Shown here piece after piece: positions 1-64,000 of a DNA stretch of 64,000 nucleotides. Origin of the DNA: Thecamonas trahens ATCC 50062 (lineage: Eukaryota; Protista; Apusomonadida); the NCBI RefSeq assembly GCF_000142905.1, contig NW_013657634.1, forward strand, positions 240,657-304,656, read 5' to 3'. The notes under the pieces are model-generated. The model searched no databases. It was given only the letters and a program-made list of their open reading frames with translations, and was not told the origin of the DNA. The stretch's first letter is position 1. Every line of letters starts with the position of its first letter. The translations under genes were made by a program, and so were the position numbers.

Positions 1-1
1 C

Positions 2-1918
2 TCACTCTCATACGGCACCTTCCTCTGCGTCGAGTGCTCGGGCCTTCACCGCTCGCTCGGCGTCCAGCTCTCATTCGTCCGCTCGCTCGATCTGGACACA
101 TGGCACCCGTCGCAGCTGCTGCTGATGCACCTCGGCGGCAACGCTGCCGCTTATGCCGCCTTTGCCGCCGCAGGCTGGGACACCGTCTCCTCGGCCTCGG
201 ACGTTCTCCGCGCAAAGTACGAGTCAGACGCGGCCGCAAAGTACCGCGAGCAGCTGCTGGCGCGAGTCCAGGACGCCGTCTCGCGGCTCCTTACACAGTC
301 GAACGCGTCGCTCTTTCCGGCCTGGATCAGCTCCGACGATGACGACGACGGCGATGGTGGTGGTGGCGGCGGCGGCGGCCAGGACGCTGGTTCCACCCCT
401 GACGAGGCGCCCGCCGCCGCCGACGCCTTCAAGCTCGTTGTTCCGCTCCAGGCTCGGGCCCACCAGGTCGCCACCTGGTCACGCGCCGAGGTAGGCCAGT
501 GGCTGGATCTCATTGGGATGGCCCGCTACGCACACGCCTTTCGCGCGCACGCTATCGACGGCTCAATGCTTGCCGAACTTGCGGATCACGAGCTCCTACG
601 CGAGATCGGAGTTGACGTTGTCGGCCACAGGTTCCACGTCCTCCGCGCCATCCGGCTGCTCACCGGCTCGACGCCAGCCTCGGCCGCACCGCCGCCGCCG
701 GATCCGCGGGCCGATGCCGAGTTCCTGGCAGCTGCCACCGCTGCGGCCATGGCACTTGCCTCCCCCCGCAAGGGCAAGGGCAAGAGCAAGAGCAAGAGCA
801 AGGGAAAGGGCAAGAGCAATGACCATGACATGAAGCGGCGACCGCACTCGGGCGAGTTTGTTGAGCCTGGCTACGGCGAGCCGAGCCAGTTGCATCTCAC
901 GCTCACCCCGCGCGGCAAGTCGACGAGCAATGCGGCGCGCCGAGCCTCGGTCGACGTCTCGACCCTCTCGCTGAATAAGCTGATGGAGGGCATGGACTTA
1001 CCGGGATCACCGGCCCAGGCCCGCAACAACAACTCGGGCGTGTCGCTTGCGACTCGTGGGCGAGTCTTTACCGAGTCGGGCGCGTCGCTGACCGGTTCGG
1101 GCGGCAACCAGCCGATGAGTGGCTACCTCTTCAAGCAGGCGTCGTCAGTCTCCAAGGGCTGGCGCAAGCGCTACTTTGTCCTCGACGCCTACGTCCTCTC
1201 GTACTACAAGAACAAGGAGGCAGCCGATGACGGCGACAAGCCCTCGGGCACCATCCCCACCATGGGTCGCGAGGTCAAGCGCGTCCCGCGCAAGGGTCAG
1301 TACGCCTTTGTCCTCTCGCACACCGGGACCCGCGACTACTTTCTCCGCGCGCCCGACGAGGCCGCCATGCACAAGTGGATCACTGCGCTCGTGTGCGAGG
1401 GCATGTGCACCACCGAGGAGGGAGGAACGTCGGACGTCTCGTCGCGCGCGCCGGGCGCTGTGCCCGGTCACTCGCGATCGCGCTCGCCGTCGACAGCCTC
1501 GCGCCGCTCTGACGACGGCGGCGGCGGCGGCCTCACCCCGGTAGTTCTCGATGCCAACGCCGAGCTCGCCGCCGCAGGCCTTGTCGCCTCGGTCGTCCAG
1601 GTCGCCGAGCCGATCGCCGCCCAGGCCGCCGTCGTTGTCATCCGCGACGGTGCGCTCTCCATGATGTCCGGCTCGGAACAGCGCGCCTGTCGCGTCGCGC
1701 TTACTGCCGCCAGGCTCGAGGTCAACTACCTTGACGACAACTCGTCCATCGTCGTCGACCTCGCCGGCGCCTCGGTCACCAAGGGCTCCAAGGCCGCAGG
1801 CAAGGCCTCATCGCGTGCCTTTGTCCTCGCCACACGCGCCGGCTCCTTTGTCTTTGTCGCCTCGTCCAAGGACGAGTGCAAGGCCTGGCTCAGCGAGCTC
1901 ACCGCCGCCCTCGCGTAG
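2..1918 (+). CDS. ArfGAP + SAM + two PH domain protein (5' partial; ADAP/ARAP-like centaurin)
   Basis: The frame is open from base 2 and reads SLSYGTFLCVECSGLHRSLGVQLSFVRSLDLDTW..MHLGGN (ArfGAP zinc-finger second CxxC and catalytic Arg). It continues into ORF 125..1918, with SAM (WSRAEVGQWLDLIGMARYAHAFRAHAIDGSML), PH1 (MSGYLFKQ..GWRKRYFVL..MHKWITAL) and PH2 (RDGALSM..ECKAWLSEL). Confidence 0.88.
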   Translation, partial: SLSYGTFLCVECSGLHRSLGVQLSFVRSLDLDTWHPSQLLLMHLGGNAAAYAAFAAAGWDTVSSASDVLRAKYESDAAAKYREQLLARVQDAVSRLLTQSNASLFPAWISSDDDDDGDGGGGGGGGQDAGSTPDEAPAAADAFKLVVPLQARAHQVATWSRAEVGQWLDLIGMARYAHAFRAHAIDGSMLAELADHELLREIGVDVVGHRFHVLRAIRLLTGSTPASAAPPPPDPRADAEFLAAATAAAMALASPRKGKGKSKSKSKGKGKSNDHDMKRRPHSGEFVEPGYGEPSQLHLTLTPRGKSTSNAARRASVDVSTLSLNKLMEGMDLPGSPAQARNNNSGVSLATRGRVFTESGASLTGSGGNQPMSGYLFKQASSVSKGWRKRYFVLDAYVLSYYKNKEAADDGDKPSGTIPTMGREVKRVPRKGQYAFVLSHTGTRDYFLRAPDEAAMHKWITALVCEGMCTTEEGGTSDVSSRAPGAVPGHSRSRSPSTASRRSDDGGGGGLTPVVLDANAELAAAGLVASVVQVAEPIAAQAAVVVIRDGALSMMSGSEQRACRVALTAARLEVNYLDDNSSIVVDLAGASVTKGSKAAGKASSRAFVLATRAGSFVFVASSKDECKAWLSELTAALA

Positions 1919-1991
1919 CCAGGACCATACCGTGACATATTTATGATGCGTTGCCGCAGTTGCCCCTGCCATTGACCCGACCAACGCACCG

Positions 1992-2078
1992 CACGTGCCG
2001 TCCAGTGACGTGCGATGACGTCTGTGTTGCAACCGTGACGACAGCCGAATATTCGGGAACATTCGCCAGTTCATAAAA
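1992..2078 (+). promoter_or_regulatory. Stress-responsive promoter: heat-shock element, ACGT-core (G-box/CRE-like) sites and a TATA-like box
   Basis: cGAAtaTTCggGAAcaTTCg at 2046-2065 is a perfect 4-unit nGAAn inverted array. CACGTG 1992, TGACGTG 2006, TGACGTC 2016 and GTGACG 2035 lie upstream, and CATAAAA 2072 lies about 90 bp before the LEA-like ATG. Confidence 0.7.
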
Positions 2079-2159
2079 CCCCGCGCTGACAGTCAACAAA
2101 TAGCACCAAGTATTCCCGGCATACACACACACAAGATCATCAACAACAGCATCATCAAC

Positions 2160-2384
2160 ATGGATACCATCAAGCAGACGCTCGGCCTCCAGGAGGAAAA
2201 GTCGCAAGAGGAAAAGGTGAACAACGCCGCTTCCGAGGCGGGTACGGCCGTCAAGGACTTGGCGACCGAGACAGGCAAGCTGGTCAAGGACAAGTCCAAG
2301 GAGGTGGTCGATGGCGTGAGGGAGACCACAGCCCAGGCTGCCGACGAGACTAAGAACGCAGTCCAGCCTAACGACGCCGAGTAA
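2160..2384 (+). CDS. Small hydrophilic LEA-like (group 3-type) stress protein, 74 aa
   Basis: A/E/K/T/D-rich with no W/C/F/Y and 11-mer periodicity (EAGTAVKDLAT/ETGKLVKDKSK/EVVDGVRETTA/QAADETKNAVQ). Strongly GC3-biased codons and an A/C-rich 5' UTR. Confidence 0.72.
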   Translation: MDTIKQTLGLQEEKSQEEKVNNAASEAGTAVKDLATETGKLVKDKSKEVVDGVRETTAQAADETKNAVQPNDAE

Positions 2385-2498
2385 TGGATGAGCATGGGGG
2401 CCTGCGCATGCCGACTGGCTCGACTTGACTCCAGCCACGATAATAACAACACCAAAACCACACCGAGCCACAGTACACACCACACACAGCGATGCCTT

Positions 2499-5400
2499 TT
2501 ACTGGCCAAAGAGCGAGAGCGAGATGGCTGCCTTGTTCTTGGCCTTGCCGCCGCGGCCCTTACGTTTGCCGCGCTTTCCGCTGGAGGTGGCGGCGGCAGC
2601 GACTGCTGCGGCTTGCGCGGCGGCCTGCCGCTCGGCCTGGGCGCGCGCTGCGCCGGCCACTGCTTCGCGGATGGCCGGCATCCGCTCCATCACATCGCGG
2701 AACACTTCGGCGTTGGCTCCGCCCATGGCCTGGACCACCGCAAGCAGCGCGTCGGCAGAGGGGCTTTCCGCCGCCACTTGAAGATAGACCGCCAGGACCG
2801 GAAGCGCACCGGCGAGCATCACGCCCTGCGCCGCAGCGTCAAGAACCCCGCCGCAGTACAGGGTCTGGCAAAGCGCCGCCACAGGGACCGCCAGCGTGGC
2901 CGCGGCTGCAGGACCATCGCTAGTTGGCGCCAGTGCGGTCAGCGCCACCAGGCCGTGCGGGACCAGGACAAGCGAGCACCCGGCGAGCCGCGCGCCGACC
3001 TCGGTACTTGGCCCGACGCTGCATGCGACGGCTGCCAGGCCGGCTGCAACCTCCAGCGCCCGCCCGCCCGCCGCCAATGCCGCAGCATCGCAGCCAGGAA
3101 CACACGCCTTCACCCGCGATACCAGCGCAGTCGTCGCAGACCGGAGCACGCCAGCTTCGGCGTCAGCTACGCCCGCCGCCGCCACCATCAGCGACGGCAG
3201 ACTGTCGAGCAATACTTGAGCTGGCGCCGACGCAACCACAGCTTCCAGCACCCTTGCCACCGCGCCATGGCTCTGAAGTGCTTTGACCATTGTCGGCCAC
3301 GCGCTGGCCAGAGCGGTGGCCACGCCGGGTGATTCCGACGTGTGAAGCACCCGCACCACCAGCGGCGCCTCGTAGCGGGAGGCAAAGAGCGGTGGCGGCA
3401 GCGTTGCGATGAGGTCGGCAACAAGAGCAACCCACGCATCGACCATCGACTGGTCTCCGCCCTCGATCTGCGGAAGAATACCGGCAAAGACAAGCTCACA
3501 GAGTGAGTCAAGGACCGGCGCGGCGCTGTTCGGCGCGTCGGCATCTATCCCTGCCCGTAGCGCAGCCATGTATGCGGGCAGCAAGCGGGTGACAACAAGA
3601 GTGAGGCCGGCGTCACCGCACCGCCTCGACACCACCATGGAGTTGACGCCGACAAGCACGTCGCCGTAGTGCTGAAACTTGGGCAGTGGGCCGAGGCTAA
3701 GCACGCTCGCCAGTGCGCGCAGCGCGTAGCAGATGTCGGCAGGCCTCGACTCACCGTACGCCGAAAAGAGAAAGCCGCCAGCAAGGCCAAGGAGCAGGTC
3801 GGCCGAGTCGCGGTCTTCAGGAAGTAGGCTCTCGGCGTCGTCGTCTTCACGCGAGGCGTGGATGGTGGCCACCACCAGCGAAGCACACGCCCACAGCATC
3901 GGCGCGTGCGGGACCGCCAGCGGCGCAAGGCCCGGCAGCGCCCGGTCCTCCACCGGCGCAGTGTATACCTGCGGCCGGTACTCGGCATGGACCTCATGGG
4001 TGAGCGCAAAGCCGAGGACTGGCGTGTCGCGCAGCGCGCCCAGCCACTGGACGGCGAGCTCGGGCACAAGCGGCTCGAGCACGTCAGCCAGAAGCGGCGA
4101 CAGCGGCGCCGCCGGCGCCTCGAGCGACTGCACGTGCAGGTCGGCAAAAACGCGGAGGACTGCCGACTTGAGCAGCGCCACGGCGAGCGACGAGCAGTGC
4201 GGATACTGCATCGAGAGCGAGTCGAGCTCGCCCTGCAGCCGCACAAGCGGCGCAAGCGTACGCGCCACGTCCTTGGCCACCGGTGCCGCTGCCATGGCCG
4301 GCGACGTCAGATACGCCGCCACCACCGGCGCCGCCGCCACCCCAACTTCGGCACGTCCGCCCTCCTCTTCAAAGCCCGACCGCAGCGCAGACGCAATCTG
4401 CGCCTGCGAGAGCTGCAGCAGGTACATGTCGTCAAACTGGGGATCGCGCACGCCGCCGTACACATCGAGCACCACCGCAAGAAGACCGAAGCCTGCAACC
4501 TTGAGCTCAGGCAGTTGTGAGGTGCAGAGGGAGAACGCCATGCCCACCGCGGGCTCTAGCTGCGCCGGCGGCGGCTGCGGCGCTAGCGCAGACACGGCTG
4601 CGGCAGCCATGCGCGCTACAGCCGCCACTGTTCTCGCTGCGACGACAACAGAGCCCGAGCCGACACCAAGGCCCACTTCGACGCCGTCGCGGCTGACGCC
4701 ATTCGCGCGCTCACCACCGTCCGAGCCCAGCATAGTCTCGCCGTCTTCAGCGTCCATGGCACCAGCACCCGCAGCAGCAGCGCTAGCGCGTGACGGCGTG
4801 CCGGACTCGACGCGCACAAGCTGCGGCAGGGCGACTACGGCCTCGCCCTGGGTAGCGGTGCGGAGGAAGGCGAGCAGCGCCGGCGCGTTATCGGGACTAA
4901 GAACTGCTTCCAACAGCGCCGGCGACGGTCCGGCTTGCACTGTATGCAGTTGGGAAGCGAGGATCACGCTGGCGACAAGGTGCGATGCAGCGTCGACACT
5001 GTCGCTGCCAAGCAGATCGCCCCCCAGCCGCTGCAGCGCCTGCTCGAGTGTCGAGAGTGCGTCGGGTCCAAGGCTCGAGCCTCGTGCCACAATGGGAGCT
5101 GCGCCACCTACTGCCATGCCGCCTACAAGGGCGGCACGGAGCTCGGGTGCCGGCACCGCCCGCGGCGCCATGATGACCACCTGCAGCGCGCCTTTGATCA
5201 GCGGGCGCCATGCAGAGGCCAGCCGACTGGCGGCACCGTCGAGGACGAGGCGGAGTGCTGGCAGAGCGGCGGTGTCGAGCAGCGCTGGGGCTGCTGACGG
5301 TGCGCCCGGCATGGCACATGCGTGGTCGGGAATCGGCAGCCCGCCGACGACCCGGGCTGCGAACGACGCCGGCAAGCTCGCATAGGCCACAACCCGAAGC

Positions 5401-8400
5401 AGGGTCCACGCATCGGCAGCAAAGGCAGTCTCTATGCCCAGCTCCGGGCCAAGGACCTCGGTGGCCGACGCGACGACGCCGGCGAGCGACACCGCAGCGC
5501 ACGGCCGGAGCGACGCGCGGGTGCAAAGCACGGCGCCGACGGCGGGTAGAAGCGTGTCAAGCGCCGAGTGGAGCGCAACCGAGCCGTTGGCGGCGACCAG
5601 CTCGAGACTGGCGGCAGCCCACGAGTGCAGGTGGGTCGAGCCGGCTTGCGCTGCGGCCAGCAGTAACCGAAGGCTCGGCCCAACTAGCGGTGCCGCCTGC
5701 AGCGAGCCAAGCGCCACGTGATGGTAGCCGAGCGCAAGGGCACAGCCGGCGGCATGGACCGAGTTTCCTTCGCGCAGCGCGGCTTCGAGGCTCTCCAGCA
5801 CGCTGCGAGCAAGGGCATCGCTCGAGGCCTCGGGCGCAACAGCAGCGAGCAGGCCGAGAGCGGCGGCGGCGAGCTGGCGGACCAGCGGGACTGGGCTCTT
5901 CAGTAGCGGCAGCAGGGTGGATCTCAGCGCGGCGCCGACCTTGCCGGCGCCGGTCTTGAGCGCGGGCGAGGAGAGGCCGGCGATGAGCGCGGCGAGCAGA
6001 GCGGCGACCACGTTGGCCTGCAGCGCCACAAACTGCGCGTGTCCTGAGGCCGAGAGGTAGCCTGCGTCGTCACCGTCACTTGTCGAGGTACCCGACGCGA
6101 GCGTCGACGCGATGTTGGAGACGAAAGCGCGAGTTCGCGACTTGCCGCGCCCACTGGCGGCCTTTTCGGCGGCGGCGGCTGCAGACGCGGTTGCCTGTCC
6201 CAGCGCCGAGCCAAAGTGGTTGACGAGCTGCAGCTTGTTGCCGGACTTCTGCAAGCCAAAAAGGACACCAAAGAGGGCGACGGCGGAAGTGAGCTGGACC
6301 TGCCGGTCGGTGGCGGTGTAGGCGACAAGGACGCGGGAGACCGGACAAGATCCACAGGCGGCCACAAGCCGGGCCGGGCTGAGGATAGAGTCAAGGAGGT
6401 CGTACGAGGCGTACGGACCGAGAGCGGCGGCAAATGGCGAGAGCCGTGTGCAGCCTGGCAGAAGCGCCGAGCCGCCGAGGACCGGCGCGGCGGCGCCGCC
6501 GTCGATGGCAGCGAGCATTTCCGGCAGCGCGGACGTGACGACGGCCGACGTCGGGAGCGATCCGACAACCGACGCTGCGTGGGTGAGGAGCGGGACAAAG
6601 AGCGGCTTGAGCCGCTTGGCTGGAAGCTGGGCCGCAAGGCTAAGATGTGAGCCCGAGAGCAGCGATGAGGTAGTCGAAGCGTTTGCAGCAAGCGCCGAGG
6701 CGCCGGTCACCAGATCGACAGCCAGGTCCACCGCTGCCGCCGGCGCGGCTGGCGAGGCGAGAACTGCTTGTGTGGCAAAGCAAGCGAGGGCGACGCAGGT
6801 GACGGCCTGTGGCGAGGCAGATTCAGGCCGCAGCGACGACAGGTAGCGAAGCGCAGGCACGGCCTTGTCCCACATCGAAGCCGCAAGGCGCGGAGCGGCG
6901 GTGGCGAGGCCGGCGAGAAGGAGAAGCCCGGCCTGGCAGAGAAGGTCTGCGCCAGGCTGACTCGCGGTTGTCGACGCCGTGTACGGCGAGAGTAGCGCAA
7001 GAGTAACCGAGGCGCCCAGCTCGAGCTCTGGGACGGGCAGCGATGTCTGCGGCGGGTAAGCGACCGACCAGGCGAGGATGGCGTGCGCGGCGGTGGCCGA
7101 GCCAAGGAGCTTGCAGCAGAGAGTCCGCAGCGCAGCGGCCTCACCACCAGAAAAACCGAGAGCTGCGCGTGGGCCTGCTGCAGGCTCTGGACTTGGCTCG
7201 CAAAGAGAGTCGACGAGAGCGGGAGGGCGGAGCAGGCAGTTGCGGCGCGGGCGAGGGCAACCGCTGCGGTCGATCGGAGGTGCAGATTGGAGGCGGCAAG
7301 GAAGCGGTCGGCCGCGAGCGTGTCTGTGGCGCGTGTGGCAAGTGCCGGCGGCATGTTGTCCGACACCGCGTACGCGTCCAGGGCAGCGACAACGACGTCG
7401 AGCACGAGCGCGGTGGTGAGCGGAAGCGCAAGCAGCGGGTGGCTGCCATCATCGAGGATGTCGAGGAGCGTAGCAAAGAGCGCGTCGAGCGGCTGGAGAC
7501 GGAGGACCAGCGGCTGGACAAAGCCGAGAGCGAGCGCGGGGCTGAGGATGCTGACGGCTGCGGCGGCGTGATGCGGCGGCGCCGAGGCACCCACCAGTGC
7601 CTTGAGCCACGACGCAGCGGCGCGGAGAAAGGGAGCAAAGGCGACCGCGCGAGCCGGGACCGAGAGGCGACCAGCCAGTGCGGCGAGCGTGGCAGCACAG
7701 ACGGAGCGACCGACGGCCGAGCCCTTGACAAAGACAGAGGCCAGCGGCGAGAGGACCGACGCCAGTGCTGCTGCTGCGGCCTCGAGTGGCAGCGCCAGCA
7801 GAGCAGCCGGCAATGAGCCGGCAGCGTCGTTCGGTAGCGCGGCCTGATCGGCGTTGGGGGCGAGCGAGACGGCGGCGGCCGGGAATGCGACCGTCCGCGC
7901 GTACAGATCGAGCATGGCAGCAGTGGCGGCGGCAAGCGAGGTGATGGCGTCGTCGGTCTCTTCGAGCAAGGCCTCAACCGGCATCAGGCCGGCCACCATC
8001 TTGAGCAGGGCCTGGAAGGCTGGCTCGAGGTCCTTGAACCCACTCGGCCCGGCGGTAGCGAGGCTCAGCACGAGGTGGCCGAGCGCGGCGTGCATCTGCG
8101 GCGAGGAGATCTTGAGAGCAAAGAGGGCCTTGAGCGGCTTGGCCACTTCCGATGAGGCAGCCGAGGGGCCGCGCGAGCCGGCAGCAGTCAGAGCAGCCGC
8201 GAGAGCGGTGACGACCTTGACACGGGTGGTGAGCGGGGTGGCGGTAGCGCGAGCGAGCTTGAGCAGCCGCGAGATGAGATCAGGAAGCACAGGCGTAGCA
8301 AAGGCAGCGAGAGCACAAAGGAGCAGAGCCAGCGAGTCCAGAGCAGCGTTGGCACCTTCGATGGCAGGCTTGTCGGCCAGCTTGGCCTTGACAGGCGTCA

Positions 8401-8710
8401 TGAGCGATTGGAGCAAGTCCGCCAGGGCAGCAAGCGAGCCCTTTTCCAGCGAAGCCGCCATGACAGCCACGGCAGCCTCTCGTGCCATAGGCGAGAGCGA
8501 GGGCGCAGTGAGCAAAGGAAGGACAACCGAGTCGACCGAGTCCTGCACAGCTCTGTAAGCCTCCGATGACATGTCGGGAATGACCGTGTGGGCGAGGCTG
8601 ACCAGGGCGGCCAGTCCAGCCGGACAGAGACAGGGGGCGCCGGGAGTGTTGGCGGCAGTGGTGGTGGCCGACTGGAGGACATGTACGCACCTCTCCACAC
8701 TGTTGGCCAT
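2499..8710 (-). CDS. HEATR5: HEAT repeat-containing protein 5 (HEATR5/Laa1/SWEETIE; AP-1 accessory), one apparent frameshift at ~7151-7155
   Basis: ATG at 8710 (MANSVERC). Two long Ala/Leu-rich helical ORFs join if the T5 run is T6. Family motifs recalled for HEATR5: NKLQLVNHF, LQANVVAALLAAL, DPQFDDMYLLQLSQAQIASALRSGF. Confidence 0.8.
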
Positions 8711-9001
8711 GGTGGTTGGTGGTGGTGGTTGGTGGTTGGTGGTGGTGGTGGTGGTGGTTGGTGGTTGGTGGTGGTGGTGGTGGTGGTGGGGGTGAAGTGG
8801 TGGAGGGGAGTGAGTGCCACGTCGGTCGGCTGGCGGGTGGGCTGGTGGAGGGGGATGATGGGGATGGTGGAGGGGGATGATGGGGATGGTGGAGGGGGAT
8901 GATGGGGATGGTGGTGTGAGCCCATGTTGGGTGACGACAACAACTTGAGACCACAGACAGTCCCTCCCCACTCGACACGCGCCACACACTCCACTCCACT
9001 T

Positions 9002-9069
9002 GACAGAGGGTCAGACGGAGGGTCAGACGGAGGGTCAGACAGAGGGTCAGACAGAGGGTCAGACAGAGG
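9002..9069 (+). repeat. 12-bp tandem repeat GACRGAGGGTCA, ~5.7 copies, just upstream of NFXL1
   Basis: Read directly from the sequence. Confidence 0.9.
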
Positions 9070-9081
9070 CCTGTGACGGAC

Positions 9082-11985
9082 ATGTATTCGAGGGGAAAGA
9101 GAAGCAAGGGGGGAGGTGGTGGCGGTGGCCGCGGGTCGAGCAGGGGACGGCCGGGCGGGTCGAGCAGGGGACGGCCGGGCGGGTCGAGCAGGGGACGGCC
9201 AACGCAGCGTGGACAAGGAAGAGGCGGATCAAGAGGTCGACCGAGAAGGGCTGCAGTAGGCACGGCAGGAGAGGGTGCAAGGGCGAGTGCCGCGCCGGCG
9301 GGATCGACCGCGAGAGGGCATGCAGTTGTCGGGCCGGACGCTGCCGAGGTGGACAAGTTCCTGAGGTTGTATGCCGAGGCAGGCGGGGAGGTGGTCGGTG
9401 ATGGAAAGGCAGCCGACAACGGCTCAGCACGTATGGTTACAGCCGTGATGGACGATGTCTTTGCCGGGTACTCTGGGAGCGATGTAGGGCTGGAGCGGAC
9501 CAAGCAGCTGGTGGAGGAGGCTTGCGGCGGGAGCCAGAGCTGCCTCGTGTGTCTGGATCTGCTGCTGGCTACAGATCCGGTGTGGCAGTGCGGAACGTGC
9601 TACGCGCTGGTCCACTCGCAATGCATTCTGCAATGGGTCAGCTCGGCACCGCGCAAGGTCAAGCACGCCGACGACGGCTCCGATTTTAACGTCCTCCCGC
9701 TCGAGTGGGCGTGTCCCAAGTGCCGGGCGAGTTACGACAGCGTGCCGGACAAGTACACGTGCTTTTGCGGAGCTGTGGAGAATCCGGCACATGATCCGTG
9801 GATCACGCCGCACACCTGTGGGAGCAAGTGCATCAAGGAGTTGGAGCCGGCATGTGGGCACGCGTGCGTGTTGCAGTGCCACCCAGGCCCGTGCCCACCG
9901 TGCCCGCAGATGGTGGCCACGTCGTGTCACTGTGGCGCGAGCAAGCGGACCCGGCGGTGCAACGCCGGACCGTTCTCCTGCGAGGCGGTGTGCGGCAAGG
10001 CGCTGGCCGGGTGCGGCCATCCATGTGAGCGGGTGTGCCACACGGGGCCATGCCCGCCGTGCGAGGCGGTGGTGGCCGATGCCGCGTGCGTGTGCGGGCG
10101 CGAGCAGATGTTGCGTGCGTGTGCGACGCTTCCGTGGCAATGCGAAGCGGTGTGCGGCGAAGAGCTGAGCTGCGGGCGCCACGCGTGCACCAAGGTCTGT
10201 CACTCGAGCAGCGAGCCGCACTCGGCGTGCCCGGGTGCTGGCGTGCGAACTTGCCCATGCGGCAAGTCGCGACCCACGAGCGAGGCGCTGGCCTGCGATG
10301 AGGCAGTGCCTACCTGCGGCGATACATGCGGCAAGGCACTCGAGTGCGGGCTCCACACCTGCTTTGCGTTCTGCCATGAAGGCCCATGCCCACCGTGCGA
10401 CGAGCTGGTGTCGAAAAAGTGCGAATGTAAGGCGACAGTGGCTGACATGCCGTGCTCGGAACCGTTCCGATGCTCGCGCAAGTGCGCACGGATGCGGTCG
10501 TGCGGGCGGCATGTGTGCAAGGCCAAGTGCTGTCCACCGTCGGTGCCATGCAAGCCGTGCACCCGGACGTGCGAGCGGATGCTGCGGTGCGGGAACCACA
10601 AGTGCGGCGCGCCATGCCATGACGGCCCGTGCTTCCCTTGTCCGCGATCGGTGACTGTCAGCTGCGCATGCGGCGCCGAGCAGGTGTCGTACCCGTGCGG
10701 CTCAGCCGTGGCGCGTGCCCCTTCATGCTCGCGACCGTGCACTAAGCAGCCGCCGTGCCACCACTCTGCCGACGCTACTCACCCTTGCCACCCCGGGCCG
10801 TGCCCGCCATGTACCCAGCCGTGCGGGAGTGGCTCTAGCTGCGGACACGAGTGCTCGGCACCGTGCCACCATCCTGCGACCATCCAGGCCTGGGAAGTAC
10901 ACGTCGACACGCTTCGAGCCGAGCTTCGACGCGACGCTGCTGCCGCGGCCGAGGTCGACGAGCGGCTCCTGGGCACGCTCGACGTGCCAGCCGAGTACAT
11001 GGCGCAGGTTCCGGTGTCTCCCGCTTGTCCGCCGTGCTCAGCGCGGGTAATGCGCGGGTGCGTCGGCGGGCATGTGGCAACCGAGGTGGCATGCTCGGCG
11101 CCGCCGGTGGCATGCGCCAACGAGTGCGGCGCTGAGCTGCGTTGCGGCCATCACACTTGCACCCAGCCGTGTCATCCTGTGGCGATCGCGAGCGACCGGC
11201 TGGACCACGGGATGGCCGAAAGCCGCGTCGCGCCGCAGGAGTGCCCACCGTGCACCGCAGCTTGCGAGGCTCGGCGGAGGTGCGGCCACCCGCACGTCGA
11301 CGCCTGTCACCGCGGCGAGTGTCCACCGTGCGAGGTTTACGTGCAGGCCGAGTGTTTTTGCGGCGGACGGGTGGTGGTGATGTGCGGCGACCGCGAGAGC
11401 CCGAGCACAGCATTGAGCTGCGGACAGGCGTGCGAGCGGCTGCGCGACGGGTGCGGTCATCTCTGCTCGCGGGTGTGTCATCCGGGCGAATGCAATGACG
11501 TGGCGTGTGAGGGTCTGGTCGTGGTGCGGTGCCGTTGTGGGGCGACCAAGGCGAGCGTGAGGTGCGGCGAGGTTCCTCAGGCACCGACGTGCGGTGAAGA
11601 GTGCCGCGCAGTGGCGGAGCGCGCAGAAACAGCACGCAAGGCCGCGGTGGCCCAGGTACTGACAGAGCGCGCCGCGGAGCGCGCGGCGCGCGCAACTGCC
11701 AAGGCCGAGGCCAAGGCCAGGGCACGGGCGGCGGCGAAAGCCCGGCGGACGCAGGAGAAGCGCGAGGCCGAGGCGCGGGCAGCCAAGGCGGCCAAGGCCG
11801 AGCCGCGGGTCAACTCGGCTGTCTCGTCTGTGCAGCGGCGGTACCAGGGCGAGAATCCGTTTGCTGGGGGAAAGAAGAGCCTTGGCCTCGACAAGGTGTG
11901 CAACGCGAAGGTCGGTGCAGTGGCTGCCGCTGTCCTCGGCATTGTCATCATGGTGTGGCTAGCCGCAACGACGGAGCGGAAGTAA
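9082..11985 (+). CDS. NFXL1: NF-X1-type zinc finger protein NFXL1 (RING/PHD, many NF-X1 fingers, coiled coil, C-terminal TM helix)
   Basis: CLVCLDLL..VWQCGTCYALVHSQCILQW..WACPKCR; more than 10 CGHxCxxxCHxGPCPPC repeats; hydrophobic C-terminus; no R3H domain, so NFXL1 rather than NFX1. Confidence 0.9.
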   Translation: MYSRGKRSKGGGGGGGRGSSRGRPGGSSRGRPGGSSRGRPTQRGQGRGGSRGRPRRAAVGTAGEGARASAAPAGSTARGHAVVGPDAAEVDKFLRLYAEAGGEVVGDGKAADNGSARMVTAVMDDVFAGYSGSDVGLERTKQLVEEACGGSQSCLVCLDLLLATDPVWQCGTCYALVHSQCILQWVSSAPRKVKHADDGSDFNVLPLEWACPKCRASYDSVPDKYTCFCGAVENPAHDPWITPHTCGSKCIKELEPACGHACVLQCHPGPCPPCPQMVATSCHCGASKRTRRCNAGPFSCEAVCGKALAGCGHPCERVCHTGPCPPCEAVVADAACVCGREQMLRACATLPWQCEAVCGEELSCGRHACTKVCHSSSEPHSACPGAGVRTCPCGKSRPTSEALACDEAVPTCGDTCGKALECGLHTCFAFCHEGPCPPCDELVSKKCECKATVADMPCSEPFRCSRKCARMRSCGRHVCKAKCCPPSVPCKPCTRTCERMLRCGNHKCGAPCHDGPCFPCPRSVTVSCACGAEQVSYPCGSAVARAPSCSRPCTKQPPCHHSADATHPCHPGPCPPCTQPCGSGSSCGHECSAPCHHPATIQAWEVHVDTLRAELRRDAAAAAEVDERLLGTLDVPAEYMAQVPVSPACPPCSARVMRGCVGGHVATEVACSAPPVACANECGAELRCGHHTCTQPCHPVAIASDRLDHGMAESRVAPQECPPCTAACEARRRCGHPHVDACHRGECPPCEVYVQAECFCGGRVVVMCGDRESPSTALSCGQACERLRDGCGHLCSRVCHPGECNDVACEGLVVVRCRCGATKASVRCGEVPQAPTCGEECRAVAERAETARKAAVAQVLTERAAERAARATAKAEAKARARAAAKARRTQEKREAEARAAKAAKAEPRVNSAVSSVQRRYQGENPFAGGKKSLGLDKVCNAKVGAVAAAVLGIVIMVWLAATTERK

Positions 11986-13242
11986 ACGGCTGCACAAAGG
12001 CGACAGCGTCAATTAGCGCAATGAGATCAGGCGCCGAGGCTGCAAGCGTGTACACGTGCTCCATCGGCCACTTGACGCCGCCCGTGACGAGTGCAAAGAG
12101 CGCCGAGGCAAAGTCGACAAGGACAGGCGGCGGACGAGCGGGCGAGCGATCGAGGACGCTGGTGAGGCGACGAAGGACACGGGTGGCGGTGACAACGCGA
12201 ATCAAGTCAGCGTTGGAGAGCGAGGCCGGATTGGCGGGCGGAGGGCCGAGGAGGCCGGTCATGACGAGCGAGACGTGGGCGAGCGCGGGTGCGCCGCCGG
12301 CGGCGGCGATGGCGGCGGCGTAGGTGATCCCGATGTGGATGCCGTGCGGGTCGTTGTCGGTCCAGAGCGCGACACGGACGCCGCGGCAGGCCAGCGCGGC
12401 GACAAGCCGTGCAGTGGCGCGGTCGGGAAAGCCCTTGCCGGTGCAGAGGGCGAGGCCGGGGGCGGCAGCGACATGGGCCGGGAGCGCCGACGCGAGGCGA
12501 TGGAAGACCGCCTCCTTCTCTACCACCAGGAGGCGGGTGGCAGGCCCGGCAGTAGGCCCGGCAGTAAAGATGGGCGCAAGGCCGAGCGCTGGCGGAACAG
12601 CGGCGATGGCCGACGACGAGACCGCTAGCCGTGACGGCGCGGGCGAGGTCCAGTCGGTGTCGAGGACAAGCGGGCCGACGACGAGACCGCGGGCGGCTGG
12701 CAGGATGTGGAGCATGTGCGTCGGCTTGGCCAGCCATGCAGCAGCAGCGTCGACGGCCGCATTGGAGACAGACTGCGAGGCAAAGTAGTGCGGGGCGAGC
12801 GAGCGCTGCGCGTAGTACACGCCGCGGAGCGTGAGCCAGCTGGCCGGGACAAGGCCTGCGGTGTAGGCGTGGGCGAGGACGAGCCAGACCCGGACAAAGA
12901 GGGCTGGCGCCGAGCCGAGCGTGCGGACGCGCCCGGTCGAGAGCTGCTGAGTGGGAGGTGCAGACGAGGCAAGGGCGGTTAGGAGGGCCAGGACCCGGTG
13001 TTCGATCTGGGCGAGGGTCTGGGCATGGGGTGGGTGGGGGAGGATTGGGTGAGGTGGTGGCGGCGATGGTGATCGCCTTCGCGATCGCGATCAGGTGCGC
13101 TCCGGTTTTCGCCGTTGTGCAGGAAAAGGCCGTGCGGGCGGGCGGGCGAGTGATGGTGTCAGGGGGAACGGGGGCGTACATGGAGATGGAGGATGCCTGG
13201 CGAGGGGCGAGAGGGGGAGATGCGTGACGCAAGGGTGGCCAT
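11948..13242 (-). CDS. SPO11: Spo11/topoisomerase VI-A family protein (2 exons; intron 13019-13179)
   Basis: Catalytic Tyr motif TLRGVYY, FASQSVSNAAV, ARGLVVG, and TOPRIM motifs LLVVEKEAVFHRL, TGKGFPDRAT, WTDNDPHGIHI. A GTACGC..CCCAG phase-0 intron joins MATLASRISPSRPSPGILHLH to TLAQIEHRV. Confidence 0.9.
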
Positions 13243-13389
13243 TTCTGCAGAGTGTGTAGGGGAGGGAGGGAGGGCAAGAGCAAGGGCGATGGTGGTGGTG
13301 GGCGGCGGGTGGAGGTGGGTGCAGGTGCAGACATGCGAGAGTGGCATGGCTGAGGGGAGTGGCGTTTGCTGCCACAACAGGCGCCTCGA

Positions 13390-14828
13390 TCAGGCCTTGC
13401 GGATCTTGAGCGACGACTCGCGGCGGGTGTAGGACGAGGTGTACGAGGCGTAGGAAAAGGTGGAGCGCGGGGCCGAGTAGACGTACGAGGCTGTAGAGCC
13501 TGTGGCGTAGGATCGCGACTCGCCCTCGAGCTTGCGGACCATGGCGGAGCGGGAGGAGAGCGGCGGCTTTCCCGGCGGCGGCGGCGGCTGGTTGTTGAAG
13601 ATGTCAAAGGCGTCTTCGGACGATGGCGGCGGCGGGATGACGACCGATGGGCCAAACGGCGAGTCGTCGAGGACTGAGTCAAAGTCAAGGACGGCGGCAT
13701 GTGGGATGGCCGACGCTGACGCTAGCCGCGGCGCGGAAACGACAGGCACAAAGGTCGAGTCGTCGTCGACAATAATGTCAGAGTCATCAGGCTCGACCGG
13801 GGCCGGCGGCGGAGAAGGTGACGGCGACGGCGATGGCGACGGCGACGGCGAGGGAGACGAAGGGATGTCAGTGGTGTGGTCGGTGGGCGGATCGGGGAAG
13901 GCCTGCGCATGGGCGGGTGTTGCTGCGGACGCTGCGGCGACCGAGGTGGTAGCGTCAGCGACTGGAGTGGCGGGCGGCGACGGCTCGGCGGGAGTGAGGT
14001 CTTCGATGTAAACGGTGTCATTGCCAAAAGTGTCAAGGATGGCGTTGATGACGGAGAAGAGAACCTCCTTGTCGCCTGTGATTTCCTCAACGTAGCAGTC
14101 GTTGGTGACAAGGAGTTGATGGACAGGGGCGATGCCAAAGATGTCGGCGACGCGGGCGCGCAGGTCGGCGACAGTAGCCGATGCCTGCGGCAGGTAAATG
14201 TGGAACGGATCTCCAAACGAGTCGGCGTCGGCGTCGTACTTGATGAGCCGGACGAGGGCGTGCTTTTCGGGTCGGAACTGGTACTCGATGCGAGTCTTGG
14301 GCAGCGGCGGCGGGAGGACCTTGTCGGGCGAGGCCGGCTTGGGCGGCGGCGTTGGCGGCGAGCTGCTTTCTTCGCCGACCAAGTCGCGGTCGATGTTGGC
14401 GATGAGGAGGTCAATCGAGTCAATCGCGTCGCCCGACGCGGGAGTAACAGCTGCGACACCAGTCGGCAACAGCAGCGGCTTGTCCGGCACCTCGATTTCG
14501 ACCGGCTCGGCGAGTTCGAGTACAATCGAGGTGTCACCCGAGGTGATCGAAGTCGAGGCGAGCGTGGCGCCAGGGTACGAGGCAAAGACTGCTTCGAGCG
14601 AGTGGTAGTAGGTCGAGTAGCCACGGAGCCGAATCTTGGCTGGGGAGATGTGTGGGGTGATGGTGGAGAGGTTGAGGGAGGACGGTTTCGACTTGGGCTC
14701 GGACTCGGGCTCGGGCTTGAGCTCGGGCTTGGACTCGGGCTTGGGCTCGGGCTCGGGCTCGGACTCGGGCTCGGGCTCGGACTCGGGCTCGGGCTCGGAC
14801 TCGGGCTCGGACTCGGGCTTGGGCTCTA

Positions 14829-14862
<34 letters not shown>

Positions 14863-17679
14863 AACTTTGGCCTTGAGTGCCTTCCACAGCTCCATCTTGA
14901 CGTCGTCGACAAGGTCGGTGCCGGCAAAGGTGCGACGAATCTCGAGGGCGGAGTAGCCCTCAAAGTAGTGGACGACAAGGTTGTAGGGTGGTGGACCGGA
15001 GGTGTCGTCGTCGCTAGCGTCAGCAATAGGGCGATAGCCGAGGCGCGAGGCGGAGGAGAGCGAGTAAGAGGCAAGGCGCGTGGCTGCGTCAGAAGCCTGG
15101 CGATCCTTGAACATCTGCATGGCCTGCTCGACGTGCTCGGGCACGCCATCGACAAACGGCACATTGCGGTCCGGGTCGATGCGGCGGTACATGAGCATGT
15201 ACGCGTTGGTTCCGGAAGACCAGAGCGACGAGTAGCCGTACGCCGACTGCGGCTCTGACTTGGAGCCGTACGACGAGACAATCTCGCGCTCGGAGACTTC
15301 AGACACGGTCGAGTCGTTAAAGTCGTACCACTTGGCCGAGTCGAGCGACTTGATGTAGGCGTAGTAGTGGCCACCGGTCGAGCCGCCCGAGTGGATGAGA
15401 ATGGCAAAGAGCTCGTACATCAGCTCCTTGCCCTCGCGCTCAGCCTCGGTAGGCCCGCGGTAGATACCCGAGTCGTCGATGTTGTGAACGATGCGGGCCG
15501 AGCGCGGGGTTGCCGAGCTGGCTATCGCGTCGCTGTCGTGGCCGTCGGCACCATCAGCGGATGCCTCTGAGCTTCCGTCTGCGTCCTCCTCGGCGGCAGC
15601 GGCGGCAATCTCGGCCTCGAGACGCGCCTTGTCGGCCTCCTTGTCGCGAATGAGCTTCTCGTAAGTGAGCTTGAGCGACGACTGTGAGTACATGGTGAGC
15701 ATGCGCTTGTAGTTTGCGATCGAGGTGTTGATGGTGCGGAGGCGCGACTCGGGCGAAGAGTAGGCGTACGGCGAGCGATAGGCGGCAGCGCGGCGCTTGG
15801 GCTTGTCCTTAAAGGTGCGGACAAGTGATTCGTCGACAGCAGCGTCGAGGACGCTCATGTACGGCTCGAGGTCGAGGTACATGGGAAACGAGACAAACGA
15901 GTTGAGCTTGATGCGGCGCATGGTGGAGTAGTCGTAGGTGAACCGTTTGAGCTGGATGGTGAGTAGGTACGGCATCTCGAGGAACGAGAGGCCCTTGAGG
16001 GCGTCGACTTTCTGGTTGCAGCCCGAGCACGAGTACTGGTTGTCGCCCGAGAGCAGTTCGGGGAGGATGAACTTGGCAAAGGCTTCCTCGACCGAGTCGA
16101 CCTCGTCCGAGACCTCGAGCGAGACATCGAGAAAGTCGTCGACGCGTGATGACTCGTGGCCGCACGCCTTGCACTTGACGTAGTCTTTCATCTTTCCCTG
16201 ATACAGCTCGTTGACGACGTCTTTCTGCGGCGTGCCCTTGAGCACGTGCTCGAGTGCATCAAAGAGAACCCGGCAGAGCTCCTGTACATCGTGCTGGGTG
16301 AACGCGTCCATGCCTGTCCAGCCAAAGGAGGATGTGAGCTGGGTCGTCGACGCGGCACGCGCGTCTTTGGACTGCAGCTCGCGGAAGAGGAGCTGCAGCT
16401 GGAGCGGGATGCACTCGGCCGGCGGGCCGTCCTTCTCCTCGTCGTACTTCCACGAGTAGATGGCGAGTCGAAACTCGGGCGTCATGTACAGCGACTGGAT
16501 GAGCGAGTTGAGGTAGCATGTTGCGCCCTGGTTGTGCAGGCCGACCATGGCGTCCTCGTTGCCGTAGCTGTAGCTTGTCCGCGCCGAGTACGCCGAGCCG
16601 ACACCGGCGCTTCGCACCGCGTTTGACATGGCCACGTTCCCGCGGTACCGCATGCCGGTCGAGCCCGGGATCGCCGAGTCGAGCAGGCCCTGGGCCGACG
16701 CCGGATCGTCGTCCCAGCCATCACTGGCCTCTTCATCCGACACCTTGGCCTTGCCAAACGCGGCGTTGTGCGTCCAGACTGGTGATGGCAGGACCGGCGA
16801 GTCTCTGCCGTCGGTCGACTCGGCGTCCGACTCGGCGCGGGCAGTTGTCGCGGGGAGATCACTGTGCGGAGGCACGCGGCCGGCGCCACGGGCCCAGGCC
16901 ACAAAGTCATCAAAGAGAATGGGCCAGCAGTGAGCGGGAGCAAAGTTGGAGAGATCGGCGTGAACCGAAGCGAGAAAGTCAGGCACCAGAGCATACGACT
17001 CTTCAGCGACCAAGCCCGAGACATGGACGCTCTCCACGTACTCTGCCAACAGATCGACAACCTTTGGCGCAAAGGCCCTCAGAACGAGCTTCCAAACATG
17101 AGCCACTTGTTTGCCCGGGCGCGACCTCGCCCGAGCAGTCGGGTTCTCCAGACCGACTTGGAACAGTCCACGGTAGAACTGGCGAAACTCTACAACCGTG
17201 CGTATGAATGTGTATGTGTGCATGTGTGTATGTGTGTGTGTGTGTGTGTGTGTGGTGAGTGCGAGTGANNNNNNNNNNNNNNNNNNNNNNNNNNNNNNNN
17301 NNNNNNNNNNNNNNNNNNNNNNNNNNNNNNNNNNNNNNNNNNNNNNNNNNNNNNNNNNNNNNNNNNNNNNNNNNNNNNNNNNNNNNNNNNNNNNNNNNNN
17401 NNNNNNNNNNNNNNNNNNNNNNNNNNNNNNNNNNNNNNNNNNNNNNNNNNNNNNNNNNNNNNNNNNNNNNNNNNNNNNNNNNNNNNNNNNNNNNNNNNNN
17501 NNNNNNNNNNNNNNNNGGTGGGGGGAAGGGGGGAAATGGAAGCAGGGGGAACGGGGGGGAAGGGGTGGGGGGGGGGGCGGCGTACCTGGGTTGGACAGCT
17601 TGAACTCGTCGTCGTCGATGGAAGCTACAAACTCTTTGAGGTCAGCCTCCACTATGGACAGGTACTGATCACTGGCCAT
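13390..17679 (-). CDS. USP47: Ubiquitin carboxyl-terminal hydrolase, USP47-like (intron 17190-17585 spans an N-gap)
   Basis: Cys box [42 protein letters not shown], His box [30 protein letters not shown], downstream Ubl-like regions, and C-terminal RRESSLKI resembling the USP47 tail. Confidence 0.85.
14689..14862 (-). repeat. Coding hexamer repeat, (PE/SE/PK)n linker in USP47
   Basis: (gggctc/ggactc)n on the + strand. Confidence 0.9.
17269..17516. other. Assembly gap (N run); others at 26339-26438, 27562-27661 and 53717-53896
   Basis: N runs, each adjacent to G-rich homopolymer or GT microsatellite sequence. Confidence 1.
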
Positions 17680-18300
17680 GGTGGGATGTGTGGAGGGTGT
17701 GGGAGGGTGTGGTGGGTGGTGGGTGGTGGGTGGTGGGTGGTGGGGTGGGGTGGCGACAGGTGTGGTCGAGGGGGGAGAGGGAGAGGGAGTGGGAGGAGGG
17801 GTGGACGGTGTGAGGTTTGGTGTTCAAAGCCGGAAAGGGAGATCGGGTCGGAGATAGATGGGTGCGCAAGGTGATTGAGATGTTGGCTGGCTGTGGGTAG
17901 GACGGTGCATGTATTTGCGTGCTTGTGTGAAGGGGTATGTGGAGTGGAAGGTGGAGTGTGAGTGCGCGGTGTGGAGGGAGGGAGAGTGAGGACACGATGG
18001 CGATCGGGGGAAGCGTGACGAGAGATTGATACCGAGTGGGCATCGGTTGAGCGTGAGAAGAGCTTGTGCGAGCTGGTGGTAACGGTGGCGGCGGGAGAGG
18101 TGACAGGGCTGGTGATGGGGCTGCTGCTGGTTGTTGGGGGCACTTGGGGCGGATGAGAGCCAGACGGCGCGTCACTCGCGCCACCACCGCCACGGTCGGC
18201 ACCAGCATAGCTCCCGGCGACGACCACGGCAACGAGACCAGCCACAACCACACCTCTCGCACCGCCACTGTACTACATTGCCGCTGAGTGAGACTCGGGT

Positions 18301-19065
18301 ATGTTTCGTCGCGCTTTCGGCTGGTACGCCGGCATGCTCGAGAGCCGCCCGCTGGTGACCAAGGGCGTGACGTCGGCGGCACTCATGGGCGCCGGCGATG
18401 TGTTTGCGCAGAAGGGTACGGGCAAGGCAGAGAGAGAGAGAGAGAGAAACATATGCATGGTAGTGGCTCGTCGACTCACATGCAGGGATGCAGTGGTGGA
18501 GGGCAACGATGAGCTGCATCTGAGGCGGACCGGATCGTTTGTGTTCTTCGGATCAGTCCTCGGGCCGATGCTCCATCCGTGGTTCGGGTTTCTCGGCAAC
18601 ATCGCAGCTAGGGTGGGCGGAGGAATGAAGGGCACAGTGGCTGCGGTGGCGGTGGATCAGGCGGTCATGCCGCCGGCGCTGATCACGCTGTTCTGGTTGA
18701 CGCAGCCGGTGCTCGAGGGCAAGTCGTTCGACACCGCGCTCGAGCTGATGAACGAAAACTGGCTCGTCATGCTCAAGGGCAATTACGTAGTGTGGCCGGC
18801 GGCGCAGGCCATCAACTTTACCTTTGTCCCACCCCAGTTCCGGGTCCTCTTTGTCAACATGGTCTCACTCGGCTGGAACTCGTTTGTCTCATGGCTCTCG
18901 CACCGCGCCCCGCACGACGACGCCGGCCACGTCGCCATCGGCGACGGCGTGCTCCCAAACGTCGCATCAGTGGCCATCGAGGGCAACCCCGAGGTCATGG
19001 CCGAGGCCATCGATCCGCTTGCGTCCGGAACTGCGGCCGGAGGCGAGGATGACGACGCAGCCTAG
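18301..19065 (+). CDS. Mpv17/PMP22 family membrane protein (intron 18416-18493)
   Basis: WYAGMLESRPLVTKGVTSAALMGAGDVFAQ, RRTGSF, VAVDQ, NYVVWPAAQAINFTFVPPQFRVLFVNMVSLGWNSFVS. Confidence 0.92.
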   Translation: MFRRAFGWYAGMLESRPLVTKGVTSAALMGAGDVFAQKGTGKAERERERNICMVVARRLTCRDAVVEGNDELHLRRTGSFVFFGSVLGPMLHPWFGFLGNIAARVGGGMKGTVAAVAVDQAVMPPALITLFWLTQPVLEGKSFDTALELMNENWLVMLKGNYVVWPAAQAINFTFVPPQFRVLFVNMVSLGWNSFVSWLSHRAPHDDAGHVAIGDGVLPNVASVAIEGNPEVMAEAIDPLASGTAAGGEDDDAA

Positions 19066-19356
19066 CTGGGTCCCGAAAGAGAGTGTGATCGGCACTGGCG
19101 GACTCAACCTTCATCACATGGCATGTCAGGACTACGGATGGCCCCCGCAGCCGTGTCGTAGCCATGTTGTAGTCGTGTTGCAGCCGTGGCTTTGGCTGCC
19201 GAGGTGTTTGGAACGAAATAGAAAATTGGCAGAGTGCCGGCAGAAGAAGCAGTCGTCCGTCACAAAAGGCCAACGGTCTCTGTGCCGCCCAACCTGCCAG
19301 CCTCACTCCCGTATTAGGGCCTGTACCTCTCTACCAGTAACATAGAAGAGCCAGTC

Positions 19357-20799
19357 ATGCCGCGGGGCCAAGTGCTGAACCTGGGAACATTCCTTGCTGC
19401 TGCGCCACCAAGCGGCGTCGACGACGAGCTGGCGCTGGTACTGGCACTGTCTGCCTCTGAGGCTGCCGAGGCTGGGCTCGACGTGCCTGACAACCTGGTT
19501 GCGTGCGAGGCCGAGACAGTCGAGGGCGTGGCCGAGGCAGCAGAGTGCGTAGGCGAGGAGTCAGAGGGCGAAGATGGCAGCGATGAGGTACATGACTACG
19601 GCGATGGCAAGTACGCCGAGTGGGAGGCACTGGAGCGATGGAACGGGCGGCGGCGGCGGGGCAAGCTCGCCCGCGGTTACAGCGGGAGAATCGCGCCGCG
19701 GCTGCTAGGCGGCGTCTCGCTAGGGAACGAGGGCATCGGGTCCCAGATTCTTAATACCGAGGGCTCGACCAGTGACCAGGACTTGCAGTGGGCCGACTCG
19801 AAGGAGGAGGCTGCCGAGGGAAGGATTGAGCTGCGCAAGGCGCTGCGGGAGATGGCGGCAGCGGCAGCGCATGCCAACAGTCGTGACTCGCTGGAAAGCG
19901 TCATTGTGGAGGAGGCCAAGCACAAGGACGACCCGGTTTCCGACTCGGCAATTCGAATGCTGCGGAAGGCAGTGCTGCACCGGGTGATGACCTCGAGCGC
20001 CAAGGTGGTGCACGTCAAAGAGACGCCAATCTCAAGGGCGGCGTTTCGCAAGTTTATTCTCAACCTCAAGACAACGAACACGGTCCGGTTTGCGTGGCAT
20101 GGTACAAACCCAAATAACCTGCAGAGCATCTACGACAAGGGGCTGTGCATGGGCGGGACCCGCGGCGTGAGGGTCGCTCATGGCCGTGCGCACGGCAAAG
20201 GCGTGTACATGGGCTCGCGCGCGGAGATCTCCATGGCCTATGCGCCAAGATATCAGCGCGATGGACGGCTGACATGCATGCTACTGGCGTGCGCGGTGGT
20301 GCCCTCGAACCTCTCGTTTCTTGCGCACAATGGGTTCCTCATTTCGCGCGAGCATGACCATGTGCTCCCTGTGTACGAGGTTGAGCTCATGTGCAACTCC
20401 ACAGCCTCGCCGTTTCCTACCGTGTACGAGACGTCCGTGCGGTACAAGCCGCGGCATGCTGGGACGCCGTACTACCCCGCGCTCGCCATGCACACCAAGG
20501 TGCGGGCGATCAAAATCCGGAAGAAGGACGAAGCGCTTGCGCGCGAGCGGAGGAGCGAGCGGGCAGTGGCGGCAACGCTCAACGCGAAGCTTCCGTCACC
20601 CACAGCCTTTCTCCGCTCACCAGTGCGCGGAGCGGTGATGTCCGCCGTCTCACCGGCGGGCGACTATGGCCGCGGGCCTGCGTTTGGCCTTGTGGCGCCG
20701 CCACCGACCGCGCCGCCGCCATCATCGACCGACGTTGTGACAATTGTCGAGTCTGACCATGTCTCTGTCGAGTATGTTGGGTTTGGCATGGCGGAGTAA
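19357..20799 (+). CDS. PARP-family (ARTD) catalytic domain protein with an N-terminal ubiquitin-interacting motif
   Basis: FAWHGT..NLQSIYDKGL..HGRAHGKGVYMG..ISMAYA..MLLACAV..HVLPVYEV; UIM-like VDDELALVLALSASEA. Confidence 0.8.
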   Translation: MPRGQVLNLGTFLAAAPPSGVDDELALVLALSASEAAEAGLDVPDNLVACEAETVEGVAEAAECVGEESEGEDGSDEVHDYGDGKYAEWEALERWNGRRRRGKLARGYSGRIAPRLLGGVSLGNEGIGSQILNTEGSTSDQDLQWADSKEEAAEGRIELRKALREMAAAAAHANSRDSLESVIVEEAKHKDDPVSDSAIRMLRKAVLHRVMTSSAKVVHVKETPISRAAFRKFILNLKTTNTVRFAWHGTNPNNLQSIYDKGLCMGGTRGVRVAHGRAHGKGVYMGSRAEISMAYAPRYQRDGRLTCMLLACAVVPSNLSFLAHNGFLISREHDHVLPVYEVELMCNSTASPFPTVYETSVRYKPRHAGTPYYPALAMHTKVRAIKIRKKDEALARERRSERAVAATLNAKLPSPTAFLRSPVRGAVMSAVSPAGDYGRGPAFGLVAPPPTAPPPSSTDVVTIVESDHVSVEYVGFGMAE

Positions 20800-21002
20800 A
20801 CACGATGTGAGGGTGTGATTGTGCGCAGGCTTGGCGTTGTGTCTGTGTGTTCGTTTGGTTGGTTTGTTCGTTTGTTCGTTGGCGGGCGCGGCGGTTCCCA
20901 GTCGGTTCGCAGCCATTCCGTGTTTGCGGCGAGTCAGCGGGAGCAGAGGGAACAGCCACCAGTGCAGTACATAGTGCAGTACACTGCGCTTGCCGAGGAG
21001 GA

Positions 21003-21836
21003 ATGGGAGCGAGCAAGAAGAGTAAGAAGAGCAAGGACAAGGGGGGCAAGGCGAGCAAGGGCAAGGCGAGCAAGGGCAAGGGAAGCAAGGGCAAGGCAAG
21101 CAAGGGCAAGGCAAGCAAGGGCAAGAAGAGCGAGAAGGGCAAGAAGGGCAAGAGCAAGAAGGGCAAGAAGGGCAAGGGCAAGGGCAAGGGCAAGGGCAAG
21201 AGCAAGGACACGTCGTCGTCAACTCCCTCGGCAGGCGTCATTCACGACCACCATCCCGCCACAGAGGTCTCCAAGGAGATCCTGGAGAATGCTGGTGCTG
21301 TGCTCGGGACGGGTGTGCCCATGGTACGGACATGTGATGGGCGGCGCGTGGCTGGGGTGAAGATAGAGCAGCTGTGTGTGGGTTTGTGTGTGTATGAGAG
21401 TGTGTGTGAGTGTGTGCGAGAGGAACAGGCTGGACTCATGCTGTGTGGTGGTGATCGCGAGCTGTAGAGGCCGGACGATGCAAAGCACTTCCTTGACCAC
21501 ATTGGTGAGGGAGATCTCGACTATGACATGGCACTGGCGTTCAAGTCCAAGCTCGCGACGAAGGACAAGAAGGTCCAGGTCTGTGCTTACTTTGATGACC
21601 ACGGCGACATTGTGCTGGCGGTCGAGCGGCGGCTGCGGCGCAAGACTGTCTCGCACAAGTCGAACAAGGGCAAGGGCAAGGACAAGGGCAAGGGCAAGAA
21701 TACTGGTTCGAAGAAGGGTAAGGGCTCGAAGAAGGGCTCAAAGAAGGGCAAGGGCAAGGGCAAGGGCAAGGGCAAGGGCAAGGGCAAGGGCAAGGGCAAG
21801 GGCAAGGGCAAGGGCAAGAAGAAGAGCAAGAAGTGA
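21003..21836 (+). CDS. Highly basic Lys/Gly-rich protein with a small central folded region (intron 21324-21467)
   Basis: ATG at 21003 (MGASKKSKKSKDKG). A GTACGG..TGTAG phase-0 intron joins ..GTGVPM to RPDDAKHFLDHIG.., in frame with ORF 21528..21836. (KG)n tails at both ends. Confidence 0.72.
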
Positions 21837-22054
21837 TGTCTGCTCCCCTCCCCTCCCCCTCCGCCCATTCCCCCTCCGCCCCTCCCCCACTCCCCGCACC
21901 ATCTGTTCATCGCTATCCATAACACACGCATCCACATCCTCCTTCTCTCCAGACTCGGCGTGAACACCCACTTGCATCTATTCTGAGCACTACTTGTCTG
22001 TCGGCTGCGGTGCGGAGGGCGAGGGGCCAGCAGCAGCTAGCTAGCCAGGCGACC

Positions 22055-25000
22055 ATGGACCCTTCAGAATGGTCTCTAGACTTTGACCTAGTAGAGCAGA
22101 TAGACACACTCCAAGAGTCCCTCAAAGTATGTTCCCTCCCTCCCTCCCCCCTTTCCCCCTCCCCCCCTTGACAGAGGATGGCTGTGGGCTGTCTGGCCGC
22201 ACCGCACCCGACAAGAGGGGGAAGAACACACCCGCCCCCCCCCCCCCAACCTCCTAGATTTGGTCATCTCTGGCGACCTGCCCTCCGCACCGGCGATCTT
22301 CGACACCACCATGGTCTGCTCCAACTCGAAGAAGAGACCTGCGAGAGCCTCGAGGCCCACGGCGAGATCGAGCAGACCTAGGTCGAAAACCCGCGTTTTC
22401 TCTTGGTCTTTGACAAGATCAAGTATCTTAGGTCAACAATGCCCGCCAGGCCGAGGCCAACAGGCCCCAACCCCCCACCACCCCCCACCTCCCGTACTCA
22501 TTCTATGCGCAATATGTGGTGGTGATGGTGGTGGCGGTGGGCGTGCAGACCGAGGCGGAGATTGCCGAGTACTCGGTGCTGGACTCGCTGTCGGAGGAGG
22601 AGCGGGCGCTGGTGCTGATAGCGCCGACGGCGGCGGTTCCGCAACGGGTGGCTCTCCTGGCTCAGCTCCCACTGCTTGTTCAGCATGTGGGACCGGTACT
22701 GGTTGAAAAGGTGCTCCCGCACATGATGAACATCGCAAAGTCGGATCTCCCACCGCTCTCCTCGCTTCTGCAGAGCGAGATGGCGGCAGCGGCAGCGGCA
22801 GCAGCGGCGGTGGGGGGAGGTCCCCGCCGGCGCTGTCGTCGGATGCTGGGCGGCCGGCGAGCCAAAAGTCTGCACTGGCGGCAAGAGAGCTCGCTGCCGC
22901 AGTTGTGGATGCCTTTGACGCGCTCATTGACAACGGGCTGCTTCCAAAGGCCAATCTGGTCTCGGACTACCTCCCGCTTGCGCTGAGCCTGATCGAGTCC
23001 AAGACCGAGTGCCTTGCCAATCGTTGGGCGTTCTCGCTGCTGGCGGCAGTGCGCAAGCTGCCTGCGAGCGCGCTGGAACAGCTGGTTGAGCCGCTCGCCG
23101 CCACTGTCGAGGTGGCACAGCACCTGGAGCTCCGCATTCTCGGCTGCCGGCTGCACGGAGCGGTAGTGGCGCGACTGGGCGAGGTTGGCAAGAGCGTTGG
23201 AAGTGGCGTGCTCGACGACGTTGCCGCGAGTGCGCTTCTGCTCTGTCAGGATACCGACCACGAGGTTCGGCGAGCGATGGCGCTCGAGCTGGACCGGATC
23301 GGGCGTGCGCTCGGCGCGTCGCGCACTGTCGCTGCGGTTGTGCCGGAGCTTGCTTCGCTCCTCAACGACGAGCGCGACGAGGTGGTGACTGCCGGCCTTG
23401 ATGCAGCGGCGGCGCTCACCCGCAACGGCTTTCTCCCGTCGGCGGCAGTGGCCAACTCGCTCTTGGCCCCGATTCTTGACATGTATGCCAGCGCGTCGCC
23501 GGCGTTGGAGCTCTCGCTTGCTTGGTTGCTCGGCCCGTTTGGAGTTCAGCTCGAACCGCTGCTTGATGAGAGCGGGCGGCAGACGTTGGTGCGCGCTTTT
23601 GTGGACTATGCGAGCGCGCGGCCGCCGTTCGGCGATCATCCGGGCGTGGCGCTGCTACAGCCGGCGCGCTCGCTGCTGGCTCCGACGATTGACGGACGCG
23701 CGCTCCCGTCGCTGCTTGAGTACACGGTAGAGCCGCGTGGGCTCGTTCCGCTGGCGGTGGCATTCAACTCGCCGGCGGTCTTTGCCACCTTTGGCGGCGT
23801 GCACAAGCACGGGCTTGTTATTTGCAATGTGCTCGACAAGCTGACCCAGTCGGAGGAAGAGTGTGTGCGAGCGACGCTGGCAAGAGCACTGCCGGTGGTA
23901 GGCGAGTGCATTGCAGACCGAGCGGCGCCGGGCAGCGAGTCGAGCGTGGCGATGGCGCGAGCGGTGCGCGACGTCTCGCTTGTGCTGCTCTCGGACAGCA
24001 GGCCCGAGGTGGCCGGCGCCGCCACGGCCGGGCTCTCGCGCCTGTTGGAGGGACTGGACACGGCGCTGCGGACGCGGGCCAAGGCGTGCGCGCTCGCACC
24101 TGCGGCCGACATTCGGTTCTTTGCGCCGTACGCGCCGGTGCTGCTGGCGGCGTTTGCGAGCCTGCCGGCGCTAGCGTGGCGGGCGCGGGCCGAGACGGTG
24201 AGCCAGTGGGCGGTGGTGGGGCGATTCTTCGACCACGAGGTGGTGTTTGGCGACTTTGCGCCGGTGCTCCTGGGCCTGCTGACAGGCTCTGGGACGGCGA
24301 GTGCGGTGCGAGCAGCAGCAGCCACCACGCTGGTGGTGACGATGCGGACGCTGCGGCGGTCACAGCTTCGCAACGAGCTGTGCAACAGCGTGCTGGCCGA
24401 ACTCGCGCGCGGCAAGTCGTCGTGGCGGCGGGTGGCGTTTGTTGACGTGGTTGCCGCCGCGGTGCGGACATGCTCGCGCGCGTTTGTCAAGGACAAGTTT
24501 CTGCAGTCGTTCCTGGACGTGGCCAACGACAACGTGGCCAATGTTCGGCTGCGTGCGGCGGCACAGCTGGTCCACATCAAGCGAATGCTCTCGCTCCCGC
24601 TAGACACATACCTGCTGAAGAAGCTGGAGGACATTGCCGCGGCGTACGCGTCAGACCCGCTGCCATCGGTGGCGGCGGCTGGACGGGCGGCGAGCGCAGA
24701 GCTGGCACGGATCAAGTTGGTGCCGGCCGTGAGACACTCGGTCACGCCGCAGTTTGAGGACGATCTGCAGGACCAGCGCAAGGCCGAGGAGGAGACGAAA
24801 CTGCTGACATTGAGCGAGGCGAGCTTCTTGAAGAGGCTGCTGCCGAGCGGCAGCGGCAGTGCGACTCGGCAGGCATTCAGCTCTCGCTCTCGGCGTCGTC
24901 GCTGACGCTCCCGGGCATGTCGTCGATGTCGAGCAAGGCCTCGACATCGACGTCGTCGCTCCATGCCGTGGCGTCGGCGCCGCCGCCCAGCGGCCGGCGG

Positions 25001-25507
25001 AGTGGGACCAGCGGCCGTGTCCGCGGACGCGGGTCGGCATCAATGCGGCGGAGCGGTATCGGCAGCGGCAGCTCGTCGCTAGTCTCGGGCCCAAACGCTA
25101 GTTCTGGGCCTGGGTCGTCGGCCCGCGGGCACCGGTCCAGCGCGCCGACGCGGGCCAAGGCTCGGATCGACACCGGGCTGCGCCGGCGGGCCGAGCCGCG
25201 GAGCCGGTCAAGCGCGCGCGGTTCATCAACCTCGACTTTTGCGCGGACGCCGCGGACAAGCGGTCGGGCGACGGCAAGCAAGAGCAACAAAGGCGGCTCC
25301 AGCGGCAGCTCCGGCGCCAGCAATCGCCGCGAGCGCGCGTCGTCGGCATCCAGTTCGCGAACTCGGCCGAGCGGCAAGTCGACGTCGACAAGCACAGCGA
25401 GCGGATCCGCGACGGGCTCGCGGCTTCGTGGCACGTCCCGAAAGCGGGGCCGCGGTACGGCAGCCGGTAGCGCGACAGGCTTGACAGCGCGTCGGCGGCG
25501 ACCGTAA
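22055..25507 (+). CDS. PPP4R4: Protein phosphatase 4 regulatory subunit 4-like HEAT protein (intron 22127-22548; apparent frameshifts at ~22749-22751 and ~24861)
   Basis: Spliced N-terminus ESLK|TEAEIAEYSVLDSLSEEERALVL..LLAQLPLL matches the PP4R4 N-terminal pattern as recalled. HEAT motifs LCQDTDHEVRRAMA, LLNDERDEV, ANDNVANVR. The main ORF stops at 24905; the Ser/Arg-rich ORF ending at 25507 is probably the true tail. Confidence 0.75.
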
Positions 25508-26209
25508 CGGGTTGTTGACCTCGATGAGCTGAGCGTCGATCGACAGCTGATCTTGCGATCTAAACATCGTAGATGGCGACGGCGGGGAGTCGGGCTCTGT
25601 GCCTTTGACAATGGCGGCGATGCGCGCAACAGCCGCCGTGCCAAACATGGACTGATAGAGGCGGCCGACAGGCCAGCCGAGGGTAGCGAGCATGCCTGCC
25701 GGACGGGAGAAGGAGTCGAGGGCGACGATGACGTCGCCGTCGTCCGAGCCATCCCATGCCACAGAGAACCGCTCCTCGCCCGAGAGCATGTGCATGTCGA
25801 GAGTGGCCATGACAATGTCAAAGACATGCGCACCCGAGTTGTCGTCGATCTCTTCGCCGAGGTGGACAACCCGGGTGACGCCAACAGCCCAGGTACCGAG
25901 GATGCGAACAGCGATGGCCACGGTCATGTCCAGAGCCTCGCCGAGCGCCTGAGCCTTGCTCCAGCCGAGCTCAAACTGGCGGAGCGAAGAGAGTGCAGCC
26001 TTGGCCCGAGCATATGCCTCGCGGCCTCTCCCCGCCACATCGTGGGCGTGATCGATGGAGAACCCCGTCGGCACAGCAGTGGTGTCGTCGGGCAGGGCAC
26101 GGGTGGCGAGCGACGCTGAGCGAGGGTACGACACTGCGCCGTCTGAGTACAGCTCGAGGAGGTCCAGCAGGCGCTCCGTGGACGGTTCCAGCACGTGGAT
26201 GTTGTCCAT
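25226..26209 (-). CDS. DUF1990/UPF0548 family protein
   Basis: SYP..AT..PTGFSIDH..GRGREAYARAKAAL..F.LGW..RVV..TLDMHMLSGEERFSV.W..SFSRP..LGWPVGRLYQ. The last ~90 codons are doubtful because they are antisense to the PPP4R4 tail. Confidence 0.82.
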   Translation of the reverse strand: MDNIHVLEPSTERLLDLLELYSDGAVSYPRSASLATRALPDDTTAVPTGFSIDHAHDVAGRGREAYARAKAALSSLRQFELGWSKAQALGEALDMTVAIAVRILGTWAVGVTRVVHLGEEIDDNSGAHVFDIVMATLDMHMLSGEERFSVAWDGSDDGDVIVALDSFSRPAGMLATLGWPVGRLYQSMFGTAAVARIAAIVKGTEPDSPPSPSTMFRSQDQLSIDAQLIEVNNPLRSPPTRCQACRATGCRTAAPLSGRATKPRARRGSARCACRRRLAARPSSRTGCRRRALAAIAGAGAAAGAAFVALACRRPTACPRRPRKSRG

Positions 26210-26522
26210 GGCGTTGTGGAGGGGTGGGGGTGGGGGTGGGGTTGGGGTTGGGGTTGGGGTTGGGGAGGTGAGTGAGGTGGGTGGTGGTGCAGGGGGTGGA
26301 GGGGCGAGTGGGTGGAGGGTGGGGGGGGGGGTGTGGGTNNNNNNNNNNNNNNNNNNNNNNNNNNNNNNNNNNNNNNNNNNNNNNNNNNNNNNNNNNNNNN
26401 NNNNNNNNNNNNNNNNNNNNNNNNNNNNNNNNNNNNNNGGGGGTAAAAATCATTGTTTCTACTGGATTATAGGGGGTATGATGCTCGATTGCGATCGGGA
26501 GGAGCGAAAAGACACGGCTACT

Positions 26523-27759
26523 CTAGCCCCCTGCAGCAGAGCCGGGGATGTTCAGTTTACCTTGGTTGGGGGGGGGGGATGGGGATGGGGATGGCGCAGA
26601 GGTGGGTTGATGTGTATCGGATAGGGGAGACGTGTGCGATAAAGGCGGGTGGCGGGCAGGCAGGCGGGCAGGCAGGCAGATAGGCATGTACGGGTGCTCA
26701 GAACAACGAGTCGCCAAGAGTGGCGTTGACCTTGAGGTGGTCGGCGAGGAGTTCAGCGCCGCCGTCGGTCTTGGCATTGCCGGCCATGTCGACCGAGGTG
26801 AGCGAGTGGTTCTGGCGGAGAGCCTCGAGGAGAACGAGGCAGCCGGTGCGCTTGATCGAGTTGGAGGCGAGCGACATCGACGTCAGCGTCGTGTTGCCCA
26901 GGATAATGTCGGCGACGGCATGGACGCCGGCGTCGTTACCGATGTCGTTTTTGGAGAGGTCGAGTGACTCGATCGACCGGTTCTGGGCGAGGACCGGCGC
27001 CAGGACGGCCATGCCCTCTTCGCGGAGATCAGTCTCGCCGAGGTCGAGGACCCGGAGCGAGCGGTTGGACTCGAGGAGCGAGGCAAGGGCACTTGCACCG
27101 GCGAGTCCGACCGAGTTGCCGGCGAGTGAGAGGACTTCCAGAACGCTGTTGCCCTTGAGCACCTCTGCCAGAACGGTGGTGCCCTCGACGCCGAGATGAT
27201 TCCTCGCCAGCGAGAGCTCGATCCACCCGACATCCAAGAGCAAGCGTGCGATCATACGTGCACCTACAACGCCGATGTTGCACCCTTCGATGACTACCTT
27301 TTCCAGCGCGAGTCCGTCCGCCAGCACCCTCCGCAGCGCCTCGATGCCGTCACGAGTGCACACATCTGCCGGTATGTCGCGGACCACCATGCTCGTCCCG
27401 TCCTCGCTCACCATCCCACGCAGCATTGCCTCCTGTTGCACAACGTCGAGTGCCCGTATGCGGTGTGTGTAGCCATCGTGAGTCACATGATCGTCATCTG
27501 CGTGTGTGTGTGGTGGGGGGGGGGGGTGGGGGGGGGGGGGTGGTGGTCGTACGTGGCGGCANNNNNNNNNNNNNNNNNNNNNNNNNNNNNNNNNNNNNNN
27601 NNNNNNNNNNNNNNNNNNNNNNNNNNNNNNNNNNNNNNNNNNNNNNNNNNNNNNNNNNNNNGGGGGGGGGGTGGGGTGGCGTACCTTGCGGGCAATGTCC
27701 TCGGCTTCGCGAGCGACCACATCTTCCACCACGTGCTGCTTAGATGGCTTGCCGCCCAT
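26523..27759 (-). CDS. RNI-like (NLRC3/CARMIL-type) leucine-rich repeat protein, probably N-myristoylated
   Basis: MGGKPSK start at 27759; intron 27433-27684; 28-residue LRRs (NSVLEVLSLAGNSVGLAGASALA..). As assembled it stops at 26698. Adding one base at ~26714 plus a GTACAT..CAAG intron (26561-26691) gives NATLGRLVVLSTRKLNIPGSAAGG*, which is tentative. Confidence 0.78.
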
Positions 27760-28372
27760 AGTGGTGTGGTGGTGTGGTGGTGTGGTGGTGTGGTGGTGTG
27801 GTGGTGTGGTGTGGGTGGTGTGCGGGTGGAGTATGGGTGGAGTATGGGTGGAGTATGGCGTCGTCACGTGTTGCGGTCGTCATGGTGTGGCTTGTTGTTG
27901 ATGATGATGGTGATGACCATGATGATGGTAATCATTATGATCTTTATGGCGACGATCATTCATAGGTTGTGGTACATGTAGTGGCTCTGTCGAGTGCGTG
28001 GTCTCCTATCACAGTGTCTGGTGCTGCGCTCCCGAGCGCTGGCTAGAGTGTAGCCTGGCTCTCGACGCGGGGTATGGCCAAAGCTGCGACATGCACCGCA
28101 TACTTGCTCTGCCATCTCCTTCTCCACCTTCTGTCGGTATTTGATCTCTGCTCTGCAGGCTTTCTGACAACTTCTCGCGGCTAGAAGCGTACCTCCACCA
28201 GGCGATGATGATGATCATCACCCTACGGCAGTGATGGTGACGACGTCCTTCCAATCCTGTTTGTGGTTGCAAGTAATCGAAAAAATGAACCCAGGAGAAC
28301 GAATAGCAATGACAAAGGACCAAGTGGAGGGCGAGAGAGAGACAGAGCCACCACTCGACTCCAGCCCGCACC

Positions 28373-31184
28373 ATGTCGTCGCAGCCTTCGGTACGCAGCC
28401 ACAGCACCCGCCCTCCCCACACATACGCACACACACAAGCACTACAAGCACTACACGCTACTCCCTCCCAACCTCCCCCCCTCCTCCCCCCCCTTTTACC
28501 CCATTCCCCCCCCTCCCCTCCTTCCCCCCCCCCTCGCCCCGTCCCCCTCCCCCTCCACCTGGCAATGGAAAGAAAGCCCCTCAGCGTTCCTTCCACCCCT
28601 TCCCCACCCTCCACAGGTCATTCGTGTCCCGCCGTTCTCGTACATCCACATTCTGGATAACAATGTCAATGTGACGTCGATTGTGGCAGGGCCGCGGACG
28701 TACACTCGCCCGGATCATGTCCGGGTTGTGCTGGGGCCAGAGAAGATGATTACCATTCCGCCTCGGCACTACTGTGTGGTGGGTAACCCGGTGGTTCGCG
28801 ATGACGGGGGCAACCCGGTGGTGGACGAATACGGGCAGTACAAGCTGCGGTTTGGCGACGAGGAGGTCCGCGAGGCGCAGGACCGTTTCCCGCTGTACCC
28901 GGGCGAGTCGCTGGTGACAGGCGTGACGCAGATGCCGGTGATCGAGACGAACACGGCGATGCTGCTGCGGGCCAAGCGCGATTTTAAGCAGACGCTTGCC
29001 GACGGCGCGACTGTCGACCGCATTGCCGGTGAGGAGTGGCTTGTTCGTGGGCCGACCGTGTTCAAGCCGATGGTGGAGGCCGAGTATGTGCGGACGGTGG
29101 AGGCGACGGTGGTGCGGCCGAACCAGGCGCTGCGTCTGCGTGCACGGCGCGACTGCATCGACGCCAATGGGGTGCAGCGGCGGACGGGCGAGGAGTGGCA
29201 GCTGCGGTCCGAGGGCGCATACCTGCCGTCCGTTCACGAGGTGGTTGTCGACGTTGTCTCGGCGTATGTGCTGACCGAGAAAACGGCGCTGCACCTTCGT
29301 GCGACGCGCAACTTTGACGACGCGCTCGGAGTGAGCCGCCGGGCCGGCGAGGAGTGGTTGGTCACGCTCGCCGACGCCGACCAGTACATCCCGGATGTGT
29401 ACGAGGCTGTGGTGGGCCAGATCGAGATCACGACGCTGACGAACCGGCAGTACTGCGTGGTGGTGGACCCTGTCGACGCGAAGACCGGTCGGCAGCGGTT
29501 CGGGCACCGCGAGGTGCGGATCGGCGAGCGGTCGTTCTTCCTCAACCCAGGCGAGCGACTCGAGTCGGGCATCGAGGACGTGTACGTGCTCGGCGAGGAC
29601 GAGGCGCTGGTGATCCGCGCCAACCAGGCGTTTGACGACGTGGTGGCGAGCCGCGGCGCCGACGGGGCGGTGACCGAGACAACGGTGGCGCGGACGCCCG
29701 GCGACCTGTGGATGATCATGGGCCCGCGCGAGTACTTTCCGCGGGTCGAGGTCTCTGTTGTTGACGTCCGGCGGGCGATTCCGCTCGACGACAACGAGGG
29801 CATCTACGTCCGCAACATCACGTCTGGCGAGGTGACGGTTGTCTCGGGCGAGAGCTACATGATCCGCGAGGACGAGGAGCTGTGGCGCAAGGAGCTGCCG
29901 GCCGACGTGGAGGCGCTGCTGGCCAACGCTGCGACGCGCGACCCGCTGGCAGACCGGCACGCCCGCGGCAACGACGACAACACCTCGGCGTCGGGTCGCG
30001 ACATGACGCGGGCGGTGACGTTCCGGGTCCCGCACAACGCGGCGGTGCAGATCTACGACTACAAGCTCAAGGAGTCGCGGGTGGTGTTTGGCCCGGACCT
30101 TGTACTGCTCCGGCCGGACGAGCAGTTTACGCCGATCTGCCTCTCGGGTGACAAGCCGAAGCGGCCGAACGTGATCAAGTCGCTCGCGCTGCTGCTCGGC
30201 CCGGACTTTGCAACAGACATCATCACGGTGGAGACGTCGGACCACGCCCGGCTCTCGCTGCAGCTCTCGTACAACTGGCACTTTGACGTCGACCGGTCGT
30301 CGCCCGAGTCGGTCCGCAAGCTCTTTTCGATCTCGGACTTTGTGGGCGACATGTGCAAGCGCATCGCGTCTCGGGTCCGTGGCGCTGTGGCGCAGGTTCC
30401 GTTTGACGTCTTCCACAAGACCTCGGCGACGCTCATTCCCGCGGCCCTGTTTGGGCAGGACGACGAGGGCAACGTCGGCAGCTACTACAAGTTCCCGGGC
30501 AACAACCTGGTCATCACCTCGATTGACATCCAGTCGGTGGAGCCGGTCGACCAGCGGACGCGCGACTCGCTCCAAAAGTCGGTCCAGCTCGCCATCCAGA
30601 TCACCACCGCCTCGCAGGAGGCGACGGCCAAGCACAACGCCGCCCGCGTCGAGCAGGAGGCCCGCGGCGCGCTCGAGCGCCAGCGCATCCAGGACGAGGT
30701 CCGCGCCGAGGAGTCGCGCAAGGAGCTGCTCTCGCTCAAGGCCCTCTCTGCCGCCGTCGCCTCGTCCGGCCAGGCCACCGCAGAGGCCAAGGCCCGCGCT
30801 GAGGCCGCCAAGATTGCTGGCGAGTCGTCGCTCGAGGAAGCCAAGCTCAAGGTCAAGGCCCAGGAGATCGAGTCCACCGCCGAGCTTGCCCGCCTCGTCG
30901 CCCACCAGAACGCAGAGGTCGACCACATGCGCAAGCTCAACGAGCTCGAGGTCGCCAAGGCCCGTGCAGAGGCCGACATTGAGACCAAGCGCTGGGTCGA
31001 GTCGGTCGCCGCCCTCGGCCCCGAGACCATCCGCGACCTTGCTCGCGCCGGCCCCGAGACCCAGGTCGCGCTCCTCAAGTCGCTTGGTATCTCGTCGGTC
31101 CTCGTCACCGACGGCAACTCGCCCATCAACCTCTTCAACACCGCCTCGGGTCTCATCGGCTCGGGTGCCGGCGCTGACCAGTAG
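28373..31184 (+). CDS. MVP: Major vault protein (intron 28391-28616)
   Basis: MSSQPS|VIRVPPFSYIHILDNN, IPPRHYCVVGNPV, FPLYPGE, repeated GEEWL vault repeats, VPHNAAVQIYDYK, shoulder domain ETSDHARLSLQLSYNWHF, cap helix RTRDSLQKSVQLAIQITT, and LVTDGNSPINLFNTA. Confidence 0.97.
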
Positions 31185-31253
31185 ATGCGTCGATTTGCGA
31201 TTGAATGCTTCCCCCCACCCTTGTCCGACCATCATTGACTTTACTGTCCCAGC

Positions 31254-33649
31254 CTACAGCTCCTGCTTGCGCGCCGCCATTGCTGCCTGAGCGGCGGCGA
31301 GCGCGGCGGCATACGCGTCGTCGGCGTTGGCGCCGTCGTTGGCGGCAGATCCGGCGCTGTCTGTGGCGTCAAAGTCGTCGAGCTCACCGGCTGCCGCCGC
31401 GGCGTCGTCGCCGTCCTCATAGTCAAAGTCATCGAGCGACTCGGCGCCAAGGACGGCCGCGTCGGGAAGCGGCAGTGTTCGCTCGCGGCCGCGGGCAACC
31501 CGGTCGACAAACTGGGCAACAGCATCGGGTTTGAGGGCGCCGACGTAGACCGCGTACCGAGCCTTGGCCGGATCGAGAACAACCAGGGCCGGGAAGCCAA
31601 ACTCCAAGTGCAGCGCTTCGTTGAACGACAGGTGGTGCGACTTGAGCCAGACTGGGCGAACAGAGGTGGCCTTGGCCTTGCCCGCCGCCGCGCGGAGCAG
31701 GCCGCGGTACCGCAGGTTGTCCTGTGCAAACTCGGCACCGGGCGCAGCATCAAGGACCATCAGCAGGCACATGCCGGACGACTTGTCAAGGCAGGCCTGG
31801 GAGAGCCCGTCCTGATCGGCGGCGTAGGCGAGCGGAAGCGGCTTGGCCTTGGCCTTGGCCTTACTCTTGGTCTTGGTCTTGGCCTTAGCCTTGGTCTGCC
31901 CGGGCACCTCGCCGTTCTCGATCATCTCGACCTCGGCCAGGAGCTGGTTCATAAACGCACGCAGGTGCTTGAGCTTGTACGGGCCCTGATAAGGGATGAA
32001 CCGGATCTGGGCGCGGTCGCCACCAAACGAGCCGGCGACAAGCAGGGCCGGGAATGACTCGATCGAGTCCATGCCGGCGATGAACTGGGTGTTTTCGGCT
32101 GGAATCTGGGCAAAAAACAGCTTCCCACGGTAGTCGCGGGCGAGGATCTTGTACATGGTCGAGACGGTCTCGGCCTCGGAGAACAGAATGACCTTGGGCG
32201 TCGCCAGGTTATGCTGGAAAAACGCCGAGGTCGCCTCCTGGGTCTTGAGCTGCATCACATAGTTGGGCACGAAGCTCAACGCCCACTCGTAGAGCGGCTT
32301 GGCCTCGCGCGGCCCATCGTAGCGCACCGGCTTGCGCTTGGCGTTGAGCGGAAAAGCAACGAGTGCCGACTCGCCGGGCGCAAGGCTGTCCATGCCGTAC
32401 TTGGCTGCGAGCTTGGGCTCAGCCTCGACATCAACCAGTCCAGTGTGGATCTTGGAGACTAGCTTGCGCGAGACCTTGTCCCACAGCGGCCTGCCAGCAG
32501 GCTCGCTGGTGTAGCTCGCGTGGCCCGCGTCGCGGACAAACTCGATGACCCACGCAATGTCCTCCACAAGGACTCGCTCGGTAAAAGCCGGCTTGTCGAG
32601 GATCTCGTAGCCAGGGCGGGCGGCCTCAGCCTCGGCCTTGGCGCGCGCGGCTTCGGCCTTGGCCTTGGCAGCCTCGGCCTTGGCGGCCTTGCGCGCCGCG
32701 CGCGCCGCGCGCGCCTCTTCCTTGGACAACGGCTTGACGTGTTCAACCTCGAGGCCATGCTCGGCCGCCACGTCGTCGACAAATGGTGGAGGACACCCAG
32801 AGTGATTTTGCCGTCGCGGCCGTCGCGGGCGGCGAGGACGGCGCCACTCACCGGGTCGATGGCCAGCAGGCCGACCTTTTCCAGCGGCGCACCGCTTCCG
32901 CCGTACCGGTGCCACACCGCGGCCATGGCCTCTGGCTTGGAGATACATGCCACACTCACAGCACCGCGGTGCTTGAATGCCAACATATCGAGAGCAATGA
33001 GCGGCTCGTCGCGCAGAAGAAGCACCAGCGGACCGTCAGTCGAATCCTTGGGCAGGGCGTCCTTGGCCACGACGCCGTCGGCCAGGCCACCGGCGAGCAG
33101 CGCAGCCGTATCGGCCTCAAACTGCTCGCGAAGGATGCCCGCCAGCCACTTGGCCACCAGCGCCTCGGAGAACTGTTCGGCGGTGTAGCGGACGGGCGAC
33201 TTGTATGCGGCGCCTGCGGCATACGGATTGACCTTGAGCGCGGTAAAGGCATGCAAGGTCGGCAAAGTGGGAACCTTGTATGCCTTGAGCGTCTTGGCCG
33301 ATGCCTCTGAATGCCGCACAATGCCGTAGCGGACTCCGATCTTGGCCATTCTTGGCGCAGCGCGGGTGAGCTGGGCCTCCAGCTGCGGACAGACCTTGCA
33401 CATCTCGGCATCGCCGACATACAGAACCAGCCAGACCTCTGAATGCGGCGCCTTGATGACCATCTCGTCAAAGTTGTCATCATTAAGCTCGACCAGTCCG
33501 CCCGCCTTGCCGGCCTTGCCCGCCTTGCCCGCCTTGCCGGCCTTGCCCTCTGCGCACTCGACGGTCAGCACCAGGCCGACCAGGCCGACCATGGCCAGCA
33601 GGACCAGTACCCCTGCAGCCGTCCTCCGCATTGTCTGTCGTCGTGCCAT
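31254..33649 (-). CDS. ER-lumenal multi-thioredoxin-fold (PDI/P5-like) protein; apparent frameshift at 32781-32783
   Basis: Signal peptide; LVELNDDNFDEMV..WLVLY..CKVC; further Trx-fold segments (YDGPREAKPLYEW; FPALLV); P5-like C-domain (ACLDKSSGMCLL); C-terminal KQEL retention signal. The two ORFs join if CATTTG reads CATTTTG. Confidence 0.78.
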
Positions 33650-33807
33650 GGAGGGGTGGAGTAGAGAGGTGTGTGGGTGGTGGGGGTGAGGGGGTTGGGG
33701 GTGGTGGGGGTCTTCGTGAATGTTGGTGCGTTGGTGGTGAGGTCAGCAGGGACGGGGGGGGGAGGGGGAGGGGAGGGGGGGGGGGCATCATATGAGCCCA
33801 CCCACAC

Positions 33808-33845
33808 ATACATACATACATACATACATACATACATACATACAT
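33808..33845 (+). repeat. (CATA)n microsatellite in the divergent PDI/ALG9 intergenic region
   Basis: Read directly from the sequence. Confidence 0.9.
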
Positions 33846-34174
33846 GCGTATGTGTATACTTACGTTTTCACACGCACATGTGTGCGCACCTCTCTGATCA
33901 CACACCCCTCCCATGTCTTCCTCCTCCCACGCGATCATCATCGCCTCAATCACCATCGCAGGCTGCAGAGGTAGGCCACATGACGATGACGGGCTGGCAG
34001 ATATACCATCGCACATGACCAGCATCACTGGCCACTTACACCTTCCGGCGGTCGGTCCGGCCGATGCCACGCGGGTGACTTGGTCCCCCCCCAAAGGCTC
34101 AGCACTGTGTCGACCGACACGGCTGGTCACGACACGCGACTCGTGGCCACAGTACCGATAGACAAACAGGTGAC

Positions 34175-36040
34175 ATGGGTCGGTACTACCGGGTATGGAG
34201 CCCAAGCAGTGGGACGTTCCGCAAGGCACTGCTTGTGGCGCTTGTGATGGCTGTCTTCATGGCACCCATTCCCGACTGTGACGAGGTGTTCAACTACTGG
34301 GAGCCGCTCCACTACCTCATCCATGGCACCGGTCTGCAGACATGGGAGTACGCCTCGCAGTATGCCCTCCGCTCGTATGCTTATCTCCTGGCTCATGCGC
34401 CACCTCTGGCTCTTCCTCTGGTGCTTAATGCTACTATTGGCTTGGGATCGCTCGCTGATGGCCGTCACTACCCTTCGGCTCCTGTGGCTGACTCGGCATG
34501 GGCTCCCGTCTGGACACGCTCGCTCCCGGGTGATGCCAACGTCAAGCTCCTGCAGTTCTTTGCCCTCCGCCTGGTTCTTGTCATTCTTGCCATATACGTT
34601 TTCTCGGCATTGTACTATGTCCTCGCGCAGCGGCTGCGTTTCTCCCACATTCCGATCTTTGTCCTCGTCTTTATGGCCCTCGCCCCGGGCCTCTTCCTCG
34701 CTGTCCCGGCCTTTGTTCCCTCATCAACTGCCATGGTCGCGCTCACTGCCGCATACGCCGCGTTTCTGGATCGCCGCGAGGCGCTAGCGGTGGCGCTTGT
34801 CGGTGTCGCCGGCCTTGTTGCCTGGCCCTTTGCCGCTTGGGCCGGCGTTCCCATCGCGCTGCACATGATGTTCCTCGGCCCGTCGCCGCTACCGATTGTC
34901 CGCCGCGTCGTCAAGTTTGTCGGCTTTGCTCTCCTCGCCGGCACCGTGCTCATCGGCCTCCTTCTTGCCATTGACTCGTCGTTCTACGGGTCTCCGGTCC
35001 TCGCCCCGCTCAACATTGTGATGTACAACGTGCTCGCCACCGCTGCCTCTGGCGGCGGCTCGGAGCTCTACGGTACCGAGCCGTGGCACTACTATATCCG
35101 CAACGGCATCGTCAACTTTAACCTTGCATTTGTCCTCGGCCTGCTTGGTCCGTTCCTCACTGTCCTCCCCGGCTGGCTCAGCCACTACAACCTTGTCTGC
35201 GGCCCGTCCCCGGCGTTCCGCTCTCGGCTCGCGGCGTACTTGTGGTCGATCTGGGCCTGGCTCGGCCTCATGCTCGCCCAGCCGCACAAGGAGGAGCGGT
35301 TCCTCTACCCGATCTATCCCGCGCTCTGTGTGTCGGCAGCTGTGACGCTTGCCTGCGGCGCATCGCTCCTCGACAGTGTGCTGGCCAAGTGCAGCGGCGA
35401 CGGTGACGCCGGCAGCAGCGCCGATGACGACGACGGCAAGGCTGCGTTTGTCACCCGCGCCTCGCTCACTTCGACGCTGGTGTGGATGATCTTGGCGCTC
35501 TTTGCCCTGCTCGCTGTCTCGCGGTCGGTGGTGATGGTGGTGGGCTACGGTGCGCCGCTCGAGGTCTACACCCATCTTGCCAACACCGAGTTTGATCCGG
35601 CGTTCCGCGCCGCGCTTCCGGTCAACGCCTCGGTCGCCGTCTGCGTCGGCAAAGAGTGGTACCGCTTCCCGTCCCACTTTTTCTTCCCGGACGCCCGTTT
35701 CGCGCTCCATTTTATCGACGGTGGCTTTGGCGGCCTTCTCCCGCAGGCGTACGCGCCGTATCCGGACGGGCTCAGCCGGCACGTGCCAGCCATGAACGAT
35801 CGCAACGCCGCCGAGCCTTCTCGGTACGTTGCCGTCGACAACTGTGCCTACGTGGTCGATCTAGTCCTCTCGCCCGCCGACGACCTCGCTGCCCGCCAGC
35901 CAGAGACCTGGACCACTATTCTCGAGGTTCCGTTCCTCGACGCCGACGCCACGCCGGCATGGGCGCGCGCGTTCTATATCCCGTTCGTCGGGCCCCGCGC
36001 TATGGCATGGAAGCCGTACACCGTCTTCCGTCACAAGTGA
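34175..36040 (+). CDS. ALG9: Alpha-1,2-mannosyltransferase ALG9 (GT22)
   Basis: IPDCDEVFNYWEPLHYL..GLQTWEY..YALRSYAY, LYGTEPWHYY, QPHKEERFLYPIYP, VCVGKEWYRFPSHFF, MNDRNAAEPSRYV. Confidence 0.96.
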   Translation: MGRYYRVWSPSSGTFRKALLVALVMAVFMAPIPDCDEVFNYWEPLHYLIHGTGLQTWEYASQYALRSYAYLLAHAPPLALPLVLNATIGLGSLADGRHYPSAPVADSAWAPVWTRSLPGDANVKLLQFFALRLVLVILAIYVFSALYYVLAQRLRFSHIPIFVLVFMALAPGLFLAVPAFVPSSTAMVALTAAYAAFLDRREALAVALVGVAGLVAWPFAAWAGVPIALHMMFLGPSPLPIVRRVVKFVGFALLAGTVLIGLLLAIDSSFYGSPVLAPLNIVMYNVLATAASGGGSELYGTEPWHYYIRNGIVNFNLAFVLGLLGPFLTVLPGWLSHYNLVCGPSPAFRSRLAAYLWSIWAWLGLMLAQPHKEERFLYPIYPALCVSAAVTLACGASLLDSVLAKCSGDGDAGSSADDDDGKAAFVTRASLTSTLVWMILALFALLAVSRSVVMVVGYGAPLEVYTHLANTEFDPAFRAALPVNASVAVCVGKEWYRFPSHFFFPDARFALHFIDGGFGGLLPQAYAPYPDGLSRHVPAMNDRNAAEPSRYVAVDNCAYVVDLVLSPADDLAARQPETWTTILEVPFLDADATPAWARAFYIPFVGPRAMAWKPYTVFRHK

Positions 36041-36057
36041 ACGCGCGGTGCTTACCG

Positions 36058-37350
36058 TCAGACCCAGACATGCAGGCCGGCCGACGACGCCGTGGCCAGC
36101 GCCACGTTGCGGGCGGTGAGCGCGAGCACGTCTTCGCCGCGGGCCACCCTGCCCTTGGCCGTCTTGGGAATGCCGTACGTCGCAGTCGGCGTGGTCACCT
36201 CGCCCGCCAGCCAGCTCGCCATCGGCACAGCCGCCACCGTTCCGTCGTACGAGACGCTTGCAAGGCTGAACGCGTTGCCCGCCAGCGATGAGACCGCCGA
36301 GCTGTGGTACCGCGCGTTGACCGTCGGCCCGGCGTGCGGCGCCCGCGTGTCGATGGCGTACACGGCATTGTGCGGACGGCCGACCGAAACAACCAGCGTT
36401 TGACCATCGCCGCTCGACGAGAGAATCGGCAGCTCGAGTGCGTGGACGCCTGCGGCGAGGGCCAGCTCGAGCGCAGGCTCGCGCGCTGGTGCGCGCAGGT
36501 CCCAGCACCGCACGTACTTGTCGAGCGAGCCCGAGTAGAGGACCGATGGTGCCGCCGGATCAAAGGCCAGTGCGCGGACCGAGCCGCGATGCGGAAGCGT
36601 CCGCAGAGCGGCGTCGGGCGAGTTGACGTCAAACACCAGCGCCGAGTTGTCGTCCTGCCCACCGCCCGACACGACCCATGGCCGCTGCGCACACGCCGCG
36701 AGCGCAAAGACCGAGTCGGCATGGCCGGTCAGAGTCGCCACCGGCGACGCAGTCTCCAGATCAAACACTAGTGAGCCGCCCAGCTGGCGACCGAGGCCGA
36801 GCGCCACCAGACTCGGCGCGCCCGGCAGGAGACACATCGAGTTGACGGCGTCGCGGTCGGCAACCTGGACTGCGGTCGGGACGAGCTCGACTGGCGAGCG
36901 CCGCCCACGGTCGCCACGGGTACTGCTCCGATTACTTAGCGGTGTGGTGAGGAGCACGCCGCGCTTGCATCCGGCGAGCAGTACGTCCATTGCCGCGTGA
37001 TGGGCCAGGCAGCGGGCGTGGACATCGTCAGCCAGCGCCACTCGCTCCATGGATGCGGCGGCGTCCGGACGCGCCAGCCGGCTCAGCACCCGCATGGTAA
37101 GCCCGTACCGAACAAACCACTCGCTCTCGCGAGAGTCGCTGTCCTCGTCACGCCCATCAGAGCCGCCACTCGTCACGCATCCGTCGCCCATCAGCGGCGC
37201 AAGCTCGCAGGCGTACCGTCGTCGCCACAGTAGCGAGTCGGTAGCGAGCCGGCGCCAGTCGCGCGAGGCGCAGGAGAGGGCAAGGAGGTCACGAGTCGGC
37301 AGAAACTCGCAGATGTACAGCCTTAGCTCGTCAGGAAACCGGTCTATCAT
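36058..37350 (-). CDS. F-box/WD40 repeat protein
   Basis: F-box IDRFPDELRLYICEFLPTRDLLALSCASRDWRRLATDSLLWR; WD repeats LTGHADSVFAL, HRGSVRALAF..YSGSLDKYVRCWD, HSSAVSSL..SVSYDGTV. The ORF is open further up to 37485. Confidence 0.88.
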   Translation of the reverse strand: MIDRFPDELRLYICEFLPTRDLLALSCASRDWRRLATDSLLWRRRYACELAPLMGDGCVTSGGSDGRDEDSDSRESEWFVRYGLTMRVLSRLARPDAAASMERVALADDVHARCLAHHAAMDVLLAGCKRGVLLTTPLSNRSSTRGDRGRRSPVELVPTAVQVADRDAVNSMCLLPGAPSLVALGLGRQLGGSLVFDLETASPVATLTGHADSVFALAACAQRPWVVSGGGQDDNSALVFDVNSPDAALRTLPHRGSVRALAFDPAAPSVLYSGSLDKYVRCWDLRAPAREPALELALAAGVHALELPILSSSGDGQTLVVSVGRPHNAVYAIDTRAPHAGPTVNARYHSSAVSSLAGNAFSLASVSYDGTVAAVPMASWLAGEVTTPTATYGIPKTAKGRVARGEDVLALTARNVALATASSAGLHVWV

Positions 37351-37489
37351 TGTGGTGGTTGGAAACGACGTCCAGCCGCTCTTGGGGCTCTCGGTGTGGC
37401 GACGAGTGGCTCTGTCCGTGGATGGGATCGGCCGGCGGAGGCGGGCGACAGGGATCCGAGCCGATGCAGCTATCGCCATAGTCATGATT

Positions 37490-37771
37490 AGTCGTTGCCC
37501 ATGGTTAGTCGTTGCCCATGGTTAGTCGTTGCCCATGGTTAGTCGTTGCCCATCATCAGTCATTGCCCATCATCAGTCGTTGCCCATCATCAGTCGTTGC
37601 CCATCATCAGTCCTTGCCCATCATCAGTCCTTGCCCACCATCAGTCATTGCCCATCATCAGTCGTTGCCCATCATCAGTCGTTGCCCATCATCACTCGTT
37701 GCCCATCATCACTCGTTGCCCATCATCACTCGTTGCCCATCATCAGTCGTTGCCCATCATCAGTCATTGCC
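37490..37771 (+). repeat. 17-bp minisatellite AGTCGTTGCCCATCATC (first three copies end ATGGTT), ~16.5 copies
   Basis: Contiguous units without spacers, lying between the divergent F-box and myosin genes. Confidence 0.95.
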
Positions 37772-37869
37772 GCCATTCCAACGGCCCAACACCACGTCAC
37801 TGCCACCACCACACACTCACACACACACACATCCACAAACACACACACACACACATCCATACACATACC

Positions 37870-40800
37870 ATGTCGACCCTCCAGATAGGTGACATGTGCT
37901 GGGTGGAGAACCTGGCAGCAGGTACTAGCGGAGGAGAGCAGGCCTCCCATGGCCACCACCCGTCGCGAGTGGCAGGCAAGGTCCTCGCCGTCTCGGACTC
38001 GATGGTGACGGTGGCCCCAGAATGGGGCGAGCTCTGTCCGACCTGTGCCCTCAAGCCGGAGCATACGCCTGCTCATCGTCCGGCAAAGGTCAACGTTCCG
38101 CTGGGAAACTCGGCAGACGCGGGCCAGCTCGCCGTGAGTGTCATGGACACGTCCAACGCCGAGGGGAGGGCAGACATGATGGAGCTGGCTGATCTGGCGG
38201 TGGGCGAGCTGATGTACAACCTGAGGTTGAGGTACAAGGCCCAGCCCATGCAGTTCTACACATATGTCGGGGACATCCTGGTTGTCGTCAATCCCATGGC
38301 GGACATGGGCGTCTCTGGCGAGGAGACAAAGGCTACGTACGCCGGCCTGCCGTTCCGCGATGCGAGCGCCCCGCCGCACATCTACGCCGTCGCCGAGGCT
38401 GCCCACAAGGCGCTCGCCGAGACGGCCGCTCCGCAGGTCATCGTCATCTCGGGCGAGTCTGGCGCTGGCAAGACATACGCCACCAACGACGTGCTCGACT
38501 TTCTGGCCTACCGCGGCAGCGGGTGCGACCCAGCTCCTGCTCCCGGTCCTAACGCTGGCGCTGCTCCTTCTCCGCCCGGGGCGGAGATTGTGGCCAAGAT
38601 CCGGGCTATCTCGGGCGTCATTGAAGCGCTGGGCAATGCCAAGACGTCGCGGAACCACAACTCGTCGCGGTTTGGCAAGCTCGTCAAGGTCCAGTTCGAC
38701 GAGGCCGGGGCCATCGAGGGCGCCGCGCTGCAGACGTACCTACTGGAAAAGTCGCGGATTGTCGACCAACAGCCCGGTGAGCGCAACTACCACATCTTCT
38801 ACCTCATGTTCCAGTTCCTCGACCGCGGTGAGCGGTCGGCGCGCGGTCTCTCGGACTCGGTCGCGGACTACCCGTACCTCGTCGGCTCGCACGGCAAGAA
38901 CGCCAAGTCATGGCAGTACATGCCTAGCGATCCGTCGGCGCCGCAAGCCGGGCTCGAGCCCATGGCCGACGCCAAGCGGTGGGAGGCGTTCATCGACGCT
39001 GTTGTCACGCTTAACCTCGAGGACGATCTCTCGTGCGTGTGGGACACGCTCGCCGCCATCCTGCACCTCGGCACGCTGACTTTTGAGGAGCACGCTGGCT
39101 CTTCGACCGGCTTTTGCACCGTCTCGCCGCCTGGAGTTGTCTCGCGCATTGCAGGCCTCCTCGCTGTCGACGCCGACGCTCTGGCCACCAATCTGCTCTC
39201 GTGCGAGGTCGTCAACATGCGCCGTGCGTACCGACCCGACAAGGCCAAGCAGACCGCCGACGCGCTGGCCAAACTCCTTTACGCCTCGCTCTTTGACGTC
39301 ATCATCGAGCACATCAACGCGTCGATCAAAACCGGCTTCACCCGCCGGTGGATCGGCGTCCTCGACATCTTTGGCTTTGAGTCGTTCCAGTCGCTGCCGG
39401 ACAAGCACGGCGTGCCCGACACCGCCAACCGGTTTGAGCAGCTCTGCATCAACCTCACCAACGAGCGCCTGCAGCGGTTCTTCTACGACCAGCTCATTCC
39501 CAAGCAGCTCGCCCACTACGCCGACCACGGGCTCGACGTCGACGCCATCGAGTACGACGACAACACCCTCTGTGTCAACCTCATCATGGAGGGCCGCAAG
39601 TCGCTCTTTGGCGCCCTCAACAACGCCACCAAGGAGGCTGCCACCCTTCCGGCCTTCCGCAACAACCCGGAGCTTGCCGAGCGGCGCTGGGTCGAGACCA
39701 TCAAGTCGACGTACAAAGGCGGCAAAGGCCGTCTCGCGCCCTCGACCGTAGTCCGCAAGTCCTCGCCCGACGAATTTGTCGGCTGGTTTGATGACAAGCT
39801 TGACTCGCGGGCCCACACCCAGTTTGCCGTCCACCACTACGCTGAAACCGTGTGGTACACCGTCGACGGGTGCGTCGAGAAAAACGCCGACAAGATTGCC
39901 CCCGAGCTTGTCACGCTTGTCTCGTCCTCATCGGCCGCCTTTGTCGCCGGCCTTTTTGATCCGGACCGCCTCGAGCTCAACACCTCGGTTGCCGACAAGT
40001 TTGCCGAGCAGCTGCGGGCACTCGTCTCGCCGGCGTCGTGGAACGTGCCTGGCCACCCGTCGGGCATGCTTGACCTTGCAGCGGAGCCTTTTTTCGTTCG
40101 CTGCGTCAAGCCAATCTGCTCGCGGGTGCCCGGCATGCCGCGTGCGCCGCTCTCCAACCACAAGGTGCTCGACCAGCTGCGGTCCGCCGGTATGTACGCG
40201 GTCATCCAGATGCGGCTTGCCGGCTATGCGTCTGAAGTGGACAAGGCCCAGTTTGTCGAGACCTACACCGAGCTTGTTGACGACATGGCAGCGTTCAACT
40301 CACTCTCGCTTGACAACCAAGTCCGCTCCATTTGTGCATCCGTCGTCGCCTCTACTCAGCACGACTTGACAAGCGAATCCGGCATGGCGCCGTACCAGAT
40401 CGGCAACTCAAACCTGGTCTTCCTCAAGGACGCCATGAACTACGCCCTGCGCGACGCGCTCGCTGCGGCTCGCGCGGCGCGTGCGGCCAAGCAAGCGCTG
40501 GCGCTCTCGCATTTTGCGGCGCTTTTCTCGATGTGGAGCGTCCGCCAGTCGATGCCGCGGCTGGTGCAGGTCTACGAACAGAACCAGGAACGCCTCGAGT
40601 TTATCCGGACCCGCATCGAGGGTGGTGCAAGCGAAGCAGAGGCCAAGGCCGCATGGGACGCCGAGCTCGCCACCCGCGCCGCGGCCATGGAGGCCGAATA
40701 CAAGCTCGAGCATTTTATCCCGCTGCAAAAGGCCGCCGCCGCCGAGCCAGTCGACAAGCTCGACGCCGCCATTGCCAACATGCTCAAGGACGAGCCAGCC

Positions 40801-42507
40801 GGTGAGGCGCGCGCGGCTCTCGAGGCTAGGCGCAAAGCGCTGAAGGCATCGGCCAAGGCGGTTAACGCCGCGCTTGCTGCGCTCGAGGCCGACGTGTACA
40901 ACGCCGAGGCCGAGACCGCTGCCGCAGACGCCATTGCTGACCTGGACGCAGTTGTTCTCGCCGAGGAGGCCGCGTATGCAGAGGACGTCAAGCGGCGCGA
41001 GGCGGCCGCCGCTGCTGCTGCTGAAGCCGCGTACATTGCCACGCATGTGACGTCGGTGGAGACTGCGGCGAACGCGGTGCCGTTCGCCAAGGTCAAGGCC
41101 GCACTCACGGCGTTTGGCAAGCGGCATGCCAACATCCTCGGCAAACGCGAGAACCTTGAGAGCGCACTCCATGCTCATGGGGCCTCGCTCGACGACGCTC
41201 GCGCAGCGCTTGAGGCGCGGCTGGACGAGTTGCGGGCAAGCCCGCATTCAGACGAAGTGCAAGCCGGGGTGGCGACGGCGCTATCGGCGCTCGAGGTGCT
41301 CGTTGGCGGCGTCCACGAGTTCCTGCGGCTGATGGAGGAGCGCGTGGCGATGGCAGCGGCGGCGGAGGAAGCCAAGGAGCGCAAGCGCGAGGCGCGGCGC
41401 AGAAAGCGTGAGGCGCGCGAGGCACGGAAGCGCAAGCTGCTGGAGGCGCGGCAGGCCATGCTCTCGGCGCAGGAGCGAGTGGCCGCGGAGCGGGCGGCGG
41501 AGCGCAAGCGGCAGGAGGAGGCCAAAAAGCGGGCGGTGAAGCTGCTCAAGAAGAAGCAGAAGCGGCGGCTGCGGTGGTTCGAGACAGCAAGCGTGGCCAT
41601 GGACGGCCTGCGTGTCTTGTTCCACCATGCCGAGGCCACGGTGCGGTACCTTGGCCCGCTGCCGTCGGCATCGGTCAACCTCCTCACGGCGCCCTACTAC
41701 ATCGGGCTGGAGATGCCGTATCCGTCGGATTTGTTCAACTCGGGTGACTACGAGGGTACGCAGCTGTTCGAGTGCTCGCCGGAGCATGGCATGTTTGTGG
41801 CGCAGGACTTGGTCTCGGTCCTGGTCGCCAGCGACGAGCTTCGCGCCGGCGAGCGGCATCTGCAGGTCGGCGACCGGGTGTGGCGGCGGAACCATGTTCC
41901 GCTGCAGACCGGCGTCATCATGTACTACGGTGAGACTCACTTTGACGAGGGCCCGTTTGTGGGCATCGCCCTCGACCAGGCCGGCTCTGGCACCAACTCG
42001 GGCCGGGTCCACGGCTTCAAGTACTTTAAGTGCGCCAAGGACTCGGGCCTGTTTCTGCGGCCAGAAGAGCTCGAGCGGATAGAGCCGTGGTCGCACTCTG
42101 TCGTCAAGGAGCGAACCAACGAGTACATGATTCTTAACGACATTTATCTCGACGACGACGAGTACTCGGAGTACGATGGTGACGAGGAGGATGGGACCAG
42201 CTCGCGGGCCAGCTCACGGCCGGCGTCGGGTGACGACTCGTCGTCGGGCGCGGTCTCCGAGACCGTTCTAGACGCCATGGATCCCGACGAGCTCTACGCG
42301 CTTGCCGGTGGCGATGCCATGCTGACCGACGGCGCGTCTGAGCCGCTCTCGTCGGGAGTGCGGCTCAAAAAGTCACGGCTCTCGCGGCGCGGATCGGGCG
42401 CCGGTCGGTCGATGTCGATGCGCAATGTCGAGACAGCGCGGAGTGGACATCTAGTGCCGCCGATGCAGCGGGCGGCGTCGTCGCGAAACCGGATGCGCCG
42501 ACGGTAG
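37870..42507 (+). CDS. Unconventional myosin with helical/SAH tail and two C-terminal CAP-Gly domains
   Basis: ATG at 37870 (MSTLQIGDMCWV). P-loop GESGAGKT, switch I NHNSSRFGK, switch II DIFGFE, FEQLCINLTNERLQ, FAVHHYA, FVRCVKP, VLDQLRSAGM. CAP-Gly motifs ATVRYLG..YIGLEM..NSGDYEGTQLFECSPEHGMFV and LQVGDRV..GVIMYYGETHFDEGPFVGIALD..GTNSGRVHGFKYFKCAKDSGLFL. Confidence 0.92.
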   Translation: MSTLQIGDMCWVENLAAGTSGGEQASHGHHPSRVAGKVLAVSDSMVTVAPEWGELCPTCALKPEHTPAHRPAKVNVPLGNSADAGQLAVSVMDTSNAEGRADMMELADLAVGELMYNLRLRYKAQPMQFYTYVGDILVVVNPMADMGVSGEETKATYAGLPFRDASAPPHIYAVAEAAHKALAETAAPQVIVISGESGAGKTYATNDVLDFLAYRGSGCDPAPAPGPNAGAAPSPPGAEIVAKIRAISGVIEALGNAKTSRNHNSSRFGKLVKVQFDEAGAIEGAALQTYLLEKSRIVDQQPGERNYHIFYLMFQFLDRGERSARGLSDSVADYPYLVGSHGKNAKSWQYMPSDPSAPQAGLEPMADAKRWEAFIDAVVTLNLEDDLSCVWDTLAAILHLGTLTFEEHAGSSTGFCTVSPPGVVSRIAGLLAVDADALATNLLSCEVVNMRRAYRPDKAKQTADALAKLLYASLFDVIIEHINASIKTGFTRRWIGVLDIFGFESFQSLPDKHGVPDTANRFEQLCINLTNERLQRFFYDQLIPKQLAHYADHGLDVDAIEYDDNTLCVNLIMEGRKSLFGALNNATKEAATLPAFRNNPELAERRWVETIKSTYKGGKGRLAPSTVVRKSSPDEFVGWFDDKLDSRAHTQFAVHHYAETVWYTVDGCVEKNADKIAPELVTLVSSSSAAFVAGLFDPDRLELNTSVADKFAEQLRALVSPASWNVPGHPSGMLDLAAEPFFVRCVKPICSRVPGMPRAPLSNHKVLDQLRSAGMYAVIQMRLAGYASEVDKAQFVETYTELVDDMAAFNSLSLDNQVRSICASVVASTQHDLTSESGMAPYQIGNSNLVFLKDAMNYALRDALAAARAARAAKQALALSHFAALFSMWSVRQSMPRLVQVYEQNQERLEFIRTRIEGGASEAEAKAAWDAELATRAAAMEAEYKLEHFIPLQKAAAAEPVDKLDAAIANMLKDEPAGEARAALEARRKALKASAKAVNAALAALEADVYNAEAETAAADAIADLDAVVLAEEAAYAEDVKRREAAAAAAAEAAYIATHVTSVETAANAVPFAKVKAALTAFGKRHANILGKRENLESALHAHGASLDDARAALEARLDELRASPHSDEVQAGVATALSALEVLVGGVHEFLRLMEERVAMAAAAEEAKERKREARRRKREAREARKRKLLEARQAMLSAQERVAAERAAERKRQEEAKKRAVKLLKKKQKRRLRWFETASVAMDGLRVLFHHAEATVRYLGPLPSASVNLLTAPYYIGLEMPYPSDLFNSGDYEGTQLFECSPEHGMFVAQDLVSVLVASDELRAGERHLQVGDRVWRRNHVPLQTGVIMYYGETHFDEGPFVGIALDQAGSGTNSGRVHGFKYFKCAKDSGLFLRPEELERIEPWSHSVVKERTNEYMILNDIYLDDDEYSEYDGDEEDGTSSRASSRPASGDDSSSGAVSETVLDAMDPDELYALAGGDAMLTDGASEPLSSGVRLKKSRLSRRGSGAGRSMSMRNVETARSGHLVPPMQRAASSRNRMRRR

Positions 42508-42510
42508 CAG

Positions 42511-45263
42511 TTAGGGCGTAAAACAGGTCTCCAGATGAAAGTGGTAGTCGACGAGCGACGTGGCCGAGACGGCAGTGGTGGCGGCGTAGACGGCCGAGGC
42601 GAGCGAGGAGTTACCAGAGAAGAAAACGCCGACAGCGGCGTTGGGCCGGGCGAGAAGGCCCGAGTCGGAGACCACATCCTCGGCGTCGAGGTAGGAAAAA
42701 GCCGGGCCATGTCGGGCCGACCGCGGATGACGGTAAAAGGGAGCGCAAGAAAGACGTCGCGGGTGACAAAGAGGCGAACGTCGAGGGTGAGATCAGGCTC
42801 GTGGATAGAGGTGTAGAACTGGGACTCGAGCACCTCGAGCACGTCCTGGAACCAACGGAACGAGTCGAGGTCGCGGCAGACCCACCAAAAGTGGAGATGC
42901 TTGAGTGGGAGAGCGAGACCGTGCTGGAGCCGGAAAATGATGTCGGAGAGGACGGCGGCGTAGGGAGTGACCCCGATGCCGGACGCGATGAGGACGGCGC
43001 GGTGGTAGGAGAGATACGGGTGCGGGTCCGAGCCAAACGGGCCCGCGACGTAGAGCCGGAGCGATGACGCCGGTGACGTCGGGTCCTCGATGCCGGACGC
43101 GGAGGACTCGGCGAGCGCGTAGACCTGACGGGTCCAAGAGTCGCGGGCGCCGACAGCCTTAAAATACACGTGCACGTGCTCCATAAGCGGCGAGGAGGCG
43201 ACCGAGAACGGATGCCACTGCAGCTTGGAAATGCTTGGTAGGTGGAGGTGGACGTAGTCGCCGAGGGCGAGGGCGCGCGTCATGCGCGCCGACTTGACAA
43301 AGGCAACATGGACGACCGATCCCGGGAGCGCGTCGAGCGCGACAATGCGGGCGTCGGCGAGCGCGTGTGGCGCCGAGATGCCGCGCGCAATGAGGTAGAG
43401 AAGATAGCCCGGTGCGATGTAGTAGAGGGTACGGAGGGTGGTGGGATGCGCGACGAGGAGGAGCGGGAGGACGAGCGCGAGCTGATGTGGGTAGTAAAAG
43501 ACCTCAAAGGCGATGCGGCGGATCTTCGGGTGTGCAAGCGGGACAATGGCGAGCATCAGAAGGAGGAGAAGGATGCCGGAGAGGCCGAGCCAGGTCGAGA
43601 AGACAATGGTGAGCGGCGAGTTGTGGGTGCGAAAGGCGGCGAGCGGGGTGCCCGGCGCAAAGGCCAGGTCGCGATCAGCCTGCGATGCAGCGGCAGTGCG
43701 AAAGGCGTTGACAACGTGAGCAGCGGTGTGGCCGAGAGCGCAGGCAAAGGTGGCCACTCCGCCGAGCCGATGGAAGAGCATCATGTGCTCCTGTGAGGGC
43801 CGGAGCCAGAGCGTGGCGGAGCGAGGCATGCGCGGCAGAAAGACTCGAACGACGGTGGTGTAGGTGGCGAGGCAGACCGGGAGAAAGAGAAACGCGACGC
43901 CGACGCGGATACCCGCGGCAAAGACCTTGGCGGCAACGAGCGAGGCACCAAGAATGCGGTGTGCTGCGTAGGAGCGGGCGATACGCGCGATGTAGACTGA
44001 CTCGAGGGTGACAGCAAGGCAGATGAGGGCAAGCCAGAGGCAAAACGCTGGGTCGAGCTTGGCATGCATGCGGGCGGTGGAAGCGGCGGCGGCGACCGAG
44101 GCCCGGAGCGATGCGAGGTGCGAGGTCGCCGGCGCCGCGCTGGATGCCGAGCCGGAGATGCCGTAAGAGGCGAGTCGGGCGAGAACGCCTGCGGGCAGGT
44201 CTGTGGCAGTGGCGAGTGAGCTCCACTGAGCCGGCTCGAGGGCGAGAACGTCGCCGACGGTGGCGAGCTCCTGGAGCGCAAACTGTGCCATCCAGAGTTT
44301 CGCGCGCTCACGGCCGACGTTGGGTGAGAGCTTGAGATCCTCGGCGACAGCGAGGAGGGCGGCCAGAAGCGGTGCGTCTGGTGAGAAGGCGACTGTCGAG
44401 TATGTGCGGTGGGTTGTGAGCCAGGATCGCCACTGGCGAGTGGTGGGTGTAGCGTGGATGTGGAGGGTGAGCTCGGTGGCATGCTCGAGCTCGCCCCAGG
44501 TAAAGGCGGAGATGAAGCGCGGCCAGTCAAGGACGATGCTGCCGACCGGACGGGTCGGCGAGGCCGGCGACGAAAACGAGATGGCGCGCGAGCGCGAGAG
44601 GCTCGGGGAGAAGGCCTCGTTGTCGGCGGCGACCGAGGAGGCGAGCCACGAGCTGTGGATCTCGGCGACGAGATCGTCGCCAGCGAGGGCAGCGCCGCCG
44701 GGAGCGGCAAGAATGAGATGCGGGATGTTGCAGAGGGTGGCGAGGGAGAGCTCAGCGCCGGCTGTGGTGGAGCCGGCTGCCATGAGGAAGACAAACATGA
44801 GGCGGAGCTTCTGTGGCGCCTCGCCAGCAAAGGCCGAGGCAAAAGCGAGAAACTCAAGGAGTGGGACGGAGGGAGCGCGGGACGAGAGGCGCTTCTTCTT
44901 GGAGGGCGGTGGCGGGCGAGCGAGAATGGCGAAGAGGAGATCGACGGTGGAGGAGGCCGCATCCCAGCCCGTCAGTCGGGCAAAGGCACGGCGGGAGAGG
45001 CGGTAGGTGAGGTTCGATGCGATGGCAAAGACGTGGGCCCAGCGCTTGATGAGCGAGTCGGGGCGGAAGACCCAGGCAGTGGCGACGCGAGTCATACCGC
45101 GGCCAAAGCGGAGGATGCGGCGACGCATGCCGGTGATAGGACAGACGCCCGTGGAGACGCCGAGCATGGCCTTTGCCGACTCGAGGGCGATGGATGCGTT
45201 CTGGAGGCTCCGCCAGTAGCTCGCAGCCGAGGCATCAAGTAGAGGCCTCTGCGCCGTGAGCAT
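42511..45263 (-). CDS. NADPH oxidase (NOX5/RBOH-like) family flavocytochrome; apparent frameshift at 42696-42700
   Basis: Bis-His helices FHRLGG..LGHTAAH and FYYPHQL..LLVAHP; FAD motif ISKLQWHPFSVAS; VAGPFG; NADPH motifs LIASGIGVTPY, FWWVCRD, GRPD. Adding one T restores the NOX-type end ..AVGVFFSG..YHFHLETCFTP* with the stop at 42511-42513. Confidence 0.85.
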
Positions 45264-46224
45264 CAGCCATAGAGGAGGCCCAGACGGAACCCAGCGTCTC
45301 TCGTATACCCTCTAGCGACTCGGTCCGTCTTGTCCGTCCTCTTCGCTCTGAAAGCTGCCCTCCTCTCGGCAGTCGGCTGCGCCGACCTGCTGATGACGAC
45401 GATGACGACCGCGCCCAAATCGAGCCGTGGTCGTTGCTTTTGTCGTTGTAGCCATCGTTGTTGCAGTCATCGCCGTTGCCTGCTGGCTGGGCCATCTGCT
45501 GCCGATTCGATACCGTCTCGCGGTGCCTCAGTCTGCGATCTGTCGATGGCTTCATCTGCTTGCTCTTGGACCGAGTCTGGTCGCTGGCATGCGCACTCGT
45601 CACCTGTGACCTCCCTCCGTTTGCTGCCGGTTGTGTATGCAGAGATTCAGTGCTCCAGCTCGAGGTCGACGAAGCCATCACGGCTCGAGTAGAGGGGTGT
45701 CCGAGTTGGGTGCGACGGGCTACACCTGTCGAGTCGCCAGGACTGGCGGCGTGCGGATGGCGCCTTGGCAGCTCCGACTGTGTCGACACAGTTGGCTCGT
45801 GAGGAGCAGGAGCTCATCCATCCCGCCCGTTGATGACGATCCATGATGACGATCATGATGGGTGTCTTCTTGGCGGCCAATTCCTACCTTGATCGCATGC
45901 GTACGCAAGCATGTGGGTCATCCGTGCCAAGCGGCAGCTGCACGGATGTGCTGGCATAGAGGCTGATGAGACCGTCGAGCCAGCGGATCGACCACTTGGC
46001 CGGCAACCAATGGTGTGGCCAGATCAGCTGGTAAACATCGCTGCTCACTCGGGTGCTCATGTGTCAGCACAGAGTCACCTCATCGCTTGCGAGAGGTCAT
46101 GCCCGACTGCCGAGTGCCGAGTGCGCGGGCAGAGTTTGGTCAGCAGCCGGCCGCTTCCCGAGCCGGAGCCACATACACGCACACCCTTGACACTTGACGC
46201 AGGCGGGTACACACTTGACGAGAT

Positions 46225-48821
46225 ATGTCTGCAAGAGGTAGTGGAAGCTCTGCATCGGCGTCTGGGTGGTGCCTGCCGACGGCGGCAGGCTCTGGTTGGG
46301 CCTTCTGGAAGGAGGTCAAGGCCGACAAGCACAGGCTGTTCACCATGCAGAAGCACAAGAGCCATGGCAAGTCGAGGTTCTCGGCTTTGGCGTCATCGGT
46401 TACCGTATGTGAGTGTGTGTATGGGGGAGGAGTGGGAGGAGTGGGAGGGGGGGGGAGGGGGGGGGGGGGGGGGGGGTGGACTCATGAGTGGTGATGGTGA
46501 TGTCGATGGTGATCGGGGTGGTGATGATGATGCTGGTCGGGGTGGTGATGGTGATGATGGTTGTGCGGGCTATGGCCATGGTGGTTATGCGGGTTGTGTG
46601 GGTCGTGGTCATCTGGGTCAAACAGAAAACGGTGCGCGGCATGGTGAACAAAGAGGATCACAAGCCGTTCCGCATTCTGATGGACGCAGCGGGTCCGGCG
46701 CCCAAGGTTGTGGGCACGTTTGAGGACAAAGTCGCTGCAGAGTCGGCGTGGAAGTTCCTGACTGGCGTCATGCTCCCGCTTGTGGATGCCGAGTTTGGCA
46801 CGGACTTTGACCGCGCCGCCGTTCTTGCCTACCTCGGCATCGAGTTCTCGGACGGGCTCGACGAGGACCAGTACATGGAGCTGGCCCGGGTGCGAAACGG
46901 ATCGGCCGGTGCTGTCGCCGAGTACGAGGCCCGTCTAGCGGCCGAGCAGGCAGAGGCCCTACGTGCGGCCGAGGCAGACGGCTCCAAGATCATCATGCTC
47001 TCGGTGACCGAGGCCACTGCCCAGGGCCAGATTCTTATGCACGGCGGCGCGGTGCTGGACGCTGCGCTGGCCAAGGTTCGTGACGAGGCCGGCCCATCGG
47101 CGGAGCCTCAAACACCCTCTGGCGGCGACAACGCGGATGGCGCTGATGCTGTGGATAGCACCGATGCGGCCGGAGCTGAATCGGGCGCGTCGTCGGACGC
47201 GTTTGCGGACGACTCGGACTCGGACGGCGATGAAGCGGGGAGCAGCGCGGCACCCGTACAGCCTGTGCCGGAGCAGGAGTCTGTGCCGGACGAGGTCAAA
47301 GTCGATGCGCCTACCAACGATGATGAGGGCGAGGCCGTGGAAACGACCACAGCCGCAGAGCCAGTGCCGCTCTCACCCGAGGTATGCCACGCCATTGTAA
47401 CGCTGGTCATCCTGCACACGCCGCTGGTTGTGATGGACGCCAACGATCTCCAACCGCGGCTGTGCGAGCGGTTCTCGCTCCCGGAAGCCTCACTCGCAGC
47501 CATTGTCAAGACCGCCGGCGAGGGCGAGGATTATCGGCAGCCGCAGATCCAGGTGGCGCTGGAGACGCTGCTGCGCGAGAACGTGGACCGGGCTGCGCTC
47601 CTCCGCGAGGTCCTTGTCCTCGCTCTGGCTTCGTCCAAGTACGACGCACGGATGCGGCAGTCGCTGCGGCTGATGGCGCGGTCGGCCGGAGTCGACTGGA
47701 TGGCGTTTGTCAAGGCCGAGGATGAGCTGGCGACGATGCTGCGGACGATGCTGACGGCCGAAGTCGACGAGACGGTCAAGGCCAAGTCGGCGTCGTCGGG
47801 TCGGGCATGGAAGATGGGCGGGGCGGCGCTGCTCGGCGGAGCGGCACTGTTTGTGACCGGCGGCCTTGCGGCGCCGCTGGTGGCGACCGCGGTCGGGACC
47901 GGGATGGTGCTCGGCGGGGCGGCGGCGACGACAACAACAACGGTCATGGTTGGCGCGTATCTCATCACGCCGACGGTGCTTGGCACGGCCGGCGCCGGGC
48001 TGTCCTACTACAAGATGGACAAGCGGACGGCTGGGCTCGACGAGTTTGGCTTTGTCTCGGCCCGTGGCGAGGGGGTGAGCGCCGGCGAGGGCATGCACGT
48101 CACGATCTCGGTCTCGGGCTGGCTTGAGGCCGAGGAAGAGGCCGGCAGTGAGTGGTCCAACGTATACACGGCGGCGCCGCACGGCGAGTCGTACGTGCTC
48201 CGGTGGGAGTCGGACCATCTGCGGACGCTTGGTGAGGCGTACCGCTCGTTCATTCGCGAGTCGGCCAAGTCAATGGTGGTGGGCGAGATCCTCAAGCGGA
48301 CCATTCTCGGCGCAGCGTCGTTCCCGCTCCAAGTCCTCGGCTTTGCCAACATCATCGACAACCCGTGGTCGATGGTCATGGATCGGGCGCGCAAGGCCGG
48401 CAACCTTCTCGCGCACGTCCTCACCGACGCGCATCACGGGGCGCGGCCGGTGACACTTGTTGGCTACTCGGCCGGCGCACTTGTCATCTTCCACGCGCTG
48501 CGGGCGCTCGCGGATGCCGGCGTCGTCGACGTCGTCGACAACGTCGTTCTCGTCGGCGCGCCCATCCACGAGTCGTCAAGCGAGTGGGCGCGGGTCCGCG
48601 CGGTGGTCGGCGGCAACTTTGTCAACGCGTACCAGACCAGCGACTGGATCCTCGGCATCCTCTCGCGGGTCTCCCATTCGACCAAGCCCGCTGCCGGGCT
48701 CTCGCCCATCTACGTTCCTGGCATCATCAACGTCAACCTCGATGGGCTTGTCCAGGGCCACATGGACTACAAGACCGCGTTGCAGGACATCATGCTCATT
48801 CTGTTCCCGTGGCTTGTGTAA
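46225..48821 (+). CDS. TMCO4: TMCO4/Mil1-like DUF726 alpha/beta-hydrolase-fold protein (intron 46405-46625)
   Basis: KYDARMRQSL, WKMGGAALLGGAALFVTGGLAAP, VSGWL, LRWESDHL, IIDNPWSMVMDRARKAGNLLA, GARPVTLVGYSAGA (GxSxG), DWILGIL, GHMDY. The GTATGT..AACAG intron is phase 0. Confidence 0.85.
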
Positions 48822-48946
48822 ACCTTGTTCCTGCGGGCCGAGCCCGATCACCGACCCAGCTGGCGGTCAACACAATCCCTAGCCACTTGACAGAGTGAGT
48901 ACACACATTGATTGTATCATCATACTTTTATCTCCATCATCCCGAT

Positions 48947-49007
48947 GGCAGCTGGTAGCTGGCAGCTGGTAGCTGGCAGCAAGTAGTTGGTAGCTGGCAG
49001 CTGGTAG
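48947..49007 (+). repeat. Heptamer-based repeat (GGYAGCT)n
   Basis: ggcagctggtagct repeated with variants. Confidence 0.75.
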
Positions 49008-49139
49008 CCCGCAGCAGCCCCAGCAGCGGCAGCCGGCGGCCGGCAGAGCCAACCGGCAGCCGTTCCCCAACGACCTCACCGCCCGACCCCACCACTCTCA
49101 CAGCCCAGGGACCCACCCCGCCACACCCACGCACACCCA

Positions 49140-49171
<32 letters not shown>

Positions 49172-49282
49172 GGGAGTGAGCATATCCCCCTGTGTGGAGG
49201 AAGCAGTTGTAGTTGCAGACTCTGTGGCCACGGGGGCCGCATTCGTAGCACCACCACCACAGGGCAGAGGGGGGAGCAAGTC

Positions 49283-52200
49283 ATGGACAGGAGCCGAGAC
49301 AGGGAGGGGGGGAGCAAAGGGGAGGGGGGTACCATGTCCATGAACAAAGACGGGATGGGCATGGGCATGGGCGTGGAGGCGGACATGGACATGGCCACGG
49401 AGGCGGGCGTGGACGTGGGCGCGGACATAGGCTTGGACACGGGCATCGTAACGGGCACGGAGGCTGGCATTGTCAGGGGCGCAGACACGGGCATGGATGT
49501 GGCTCTCACGCCGCCGACTGTGGACCACGTCCAGGCAACAGGTCGGGCCCTGGTCGATGTGGTTAAGCAACAGGCAGAGGAGATCAAGGTGCTCAAGGCT
49601 CAACTGGATGGTGCCAACCGGCAGCTAGTGTTGGCGGAGGAGGAGAAAGGCGCTGTCAAGCAGCTGCTCGTCAAGACGGAAGTCAACTTGGCCAACCAGG
49701 TCGCGGCCAGAAAGACGCTGGCCAAAAGAGTTGTCGCCGTCTTGGATGCTCTCCGGACTGGCGTTCTTGATCTGGCACATGTCACCGCGGCGCTGATGGA
49801 TGGTTGCTCTCCTGAGACTGATGAGACTGTGTCGGGGGAAGACATTGTCGAGCCCGTTGCCGAGAATCGGCCGCAGATGCGTAAGTGGCGGCAGGGCACG
49901 TCAGGATTCAAGACCTCGCCGGCACTGGAGAAGCTCAAGGCACGTCAAGAAGCGATGCGTAAGCAGCGCGCGGCGGCGGCAGCAGCCGCTGACGCCGACG
50001 CCGACGCCGACGATGGCGACGGCGATGGCGATAGCTCCGACTCTTATGGTTCGGTTGTCGAGCACGACGATGAGCCTGCAGCCGAGGTCAAGACCGAGGC
50101 TCGGCCACAGATGCGCAAGTGGCGGCAGGGCACGTCAGGATTCAAGACCTCGCCGGCACTGGAGAAGCTCAAGGCACGTCAAGAAGCGATGCGTAAGCAA
50201 CGCGCGGCGGCGGCTGCTGCCGCCGCCGACGCCGACGCCGACGCCGACGATGGCGACGGCGATGGCGATAGCTCCGACTCTTATGGTTCGGTTGTCGAGC
50301 ACGACGATGAGCCTGCAGCCGAGGTCAAGGCCGAAGCTCGGCCACAGATGCGCAAGTGGCGGCAGGGCACGTCAGGATTCAAGACCTCGCCGGCACTGGA
50401 GAAGCTCAAGGCACGTCAAGAAGCGATGCGTAAGCAACGCGCGGCGGCGGCTGCTGCCGCCGCCGACGCCGACGCCGACGCCGACGATGGCGACGGCGAT
50501 GGCGATAGCTCCGACTCTTATGGTTCGGTTGTCGAGCACGACGATGAGCCTGCAGTCGAGGTCAAGGCCGAAGCTCGGCCACAGATGCGCAAGTGGCGGC
50601 AGGGCACGTCAGGATTCAAGACCTCGCCGGCACTGGAGAAGCTCAAGGCACGTCAAGAAGCGATGCGTAAGCAACGCGCGGCGGCGGCTGCCGCCGCTGA
50701 CGCCGACGCCGACGCCGACGATGGCGACGGCGATGGCGATAGCTCCGACTCTTATGGTTCGGTTGTCGAGCACGACGACGGCTCCGAGTCAGCCGACTCG
50801 GTTGTCGAGCACGACGACAAGCCTGTTGGCGAGACCCGCTCATGGCGTGCAGGCTTCAACACGTCGCCAGCACTCGAGCGGCTGACCGAGACACGGAGCG
50901 CCGCTGCGGGCAGAGTACACCCTGCGGCCAACGCCGGAGGCACTGACGATGCTGCAAAGCCGGTCGAGCGCCCGCAGATGCGCAAGTGGCGCCAAGGCAC
51001 CACAGGATTCAAGACCTCGCCGGCGCTAGGGAAGCTCAAGGCGCGGCAGGAGGCTATGCGCAAGCAGCGCGCAGCTGCGGCTGTGGCTGCGACTACGGCT
51101 GCTGTCGCTGACGCGGACGCTAGTGATGACTCGGACTCGTGTGGCTCGGTTGTCGAGCGCAGCTCCGAGGGCTCGAGCTCGGCGGGCTCGATGGTGGACA
51201 ACGGCTCGCCAGCGCCGCGCGAGATCCTCGGTCTTCCAGCCGAGTCCCCGCCGAACCGCCGCGCCGGGCGGCCCGAGTCGCTGCGCGACCGACGCCTGCG
51301 GCTGCGCAACACCCGGCGGGCGACGTCGTCGGACCACACCATGGACGCGGCCATGCGCGCCGCCATGCTCCGCGCCGGCCGCACCATGTCGGCGTCGGCC
51401 GCCGAAGAGCGGTTCGAGGAGCAGCAGAGCCAGTCCGAGCTCGAGGCTGCAGCCAACGCTGCGCACAATGAGGCGAACTCGACAACGCTCTACGACAGCA
51501 GCAGCGACGGTGATGACGATGTCATCGTCGTCAATGCAGCTACGAGTGGCATCGCCAGAGGCCACTCCTGGCTCGACGTCGAGCGCCCGCGCGGCGAGGC
51601 CATCGACTTTGAGCACAAGCCCAATGCCCGCGGCCTTAACGTCTCGTTCTCGTCGAACCTCTCCCACATCTTCGGCGAGACGTCATCCGACGACGACGAC
51701 GATGTACCCGACGCCAGCGCCACCACTGCCGAGCTCTTGCGGCAGCTGGTCGAGGCTCGCAAGGAAAACATTGATCTCGCGCGAACGGTCTCTGAGCTCA
51801 CGCTCGAGGTGAGCCGGCTGACGCAGTCACTCACCGCAGCCTCGGCGGCGAAAGCGTCATTGGCTGCGGGCGCGGGCCTCATAGTTGCAGGCGTGCAGAC
51901 CGAGCCGCGGATTGTGGACAACGTGGCGGTGCAGACGCTCCCGCCTGACGTCGCCCATGTGAGTGTGCAGACCGAGGTGGAACGCGACGGCGGGCCGGTG
52001 AGTGCGGCTGGAGCCAGCAACGTCAAGCTCGACGAGCTCTCGTCGCAGTTGCATCTGGCGCAAGCGCAGAACGAGGAGCTGATGCGGATGCTGCGGTCGC
52101 CGTCGCTCTCGCTCTCGCCGATGCCGCGGTCCCCGTCGGCAGCGTCGCCTCTGACGCCTGTGACGGCGCGGGCGCGGTCCTCGTTCTCGCGCTCGCCGTC

Positions 52201-52327
52201 GCTCACGGGATCATCGCCGGTCCCGCTCGACTCGCCGGCGCGGGCACGGGCGCGGGCAGCGTTTGAGCGGCGGCTGGCGCGGACAGCGCGGTACGTCCAC
52301 CAGCAGGAACTCCGACCTCTATCGTAA
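49283..52327 (+). CDS. Uncharacterised coiled-coil/disordered protein with ~79-aa tandem repeats and three VQT motifs
   Basis: 1014-aa intronless ORF with biased codons, heptad coiled coils at both ends and repeats RPQMRKWRQGTSGFKTSPALEKLKARQEAMRKQR. The start codon is uncertain. Confidence 0.75.
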   Translation: MDRSRDREGGSKGEGGTMSMNKDGMGMGMGVEADMDMATEAGVDVGADIGLDTGIVTGTEAGIVRGADTGMDVALTPPTVDHVQATGRALVDVVKQQAEEIKVLKAQLDGANRQLVLAEEEKGAVKQLLVKTEVNLANQVAARKTLAKRVVAVLDALRTGVLDLAHVTAALMDGCSPETDETVSGEDIVEPVAENRPQMRKWRQGTSGFKTSPALEKLKARQEAMRKQRAAAAAAADADADADDGDGDGDSSDSYGSVVEHDDEPAAEVKTEARPQMRKWRQGTSGFKTSPALEKLKARQEAMRKQRAAAAAAAADADADADDGDGDGDSSDSYGSVVEHDDEPAAEVKAEARPQMRKWRQGTSGFKTSPALEKLKARQEAMRKQRAAAAAAAADADADADDGDGDGDSSDSYGSVVEHDDEPAVEVKAEARPQMRKWRQGTSGFKTSPALEKLKARQEAMRKQRAAAAAAADADADADDGDGDGDSSDSYGSVVEHDDGSESADSVVEHDDKPVGETRSWRAGFNTSPALERLTETRSAAAGRVHPAANAGGTDDAAKPVERPQMRKWRQGTTGFKTSPALGKLKARQEAMRKQRAAAAVAATTAAVADADASDDSDSCGSVVERSSEGSSSAGSMVDNGSPAPREILGLPAESPPNRRAGRPESLRDRRLRLRNTRRATSSDHTMDAAMRAAMLRAGRTMSASAAEERFEEQQSQSELEAAANAAHNEANSTTLYDSSSDGDDDVIVVNAATSGIARGHSWLDVERPRGEAIDFEHKPNARGLNVSFSSNLSHIFGETSSDDDDDVPDASATTAELLRQLVEARKENIDLARTVSELTLEVSRLTQSLTAASAAKASLAAGAGLIVAGVQTEPRIVDNVAVQTLPPDVAHVSVQTEVERDGGPVSAAGASNVKLDELSSQLHLAQAQNEELMRMLRSPSLSLSPMPRSPSAASPLTPVTARARSSFSRSPSLTGSSPVPLDSPARARARAAFERRLARTARYVHQQELRPLS
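49868..50778 (+). repeat. ~234-237-bp near-identical coding tandem repeat x4 (two more degenerate copies to ~51160)
   Basis: Units begin at about 49868, 50102, 50339 and 50576 and differ at only a few bases and in poly-Ala length. Confidence 0.95.
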
Positions 52328-52376
52328 ACACGTGCACTGCAGCGTCGTGTGTGAGCGGGTGGATGTGAAGTGGTAT

Positions 52377-53651
52377 TTACTCGGAAGCAGCAGGCGCCTC
52401 GGCAGTGGCCGCAGCCTCGCCATCAAGCGTCTTCTGCTTCTTGGCGGGCGCCGCGCCGTCGTCGCCGGCTGCGGCGTCGTCCTCGGCCTTGCGCTTGGGG
52501 GCAGCGTGCTGGATGCCCTTGGCGCCCATGCGCGAGATGCGGCCGCGGACGCGGGCCTCGACAACGCCGTGCCAGTACTTGGTCTCGGCCTCGCCGTCGA
52601 CAACAGCAACAGCAAAGACCTTGTCGGCCAGGGTGCGCTTGGTATCGTCGGTGGAGAGGTCGGCGACGGCGGCGGCGGCGACAGGGGCGGCGAAGCGGAT
52701 GTAGCCCTCGGTCTGGCCGCGCGAAAAGTCGACGCGCTGGACGTCGCCATAGGCGCGGAAGATGGGGAGCATGTCTTCGCGGGAGATGCCCTCAGAGGCC
52801 AGCTCGGTCACGTGAACAACACAGCCGGGGATGACGTCAAAGGCGGCGATCTCAGCGGCAACCTCGGCAGCGATGGCCTCCTCGGTCGGCGGCGCAGCGG
52901 CAGCCTTGGATGCGTTGCGGCGCTCGATCTTCTTGGCGCGGGCACGGGTGAGGTAGTCGAGCTTCATCTCCATGGCCAGCGGCTCCAGCTCGGGCGCAGC
53001 GCGGATCTCCTTGGCAATGATGGCCTTGGCCTCGTCGACGGTGGCAAACTCGACAAAGGCCGAGCCCTTGAACAGATGGGTCTGCGGGGTGCGGCGGAGG
53101 CGGACGGAGAGCACCTTGCCGTGCTCAGCAAAGAGCTCGGTGATCGACTCGATGGTCGTCACCTCACCATCACGAACAAAGCCCTTGGCGTAAATCGACC
53201 GCTCATCGATGTCGAGCTTGGCCGGCAGCGGCTGAGCCCGACGGACGTTCTTGCCGTCGTCCGAGACAACCAGGGCGTCCGACTCGCCCAGAGCCGCCGC
53301 CAGGGCCTCGTTGTCGAGTCCCATCTGCTGCACACGCTTGAACTTGGCGAGCTCCTCAAGAGGAACAACTACATATGGATGTGGATGCAAGTGAGTGGGT
53401 GTGGTCAATGACCTTGGTGGGGGGAGGGGAGGGCGGAGGAGGGCAGTTTGCGGAGATGATGGCCATCTCGGCTCATCCCAGACGGCAAGGGCCAGGGCAT
53501 GGGTGGGATGAGGGGCAGGGCAGTGCGTACAGCCGTCAGAGTTCTGGGCAGTGAGGTTAAGGAGGTACTTGTCACGCGGGAGGTTCGAGTCGGAAAAGTA
53601 GAACTCGATCTGCTTGCGGGCGCGGGCTGCGGCGGAAGTCGTGTCAGCCAT
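52377..53651 (-). CDS. SSB: La protein (genuine La/SSB, LARP3; intron 53369-53530)
   Basis: La motif RKQIEFYFSDSNLPRDKYL..DG|FVPLEELAKFKRV; RRM1 RSIYAKGF..FKGSAFVEF; RRM2 VDFSRGQTEGYIRF..EAETKYW; bipartite NLS KRK..PAKKQK. Confidence 0.92.
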   Translation of the reverse strand: MADTTSAAARARKQIEFYFSDSNLPRDKYLLNLTAQNSDGCTHCPAPHPTHALALAVWDEPRWPSSPQTALLRPPLPPPRSLTTPTHLHPHPYVVVPLEELAKFKRVQQMGLDNEALAAALGESDALVVSDDGKNVRRAQPLPAKLDIDERSIYAKGFVRDGEVTTIESITELFAEHGKVLSVRLRRTPQTHLFKGSAFVEFATVDEAKAIIAKEIRAAPELEPLAMEMKLDYLTRARAKKIERRNASKAAAAPPTEEAIAAEVAAEIAAFDVIPGCVVHVTELASEGISREDMLPIFRAYGDVQRVDFSRGQTEGYIRFAAPVAAAAVADLSTDDTKRTLADKVFAVAVVDGEAETKYWHGVVEARVRGRISRMGAKGIQHAAPKRKAEDDAAAGDDGAAPAKKQKTLDGEAAATAEAPAASE

Positions 53652-53985
53652 GGTTGGGAGGGGGAGGGGGAGGGGAGGGGGGGGGGGGGTAACGGAGAGA
53701 GGGCGTACGCAGTGCANNNNNNNNNNNNNNNNNNNNNNNNNNNNNNNNNNNNNNNNNNNNNNNNNNNNNNNNNNNNNNNNNNNNNNNNNNNNNNNNNNNN
53801 NNNNNNNNNNNNNNNNNNNNNNNNNNNNNNNNNNNNNNNNNNNNNNNNNNNNNNNNNNNNNNNNNNNNNNNNNNNNNNNNNNNNNNNNNNNNNNNNGGGG
53901 GGGGGGGGAGGGAGGGGAGGGTCGATCGAAGCGATGGGCGAAGGTAGATTGGACTGTGTTGGTGAGGGGGGGGGGGGGACGGTGG

Positions 53986-55564
53986 CTAGGGTGATGGAGT
54001 CGGATCGGTGGAGAGAGAGGCGGCAGCAGTGGTGGAGGTGATCGAGGAGACCGTGGGGGTGCTGGAGGCAAAGCCGCGGACGGTGGAAAAGGCGCGGGAG
54101 GCAAGATCGAGTGAAGCGCGTGGGATGGTGGCGCCGAGAAAGAGGCAAGCGAGACGGACTGGGAGCGGGAGGGCGAGGCAGCAGACGGCAGCGACGGGAG
54201 AGATCCAGAGGACGACAAAGGCGACGAGCGAGGCGAGCGGGAGCATGCACATCAGCTCTGTGCCCAGCGGACGCTTGGACAAGTCGCCTGGGAAGACGGG
54301 CAAGCGAGAGGGAGGCGAGCTGGAGGAGCGAGGCCAGGAGGACGACGCCGATGCAGAGGCAGGCGGCGACGCGCGAGTCGGGAAAGTGGACGATGACCGA
54401 GGCAGCAAAGGGGAGAAAGGACGAGATGGCGAGCGACTCGAGGGTAACAAGGAAAAAGTACAGTGACTGGTGCTCGATGCAGTGCGAGAAGACGATGCGG
54501 TTCTGGTACCAGAGGATGCCCGAGACGACAAAGGCAAAGGCGTAGCCGAGGAGGCGCGGGCCGGCGGCGAGGAGGAACTCGTCGAGGCGGTAGCCGCGGG
54601 AGAGAAAGTCGTCTGGGATGCGGATGTCGAGGACGATGAGGGTGGCAACGACGGCAAAGACGCCATCGGCGAGCTGGTTGAGCCGGACAAGAGGGACGCG
54701 GTGGATAAAGGCGCGGTACGAGGCAAACTGTGGGTGGTCGGACGACCACGAGTAGAGCTCGTGGGCGGCGATGGCAAGCGGGATGGCTAGATAGCCGATG
54801 TAGATCCAGGGAAAGACGGTATCCGAGGCGAGGGCAATGATGAGGATGATGAGGTGTACGGCGACCTCGAGAATGACGCGGATCTCTTGCTTGCGGAGGG
54901 CGAGGAGCGGGTAGCCGCCAGTAAAGGTGGCATCAAAGCGGAGGGCGGCGAGGGTAGTGGCAAGCGAGGCGAGCGCAACGGCTAAAAAGTTGGTGATGAG
55001 GACAGTGCCGGCGAGCGAGCGGTACGACGCGAGGGCCTCGGACTTGACAAAGGTCGAGGCGGCGATCGAGGCCGAGAGCGGGAGAACGCCGAGGAGGAGG
55101 ATGGTGGTCATGTGAGCGGCGATGGTGAGCGGCGAGGCTGACTCGACTAGAGAAAAGAGGCGGACGGAGCGGAGCCAGTAGACGTAGACGATGTTGATGA
55201 CGATGATGAGCAAGACGCCCTCGTAGACCTTGGAGGCGAGGGCAGCCACAAAGGAGAGCGTGTCCGAGTGCTCCAGATCCTTGACCTGCGACTTTGAGAG
55301 AATGAGGGTGGCAGCGAGAATGGTGGCGATGACCGAGAACAGCGCATCGGTGAAGGAGAGCACGGGCTCCTTGTCGTACAGTCGCACCCGTCCCGATCCG
55401 CATCCGCGTGCTGCCCGAAATCGCATGCCTGTCACCGCCTCGCCGCCGCCACCACCGCCGTCGCCGCTGTCGACCTCGTCGTCGCTCCAGGATGCCTCCC
55501 ATGTCGAGTTGATGGGTGCTGTGGCCGAGCGCGCCGCGAGGAGGCTGTCGTGTTCGTGGGGCAT
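53986..55564 (-). CDS. TMEM175: TMEM175-family endolysosomal K+/H+ channel, two-repeat form; apparent frameshift at ~54298-54300
   Basis: Two 6-TM repeats starting VLSFTDALFSVIATIL and RLNQLADGVFAVVATLIVLDI, with LLGYAFAFVVSGILW and ISSFLPFA. The final hydrophobic helices lie in the shifted frame, which ends at 53986. Confidence 0.85.
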
Positions 55565-55684
55565 GGTGCAAGGGGGGGGTGGGGGGAGGGGGGGGGGGGG
55601 TTGGGTGGTGGGGGGGTAGGAGGGGGGGAGCGGGATCAGAGCGGGCAGTGCGGCCAAGGAGGGGGGGGGGGGGGGGGATCGCCT

Positions 55685-57531
55685 TTACTCGTCATCAGAG
55701 GCAAAATCGGCGGCAGGATCGCGGGCAAGGGCGCCCATGGGGTCCCACGCCGGGAGAACGACCGGCTCCGAGGCGAGGACGGCCTGGAGCTCGTCGGGGA
55801 GCGCGGTCTTGGGGACGACGATCTGGTAGACAAACTCGTCGAACCAGGCCGAGGACATGACGAGGAAGCCATCCTTGCCGGTCCGGGTCGTGCCCCACGA
55901 GTTCTCGACGCGGAAGGCGTGAACGTTGCGGGTGCCAGCCGGCGTGACATCCATGTCAATGCCAGTGAAGACCATGGCGTGGGTCATGAGGCTCTCACCG
56001 TAGCGGAGGCGGGTCGCCTTGTCCATGTGGAACGACGTGCCGCAGACGAGGTCGTAGTCAAAGACGGCAGTGTCGAGGATGCCTTCCTTGCGGAGGAAGA
56101 ACTTGCCGACGTCGCAACCGAACCAGACCGACTTGTCGTCGATGATTGAGTCGGCGACAAGGTTGCGGAGGACGTCGATGGGCGCGTTGAGGTAGCGAAC
56201 GGGGCGCCGCCGACGACGTTGCCGAGGTGGGCGACGGTGTACATCTGGCCGTACTCGTTGCGCGGGTCGTTGATGACCGAGACGTAGTCGTTGACGTCAA
56301 ACTTGACAAACTTCTCCGCAAAGGTCTTCGGCGTCAGCCCGGTGTACCGCTTGAACGACTTGCCGTCCTTGGAACGGACCGACCAGTCAAACTTGGTCAC
56401 AGGCGTGCCGAGGTGGATGCAGATGATGCGGTAGAGCTCCTCCATCATCTCGGCCTTGAGTGTGCGAACCTTGTGCCCGCGTGCAGCCTTGGCGGCAAAC
56501 GTATCCTCGCCGTCGGTCACCCCGCACTGGGTGCGGAAGACGGACGCAAACTCGCGGAGCTTGTTGGCCAGCAGCCAGTTGAGCTTGCGCGACGCGCACG
56601 AGGTCCACGCCTCGGGCATGGCGGTCTTGGGCACCAGCCCGTACTTGTTGATCAGGTTCGCGAGCATGTCCCACTGCCCGCCGTCGTTGATCGGGTCGCT
56701 CAGCAGGTGGTGTTGGAGCCGCGAGTCGACGTCCTCGTCGAGCGTCGAAATCATGACCTCTAGAAAGTGGTTGCACCGCTCCACCTTGTCCCAGAAGAAC
56801 AGATGCGTCTGAGAGAGCTCCCAGTCGGCCGGCAAGTCGTGCTCCTTGATGATGTCGCGCCGGATGACGCCGAGGCAGGCAAAGATCCAGCACCGCCCCG
56901 ACGACTTTTGGTCGGCCGCCTTGCACTCGCCTGACACCACGTGCGAGAACGTGTGATGCGAGGTGTCGCCGCGGGTCACAGAGTGGGCCGTGAGGACCTG
57001 CGGAGTGGAGGGAGTGGGGGGGGGGGGGGGGGGGTTAGGCTTGTGTGCCATTGACAACCATCGATTATTTGCCATTGACAGCCATCGATTATTTGCCATT
57101 GACAACCATCGATTATTTGCCATTGACAACCATCGATTATATGCCATTGACAACCATCGATTATTTGCCATCGTGCACAATCGACCACCATCGATCCATC
57201 ACCACACACCACTGCACACCATCATCCACCAACCCCACCCTCACACCCTACTATCCTCAACCCCCCTCCCATCTCCCCACTCCCCCCCCCTCTCCCCCAG
57301 TATCCGACAAAAAGCCCGCCATCGCACCCTCCGCCACCCGCAGCACGACCCGCAGCCACCCGCTCCCCACTCCCCTCCCGTCCACCCGCGCACTGGCGGA
57401 CGTACCTCGTGGACGTCGTTGCGGACGCAGGCATTGACAGCAAGGAGGTTCTTGCTGTCAGAGGTGAAGCTCTCGTGGATGCTGTCGAGGAACTCGGGCG
57501 TGAGCTCACGCTCGGTGGTTGTCGCTGCCAT
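55685..57531 (-). CDS. BLMH: Bleomycin hydrolase / aminopeptidase C (peptidase C1B; intron 56998-57405; apparent frameshift at 56201-56204)
   Basis: DQKSSGRCWIFA (catalytic Cys), DGGQWDM, LGNVVGG, VWFGCDV (shifted frame), MTHAMVFTG (His), VENSWG (Asn), LPAWDPMGALA. Confidence 0.93.
57046..57171 (+). repeat. 24-bp minisatellite TGCCATTGACAACCATCGATTATT x5.25 inside the BLMH intron
   Basis: Read directly; AT-rich relative to its surroundings. Confidence 0.95.
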
Positions 57532-58606
57532 GTTCGCTGACGTTGTTCGGTCGCTGCGTTGAGTGGTCGTCCGCGCCTCCTTTTCTCCTTTTTTCAGGTG
57601 ACGACGGCGTGACATTGTCGCCAAGCTCACTGTGCGGGTGTCTACCACGGCGCACGAGCCATCTCGGCATCGCGTCATCGCGCTGGTGGACGGGAAGAGC
57701 ATGCAATCGTCGCCAGCTCACCCAAATCGCTCGTGATGTGCAGGAGTGCCAGTGAGCATGGAAGAGCGCCACAGCGGCGTTGAGGTCAAGTAGGTCAAAC
57801 AAGAGAGTCGGCGATAGGGATGATGGCGAGAATGACAGCGTTGGCAGGGTAGATGGACGCCATCATCGGCCTTGACGGTCAGCATCGTCGCCCCCGGGTG
57901 AGCGGACGGCTTCTATCCGCCAGCGCTTGATCATAATGCTGATCACAACGCTTTGAATTTAGATCGCGGTCAAAAAGGCGGTGATGTGGTCGTCCGGCTG
58001 CTGATGACTCACGCTTGCGTGATCTTTCTCTAACCCGAGCGTGAGTAAAGAGTCCACTGGGCCCGACTTGGCGTTGAGGTCGCCGAAAATCCGTGATCTT
58101 GCGTTCGCGGACGATTTCCGGGAAAGAGAGCGATACGGCGCTACAGATAAGCCACTGTGGATCATGATCAAGCATGTAGACCAAAGCGCTATGTACACAA
58201 CACCATCAGGATGCTGCTGTGTGCATATTGCTCCGCCAGCAACCAGAGCAGTCCCATCAATGCCAACGTCCGCCAACTGTCGGGCATCGATCGCGCTCCC
58301 AACACGAGCTCGGCGCCATGCACAATGGCCCTCCCGCGCCGATCACAGGCTTCTTTGCTTCACAGAACAAGACAATCGTCTACCGACCACTTTTCATTAT
58401 CTAAGTAGCTGCATGAGTGTGGCATCAATCATGTATGGCACCAGGTGAGGCCGACGAGTGCTCGCTGTGCCTGGCCGCCAACTCGCTTGAAGTCGGCGCG
58501 CCAGGCCGGCCTCTCCCACCCACCCACACCCGCTGCGCCACGGCACGGCACGCCACTCACCAGGGGACGAGAGCGAGGGCGGGCGACGGCACTAGTGGCG
58601 AGCGGC

Positions 58607-59434
58607 ATGACAGACGCAAGTAGCGAGTCGAGCAGAGACAGAGACCTGGCTGTTGTGGCTGGTGAGCTGAACGGAGGTGGCGGGCTGCTGGAGGCGCGGA
58701 CAGAGGCCGTCCAAGCCAGCATGGGCGCGACGGGCATTGGTGGCGGGTGGTCACCCGAGACCGAGTCTGGTGATGGCTACGGCCCGGAGCCCGAGTTCTT
58801 CTCGCCGCTGCCGCGGAGGCGGCTGACCCGATCGATGCTGTCGAGCGAGACTGGCTCGGACGAGGAAGGCAGGACCGGCGCGGCTGCCCGCGCGGCGGAT
58901 ATGCCGAGGGCGCGGGCAAGATCCGGAATGAGGCGGGCCGGTAGGCAGGGGCGAGGCCGAGGTCGCATGTCGGGGCTGGTGGTTCGTGAGCGGCGGCGGA
59001 CGCTGCGGCGGACCAATCCGGAGGCCCGGGTCAACATCCCGCACTACGCGCCTGTGCCGCTCAAGGAAGAGTACGGATTGCAGGGAAGACTACCAGTTGG
59101 GCTCGACTCGCCGCATCATCCGCTCTTTGGCTCGCGTAAAGCAGCCGATGCTGGCTCGCTCGGCGTGACACCTGTTGTGCCGCGGTCGTACGCGCCGCGA
59201 AATCGTGTGGCACTCGAGCGCAAGCAGCGGGCGCGGGCACGGGCGGCGTTTGGCGGGTTCGGGAGCGAGTGCTTTGACGTCGACTCGGTCCATAGCACCC
59301 CGTCCCGCTCTGCTCAGCCAGGCTCATCGCTGTCGTCCTCTTGTTCGCCCGGCTTTGTCCTCCCTATCCGCAACATAGTCGCCGACGGCGCGGACTGCTC
59401 CTTTGTCACGGGCCTCCGTCGCTCTAACAGCTAA
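58607..59434 (+). CDS. Hypothetical protein, Arg/Ser-rich, largely disordered
   Basis: Open frame (from 58445) with ATG at 58607, in a region not occupied by other genes. No recognisable motif. Confidence 0.45.
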   Translation: MTDASSESSRDRDLAVVAGELNGGGGLLEARTEAVQASMGATGIGGGWSPETESGDGYGPEPEFFSPLPRRRLTRSMLSSETGSDEEGRTGAAARAADMPRARARSGMRRAGRQGRGRGRMSGLVVRERRRTLRRTNPEARVNIPHYAPVPLKEEYGLQGRLPVGLDSPHHPLFGSRKAADAGSLGVTPVVPRSYAPRNRVALERKQRARARAAFGGFGSECFDVDSVHSTPSRSAQPGSSLSSSCSPGFVLPIRNIVADGADCSFVTGLRRSNS

Positions 59435-59806
59435 CACGACGACGTAGCATCCGACAATCCACCGTGGCATGCATTATGTAGCATGTAGCGCGAAGGTCGA
59501 GTAGAGCACAAGTGATGTGACCCATCGTCTCTCCAGTGGCGATGAGAGCCACGTCCGGCCGCCGCACCAACCGATTGTGACCAGAGTCCGCGTACACTGT
59601 CAATCATGCTTATTGTTAATCACTGATCCCCCCTCTCCCCTTCCCCGACCCTCCCTGCCCCATCAAGCTGGCTGTCCCATCAAACTCCGCTGCCCGCCTC
59701 GGCTCCTGCTCCAGCTGCGGCACTGGCTCGTACCGGTGGTGCCCGGCGCGACTGCGCGTGACACACGCCACTCACCCCCTCCCCCCCCCCCCCCCACACA
59801 CACACC

Positions 59807-61944
59807 ATGAGACGGAGAACAGCGTCATACGTACAGCTCCTTGCGGACGAAGAGCCACCGGAGGAGAGCCGACGGGAGAAAGAGGCGGTGGTGACCAAGG
59901 AACCGGTGTCTGTGGAGGAGCTGGCGGCGGCGCGTGCGAGACTGCAGCAAGAGCGAGGACCTGATCTATGGGAGCCATCACCACAGGGAGTCCATCCACA
60001 TACTCCGCCGGAAGCAGGGAGCGAGAGCAGGGATGGGAACGAGCATGGGTCGGTCAAGAGGATGCTGAGCTCGGTGTATGGCTTGCCGCTGGCATCGGGC
60101 TGGTGCATGGCTGATGAGGCGGTGAGGCAGCTGCTGCCGCCGCTGAGCTGGCTGCCAAAGACAAGCCGGGCGTCGATGTCGGGTGATGTCATTGCGGGGC
60201 TTACGCTTGGGATCATGCTCATTCCGCAAGCGATGGCGTATGCGCTACTCGCAGGCCTCCCCCGCAGTATGGCCTCTACACTGCCGTCTTTCCGCCGCTC
60301 ATCTACGTGGCGCTGGGGACGACGCCGGTGCTCTCGCTCGGCCCGTTTGCACTCATCTCGCTGCTGGTGGCCGAGTCTGCGCCTGCGGTGGCAAATGCTT
60401 CCACCGGGCCGGAGTACATCGAGGCGGTGACGCTGTTGTCGCTCCTCACCGGGCTGGTTCTCTGCGTCTTTGCGCTCCTCCGCATGGGCTTTGTCACGGT
60501 CTTCCTCTCGCCGGTCCTCGTCTCGGGATTCACGACTGCCGGCGCGGTCCTCATCGCCACTTCGCAGCTCAAGCATGTGTTCCAGGTCCATCCACCGCCG
60601 TACGACGGATTCTTTGACCCAGTGCGGACATGGGTGTGGATTGCACGGCACTTGGGCGAGACCAACGTTGCGTCACTTGTCCTCACGCTCGCCGCGTGCA
60701 TCCTGCTGGTGGGCATCGACTTTGTCAACAAGAGGTTCAAGGGCAAGCTCCCCATCCCGATTCCGGCGCAGTTTGTGGTGCTTGGCCTCGGCCTGCTCGC
60801 ATCATACGCGCTTGACCTCGAGCACCGGTTCGACGTCTCTGTTGTCGGCACCATTCCGGCCGGCTTTCCGGCGCCGCGGGTTCCGACGCTGAGCGGCGAG
60901 CAGATCGAAGCGGCGCTGGTGCCGGCGACAGTGCTGGCGGTTGTCTCGTTTGCCGTCTCGATCTCGATTGGCAAGACGTTTGCCAAGGAGGTGGGATATG
61001 TTGTGCGGCCGAACCAGGAGCTGCTTGGCCTCGGGGTCTCGAACGTTGTTGGCTCGGTGTTCTTCTGCTACCCGGCGTGCGGCTCGCTCTCGCGGTCAGT
61101 AGTGACTGCCGGTGCCGGCGGAGTGACGCCGGTCAACGCTCTGCTCTCGTCTGCGGTGGTGGCGATTATTGTGGCGTTTGCCACCAAGCCGTTTGAGATC
61201 ACGCCGCAGGCCGTCCTCGCCGCCATCATTCTCGTCGCGCTCAAGCGGCTGTTTCTCCAGGCCCGTGAGCTACCGGCGCTGTTCAAGGTCAAGAAGGCCG
61301 ACGGCCTGGTCTGGGCCTTTGTCTTTGTGGCGGTGCTCGGTCTGGGAGTCTCTAACGGCCTTGTCGCCGGCGTACTTTTCTCGCTCGCCGTGGTGGTGTA
61401 CAAGCAGCTGCGGCCATACACGGCGGTGCTGGGCCGGTTCCGCGGAACGCGCAACTACGGGCCGGTGGCGCGGTTCGGCGCCGAGACGAGCGAGTGGCCG
61501 CGCATCAAGGTTGTCTTCTACGGCGCCGATCTCTTCTACGGCAACGTCGGGCGGCTGGCGTCGTCCATCGATGCCTTTGTCGATGAAGCCATCACCGACT
61601 ACGTCGTCCTCGATCTCTCGGCCGCCGCTGACGCCGACATCACCGCCATCAAGGCTCTCGCGGCGCTGCGGACCGAGTTGGCCGGCCGCGGCGTCACGCT
61701 CTTCATCTCGCACCCGCACAAGCGCATTCTCTCGCTCCTCGCGGCGCTCCGCCTCGACGAGCTGCCGGACGACATCCTCTTCACCGAGACGCACGACGCG
61801 TGTCTCGCGGCGCTTGCAGCGCTCGAGTCTGCGGCAAGTGTGACACAGCAGCCACAGCAGCCGTTGCCATCATCATCGCCATCGCTTCCGCAACCTCGAG
61901 CTGTGAGCGGCCGTGTCATCACAAACTACGGCTCGATCCAGTAG
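59807..61944 (+). CDS. SLC26/SulP anion transporter with STAS domain; apparent frameshift at 60259-60263
   Basis: GDVIAGLTLGIMLIPQAMAYALLAGLP; one added C gives PQYGLYTAVFPPLIY; then SLGPFA, LVSGFTTAGA, PNQELLGLG, GSLSRS and STAS LFYGN..VVLDLS..DITAI. Confidence 0.93.
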
Positions 61945-62163
61945 TCATGTCGCAGACCGCATGCGTTGACCTGCCTCGGACAGCCTCCTGTCAAATAGTC
62001 AACAGGTTGCAGCTACGCGCGCCCCTTTTACAGTAAGGACCGCGGGAGAGTAGCAGTGAACACCCAAGTCTTCCGGGGTTTGATTTACACCTTGGGAGTC
62101 ATTCTTGGCGTTGAGTTGATCCCTGACGGATCAGGCGAGCAGGCCGGCCTCCCGCTTCTCGCT

Positions 62164-62427
62164 GGTGGCACGAAATATACAGATATGTTTGAAGGGTAGG
62201 GATGGAGATTAGACAGCCAAGAAGCTGGTAGTTGGTAGTAGTGTCAACGATGTACGGGTACTGTGAGTGTGAGTGGAGAAGGCGCAGGTGGGCGGCTGTA
62301 TGGGGTGGTGGTGTAGGGGTGGCGTGAGGTCGAGGTTAATTGAGTGTGATTGATTATAGTTGGGCGGGACTGGGTGGCACGAAATATGCAGTTATGCAGT
62401 GAATTTGGGCGCGCCAGCGGTATAAAA
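62164..62427 (+). promoter_or_regulatory. Histone H4 promoter: duplicated GGTGGCACGAAATATRCAG element, GC/E2F-like boxes and a TATA box
   Basis: The 19-mer occurs at 62164 and 62373. GGGCGGGA lies at ~62362, TTTGGGCGCGCC at ~62404 and TATAAAA at 62421. Confidence 0.65.
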
Positions 62428-62460
62428 GGCGGCGCACTCGTCCGTCATCGCCCGCGCTGA

Positions 62461-62802
<342 letters not shown>

Positions 62803-62860
62803 GCATGGTGTCGCTGGCGGGCGCAAGCTCACAGCAACAGCAACAACAACAACAACAACC

Positions 62861-62884
62861 TGTGTTCTTTTCAGAACACACCAC
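62861..62884 (+). promoter_or_regulatory. Histone 3'-UTR stem-loop (SLBP-type)
   Basis: TGTGTTCT-TTTC-AGAACACA is an 8-bp stem with a UUUC loop closed by U-A. It has an A/C-rich 5' flank and CCAC 3' flank and starts 58 nt after the H4 stop. Confidence 0.85.
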
Positions 62885-63347
62885 GTAGCGCAGCTCGGGC
62901 AGCAAATGAAGAAACCAAATCATGTGGAGCAGTCGATCGATGGGAGAGGGGGGGTGGGGTGGCACGATTGGGAGGCGTGGAAGTCGCTGTACAAGGGGGG
63001 ATGACGCGGCGCCAGGCGCAGTGAAACGGTGGGCCCAGCGCCAAGGACATTGCTTGGTACGGCATTACGTGCGGACCGTTCCCGCGTGGAGGGATGGAGT
63101 GCTGTCAACGTGGTGCCAAAGTCAGTGAGCCACACAATATCGGCTCGGCCCGCCGACGAGTCAGCAGCGGTCACAGCCGCGCACAAACAAAGACGATCAT
63201 GGTGAGAGTGCAGACGGACCCACACCAAAGAGCGGGGTTGCCTGTCTTGCCAACGAAACTGCCAACGAACTCTATACTGTCACTTGGCTGGTCGGCATCG
63301 ACTCGGCGGCTTACCCACTCGTCGGTCCTTCAGCTCGGTCATTATCC

Positions 63348-63965
63348 ATGCGAGAGCCTTCTTCTTCTTCAGATAGAGCCTTGTGTGGCTATTGGTCCTT
63401 TGCTAATGTTCGGCTTGTCTACGTCCTCACCGTGCTCTTGGTTCTCTACCCGCTCTTCTCGCTCTTAGCTCTGTCGTCCAACAGCTCACTCGGGTCATCG
63501 TCTGCCACTCATTCTGTAACTTTGCATGCACCTCCCGCGCCCCCCGCGCCCCCCGCGCCCCCCGCGCCCCCTGCACCTCCCGCACCTCCCGCGCCTCCCG
63601 CGCCTTCCGCGCCTCCCGCACCTCCGGCGCCATCAACTTCATCCTCGTCTGCTGCCACGCCTTCGCCCATAACGCCCGGGTCTACTCTTGCCCGTATGAT
63701 CGGCCGCATTTCCGTGGCGTCTTCGAGATGTGTCGTCCGTCGAGGACAGCGCAACTTCTTAGGATCTTCGAAGCTGGATAAAATCCATGCGACGGCGATG
63801 ACGTTCGGTCAGAAACGAACGAAAGGCTGTGTCCATTACCTGCGTTACGTCCCTCGCGCCGCGAGAAGGATGCCAAGGCGGAGCTCGCAGCGACCGGGCC
63901 ATAGGTCCCTCTCGCCCGAGACAGACGCTGCGATCTATGAACCATGCAATAAGTCACCAGTCTGA
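63348..63965 (+). CDS. Hypothetical type II membrane protein with a (PPA)n stalk; possibly truncated or degraded
   Basis: One hydrophobic helix (LVYVLTVLLVLYPLFSLLAL), then a Ser-rich linker and a 9-bp repeat at ~63527-63630. The downstream sequence is not recognisable. Confidence 0.4.
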   Translation: MREPSSSSDRALCGYWSFANVRLVYVLTVLLVLYPLFSLLALSSNSSLGSSSATHSVTLHAPPAPPAPPAPPAPPAPPAPPAPPAPSAPPAPPAPSTSSSSAATPSPITPGSTLARMIGRISVASSRCVVRRGQRNFLGSSKLDKIHATAMTFGQKRTKGCVHYLRYVPRAARRMPRRSSQRPGHRSLSPETDAAIYEPCNKSPV

Positions 63966-64000
63966 AGTCATGAGACACGATTGCCCGAGCGCGCCGACGA

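What the first reader, a model, noticed from the sequence alone, without database searches (positions are those of the whole stretch)
37870..42507. Myosin motor fused to tandem CAP-Gly domains: candidate actin-microtubule cross-linking motor
Seen: one intronless ORF with an intact myosin motor (P-loop, switch I/II, relay, SH1 region), at most one degenerate IQ, a long helical tail and two CAP-Gly domains (~41600-41820 and ~41860-42080). Established: CAP-Gly domains bind alpha-tubulin/EB1/CLIP acidic-aromatic C-termini and occur in p150Glued, CLIP-170, TBCB/E and the kinesin KIF13B. Myosins known to contact microtubules typically use MyTH4-FERM instead. I do not recall a characterised myosin class with CAP-Gly tails. 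Inference: a motor that pulls microtubule ends or flagellar roots along actin, which would suit a gliding amoeboflagellate. The GKNDG motif is altered (GTNSG; FNSG), so the ligand may differ.
Basis: partly seen in the sequence, partly recalled or inferred. Interest (0 to 1): 0.85.

Follow-up and report, generated by a model that had tools for sequence, protein, structure and literature searches.

The report
Apusomonad myosin with tandem CAP-Gly tail
This is a real gene of the gliding protist Thecamonas trahens that joins an actin motor (myosin) to two copies of a domain that normally grips microtubule tails; it is one of six such genes in the genome, was listed in 2014 as a nameless "orphan" myosin, and its function has never been studied.

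Summary
Window 37870-42507 (+) is one open frame of 1545 codons. It is Thecamonas trahens gene AMSG_09426, whose public model removes a 54-nt in-frame intron.

- **Domains:** a full myosin motor (Pfam E 1e-127) with intact P-loop, switch I and switch II; one degenerate IQ; about 390 residues of helix ending in a basic ER/K helix; two CAP-Gly domains that each pass Pfam's threshold. The second superposes on p150Glued CAP-Gly (Z 13.9, rmsd 0.8 Å).
- **Not a fusion artefact:** the genome holds six collinear myosin + tandem-CAP-Gly genes. The scan's first readers noted four others on other pieces of this genome.
- **One clade:** the six genes and four environmental orthologues group together (UFBoot 94). 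All ten carry a 10-17-residue insertion after switch II that 47 other myosins lack.
- **Already catalogued:** Sebé-Pedrós et al. 2014 list it as an unnamed "Thecamonas orphan". I found no text describing the CAP-Gly tail and no functional work.
- **Microtubule binding is inferred only.** α-tubulin here ends in -EEY. This copy reads GTNSG where paralogues C34 and C57 keep GKNDG. The single EB1 hit reads on to a C-terminus with no aromatic residue.

Verdict: a new variant of a known kind, moderately interesting.

The parts
37870..42507 (+). Complete coding ORF of the myosin-CAP-Gly gene (T. trahens AMSG_09426), 1545 codons plus stop
   Evidence: a frame-specific GC3 signal runs through the whole ORF
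37922..37975 (+). 54-nt in-frame GT..AG intron removed in the public gene model (aa 19-36 of the ORF); not verified
38173..40416 (+). Myosin motor domain (aa 102-849)
   Evidence: Pfam PF00063, E 1.4e-127; best solved relatives are myosin X, VIIa and IE at about 260 bits, with no clear class
38452..38475 (+). P-loop GESGAGKT (aa 195-202)
38653..38679 (+). Switch I NHNSSRFGK (aa 262-270)
39364..39381 (+). Switch II DIFGFE (aa 499-504)
39382..39432 (+). Clade-specific insertion between switch II and the relay-helix FEQ: 17 residues here, where 47 other myosins have 6
40513..40545 (+). Single degenerate IQ-like motif FAALFSMWSVR (aa 882-892); paralogues C34 and C9 have LQALHRMWLAR
40417..41250 (+). 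Ala-rich helical neck and tail (aa 850-1127); several helices are modelled confidently up to about aa 1060, then with low confidence
   Evidence: AF2 model; no significant PDB fold match
41251..41586 (+). Long continuous helix (aa 1128-1239). Its last 90 residues are 53% E/R/K and net basic (37% K+R against 17% D+E). Candidate single alpha-helix spacer and electrostatic microtubule contact
41623..41805 (+). CAP-Gly domain 1 (aa 1252-1312); GKNDG position reads FNSG; degenerate in all paralogues
   Evidence: Pfam 40.8 bits, E 2e-10 when scanned alone; alignment A1
41866..42069 (+). CAP-Gly domain 2 (aa 1333-1400); GKNDG position reads GTNSG (aa 1374-1378)
   Evidence: Pfam 68.1 bits; CLIP-170/CLIP-115/p150 E about 1e-11; VIA Z 13.9, rmsd 0.8 Å over 71 residues to p150Glued
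42088..42135 (+). Conserved C-terminal helix after CAP-Gly2 (invariant Trp 1407; PW[S/D/T]...[D/E]Y motif), modelled as part of the CAP-Gly module
42139..42192 (+). Acidic, aromatic-containing stretch (aa 1424-1441); an acidic cluster follows the helix in every family member
42193..42504 (+). Ser/Gly/Arg-rich tail with no Pfam match, specific to this paralogue, ending in a basic run

Best explanation
The locus encodes one polypeptide, a catalytically competent unconventional myosin heavy chain of an apusomonad-restricted, so far unnamed ('orphan') class. The class is defined by a 10-17-residue insertion directly after switch II, a single IQ position, a long helical tail ending in a basic ER/K helix, and a rigid module of two CAP-Gly domains plus a conserved helix and an acidic cluster. 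Most likely mechanism (inferred): the motor walks or pulls on actin while the tail module docks onto acidic-aromatic C-termini, with help from the adjacent basic helix. The best candidate ligand is the -EEY end of T. trahens α-tubulin on the stable root and cortical microtubules of the cell. That would couple the actin and microtubule systems within one protein. For this paralogue the docking is probably weaker or retargeted, because the Lys and Asp of GKNDG are replaced (GTNSG) and the IQ is degraded. Shown: gene integrity, domain identity, fold, paralogy, clade and purifying selection. Inferred: ligand, oligomeric state, direction, cellular role.
For: - **One gene.** A single 1545-codon ORF with frame-specific GC3 throughout.
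- **Six collinear paralogues.** Six motor + tandem-CAP-Gly genes lie on six contigs. C25 is also one uninterrupted 1594-codon frame.
- **Environmental orthologues.** Full-length single-ORF orthologues P0003, P0004, P0005 and P0007 exist.
- **Active-looking motor.** ATPase motifs are intact in all members.
- **One clade.** UFBoot 94 / SH-aLRT 76, and one clade in 92% of bootstrap trees. All 10 members share the post-switch-II insertion, which is absent from 47 other myosins including T. trahens class I, II and WW-tail myosins.
- **Genuine CAP-Gly domains.** Both pass the Pfam threshold alone. The AF2 module has pLDDT 88 and pTM 0.80. Domain 2 matches p150Glued at Z 13.9.
- **Canonical motif in paralogues.** GKNDG is retained in C34 and C57.
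- **Selection.** For the orthologue pair C25/P0003, dN/dS is 0.19 for the motor, 0.32 for the helical tail and 0.24 for the CAP-Gly module, so the tail is as constrained as the motor.
- **A ligand exists.** α-tubulin ends ...YVEEY and β-tubulin ...YEPEY.
- **Cell-biological setting.** Apusomonads have stable root and cortical singlet microtubules beside actin-dependent shape change (PMC12714865).
Against: - There is no binding, localisation or expression data of any kind.
- This copy lacks the GKNDG Lys. From my own knowledge, not tested here, that Lys is needed for EEY/F binding in p150Glued and CLIP-170.
- CAP-Gly1 is degenerate in all members.
- No canonical IQ is present, so the light chain and lever are unknown.
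- This paralogue has the longest branch in its subclade and no orthologue was found for it, so relaxed constraint cannot be excluded.
- Some CAP-Gly domains, such as those of CYLD, bind non-tubulin partners (PDB titles).
- The EB1 hit, read to its first in-frame stop, ends ...DEAVEA with no aromatic residue.
Confidence: 0.5

Rival explanations
1. The tandem CAP-Gly module is a cargo or adaptor-binding domain, not a microtubule binder. It would recognise a C-terminal aromatic, zinc-knuckle, proline-rich or ubiquitin-like partner, and the protein would be an ordinary actin-based transporter.
For: CAP-Gly folds bind SLAIN2, CLIP zinc knuckles and ubiquitin in solved complexes (titles). GKNDG is altered in four of the six paralogues, and CAP-Gly1 is degenerate in all. 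T. trahens has at least 65 CAP-Gly domain hits in many different proteins, which suggests diversified uses.
Against: Two paralogues keep canonical GKNDG. α-tubulin carries the canonical -EEY. A basic helix next to the CAP-Gly module resembles the basic region beside the p150Glued CAP-Gly (my own knowledge; composition).
Confidence: 0.28
2. This particular paralogue (C46) is a fast-evolving, sub- or neo-functionalised copy, possibly decaying, that has lost EEY binding and light-chain binding. The ancestral function would be carried by paralogues such as C34, C57 and C9.
For: GTNSG replaces GKNDG. The IQ is degraded to FAALFSMWSVR, while C34 and C9 keep LQALHRMWLAR. Its CAP-Gly2 Pfam score is 67.7 bits against 82-92 for C9, C30, C34 and C57; only C25 scores lower, at 54.2. 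Its end branch is 0.46 against 0.18 for C25. The S/G/R-rich C-terminus is unique to it. No orthologue was found.
Against: The ORF is intact over 1545 codons with a strong coding GC3 signal. All ATPase motifs are intact. The CAP-Gly module still folds confidently.
Confidence: 0.18
3. The architecture is an artefact: a misassembly, or a read-through of two adjacent genes.
For: No transcript evidence could be obtained. Long chance ORFs are common in a genome of about 65% G+C.
Against: The same order of motor, helical tail and tandem CAP-Gly recurs at six loci on six contigs and in independent environmental assemblies. The linker is alignable across paralogues and under purifying selection. GC3 periodicity is unbroken.
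Confidence: 0.02

Closest known systems
'Thecamonas orphan' myosins of Sebé-Pedrós et al. 2014 (PMC3942036); unclassified orphans in Kollmar & Mühlhausen 2017 (PMC5583752)
   Same: This very gene (Ttra_AMSG_09426) is in their dataset. [quoted passage not shown]
   Different: The text of both papers never mentions CAP-Gly. Not described there: a class name, the count of six paralogues, the switch-II insertion, environmental orthologues, or any functional proposal.
MyTH4-FERM myosins (VII, X, XV), the myosins known to touch microtubules
   Same: Outside the family they give the best sequence hits for the motor, at about 30% identity. Myosin X and VIIa are among the top solved matches. Both kinds would link actin to microtubules through the tail.
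   Different: No MyTH4 or FERM domain is present. The CAP-Gly clade does not fall inside the class VII clade, and the backbone of the tree is unresolved. The microtubule-binding module would be of a different fold.
CLIP-170 / p150Glued (CAP-Gly +TIPs)
   Same: CAP-Gly2 has about 39-42% identity and near-identical fold. Two domains sit in tandem as in CLIP-170. A basic segment lies next to the CAP-Gly domains, and there is a long helical region.
   Different: The CAP-Gly domains are C-terminal rather than N-terminal. They are attached to a motor. GKNDG is altered in this copy. There is no zinc knuckle and no C-terminal ETF/EEY.
Kinesin KIF13B (a motor with a C-terminal CAP-Gly)
   Same: A cytoskeletal motor with a CAP-Gly at the tail end; its domain matches.
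   Different: KIF13B is a microtubule motor with one CAP-Gly. Here an actin motor carries two, so the tail would bind the other filament system.

Membership tests
Myosin superfamily (motor domain) | Full-length Myosin_head profile match above Pfam's gathering score | tested here: met
   427 bits against a cut-off of 33.3, profile positions 3-676 of 679
Myosin superfamily (motor domain) | Intact nucleotide-site motifs: P-loop GESGAGKT, switch I NxNSSRFGK, switch II DIxGFE | tested here: met
   All three are present in the window protein and in the six relatives scanned
Myosin superfamily (motor domain) | Actin-activated ATPase and motility | not testable with these tools
   Needs biochemistry
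CAP-Gly domain family (PF01302) | Profile match above the gathering score for each domain | tested here: met
   40.8 and 68.1 bits against 26.5, each domain scanned alone
CAP-Gly domain family (PF01302) | CAP-Gly fold | tested here: met
   Domain 2: Z 13.9, rmsd 0.8 Å over 71 of 71 residues of p150Glued. Domain 1 was confidently modelled but was not searched separately for a fold match
CAP-Gly domain family (PF01302) | Conserved GKNDG ligand-binding motif | tested here: not met
   GTNSG in domain 2 and FNSG in domain 1. The Asn is kept in domain 2, the Lys and Asp are lost. Paralogues C34 and C57 have GKNDG
CAP-Gly domain family (PF01302) | Binding of C-terminal EEY/F tails (α-tubulin, EB1, CLIP-170) | not testable with these tools
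A candidate ligand exists: α-tubulin ends -VEEY
MyTH4-FERM myosins (classes VII/X/XV) | MyTH4 and FERM domains in the tail | tested here: not met
   No such Pfam match at E up to 1
MyTH4-FERM myosins (classes VII/X/XV) | Motor groups inside the class clade | tested here: not met
   The class VII clade (100/98) excludes the CAP-Gly clade. The deeper position is unresolved
Apusomonad CAP-Gly ('Thecamonas orphan') myosins | Motor clade, post-switch-II insertion and C-terminal tandem CAP-Gly with the PW-helix | tested here: met
   Clade 94/76; the window groups with C25 + P0003 at 100/100. The insertion is in 10 of 10 members against 0 of 47 other myosins. Module alignment A1
IQ-bearing lever (calmodulin-type light chain site) | IQxxxRGxxxR motif after the converter | tested here: not met
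   No Pfam IQ match and no regex match. The homologous position reads FAALFSMWSVR

The most novel reading that the evidence does not exclude
These genes form a new, nameable myosin class restricted to apusomonads, the sister lineage of animals and fungi. Its tandem CAP-Gly module would bind tyrosinated α-tubulin on the microtubule roots. One polypeptide would then slide or anchor actin against microtubules during gliding and pseudopod formation. The conserved acidic cluster after the module might act as an intramolecular tubulin-tail mimic that autoinhibits it. The insertion at switch II and the relay helix would give the motor unusual kinetics.
Probability: 0.3. Interest if true: 0.72.

Novelty: new variant of a known kind. 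Interest (0 to 1): 0.55.

Why it matters
Known myosin-microtubule contacts use MyTH4-FERM tails or adaptor proteins. A myosin that carries the CAP-Gly module of +TIPs would be a second, independent way to build an actin-microtubule coupler.

It occurs in six copies, at least a fifth of the myosin loci detected, in the closest protist relatives of Opisthokonta. It therefore probably matters for apusomonad gliding and shape change.

The paralogues range from canonical GKNDG to GTNSG, GNTDG and GHNNG. That gives a natural series for testing what CAP-Gly specificity needs. The switch-II insertion is a clean marker for naming the class and finding it in new protist data.

The gene was already catalogued, so the gain is characterisation rather than discovery.

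Tried and rejected
- **RNA evidence.** The single-mRNA question and the 54-nt intron stay untested.
- **Complex prediction.** Complex prediction for the CAP-Gly module with the α-tubulin C-terminal 45 residues was not available.
- **Word-based homology searches on the CAP-Gly region.** With the window protein the search found only the protein itself. With P0007 it found only itself, T. trahens C30 and a fungal CAP-Gly protein carrying the Dynactin family PF12455, probably dynactin p150.
- **Metagenome contig scans.** The single-protein scan found no relative.
- **Atlas.** No large cluster combines Myosin_head and CAP_GLY. This is a blank by design, since only clusters of 50 or more members are searched.
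- **Fold search of the helical tail.** Only generic 3- and 4-helix bundles appeared, none with E below 0.1.
- **ENA contigs L001 and L002 as possible transcripts.** Rejected: they have no poly(A) and their 5' ends differ.
- **CDS overlap with the minus-strand ORF 42294-45263.** Rejected: the NOX-like C-terminal exon is in another frame and stops at 42511-42513.
- **Literature.** No paper in the held library mentions myosin with CAP-Gly as an architecture. Figures are not held, so Fig. 6 of Sebé-Pedrós 2014 may still list CAP_GLY.
Full report
**What is there.** Window 37870-42507 (+) is a single open frame of 1545 codons. It matches Thecamonas trahens ATCC 50062 protein AMSG_09426 (P0001, 1527 aa) at every aligned residue; the only difference is an 18-residue gap. 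That gap reflects a 54-nt in-frame GT..AG intron at 37922-37975 that the public model removes. GC3 is 0.75-0.92 in every 100-codon bin, against about 0.55-0.64 in the flanks. One reading frame is therefore coding from the motor through the tail to the end.

**Domains.**
- Pfam gives Myosin_head at aa 102-849 (E 1.4e-127, almost the whole profile) and CAP_GLY twice.
- Scanned alone, both CAP-Gly domains pass the curated cut-off: aa 1252-1312 at 40.8 bits and aa 1333-1400 at 68.1 bits, against 26.5.
- The second domain aligns with CLIP-170, CLIP-115 and p150Glued at E about 1e-11.
- An AF2 model of aa 1230-1430, built on an 8-sequence family alignment, has pLDDT 88 and pTM 0.80.
- In that model residues 100-177 superpose on the p150Glued CAP-Gly with Z 13.9 and rmsd 0.8 Å over 71 of 71 residues.
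- The P-loop, switch I and switch II are canonical.
- There is no canonical IQ. The family alignment shows one IQ position: LQALHRMWLAR in paralogues C34 and C9, degraded here to FAALFSMWSVR.
- AF2 models the neck and tail (aa 820-1240) as helices. Several are confident up to about aa 1060, then comes a low-confidence stretch, then one 112-residue helix at aa 1128-1239.
- The last 90 residues of that helix are 53% E/R/K and net basic.
- After CAP-Gly2 come a conserved helix with an invariant Trp, an acidic cluster, and a Ser/Gly/Arg-rich end specific to this paralogue.

**Not an artefact: a gene family.**
- The genome has six loci where a tandem CAP-Gly module of this type follows a myosin motor on the same strand. 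They lie on contigs C46 (the window), C25, C9, C57, C34 and C30.
- C25 is also one uninterrupted 1594-codon frame.
- These six are at least a fifth of the roughly 25 myosin motor loci detected.
- Four environmental proteins have the same architecture. In the tree they are orthologues of four different paralogues: P0003 of C25 (from a Tara Oceans scaffold), P0004 of C9, P0005 of C57 and P0007 of C30. The duplications therefore predate the species splits.
- For the C25/P0003 pair, dN/dS is about 0.19 (motor), 0.32 (helical tail) and 0.24 (CAP-Gly module). dS is near saturation, so these are rough values.

The scan's first readers had noted four further myosin-CAP-Gly genes on other pieces of this genome. 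My genome search accounts for them.

**Phylogeny and a class marker.**
- I built a careful IQ-TREE of the N-terminal two thirds of the motor (59 rows, 443 columns). It recovers the ten CAP-Gly myosins as one clade with UFBoot 94 and SH-aLRT 76; they form one clade in 92% of bootstrap trees.
- The window gene is sister to C25 + P0003 at 100/100.
- The clade lies outside the class VI, VII and XI groups. It also lies outside T. trahens groups that I identified by their tails as class I (TH1/PH), class II (Myosin_tail_1) and WW-tail myosins. The deeper backbone is unresolved.
- Rows left out: one duplicate (L025 is the same gene as P0013) and the partial C57 piece, which was replaced by P0006.
- Independently of the tree, all ten members have 16-23 residues between DIxGFE and the relay-helix FEQ. 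Forty-seven of the other myosins in the set have exactly 6; one had no match to the pattern and one gave a spurious match.
- This insertion at the switch II/relay junction is a clean shared derived character. It sits at a mechanically important place.

**What is known.**
- The gene is in the dataset of Sebé-Pedrós et al. 2014.
[quoted passage not shown] Their Table S1 lists 'Techamonas orphan | No name'.
- Kollmar & Mühlhausen 2017 leave myosins specific to singly sampled lineages as orphans.
- None of these texts, nor Odronitz & Kollmar 2007, mentions CAP-Gly. No paper in the held library pairs the two domains. Figures are not held, so a domain name inside a figure cannot be excluded.
- A profile of the tail module searched against 1.84 billion representative proteins gave full-length, single-stretch matches to six proteins. 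Three are T. trahens genes (P0001, P0002, P0006). P0144 is the C30 gene.
- P0147 is a 706-aa fragment with the end of a motor plus both CAP-Gly domains. P0149 is a 229-aa fragment with the CAP-Gly domains only.
- Other top hits are generic multi-CAP-Gly proteins without a motor.

**Ligand question.**
- T. trahens α-tubulin ends ...DLDYVEEY and β-tubulin ...GDYEPEY, so the canonical CAP-Gly ligand is present.
- The only EB1-domain hit, read to its first in-frame stop, ends ...DEAVEA with no aromatic residue. An undetected intron could change this.
- Across paralogues the CAP-Gly2 motif reads GKNDG (C34, C57), GKNNG (C9), GHNNG (C30/P0007), GNTDG (C25/P0003) and GTNSG (window). CAP-Gly1 is degenerate in all.
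- From my own knowledge, the Lys and Asn of GKNDG are needed for EEY/F binding in p150Glued and CLIP-170. Here the Asn is kept and the Lys is lost.
- The family was therefore probably ancestrally a tubulin-tail binder. The window copy is among the most derived. It also has a degraded IQ, a long branch, a unique C-terminus and no orthologue found.

**Mechanism, committed.** The protein is an actin motor whose distal tail, a basic helix plus the tandem CAP-Gly module, docks on acidic-aromatic C-termini. The most likely ligand is tyrosinated α-tubulin of the stable root and cortical microtubules described in apusomonads (PMC12714865). That would tether or slide actin against microtubules. My probability that the tail binds microtubules or tubulin is about 0.6 for the family and about 0.45 for this copy. 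The main rival is a non-tubulin cargo ligand. The oligomeric state, light chain and directionality are unknown. The acidic cluster after the module is conserved in every member and could act as an intramolecular mimic; that is speculation.

**Verdict.** This is a catalogued but uncharacterised orphan myosin class with a distinctive tail and a motor insertion. I rate it a new variant of a known kind, interest 0.55.

Noticed in passing
window 37490-37771 and 37810-37855: A 17-bp minisatellite (16.6 copies, 95% matches, unit AGTCGTTGCCCATCATC) and a (CA)23 run fill most of the 384-bp divergent intergenic region. That region lies between an F-box/WD40 gene (36058-37485, minus strand) and the myosin start.
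   Followed up: partly
window 42511-45263 (minus strand): A NOX/ferric-reductase-type oxidase gene converges on the myosin. Its apparent last exon stops at 42511-42513, 3 nt beyond the myosin stop at 42505-42507, so the 3' UTRs must overlap. The 989-codon ORF that runs on to 42294 is in a different frame at its end.
   Followed up: partly
L038 (G000:C3:575744-578833), about 1300-1650: This is the only EB1 C-terminal-domain hit in the genome. Read to its first in-frame stop it ends ...DEAVEA, without the EEY/F typical of animal and fungal EB1. There is a frame change inside the EB1 domain (ERDFY | GKLRDIE), which suggests a short intron or an indel.
   Followed up: partly
G000 genome-wide: At least 65 CAP-Gly domain hits lie above the Pfam cut-off at some 40 loci, which looks like a large repertoire. 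The dynactin p150 family (PF12455) gives only a sub-threshold hit at C4:561553-561927. This fits Hammesfahr & Kollmar 2012, who found no dynactin1 in T. trahens (PMC3583065).
   Followed up: partly
L044 (G000:C34:139500-146500): A second myosin gene, with motor plus PH domain and grouping with the class I clade, lies about 3.6 kb downstream of the C34 CAP-Gly myosin on the same strand.
   Followed up: no
L041 (G000:C38), C-terminus of β-tubulin: β-tubulin also ends in an acidic-aromatic tail (...DDDFGDYEPEY). It could be a second CAP-Gly-type ligand.
   Followed up: no
L043 (G000:C10:197000-206500): A 2288-codon open frame encodes a myosin with a C-terminal WW domain. It represents a four-member T. 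trahens clade in the tree, possibly the class IV-like group of the literature.
   Followed up: no
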